A DNA stretch of 20,000 bases from positions 425,289-445,288 of the forward strand of contig MU005961.1 of assembly GCA_010093745.1 (NCBI GenBank). Reading direction: 5' to 3'. The position numbers and the translations under genes are program-made. This DNA is from Piedraia hortae CBS 480.64 (taxonomy: Eukaryota). The notes beneath the pieces were generated by a model that had not been told where the DNA came from, did not search any database, and saw only the letters and a program-made list of their open reading frames with translations. Shown here piece after piece: positions 1 to 20,000 of this stretch (positions are counted from its first letter, which is position 1; each line of letters starts with the position of its first letter).

Positions 1-344
1 CCTATTGCTACCCCCTCCTCCGTGATAACGCACCGGCACAGATGCAACGTTACTGCCAAGCTGAGCCGCTGGGGAATGAGCCACATATGTCTTGCAAGAT
101 CCGACGCTGACCTCACGACTGTCAGCCGCTGAAGAATTTGAGGAAATGCGATTCACCCTACGCACTGAACCCTGATGCACATGCATCTGACTGGATGGCG
201 GAAATTTAAAACGCAGGAAAAGCGAAGAGCTGGGGCAGAACTCTTGCGACCACCAAATCGATGATCCTGGGCCCGAAAACGTTAGTCCCGTTCTGTGCAG
301 GGACTTAAACACTCCATAGATGCCAATTCCACCTCGTAAATCGA

Positions 345-900
345 CGATATGGGGTCTCTCCTCTGGTACCGCTTCAGTGTGGTGGTCTCGAGAAGAAACG
401 GGCAGCGCAACAGAACCGAGCCCCGCGCATACTATGGAATGCGAAGCGTCTTCACCGGAAATAACGGTCTTCTTGGACGAAAGCGTGTAAGCTCCTCGGC
501 GACTGCAAGCGAGGATGGAGCAAGAAGGGTTATCCCTGCACCGATGTGCAGAAGTTTGCTCGCAAAAATCGGTGGAGTGTCCTTCCCGCGCTCACTGCGA
601 GCGACTACCTCAATGATGCGTTGATTATGCGGGAAAGGGTCACGAAGGAGGCTTTTGAGGAGTAGTTTGAGGGCAAACTCCTGCCTCAGCTCCGCCGGGG
701 ACATATAATCGTCCTGGATAACGCATCAATCTATCGGGGTAGCGTTATTATTATCCTCTTCTCCTCGAGTATCTGCTACCATGCACACCCAACCTTCACC
801 CAACCAAGCAGTCCTTCAATGTTTCAAAACGCTGGTTAAAGAGGAACATCGGCAAGGCCAAACCGTTCGCCGATTTTGGGTTGTTCTTGGTGCACCTCTT
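345..900 (+). mobile_element. Degenerate IS630/Tc1-mariner (DDE_3-type) transposase relic with frameshifts and stops
   Basis: Hand translation gives the DDE_3 motifs in the expected order across frames. VFLDES is at 467-484. RGWSKKGYP...RWSVLPALT...F.E*FEGKLLPQL..GHIIVLDNASIY runs 510-734 with an in-frame TAG at 663. LEYLLPCTPNLHPTKQSFNVSKRWLKRN starts at 764 (cf. consensus YLPPYSPDLNPIEQSF..LK.W..R). The third catalytic E is replaced by K. Element ends were not found, so boundaries are approximate. Confidence 0.88.
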
Positions 901-1899
901 GTTGCTGATACTCACGCTTTATTTTTCATTCGTGATCGTTCATGAGCAAAATGGAACCCCCTGCTCGCACTCCTCCCAGCACTCCTACGAGAGATACTCA
1001 AAGTGCAATTCAGTACCGGCCCGGTTTGGGATTGTTTTGTCCTGATGGCCACGGTTGTCCATGATCCTCAGATAGGCGAGGAGACAACCTTGTTGTGTGT
1101 ATTTGGAGTACAAATTTAAAAACAAACACGCTCTGCGACAAAAAATGGGGCCCAAACACTCTCAAAAGTGCTTTGAGTTATACACCATTTTATAACTGAC
1201 ACTTAACATTCCACAAGTAGTATGATGAATGAAACGGTGCAGGTATCGTCTGCAGTCTTGAAATCATCGATAATCGGGCTCAACTTTTGAAACAGTGTTT
1301 GGATGATGTTTAGGTATCACACTGTTGAGATCTAGGTACACGCTGACGTACCATGGAGCAATCGACGAATGCCAAACAAATGTCGAAATTTCAGGTAAAA
1401 ATAGGTTGGTGTAACGTGCCATACCCTCCTCAAATATCTTCGCTTACCCACCAGTAGCGTTGAGCTTATCTTCGCAGCCTGAGTAATTCTCCGGTGACTG
1501 GCAGCTGCATATAGATACAAGGTGAGCATTGAAGTTTCACCCAACATGAGCGTAAGCCTGCCACTTATACAGCTATGAATCTAGAGGAACTGGGCACTCA
1601 TACAATCAGTGGAACACGTGATATTCGAGAATCAAGGCTGATTATTGTTCTGGAAACATATATACGACACTAATTGTGTCGCACTGTTCCGACTGGTTAT
1701 ACATTATATCCTTGGCCTCGTAAATTTAGCTTGACAAGAGTCTGCCTGCGTGTTGGAAAGTCAAGCTTGGCGCGCAGAATTCTTGGCACTCTCAAAAGCC
1801 CAAAATTTGCGACTTCTCAATCACTCATCTCTCTGACAATAACTTTTCAGCCAACAAATTCTCTAAAAGCAACTCATCAATATCTCACTTATCATCACA

Positions 1900-2354
1900 T
1901 AACCCCCATCACGTTATCTCACTCCCATAGCGCAAAACCCTACTTCCACTACCGAGCACCGTTCCGGCCAAACCCCGATCCCTCGCCTTGAGAGTCACCC
2001 CAAGCCTCCAATGTCCTCACAGCACTCATCACTGTCCCCCTGAACCTCTGACAATTCAATCTATCCCAACTTATCATCCAAACCCCAGACCTCGAGCGCA
2101 CAAAACACCCCATGACCCTCGCAGGCAAACTCTACGCCCTCCATCGAATCTACCACCTTCAAACCCAAATAACCTGACGACCCTTCGTCACCACCTCTCA
2201 TCTCGACATCGCCGAACTGATCAGCGAGTTTTTCGCGCACTTCTACGAAGAAGATACAGAAACCCTCCAAATCCCCGTCGGGCGCTTTCCTCAAACGGTC
2301 GAATAATTACCCGGAGATAAGCCCGCATCCTACTCTGCGAGAGACAGATGTTAA
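1900..2354 (+). pseudogene. Possible pseudogene fragment, unknown product
   Basis: One frame reads as protein-like sequence (…QFNLSQLIIQTPDLERTKHPMTLAGKLYALHRIYHLQTQIT*RPFVTTSHLDIAELISEFFAHFYEEDTETLQIPVGRF…) with in-frame stops at 1989, 2049, 2175 (TGA) and 2304 (TAA). It has the C-rich composition seen at the 5' ends of intact genes in this window. No family recognised. Confidence 0.3.
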
Positions 2355-2431
2355 TGTTCTATTACTTGGCGAATTTTCATCCATCATCCTATCTATTCGT
2401 CGGGACTGGGCCCAAAATCAAGGGCTAAAAC

Positions 2432-3695
2432 ATGATTGGTGCGATCAAGGAGGATTTAGCCCGACCTCAGCAAGGAGTGGTGACATTTATACCCGAGCGT
2501 CCGGCAAAACGACTTTTTACCGAAGACATTGTAATGAGACAGGTCGATAACTCTGAAACTTCCATTCTCAGTGGTCACAAGCTGCCGAGCAATCTTTAGT
2601 GTCGAGTGTGTTTGAGTGATCGGTCATTGATAGCGAGGTGGCGCGATTTGATCACCTTTGGTACCTTACGTGTTTCGAGCGTGACCAGAGCTTGGGACCA
2701 GGACAGTAGTCCACAAGGCAAGGCCAAAGCGGACAAGGCAGTAATCAAGCTGCCCTTGACCCCGATGTACAAGATCCATGGCTTTGGCCCTCACAAGAAT
2801 TTTCCCTACGAGGATTGGCACTGCAGTCTCCTTGGGTATGTTGAAATTCTTCGAAACCAGACTTTCAACAACTAGGCGGTCACATCAGATCTGGAGGAGT
2901 TGGCAGTGCGGGCGGTTGCCATCAATCGCGATGGCATTCATAGCATGAACACCGCTCAGTGGTTCACGGACTGAAAGAAGACTTTGCTGGGCGGTGACTT
3001 TCGGACGCACATAGAGGCTCTCCTGTTGGTCCTTGTCTCCTTCTACGCCTCGAAAGGGCGCCTTTCGGAGGTCCGACAACTTCTGCATCTGTGGTGTACT
3101 GCGGCGAGGCTAACGAAACTTCACTGGGCCACCCACATCGAAAATCTCGGCTCGTGGTCTAATGTTGTCGAAATGTGCTCTAAGGACATGATAAGGACCT
3201 GGGCTGAGCTCTGTGGGCTGAGCGAGATCCAGGGAAAAACCAAACTTCACATGTCGTGTCATGTGGCTCTGTCTGCTAGGAGGTTCGGGCCGCCATTGAG
3301 TGCCATTATTGAGACACAGGAGTGTGATGATAAAAACTGGCACGAAAATGCTGGTCACACTAATTGTCACACCCTTCCACTGCAAACCGCGCGAAAGTAC
3401 GCCATCACAGCCGGGCATGTTCACATTGCTCCCGGAAGTTAGTGGTGTGTTGACAAACACTTTCCAGGAGCTTTATGGCCTCACTTGGCAGGCTAGGGAA
3501 TACAAGGAGTACAACTGAGTCAGTGGGCCGCTTGACTGTCTTGTCGGGTCGTTTTTGCGGTGCACTGGCCGCGGGGCATCTGTATTTGGCGTCAAGTACT
3601 TCCTCCGCCACACTCAGTGGTTCATCGGGGTGGCTTCGCTGGAAGAATGGACAGAGTCCTCGTTACAGACCGAAGAGGAGATATTTTGTGGCTAA
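2432..3695 (+). pseudogene. Stop-interrupted pseudogene (~400 codons) with a weakly F-box-like N-terminus
   Basis: ATG at 2432 (aaacATG) opens a frame that continues to 3442 with only three internal stops (TAG 2597, TAG 2873, TGA 2972), joining track ORFs 2606-2875 and 2984-3442. It probably shifts into the frame of 3300-3518 and runs to ~3695. The N-terminal AKRLFTEDIVMRQV loosely resembles the L..EDI..R.V part of F-box motifs (weak inference). Confidence 0.45.
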
Positions 3696-4237
3696 AGGCT
3701 ACACAGTCTTGACCTCAGCTGGTCATCACACCTAATGTCTCATAGAAGACGTCTCGGATGTTTTGAATGTTCTAAACTTATGTGGCCGTGGTTGCAAAGT
3801 GACGTGGACAATATCGGCACGGATTGTGGAGGACGTGCCTCAGTAAAAAGCGATGTCGGCCAGTAGTGCCCAAGTATGATGGAACCGTATGCAAAGTGTT
3901 TGCAGGAATAACTAGTGAACAATAGTTCATTATTGCGCACTAGCGTGGGGAATTTGGATGTGTCACCCTGCCTTGTTACACTATCCCCGCAATAGTAAAC
4001 TAGTGGCGCAATATCGTGCGGGGTTGGGCTGTGTACCCTAATCGGCACGTGTTCCAGTCACTGGCTAAAGTACGATCAACCAGTTCAGGGAACCGGTCCG
4101 TTCCCTCCTGCGCACTTGTTACGATATCAAATTCCCTGCCTAACGTTTTCCTCTCCTCCCACACTACAACTCTCGATCCGAAACCCACACGGAGGCAATT
4201 ATCTTCTGCAACCCCACTCTTCTCGACAACGGTCAAA

Positions 4238-4594
4238 ATGTCCCAGCACGCTATAAATAACCACAGGCCTCCCCCCAAGGATGACAACAAGTCCCCCTCC
4301 AACGACGCCACCAAATTTCCGTCCAAGGATGTCACCAACTCTCCTCCCAATGAAGCCCATGTCGGAGACTTTTCCGAAGAGCAGTTTGAGGAACTCGTAC
4401 GCCTGATGGGCATGTCTTCCGCCTGGGATGCAGCGAGATGTTTGACGGGTATAAAGAAGAGCAAGACAGCACAGATGGCGCTTTTCGCTGAGCTTAAGAA
4501 ACAATATAAGAACGAACGTGGCAATGGCAACGAGGGCTCTCCCAAAGATGGAGGGGGGCAAGGTTCCAATGGCAACCGCGGCTCTTCGGGCTAG
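4238..4594 (+). CDS. Small hypothetical protein (118 aa) with 8-aa repeats, a helical middle and a Gly/Asn/Ser-rich tail
   Basis: ATG in good fungal context (gtcaaaATGtcc) after a pyrimidine-rich leader, open to TAG 4592-4594. It contains in-frame 24-bp repeats and shows the 5' C-rich / 3' G-rich pattern of other genes here. Confidence 0.55.
   Translation: MSQHAINNHRPPPKDDNKSPSNDATKFPSKDVTNSPPNEAHVGDFSEEQFEELVRLMGMSSAWDAARCLTGIKKSKTAQMALFAELKKQYKNERGNGNEGSPKDGGGQGSNGNRGSSG
4271..4357 (+). repeat. Degenerate 24-bp tandem repeat, ~3.5 units, coding PPKDDNKS/PSNDATKF/PSKDVTNS/PPNEA
   Basis: Units: ccccccaaggatgacaacaagtcc (4271), ccctccaacgacgccaccaaattt (4295), ccgtccaaggatgtcaccaactct (4319), cctcccaatgaagcc (4343). 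Confidence 0.75.
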
Positions 4595-4705
4595 AATTGC
4601 GGACATGGTTAGCATCCTGTATTGTGCTGAGTATGATATGGGCTGAACGGAAAATGAGAGTGTAGACCTAGATTGCCCTGCATCGTCGTCGGGCTGACTG
4701 ATCTC

Positions 4706-4955
4706 TGTTGGAGTCAAGCATCGCCGTTAGCGCGTATGCGGGGCACTTGCATAGCAAGCCAGCGATACCTCGTACACTACCAGCTGCACCCTAGGTGTTT
4801 TCCCTCACAGAGGTTTACCCTCAGGGTCATGTCATATGTGACATGGCGAATGCGCCCTGCTAGTGTACGATGTGACGTCACCTGCTTAACGGCACAGAAT
4901 AATTATTCTGACGTCCCCTCGTAGAGATATAGTTACTCAAACTGTCATATCGACA
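4706..4955. repeat. Dispersed LTR-like repeat, copy A (may extend to 5075)
   Basis: Direct-repeat homology to 7790-8091; core 4784-4866 vs 7856-7936 differs at about 9 of ~83 positions. Homology starts at TGTTGG in both copies and ends near ...ACA (4955/8091). It is preceded by ATCTC (4701-4705) and followed by TGGTAG at 4957. The LTR interpretation is less certain than the repeat itself. Confidence 0.8.
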
Positions 4956-6019
4956 CTGGTAGTGACTCCTCGCCGCCTGCATCTTTTCTGTCCCTGTCGT
5001 TGATCTCCGTCTATCGCTACGTCCTCCTAATTCGGGCCGCTGCGCACTCCCATCCACGACATTACTATCGCTACAATCTCTTTCTGTAGATCTCATGTGC
5101 TCGTAGAGATTTCGGCTCTTTGCGAGAGTGGGCCCTGTAGGTCTCGGCATCGTGTGGATGGCTAGATCACTGCCTTTAATGTTGATCGAATGAACAAAAT
5201 CAGATCGGGCAGAAGACACCAGATAGGAAAGAGGGTGGGCATGGGGGTTGACCAGTATGTCTCATTACACTGTACAAACAATCGAGTCTGTTTGCTGGCT
5301 TGAGTGGAATACTTCTAGCAAAGAAAGCGGGCTCCGCAGAACTTTGCTCTCGAACGCGCTGGATTTTTTACAGAGCTCTCGCGTAAACCACCCACGCAAA
5401 GCGTCAGTTAAGTAGAGTTAAAGACAAGGCTGTGGAGGAAGAGGACGAAAGAAATGTAGCATCTTCCATGCTCGGTAGGAACAAGACCATTATAGCTTTA
5501 CGACCTCCCGAGGATGATGATGTAGAATCCCAATGTTCATGAACGCAAGTCTATTGTCCTCAGTGGGGCTTTTGTATCGCGTTCTCGCATTGCTAGATAC
5601 ACTAAGCTTCAAACGAGCTGCCGGGATCTTTGAGCGTAGGCTGGCGCAATCTTTCGTCCTTACAAACATTCCGTGATTGTGACACCAACTGCGCTGAGAG
5701 GTTATCTGCTCAAAGGGTCTGCTCGACAAGAGTTGGCGATGGCAAGGGTGCAGTGATCTTTTCATAGCGCGCAGTCCAATAAAAACCTCCTCAAAAGGAT
5801 TGTTATCATCGAGATGTCTTTCGAAAATCCAACTAAAATCTTGTGTCAGGTGAACTTCCTAGCGCGCTTGCACCATCCACAACAAAGCTTCACACAACGT
5901 CCGTGCACTGCCCCACAAAACCTACCAAAAAATCCTGCTTCCTCTTCTTCCTCTCCACAACACAACACCCGCAATCATCAATCCACAACACAGCATCTCC
6001 AAACATCAATCCACCCACA

Positions 6020-6547
6020 ATGCGAACACACGTCACCCCCCGGGGCCCAGTCCCAGTGATCAACCAAGACCCCGTCCACTGCCACTGCGACGGTCACGAT
6101 TTCTTCGTCCCACGACGAATTCTCAATCATATGGGCCTCTGTCGCGCGCAACTCTCCTCAATGGATACGCTAGGTGCAGTCCCCAACGCGCCGGTGGCTC
6201 TACCCATTCACAAAGTATCTTACCACGAAATCTACTTCGTTATGCAATGGTGCAGTGCTCACGTTGGTGATGAGATTCGGAGCAGGGAGATGAGAGAGGT
6301 TTTGCGTCAGCCGTACAGCAATATTGCGGATGCGTGTCCTGCGTTTACGGAGAGTGATCATATTTATTTTGCAAGATTGTCGCCAAGCGGACTGGCGAGG
6401 GTGATTAGTGCCGCATATGAGTTGGAGGTGGAGGGATTGGTATTGCAGGGTACAAAGGTGCTGGCTGAGAGGGTTAGAGGAATATCGCCGGGGGATATTA
6501 AGAGGCTTATTGTTGATGGAGGGGGGGTCCGTGGGCCAAGGGGGTGA
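6020..6547 (+). CDS. Divergent Skp1-family (POZ + Skp1 C-terminal) protein, 175 aa, intronless
   Basis: First ATG (cacaATG) in ORF 5843-6547. Colinear Skp1 hallmarks: CDGHDFFVPRRI (cf. SDG..F.V...V), LPIHKVSYHEIYFVMQWCSAH (cf. IPIPNV....L.KVIEWCEHH), ESDHIYF (cf. EWD..F) and LARVISAAYELEVEGLVLQGTKVLAERVRGISPGDIKRLI (cf. [38 protein letters not shown]). Confidence 0.85.
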   Translation: MRTHVTPRGPVPVINQDPVHCHCDGHDFFVPRRILNHMGLCRAQLSSMDTLGAVPNAPVALPIHKVSYHEIYFVMQWCSAHVGDEIRSREMREVLRQPYSNIADACPAFTESDHIYFARLSPSGLARVISAAYELEVEGLVLQGTKVLAERVRGISPGDIKRLIVDGGGVRGPRG

Positions 6548-7789
6548 GCGGGAGAGGGTTTATCAGCTAAGGGTCGGGATGAGTAGGGGGCGTTCTTCGG
6601 GAGGAGGAAAGGGATTGGATGGGAGTGGGTTACTTGGCGTCTTTACAGACTCTGTTGCAGGAGCTTGGTCATGCGACGCGTATTGTTAGTGTCTGGTATC
6701 ATGATGATGCCCACTTATTCTATATCGTTTTCCACGGTGAGCAGTATATCTTGGTATCCAGTAGTAATACGGCTTTAGCATCGCTGTAAGCCACTATCCA
6801 GAGTACATACATTTGGCAAGTAATTGTCCTCGTATCGGCATCGTAGCTTTGCGGACCTGGGACAAACGATACCTTCGCACAAGCCAGTACTTCTGGAAAG
6901 TCCCAGGTTGCGCTCCGAAGTGAGTTCGTACATGTGCACGTTATGGGAAAGACTTTGCAACAAGGCCGTAAGAACTCGGGCAGGCATCTTGAGGAAGAGG
7001 CAAGCTCTGCTATACACCACCACTAGTAAATCCCTTATGAAGATCGGTCAGGACAGCATCCCCACAATGCTGGGCCAGTAATAAAGATATTACAGCGCCA
7101 TTATGAGTCCAATCATCATTCTAAAAAGATCACCGAAGGGCCACCATGCGAAAGCCAATTTCTTCAAACACCCAACAGACACAACATCGAAGTCGTCCAC
7201 CAGAGCCTGTGGACTTAAAATCCCGCAGATCGTCCGACCGACCCAAGCCTGCGAATTGAATGCTCACAACATAACTGCGAGTGGAAACGACCTCGGCACA
7301 TCGTGCATCTTTCCCTTCCCCTCAAAGGGCTAAGAAACCTTGCCGCCATGAAGGCATTCGCCGCAAGAAATTCTGTGTCAAAGTGCCACAGGAGAGAGGC
7401 TCCTGCAGCTTTCCCCCCACGAACCTCGCATCTAACAGAAGCATCAGCTTGCTAAAGGCGCCTGTGGCGAGAAATTCGTTCAAAGCGGTCAAGTGCCACG
7501 TAGTCTGTTCCCCACGGCTTCAGCTTAACGCAGTGTCTCTCTCAAACTGCGGAGATGTTCACACCAGCTTTGGGCCCCTACCTTCGACAGCCACTTTTAG
7601 CTCTCAATCAACTACTGGCAACGCGCAAACACTTACCCTCCGGGATCTTCAACAACGTGGTTTGACCACGGCAGTGGAGAGTCGCAACGCCTTATCTACC
7701 CCAAATTTCTTCCTCGCATGGCGCTCGCAACCAGATCCCACCTCCAGTTGGAAGATCTCAGCTTAAGGTCCAGATGTGCACGCAATTTC

Positions 7790-8091
7790 TGTTGGCATGG
7801 AGCCTCGTTGCTATAAGTATACGATGCCACTACGCGACACCTCTTACACCAGCAACTGCACCCTAGGTTTTGTCCTCATAGAGGTTTCCCTCAGGGTCAT
7901 GTCGCATGCGACATGGCGAATGCGCCCTGCTACTGTTTGAGGTGAGTCATGGAGTAAGACTGCATGTATGACCACTTGCTTACGGTCATACGATTGATGG
8001 CTCTTCATACGAGGCTACGCACAGGCCTTCCAGCCCATAATATATTCTCTGATGTCCCCCTCGCAGATACACTTGTACTCACTCATACACA
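7790..8091. repeat. Dispersed LTR-like repeat, copy B
   Basis: Homologous to 4706-4955 in the same orientation, with extra internal sequence (~7950-8030) absent from copy A. Begins TGTTGG and ends ...TACACA. Confidence 0.8.
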
Positions 8092-9619
8092 AATCTCTAC
8101 TCCCCATCCATCGTTCTCATTTGCACATACCATCTTTTTTTCCAGTTTCCTACAAGGCGAGTAACCTCCAGCTTGACATTCGCAAATGCCATGTTCTCGT
8201 GAAGTAAAGGTGAAAATGCCCTTAATCAATACTGACGGCCGAAGTTTTGCTGCAAGCAACAGTTCGCATCCGACGCGTTGTTAATATTATTTCATTTCCT
8301 CACGCCTTTCATTCGAGAAGTTGCCCAGTGGCCCACTTCAAGGCTCCTAGAACGTTGAACCCAATTAATAAATTGGTTAGATGGACGGCCCCACCCCAAA
8401 ACCGAATTGATCGAACACGTCGAGCTATGAACATGTCCTCCAATTGAAAGTTTGTCCGGCAGCCCCTTACACCTCCCGAAGCGTTAGCATTGGTCACCCA
8501 TTCTTTCCCGGCGCGACGCAACTCCAGAATAGCTTGCTGACGGTTCGACACCTTAACATAGTCTCGGCGGCCCCTTGAACACCTCAGGAAGTCAGAGCTT
8601 GCTATGGCATGTGTGAAGACGACTTTCCCAAGTTGTATCATAGCTTGTCAATCAGCCCAGTCATCCTGATCTCTGGCGTCGAGGTTAGGAAAGATATCCT
8701 GGGAATTCATACTCCCCTCCCCGCGCTTTGTGTTGACAAGTTAGCAGATTGGTTCGGTGGACGGCCCATACAAGAGAACATGTTGATGGTCAACCGAACG
8801 CGCCCTCATTCATTCCCAACCTCCAATGCTCACGAACCAAAGCGCTTCGTCGGAGGAGACGCCACGTCAACACAACATCGAAACCAAACAAGACGAGCAA
8901 TTTTGCAAGAATGACACTATGTCATCGCCCCATTAGCTCGTGCAGCTGACGAGCTCCCGCCATATGCTGCGTGACCACGCTCCCCGAATGCCTAAGTGTA
9001 CGGAACAACAGATTATCTCCCTAGTATGGAGAGAATCTAGGTTCGGTGAAGGGAGAGGAGGCGGGTTGGATTGAGGGATGCTATGCAGTAGAGAACCGCG
9101 AAGGAGTTTGATAGGGATAATGGAATAATGGGGTTGTTTCTGGGAGGAATGAGTTAAATTGTATATAATTTTTTGCTCATGGACAGCCGAACATATTGAA
9201 CCCACTCTTATTTGGCAGGAGAATCTCTGTACTGGTGAACTTTTGTGAATCGAAGCCACCAAAGAGTGTACTCTCCATTCCTCGCTCAAATATCCAGACA
9301 CAGACGTGTTGAAATCATTACTTGCTGGTAGACCGAGCGGATTTTTCCGAGGCTAAGATGGAAATTTGTGGGGCAGGTTGACTTGGCAGGTTACTTGTGG
9401 GGACTTGGACCCCAAATCACGCGTACGAATGCCCCACTGAGCCAGATACATCCAAAACAGACGTTGCCTCAGCTTCACAATGCACATCCTTTGAACATCG
9501 AAGGATCACAAACCTATCCATCACCATGTCTCCAGTACCTCACTCCGCAGTAGCGAAACCCCGCATGCAAAACGAGCATCGCGCAACAGCGGAGCTAACC
9601 CCTCCCCCAAATCCTATCA

Positions 9620-10756
9620 TCAACCCAAACATCCCCTCACCCCCTCCAACAATCCCCTCTGCGCAACAACCTGCGACGCATCCCACACCATCACGCCCCC
9701 AAAACTCGCAAACCTCTTACAGTACCCAATCACGTCCTCAACCCCCTTAAGGGGTAAGAACCCACTCCCCGCCGCCGTGGGACCGCCAGGCACACCCACC
9801 AAAACCCTCACATTCTTATTAACCGAGCCATTTCTCGCCCACTCATCCCAAATCCCAAAATTAAAGTAACCCTGCTCCTCCGCGCCCTGGATATAAGAAT
9901 TTGCCCCGCAGTAGTTATTATAAAACTGCACGAAAACCGCGTCGAAGCTGACACCCCCGGAGAGCATAGCATCGTCCGCGAGGTCGGGAAAGGGACATTG
10001 TGGTGCTGCGGTTAGGTAGTAAGGTCCGTTGGGGGAGGAGTCCATGATATTGCGGAGTTTGGAGGCGAAGGGGAGGGTGTTTCGCATTGAGGACTCGAAG
10101 TCGAGGTCAATGCCGTTGATTTTGGCATTGCCGAAGGGGCGATGGGGAGAAATGCTTCGCGGAAGGATGGTTGGTGCTTTGTTCGGGTAGGGGGATTGTT
10201 CAGGAGGGCCAAACATTAACCAGAGTTTTCGGGCCCATTCTTCTGCTTCCGAGGGGGTGGAGAAGCCACCTTCCGTGTAGGTTGCTCCGCCGATGGAGAG
10301 GATGATGGTTTTGTTGTATTGTTCTTGGCAGGTTGTGATGTCTCGGCCGATGTCGGGGCAGTTGAGGAGTTGAGTGCCAGGGAAGAAGGTACAGTTGTCT
10401 TGCTGGTTGGCGAAGTTGAGTTGTGGGCCGTTGGTTATGGAGTAGAGGAATGCGAGAGGGATGATGTCGATATTGGTGTCTTGGTAGGGGGGGAGGTTGG
10501 GGTTAGTTGGGGTGGATTGGGAAGAAGAGGAAAATGCGTACTGGCACAGTAGGTTGCGAGGGGTTGTTGGGATAATTCTCCGCTGGAGGCTCCGTATGAG
10601 TTTTGTCCTGGTTGTTTTGTTATTATGTAGGTTTATGAGGATGGAAACGAACCAACCCCAATAGACGGCGACATTGTTGGACGAGGATGCAAAGACGTTA
10701 GCCTTGCACAGGCTGCAAAGTGCGACAAAAACTGTTAGTGCGACGTGGTAGGCCAT
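9620..10756 (-). CDS. Secreted GH18 class III (plant-type, Cts1-like catalytic domain) chitinase, ~341 aa, 3 exons: 10756-10657, 10607-10542, 10479-9620
   Basis: Hydrophobic signal peptide. Splicing GT..AG introns 10656-10608 (49 nt) and 10541-10480 (62 nt, ACTAAC branch point, AAG acceptor) restores VAVYWGQNS…LATYCANTNIDIIPLAFL. Further motifs: KTIILSIGGA, RPFG, catalytic NGIDLDFE, YYLTAAPQCPFPD, FVQFYNNYC, FGGVMVWDAS. No Ser/Thr-rich, CBM or GPI tail. Confidence 0.93.
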   Translation of the reverse strand: MAYHVALTVFVALCSLCKANVFASSSNNVAVYWGWFVSILINLHNNKTTRTKLIRSLQRRIIPTTPRNLLCQYAFSSSSQSTPTNPNLPPYQDTNIDIIPLAFLYSITNGPQLNFANQQDNCTFFPGTQLLNCPDIGRDITTCQEQYNKTIILSIGGATYTEGGFSTPSEAEEWARKLWLMFGPPEQSPYPNKAPTILPRSISPHRPFGNAKINGIDLDFESSMRNTLPFASKLRNIMDSSPNGPYYLTAAPQCPFPDLADDAMLSGGVSFDAVFVQFYNNYCGANSYIQGAEEQGYFNFGIWDEWARNGSVNKNVRVLVGVPGGPTAAGSGFLPLKGVEDVIGYCKRFASFGGVMVWDASQVVAQRGLLEGVRGCLG

Positions 10757-11105
10757 TGGAAGGTGGACAAACTTGGAGACGAGGAAAGATTTATATCAAG
10801 TTCCTGGCAATGACTCGTTGACGTTGGTGTGGTGGAGAACTGCGCGGTCCCGTCCCCAGTCGTGGGCCGGATCATCGGACAGTCGTCGAGTCGAGACAGG
10901 ATTGCGAGTAAGGGGCCAACTCTGGGCCGGCGTTGAGATCCGGTAACGTTACTGTGACCGCAAACGGCAGCATGCATCTCCAACCTGTCTCTTACCCGCG
11001 TCGCACAAGACGCTGCGCAACAGCAGCCGACCGTTTCGCTGCGACAATCATCAGAGGGCCTCACAGGATGCGAACACATTTGTCAGAAAAGGGAAAATCA
11101 TTACA

Positions 11106-12907
11106 TTAGAATTCATTGGGCGTCCATGGCTTGCTAAGGAAGCCAAGAAACTTCTTTCGACCGTTCACCGAGGCGGCCTCGGTGCCGATTTTGCCAGCCT
11201 TGGGCGTCTTTGCTTTGGACTTGCCATCTGCAGCGGGAGATTTCGAGTCTTGGTTTGTGCTTTCGTGGAGGATAGCCAGACGTTTTTGGGCGTTCTCGTA
11301 GCCCTGGTTGGCCGCACGCATATACCATTGATTGGCATTCAGTGGATCCCGTTGACAGCCGATGCCCATCTCGGTGAAATAACCTACAGCAAACTCGGCC
11401 TTTGCGTGACCTGTCACTTGTGTCAGCTTGGGTATGCATATTGAACGTCGGACAAACCAATATCTGCCGCCTGTTTGGCCCACATGTAGGCTTCTGTCTC
11501 GTCTTTGGCCAGCACGGGCTCGGCGCCAACCATGTACCAGGCGCACAAGGCCATCATGGCATCTGGATTGGCACGAGTTGCTGCATAGTTGTAGTGATGG
11601 ACGCTGAGTGCAACATCACGAGGACAGCCGTGCCACCCGTTCTCATAAACCTCTCCCAGACACAGGTTTGCTTGAACATGGCCCAGTTCGGCTGCTTGCG
11701 TTATAAGCTTGATGCCGTATTCTTCATCTTGAAAGACATCGTCGCCGAACCCAGTCAGGTGAAGCAGGCCAAGCTCATAAGGAGCGATGTTGTGCTGCAG
11801 ATCGGCGCTTTCTGTGGCGCGCTTAAGCCACGTAATTCCTTCACGAGTAGAGGTATTGCGATTCAGCCCCAAGGTGCCCCGGATACAGGCCAGGCCAAGA
11901 CGGGTGGCGGCGCCTGGGTGATTTTTTGACGCAGCTGACCGATAGAATTGCACAGCCTTGGCGTATGAAGTCGACGACACCCAGCCAAACTCATAGCATA
12001 GGCCGGCGCGATAACCAGATTCAGCATGGCCGTGTTTCGACGCCGCAACAAAAAGGGTCAGCGCCTTGTCGCGGTCGGGCTTGTTCTTATTGAAGAGACC
12101 AGAATAGAATCCATCGCCTAGGTAGTACTGGGCAAAGGGATAGCCACGATCTGCGAGGCGCTGCAAGATGCTCTTCGCTTCATTGAGGAGCTGCGCAGGG
12201 TCTAGGCCATCGTCGGGCTCAGCCTTTTTGGCGGTTCTGACCATGAACACGGCAAACTCATACGCCACAGCTGGGTCAGTAGACTTGGTCACATTGGCAC
12301 GGTACATTTCCAGCGTTTTCTTGGTATCAAGCAGGCTGGCCGCGCTGCCGACCGCGTTCTGGAGCGCCGCGTGGCTCTTGTTTGGCATTGGAGCGATCTG
12401 TTGGTGGTAAGGAACGTCAGTGAGCAGGTCAATGTAGCTCATGGGGCGATTGTTGGGCGAACGGCGCGACATGGAGGGTTGTCTAGAAACAACAGGAGGC
12501 GTGTTTTGCCCCGAATGTGTGCCACTATGTGAATCCCTACGCGACTCTCCGAATAGAGACGAAATGCTTGGTTTAGCCAATCTTGGCTGCTCTTGACTCC
12601 GCCGTTCACCAGACCAGCTGGAACGAGCCAGATGCTTGAGAGAGTGTCGCTTGTTCGTCAGCGGACCGAAAGCGAAATATGAAAGGCCGGGCCGCATTTC
12701 GTCCTGGATGGCAGCTGGAGAGGCGCTCTTTGGCCGCTCATCGTCGGGCGGCGTCTGCTTCGGTGATGCCGCATCTCCGTCGCGCGAGGCAGGCGGGGGA
12801 GTTCCGATCTTTCCGCTGCCGATCGAAACATCCCGCGAGCGCCCGCCGTGTCTGGCCTTTGATACTTCACTGGCATAGTCTTCGACGGGCAGTCCCACTG
12901 GTTCCAT
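11106..12907 (-). CDS. Sel1-repeat chitin synthase activator (Chs4/Skt5-like), ~584 aa; exons 12907-11458 and 11410-11106
   Basis: Ser/Arg/Pro-rich N-terminus, then TLEMYRANVTKSTDPAVAYEFA and tandem Sel1-like repeats (LADRGYPFAQYYLGD, ASKHGHAESGYRAGLCYEFG, AASKNHPGAATRLG, APYELGLLH, AMMALCAWYMVGAE). A 47-nt intron (GTTTGT…GCTGAC…CAG, 11457-11411) joins DIG|HAKAEFAVGYFTEMGIG. Start assigned to cacc-ATG-G at 12907; an upstream exon cannot be excluded. Confidence 0.88.
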
Positions 12908-13521
12908 GGTGTAAATTTTTGGTCGACCCTTCCTCGCACTTGGGATGGCGCTGTCAACTCCCAACGGACGTTATTATGGCTGCAATTGTGCAACGCAAAC
13001 GGATGTGGATAATGCCTATTGATACGTTGATGAGGTGCGGTGAGGCGGATGATGTCTGGCTGCGATCAACTCCCAGCGGGAGTATCCGAGGAAGGAGCGT
13101 GGGGGGCTGTGTCTATGCCCGGTGGCTGATGGCCGCTGTCCATTTGGACGTTTTTCTTTGCCTCGCCAAGATATGACCGTTTGCGATTGCGGTCACGTGG
13201 TTTCTAAATGGGGACGGCCGAATCAACCACGCACACGGGACTTGTGGACAAGCACTGGCTCTAGCCAGTCTAGTCCAGTAGTCTGAGGTACATTGTGCAT
13301 ACCTCGGCAACTATCTGCTTACGACCTGAGTTCCCACATCGCTTGGCCTCAGCTGTTGAATTGGTACACTAAAGAAGGGGGGTACCAAAGAACTAAAGGG
13401 AGAAACAGTTATCTATTCGCCCTTGCTGATTGTGAATCAAGTCTATAAGCCCAGCAGATAGTCCAAGTATCAGCCATGTCTCGTATCCGTCAAACCAACC
13501 CAACCTCATGACTTTCCTCCA

Positions 13522-13710
13522 TCACCACCCTGATCTAACCCAGTATTCGACAGTCTCACTTTCAGTAGTAGTTTCACCACCACCACCACCACCTCCTCCT
13601 CCTCCTCCTCCCCCTTTCCCCGACGATCTTTGTACCACGAAAAATATTAACCCGGCGGCGATGACTGCAATCGTTCCAAGCACTCCCAGCAAGATGGCCA
13701 AGCTCGACAT
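13522..13710 (-). CDS. Putative 62-aa single-pass membrane microprotein with poly-Gly tract
   Basis: ATG in good context (gaacaATGtcg), then a ~23-residue hydrophobic stretch (LAILLGVLGTIAVIAAGLIFFVV) followed by QRSSGK and G13. Short, with no recognised family. Confidence 0.4.
   Translation of the reverse strand: MSSLAILLGVLGTIAVIAAGLIFFVVQRSSGKGGGGGGGGGGGGGETTTESETVEYWVRSGW
13575..13614. repeat. Compound trinucleotide microsatellite (CCA)5(CCT)6
   Basis: Sequence caccaccaccaccaccacctcctcctcctcctcctccccc; encodes the poly-Gly of the minus-strand small ORF. Confidence 0.9.
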
Positions 13711-15056
13711 TGTTCCTATCTTTTGGAAGCCTGATTGATGTTAAGGTCGTCTCTGTTGCGTTTTCGAGGCCTTGCCTCAGCCAACGGAATGTGTGAACGG
13801 TTGAGATGATTGATGTTGAACCAGGTTAAATATTTGCAGTGCTGGGCTGGTGGACAGGTAAGGGAGACATCGAGTCGATTGGGTGTACTTGAGTGTCTTG
13901 AAAGAAGGCGTCTTTGCCTGTGTTTGTGCCGGCATGTTCACTGGTGCATTACAAACAAGACGAGGTGAATATGAACCAGAGCGCACCTGGGCGCACAACG
14001 TATACAGTTTGCCCTTTGCTAGGCAAGCGTATTCTCAGCTAGCCATTATATCAGAACGCCTGCTTAAGCGCTAGTGCCACCAATCTATGTTTCGTCGTCG
14101 AGTTGAATTACGTTCAAGCACAGCTACAGACCAACACAATCGCCTGGGTCATCGAGCCAGAAAGACAAAGTAGGCTTGTAGCTTGTAGGGACTACGGAAT
14201 ACAATGGGGCAAACGTTGCCAGCAGTTACTGCCTGCGGATCTATCAAAGGACCTTTCCAACCATCGCTTGATTCGCTGTAATGTTACTTCATCACCAGAA
14301 ACAGGCTCCTTTTCATGATACGCCGGCGCATCAAAGCACCCGCACTCGATGACTTACATTGACCAGATTTGCATAAAACTCTGCCGCAACGCTAGTTTCC
14401 AAACCGTACCATTTTCGATATGAGATGAAAGAGACCAGTAATGGGCCCTGCAAAGAGCTCTCTAACAGCAATGTCTCTGCGTCTCTCGGTCAAGAGACGC
14501 CGCTCCTCCACCGGATTGGTTGCTAGTTGTGTATATCAGCTTAGATATTGGCATGGAAACGGATCAAGCTCCCAATCAGCGTCTGCTCGCGAGGTGGACT
14601 CTAGAAGGCGTGGTCTGCACGCCCACGTTCACCTTCCAGGCGACGACAGCTTCATAACCCCCGCCCCCACCACCTCAGCCCGCCCGTTGAGCTCCACAGT
14701 TGTTGTGCAGTGGCTCGCAGGAAGCCCACAGTGGCGCCATAGCTGCTGCTGGCTCGGGGCGCTCCACCGCCACGTTGTTCCTGCATGGTCCTGCATTGAC
14801 GGCCATCACGTGATCAGCCACGCCAGCATCACTCGGGCAACGCAGCCATCAAGCAAGTTATTGACGCTGTCGATCGTCGCTTTCACTCGCTCAGCGACGT
14901 GTTTGCGCGCGTGGACGGCATCTCGCATAACGCGGCCCGCGTTCCCAACCAGCCGGAGTTTGTGGGAAACCGCAACAGCCAGACCCCAGCCGAAACAGCA
15001 GGAAAACGAGAGAGAAACACGTGTGCGACGCGCAAGGGAGGGCGCACGAGGCTGCC

Positions 15057-18000
15057 ATGCCTTCCACTCCCAGAAGACATCAGCCAGAGTCTCCGCGACG
15101 GCCCAGACGACCCTCCCATGGCGGCACGCGCACCGAGAAGCCGCGCAGACGCGCCAGTACAGATCGATCAACTCCGCGGGCGCAACCTCGTAGTTCCAGT
15201 GTTGGCGGTCCGCGATCGCCACCCCGTTCCAGGCAACGCGCTCACCATGGGGACCATCGTGAGCCAGACGAGTACAGAGAAGAGTACAGACGTAGGAGGA
15301 GGAGCTCTGGAGGCAACCGCCCGCCTCCACGTCCAACTTATGATTCGCCGCGAATGACTGATCACCGCCGTTATCTTACTCAGTCGGAAATTCCATCGCC
15401 CGTAATATCATCGCCGGTCCGTGTGCGGGAGTCTGATGCGATGCTTGAACACGGCACTCCTGTGCGCAGTAAACCCGGCGGGTTGAACCACAAAAAGTCC
15501 CTCGTCCGTCCCGAACGGCGCCGCGAGGATCCAGACGGTGATCCAAACTATCACTACAGTCAGCATGCCAAGCGAATGAACATTTTGCCCTCCACAACTG
15601 GCCGAGATCCGCAGTTGGAAGATGATATGCGAACGCTTTTGTCGGATGTGGACGATGACAGGCTTGGCTCATCCCCAGTCTCCACCGGGAAGATGACAGG
15701 TGGGGGCGTAGTCGTCAACAGACGGGGCGGAACCAGACGCACCCACAACACTCTGAGCCGGAAACCGACCAAGGAAGAACGAGCCAAGATGAAGAAGAAG
15801 ATTCAGAACAAGGAAGCAGAGGGCAAATTGAGCCTGTGGAACACGTACTGTCGCTTGGTCACTCTCTGGTGCCCAAACATCTTCTTAAAATGCGCTGGAA
15901 TGAGGCAGAAGGAACAGCAGAGAGCGTGGAGAGAGAAGATGGGCCTCATCAGCATCATTCTGCTCATCATGTTGTTTGTCGGATTTCTCACCTTTGGCTT
16001 CACCGAGACCGTCTGCCCGGCGGGAGGGCCGGCGAGGCTGAGAGTGAACGAGGTATCTTCGTCGTATATGATTGTCCATGGTCGGGCTTATGATCTGTCA
16101 AAGTCTCGTCATCCGCTTGCTCGTGGCATTCGGGCGAATGCCAACGTTCTCTATGATCTACAGGAGCCGCAAGGTGGAAAAGACGGCAGTTTTCTGTTCC
16201 AGAACGTCAATGGCGCCTGCAAAGGCCTCATCAGACCCGCTCCTAAATCAGATGTTCCGCATAATTCGAATGGGGATATGGCTTGGTACTTCCCCTGCAC
16301 CACCTTCAACCAGGACGGCTCCAGCGAGCCTAACAAGACCATCCCATACTATCTGGGTTACGCTTGCCATACATCCAAGAGGGGTCGTGATGCCTTTTAC
16401 GATCTTCGAAATAGTGGCGATGTGTTCTTCACCTGGGACGATGTGAGGAATACCAGCCGAAATTTGGTGGTATATAGCGGCGATGTGTTGGATCTGGACC
16501 TGTTGGCCTGGTTTAACACCTCCCAGGTTTCCTATCCGTCCCAGTTTGACCGTATGCGTACCAACTTGGCTATTCGAGGCAAAGACATTACCCTGGCGTT
16601 TTCCTCTGGCAGCAATCGCCAGATGGTGCGCTGCTTGCAGGAAATTGTCAAGGTTGGCTCGGTTGACACGCTCACGGTCGGGTGCATCGCGTCCAAGGTG
16701 GTGCTTTATGTCAGTTTGATCTTCATTCTGGGCATTGTGGCCATCAAGTTCCTACTGGCTCTCCTTTTCCAGTGGTTTCTGTGCCGCAAGTTTGCAGCTG
16801 ACAAGACGTCCATGTCATCAAACAAGAAGGAGCGGATGCAGCAGATCGAAGACTGGACAAACGACATTTACCGTCCAGCGCCCGATGTTACCGATCCAGT
16901 ATCTGAGGCAGGGATGTCAGGTGGAAACCGGAGCAAGCGGAATAGCTTTCTGCCCACTACCTCTCGGTTTACCAGCCCATACGCCATGGATCGTCCCGTG
17001 GTGAAGGATCGCCCTTTGCCCACAACTATGGCGAGCCAGCAGTCCACAGCTCGTTTGCTTCCGGGGTCTACTAACTTGGAGCCGCCTTCGAACCGTAGTG
17101 AGGTTACGCTCTCTCAAGAATCAGGCAGCAGGGCCAGTCTCACGGATCGGACGTATACTGCCACTGCTACAGGCACAGGCATGTTCCCGAACAGTGAGAC
17201 TACTTTTGCGGACACGAATATTACAGGGCCTCAGGGATTTATCCACGAGTCTGTTGTACCTCAGCCCCCAGTGGAATGGCAGCCGTTTGGTTATCCACTG
17301 GCCCATACCATTTGTCTCATTACCGCGTACTCAGAAGGGCCCGAGGGAATCAGGACGACACTGGACTCAATCGCAATGACTGACTACCCCAACAGTCACA
17401 AACTAATCCTGGTCATCTGCGACGGTCTCATCAAGGGTAAAGGCGAGTCTATGAGTACGCCCGAGGTTTGTTTGTCCATGATGACGGATCACGTTGTTCC
17501 ACCGGACGAGGTCCAACCCTTTTCTTACGTGGCTGTGGCTTCGGGATCCAAGAGACACAACATGGCCAAAGTCTACTCTGGCTTCTACGACTACGGCAGA
17601 CGGTCCATCATACCACCAAACAAGCAGCAGCGAGTCCCAATGGTCCTCATCGTCAAATGCGGCACGCCCGCAGAGTCCAAAGCAGCGAAGCCCGGCAACC
17701 GTGGCAAACGTGACAGCCAAATCATCCTCATGTCGTTCCTCCAAAAAGTCATGTTCGACGAGCGCATGACCCAACTTGAGTACGAAATGTTCAACGGCAT
17801 CTGGAAAGTAACCGGCATCTCGCCCGACTTTTACGAAATCGTCCTCATGGTCGACGCAGACACAAAGGTCTTCCCCGACTCCCTCACAAACATGATCTCC
17901 GCCATGGTCAAAGACCCTGAAGTGATGGGACTCTGCGGCGAGACCAAAATTGCCAACAAGACCCAATCGTGGGTCTCCATGATCCAAGTATTTGAATACT

Positions 18001-18923
18001 TCATCAGCCACCACCAAAGCAAATCCTTTGAAAGCGTCTTTGGCGGTGTAACCTGCCTGCCCGGCTGTTTCTGCATGTATCGCATCAAAACCCCCAAAGG
18101 CGGACAAAACTACTGGGTTCCCGTTCTCGCCAACCCGGATATCGTAGAACACTACTCCGAAAACGTCGTCAACACGCTCCACACCAAAAACCTGTTGCTC
18201 CTAGGTGAAGACCGCTACCTCAGCACCCTAATGCTCAAAACCTTCCCAAAACGCAAACAAATTTTCGTCCCCCAGGCAGTCTGCAAGACTACAGTTCCCG
18301 ACTCTTTCAAAGTCCTCTTATCACAACGCAGACGATGGATCAACTCCACCGTTCACAATCTCATGGAACTCGTCCTCGTAAGGGACCTGTGTGGAACATT
18401 CTGCTTCTCGATGCAATTCGTCGTGTTCATCGAACTGGTCGGGACACTTGTCCTCCCCGCCGCGATCGCGTTTACGATCTTTCTGATCATCAAGGCTATC
18501 ATCGCGGCCGCGACGCATTCCGTCGTCCCTGTCATCCCGCTCATCCTCCTAGCGCTTATCCTGGGCCTCCCGGCAGTCCTGATTGTTGTGACTGCGCACC
18601 GACCGGTCTATGTCCTCTGGATGCTGGTATATCTCCTGTCCTTACCGATCTGGAATTTTGTTTTACCAGTGTATGCGTACTGGCATTTTGACGATTTTTC
18701 GTGGGGGGATACGAGACAGACTGCCGGGGAGGTCCGCGGGGCGGATAAGGGGGGACACGGAGGCGATGGGGAGTTTGATTCGAGTCAGATTACGATGAAG
18801 AGGTGGGCGGATTTTGAGAGGGAGAGTAGGTTTAATGCCAGGGGAAGGGAGTTTGATGCTAAGGGTGGGAATATGTTTGATGCTAAGGAGGGGGTCGGGT
18901 ATGGGCAGGAGGAGGAGTTTTAG
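15057..18923 (+). CDS. CHS3: Class IV chitin synthase (division 2; yeast Chs3 / Neurospora chs-4 type), ~1288 aa, apparently intronless
   Basis: First ATG (gccATG) at 15057 in a 3.9-kb ORF. Motifs: AWREKMGL followed by a TM helix, cytochrome-b5-like [88 protein letters not shown]. No myosin motor domain, so class IV rather than V/VII. Confidence 0.96.
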
Positions 18924-20000
18924 GGGGAGTTAATGGCATAAAAGTAGACGGGTTTGATTTTTTGGTGACGGGAGTTGTATGCGATGCCTTTCGCCATTCT
19001 AATGATTTTTGTGTCAGTAGCGACGCCTACAGTGAGTTCGGTCACTGGAGGAGATTCTCTCCGGCTAGAGAACATTTCTTCACATATTTCACCATTTCAA
19101 TAAGACTGACCCGTGCGAACCGTGAAGCTCCACGGTGAATAATACTTCGAGAAGAATGAACAAGAATTCAATGCAATAGGCGCCAGAAAGTCATGCCCTG
19201 GTCATCATTCTCTCCTAAGTTCGATTGAGGCAAATTGTGGAAGTAGGTACTTCCACGAAGCCGAGTTCTACTCCCTTCCACCAGGCACTCAGAGTCCAGC
19301 ATATGAGAAATCATCCCTGCGAAGATCCTCCTGCGATACTCATTGGTGTATACACAGAACACAGATCATCATTAGCTTAGCCGTCGTATATCCCTGAACT
19401 TCCCCAGTTTTCCTCCCATGCAACGCATCACCCTGCCACCTGACGTCGCCGTGACAACCCATCCCCCAAAGAAAAACAAATCGTAATCGACTGACTCGTG
19501 CCTGGAGCAACATGTCTCCCCTCGAGTCTAGAAGGTAAAAAAAAACCCTCTGCGGATCTCCTCTTGTCATTTCAGCGCTCCGTAGTCCACGCTGCGTTCA
19601 TTATCCATGCCGCTTGGGGTGAAAAATGTTTCCCACACCCCACCGTGGAACAGTACCGCATATCATCACGCTCTCGCACAAATTTTTTCCGTGGGAAATT
19701 CTCCACACGGATCTCGACACTGCAGTCTTACAAGAAAGCTGATTTCCTCGCGAAGGATGGAACAGTGGCTCATGTCATCTTGCTGGTCAAGGAGTACGGC
19801 GACGATGGAAAGATCTTTGGAATTGCGACGAACAGTCGAGTGCACAGGTGTTATAGGGCTGGAGTCGGTAGGCGGGACGGCCCATGCCGGCTCGGTGTAC
19901 AGAAGTATTATAATTGTGAGCAGATGTGTACCTGCATACAAATCTCTACGGAAAACTAGTTGACGCGTGAAGTCGAGAGCCGAGCGACGGTTACTAATAA

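Follow-up and report, generated by a model that had tools for sequence, protein, structure and literature searches.

An inverted-repeat core conserved in two dispersed repeat copies of Piedraia hortae is probably the conserved internal block of an LTR

Two places in the genome of Piedraia hortae CBS 480.64 carry the same short stretch of DNA, here called the core, which is dense in potential hairpins. The question raised by this locus is what kind of genetic element carries the core, and whether the fold or the underlying sequence has been kept. The window analysed is a stretch of 20,000 nucleotides (contig MU005961.1, positions 425,289 to 445,288 of the forward strand), and all positions given below are positions within it. 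A sequence-only reading had described the core as a structured block of about 109 nt present in two copies of a dispersed repeat, and had proposed a functional RNA or single-stranded DNA structure carried by a mobile element, such as an LTR signal, a ribozyme-like motif or a tiny MITE.

Both copies, A and B, were found where that reading had put them. The BLASTN comparison aligned 4762-4880 with 7834-7949 at 84.9% identity over 119 columns (E 1e-27), with 15 substitutions and 3 indels between the two cores, and no other significant BLASTN match was found between 3500-6500 and 6501-9600. The copies lie 3 kb apart; they are 85% alike in the core and unalignable elsewhere. All the elements that had been quoted are present in the sequence, including the arms of a closing inverted repeat, three mini-hairpins (ACC-CTA-GGT, CCTC-ACA/ATA-GAGG and CCC-TCA-GGG) and a long hairpin that reads CATGTCA-TATG-TGACATG in A and CATGTCG-CATG-CGACATG in B. 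The coordinates of these and the other features are collected in Table 1.

Table 1. Location of the core copies, their carrier units and associated sequence features in the window
Feature	Position	Strand	Description
Solo LTR A	4706..5075	.	370 bp, TGTTGG start, GCTACA end; limits from contig depth step and loose ends
Left target-site duplication ATCTC	4701..4705	.	adjoins the boundary set independently by the contigs
Right target-site duplication ATCTC	5076..5080	.	adjoins the end of LTR A
Core A	4762..4880	.	4766-4874 of the sequence-only reading plus a few bases on each side; LTR A positions 57-175
Closing inverted repeat, 5' arm in A	4766..4783	.	17 nt, 88% complementary, 73 nt between arms
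Closing inverted repeat, 3' arm in A	4857..4874	.	partner of 4766-4783
Two CCCTNAGG-type palindromes around CCTC-ACA-GAGG	4788..4827	.	pair together in the minimum-energy fold, enclosing a T/U-rich internal loop
Near-palindrome CATGTCA-TATG-TGACATG, 18 nt	4828..4845	.	perfect palindrome in B at 7898-7915 (9+9 nt, 100%)
TGACGTCA palindrome	4873..4880	.	3' edge of core A; TGAGTCA at 7943-7949 in B
AT-rich 16-nt palindrome CAGAATAATTATTCTG	4895..4910	.	putative TATA-like element, function inferred
LTR-like unit B, diverged	7790..8127	.	TGTTGG start; GCACA end placed by weak homology to the end of A
Core B	7834..7949	.	from BLASTN alignment and inverted-repeat search

The extent of the repeat around core A was determined with contigs from two public runs, placed on 4500-5200 at a likeness of at least 80% (436 pieces from run X1, which is DNA, and 160 pieces from run X2, which is RNA by guess only). 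The summed contig depth is 12.6 up to 4691, lies between 834 and 19369 through 4692-5075, and drops to 23.9 and then to 12.2; such a sum is no copy number, and the claim of many copies is based on contig counts only, with 55 distinct X1 contigs over place 4759 and 43 over place 4817. An estimate of about a thousand LTR copies, obtained by setting the summed depth of about 19,000 against 12.6, was dropped for the same reason. Loose contig ends with unlike flanks gather at 4705/4706 (9 + 27 in X1 and 12 in X2) and at 5075 (22 in X1 and 14 in X2). Their continuations disagree with one another (agreement 0.37-0.44), which points to different genomic flanks. Together with the depth step at 4706 and 5075, these loose ends indicate that the repeat unit is 4706-5075.

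Solo LTRs of Ty1/copia and Ty3/gypsy elements are characterised by TG...CA termini, a 5-bp duplication, a length of a few hundred bp and many dispersed copies. The unit around core A has TG...CA termini, many copies bounded by those termini, and identical 5-bp flanks (ATCTC/ATCTC), a match expected by chance at fixed positions about once in 1024. These features identify copy A as a solo LTR of 370 bp; its boundaries, termini, duplication and multi-copy nature were all observed, and the suggestion of an LTR as the mobile carrier proved correct. LTR A would have been left behind by recombination between two LTRs of an inserted element, and the ATCTC duplication would have been made at integration and retained since then. 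A TGG-type primer-binding site or a purine tract was not found in the flanks of A or B, and the lack of both beside LTR A fits a solo copy. The Pfam search revealed no retroelement domains in the 12 ORFs of the window that were scanned; three of them had matches, all chitin-related.

Compared with known elements, LTR A agrees with the solo LTRs of fungal Ty1/copia and Ty3/gypsy elements in its length class, TG...CA termini, 5-bp duplication, dispersed copies and absence of an internal coding region here. However, no full-length element with paired LTRs and gag-pol was seen, nor an internal region, primer-binding site or polypurine tract that would tell the two superfamilies apart, and the duplication is missing from unit B. 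Short LTR-like units of high copy number are also found among TRIMs and other non-autonomous LTR elements, but a TRIM consists of two LTRs with a short internal segment between them, whereas copy A stands alone with its own duplication.

Unit B has no 5-bp target duplication at its ends (ATTTC vs TACCA). Alternative duplications were considered and found unconvincing, namely a 4-bp TTTC with the end moved to 8294, and 5-bp TACGA matches for which the start would have to be moved inwards to 7825. The possibility that A and B are the two LTRs of one element was ruled out by the matched duplication of A itself and by the alignability of the two units in the core only. The best explanation is that copy B is an older or related LTR remnant, which has only the core block in common with A. 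The contigs ending loosely at 4762 (7 records in X1 with an agreement of 0.84, and 3 in X2 with an agreement of 0.92) continue into a consensus that nearly matches the sequence upstream of core B. Therefore, B belongs to a second, multi-copy subfamily with the same core.

It seems that several LTR subfamilies share the left part of the unit and diverge in the right part. The core block is 85-92% alike across LTR subfamilies that are otherwise unalignable. The earlier statement that the core is much better conserved than its flanks is correct for the comparison of A with B, but the contigs cover 4716-4763 at least as heavily as the core. In the left 80-180 nt of the LTR (4706-4790), the summed contig depth, again no copy number, is about 9,000-19,000, compared with 630-1,450 in the right half. 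It is quite probable that the core represents the most conserved internal block of the LTR of an abundant LTR-retrotransposon lineage in this fungus. It would have been kept across the diverged LTR subfamilies as a cis-acting part of the LTR.

The capacity of the core to fold exceeds that of shuffled sequences. The arms of the closing repeat, separated by 73 nt in each copy, are complementary at 15 of 17 positions in A and 13 of 17 in B, and this was matched by only 1 of 300 mononucleotide shuffles for A and 4 of 300 for B. When the structure proposed by the sequence-only reading is laid over both copies, 90% of the 70 pair cells are standard, compared with 24-44% after a shift of the 3' partners by 1-3 columns. 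Against shuffles, the fold z-scores of A and B are -4.09 and -3.37 for the + strand, and -4.53 and -3.61 for the - strand. Neither strand is preferred, as both fold about alike as RNA, and the + strand also folds well with DNA parameters. The minimum-energy folds replace the three tri-loops by another arrangement, where the first palindrome ACCCTAGG pairs with the third, CCTCAGGGT, enclosing the CCTC/GAGG hairpin and facing T/U-runs.

The pattern of substitutions shows which parts of the core have been kept. The 36 columns of the closing stem hold 9 of the 15 substitutions between A and B, and the 73 columns of the interior hold the other 6 (Fisher p 0.035), which makes the closing stem the part of the core with the lowest conservation. 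Of its 18 pairs, 7 are disrupted in one of the copies, with no case of compensation. The two copies had earlier been reconciled into one version with a perfect 18-bp stem. In the X1 contigs, C makes up 90% of the depth at 4772 (40 contigs) and 97% at 4871 (43 contigs), and since these majority letters are unlike the reconciled version, the perfect stem is not the state of the family. Thus, the closing inverted repeat is real and goes beyond shuffles, but a perfect 18-bp stem occurs in neither copy and not in most genomic copies. The outer inverted repeat may be an old feature now decaying neutrally.

The sole compensated pair, 4834-4839 (A-T in A vs G-C in B), lies on two CpGs of the perfect palindrome of B. 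All three differences between A and B in the long hairpin are C:G-to-T:A transitions, and two hits among four CpG cytosines have a chance of 2 in 6 of being pairing partners. Symmetric CpG deamination, which had been mentioned as a caveat, is the better reading of this swap. The TpA/ApT index is 1.08 in LTR A, 0.81 in LTR B and 0.66 in the window, and the (CpA+TpG)/(ApC+GpT) index is 1.00, 1.32 and 1.23, respectively; the values of LTR A, unlike those of B and the window, are RIP-like by the usual RIP thresholds. Transitions account for 46 of the 72 variable places in X1. Among these contigs, A>G at 4834 reaches 20% of the depth and T>C at 4835 reaches 21%, and the 40 of 105 variant rows considered hold no T>C at the partner place 4839, which is a weak hint against linkage. 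A two-sequence shuffle control for covariation gave 264 of 500 and was without power. Scans of metagenomes with patterns derived from the core matched 0 stretches.

In the interior of the core, none of the 6 single differences that separate A from B affects a palindrome arm (p 0.023). Likewise, 6 of 7 interior variable places among the rows listed spare the arms (p 0.09), a count that is not independent of the A-vs-B one. Since the interior differences avoid the arms, the short palindromes themselves appear to be conserved. Kept arms with free spacers suit dimeric protein-binding sites as well as stems. The evidence for a selected RNA or single-stranded DNA fold is weak, and the functional structure proposed by the sequence-only reading was not supported by the tests applied: the closing stem has no compensation, the one swap can be explained by CpG, no strand is preferred and no Rfam family was found.

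A structure selected in the retrotransposon transcript is an unlikely, but not negligible, explanation of the core. If the + strand is sense, the core lies in the 3' UTR of the transcript, where 4788-4827 could act like an ENE, clamping the poly(A) tail; if the - strand is sense, it belongs to the R-U5 leader, with a possible role in packaging, dimerisation or priming. ENEs are hairpins that clamp the poly(A) tail in RNAs of transposable elements (Tycowski, Shu and Steitz 2016, as related in PMC12501189 and PMC7583470), and these two papers describe them as strongly associated with LTR retrotransposons of plants and fungi. In both copies, the first and third mini-hairpins join into a predicted stem of 8-10 bp with facing U-runs, a 4-bp CCUC/GAGG upper stem and flanking G-C pairs. 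In this predicted form, the core would share with ENEs the stem-loop, the U-runs facing each other in an internal loop closed by G-C pairs, and the LTR retroelement as a carrier. The predicted U-loop has 5' UUUC against 3' UUU in A and 5' UUUUGU against 3' UUUC in B; with the majority letters of the contigs (T at 4797 in 56% of the X1 depth and at 4817 in 88%), the runs grow to about 6 U against 4 U. In B and in the majority form, the predicted G-C pairs beside the loop are G4795-C4819 below and C4803-G4813 above, and in the predicted fold of A the additional pairs G4797-C4818 and U4798-A4817 close the lower side, so a U-A pair abuts the loop. The avoidance of the arms by the interior differences, the single change of an A-U to a G-C pair, and an X2 contig (RNA by guess) that extends, mismatch-free, from the ORF upstream through the first 52 nt of the LTR, up to 4757, are also consistent with a stem in the transcript. 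However, the U-runs are shorter than in the ENE of KSHV PAN, which has five U-A-U triples according to PMC7583470: the 3' run comprises 3 U in A as well as in B, and 4 when the majority letters are used. With only 4 bp and a 3-nt loop, the upper stem is very short, and the likeness derives from a predicted fold. The middle part is as stable or better on the - strand: -16.2 kcal/mol vs -15.4 on the + strand for 4788-4827 in A (z -2.5 and -2.6, respectively), and -14.2 vs -13.4 kcal/mol in a second pair of folds. The lack of compensation in the closing stem, the weak hint from 4834 and the absence of an Rfam family on the core at E up to 10 also argue against a selected RNA stem. In the Evade/Copia93 element, as described in PMC12501189, the ENE is located between the ORF and the 3' LTR, whereas the core here is inside the LTR. 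The resemblance of the middle part to an ENE is weak. A further reading would make the core a cis-acting RNA module conserved in an LTR-retrotransposon lineage of the Dothideomycetes, with a minimal poly(A) clamp of ENE type in its middle that diverged LTR families have retained and that the solo LTR here lends to the 3' UTR of a host gene. This reading is doubtful, more so than a transcript structure in general.

The two other proposals for the core fared worse. It might be a tiny MITE (a non-autonomous DNA transposon) that entered an ancestral LTR and then spread with it, which would account for an 18-bp terminal inverted repeat around 73 nt and for the end of the similarity between A and B near the arms. 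The MITEs of filamentous ascomycetes are likewise about 100 nt long, with terminal inverted repeats and a strong foldback potential. However, no direct repeat lies beside the 18-bp arms in either copy (GCGA... vs ...ACGT/AGTC), so the flanking target-site duplication is missing. Among the 12 of 150 loose-end rows considered, the boundaries with unlike flanks are at 4705/4706 and 5075 and none is at 4766 or 4874, and no independent core copies with insertion boundaries of their own appear. The loose ends at 4762 and 4882 agree with one another (0.84-0.97), which signifies divergence of subfamilies and not insertion sites, and the contig cover to the left of the core equals the cover over it. 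The contigs define the 370-bp LTR as the unit that moves, and a MITE origin of the core is highly improbable. Hammerhead ribozymes are carried in the LTRs of plant retrozymes, and a self-cleaving ribozyme or another known RNA gene in the repeat would agree with the compact multi-hairpin fold and the strongly negative z-scores. The Rfam search that had been suggested as a check yielded nothing on the core: no match reached the gathering score anywhere in the window, none appeared in 4690-5090 even at E up to 10, and 7775-8145 gave only 2 chance matches to lncRNA families, both outside the core. The strings nearest to the hammerhead CUGANGA box are CTGACGT and CTGATGT; they are located outside the core and do not fit. 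A self-cleaving ribozyme or another known RNA gene is scarcely credible.

For the function of the core within the LTR, the most likely reading, with a chance slightly short of even, is that it acts at the level of double-stranded DNA, its short palindromes forming a cluster of protein-binding sites next to bZIP-type sites and a TATA-like palindrome. The hairpin potential of the core would then be a by-product of its palindromes. The palindrome TGACGTCA in A and its counterpart TGAGTCA in B are candidate sites that agree with the consensus of bZIP/CRE- and AP-1-type sites. The AT-rich palindrome CAGAATAATTATTCTG is bracketed by another inverted repeat, 4866-4880 / 4909-4923 (TACGATGTGACGTCA / TGACGTCCCCTCGTA, 13 of 15 complementary). 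A block related to the AT-rich one, ATAATATATTCTCTGATGTCCCCCTCGCAGATA at 8037-8069, follows core B at a distance of about 90 nt, compared with about 25 nt in A. Neither the TATA-like element, which is itself palindromic, nor the contigs, which carry no strand, favour one orientation of the LTR over the other. With the + strand as sense, the core would fall in U3, upstream of the TATA-like element and bordered by putative bZIP-type sites; with the - strand as sense, it would fall in the R-U5 leader. A transcription start near 4935-4980 had been considered from the ratio of X2 to X1 depth (0.3-0.7 at 4764-4931 and 3.8-5.4 at 4980-5075) and was dropped: the ratio was not used because contig depth cannot rank parts of a stretch and because both orientations fit. 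After the DNA-level block and the less likely transcript structure, the remainder falls to a neutral relic or an unknown.

LTR A begins 112 nt past the stop codon of a 118-codon ORF (4238-4594), for which no Pfam family was found above the cut-off. The two ORFs adjoining LTR A gave sub-threshold Pfam matches only (SMAP, 17.2 bits against a cut-off of 29.5). The X2 contig that bridges the junction of this ORF and the LTR by 52 nt has a depth of 583.8 and is mismatch-free over 4500-4757. If X2 is RNA, LTR A may form part of the 3' region or 3' UTR of ORF 4238-4594. X2 has no cover at 5100-5200, where X1 has 12.2, and this was not counted as a transcript end in the LTR.

Several other features of the window were noted. 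Two tandem 28-nt units, 82% alike and C/A-rich, occupy 5954-6009, just upstream of the ATG at 6020, from which a 175-codon ORF without a Pfam match starts. Three chitin-related genes are located side by side at 9620-18923, comprising a GH18-like ORF (9620-10795, - strand), a Sel1-repeat ORF (11423-12970, - strand) and a chitin synthase. The Sel1-repeat ORF may be an Skt5/Chs4-type activator, a guess from its Sel1 repeats. The chitin synthase gene (14931-18923, + strand) is of class-IV type, with Chitin_synth_2 (Pfam E 3.7e-286) and a CHS4 domain. Inside the GH18-like ORF there is a two-armed island of GC skew, which is -0.3 to -0.62 over 9400-9950 and +0.29 to +0.64 over 9950-10800.

The carrier of the core is ordinary, as solo LTRs of this family are scattered through the genome of the fungus. 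What looked like a striking signal of a structured RNA is the conserved middle of a solo LTR, and similar hits in this genome should be checked against the LTR family first. The gene immediately upstream of the core at this locus looks expressed. Were the resemblance to an ENE borne out, it would add fungal examples located inside an LTR to a class of RNA stability elements in which, according to PMC7583470, about 10 out of more than 200 predictions have a confirmed function. Judging from the sequence, conservation across subfamilies marks the core as what is probably a real cis-element of the retrotransposon, either a promoter-proximal cluster of sites or a transcript structure.
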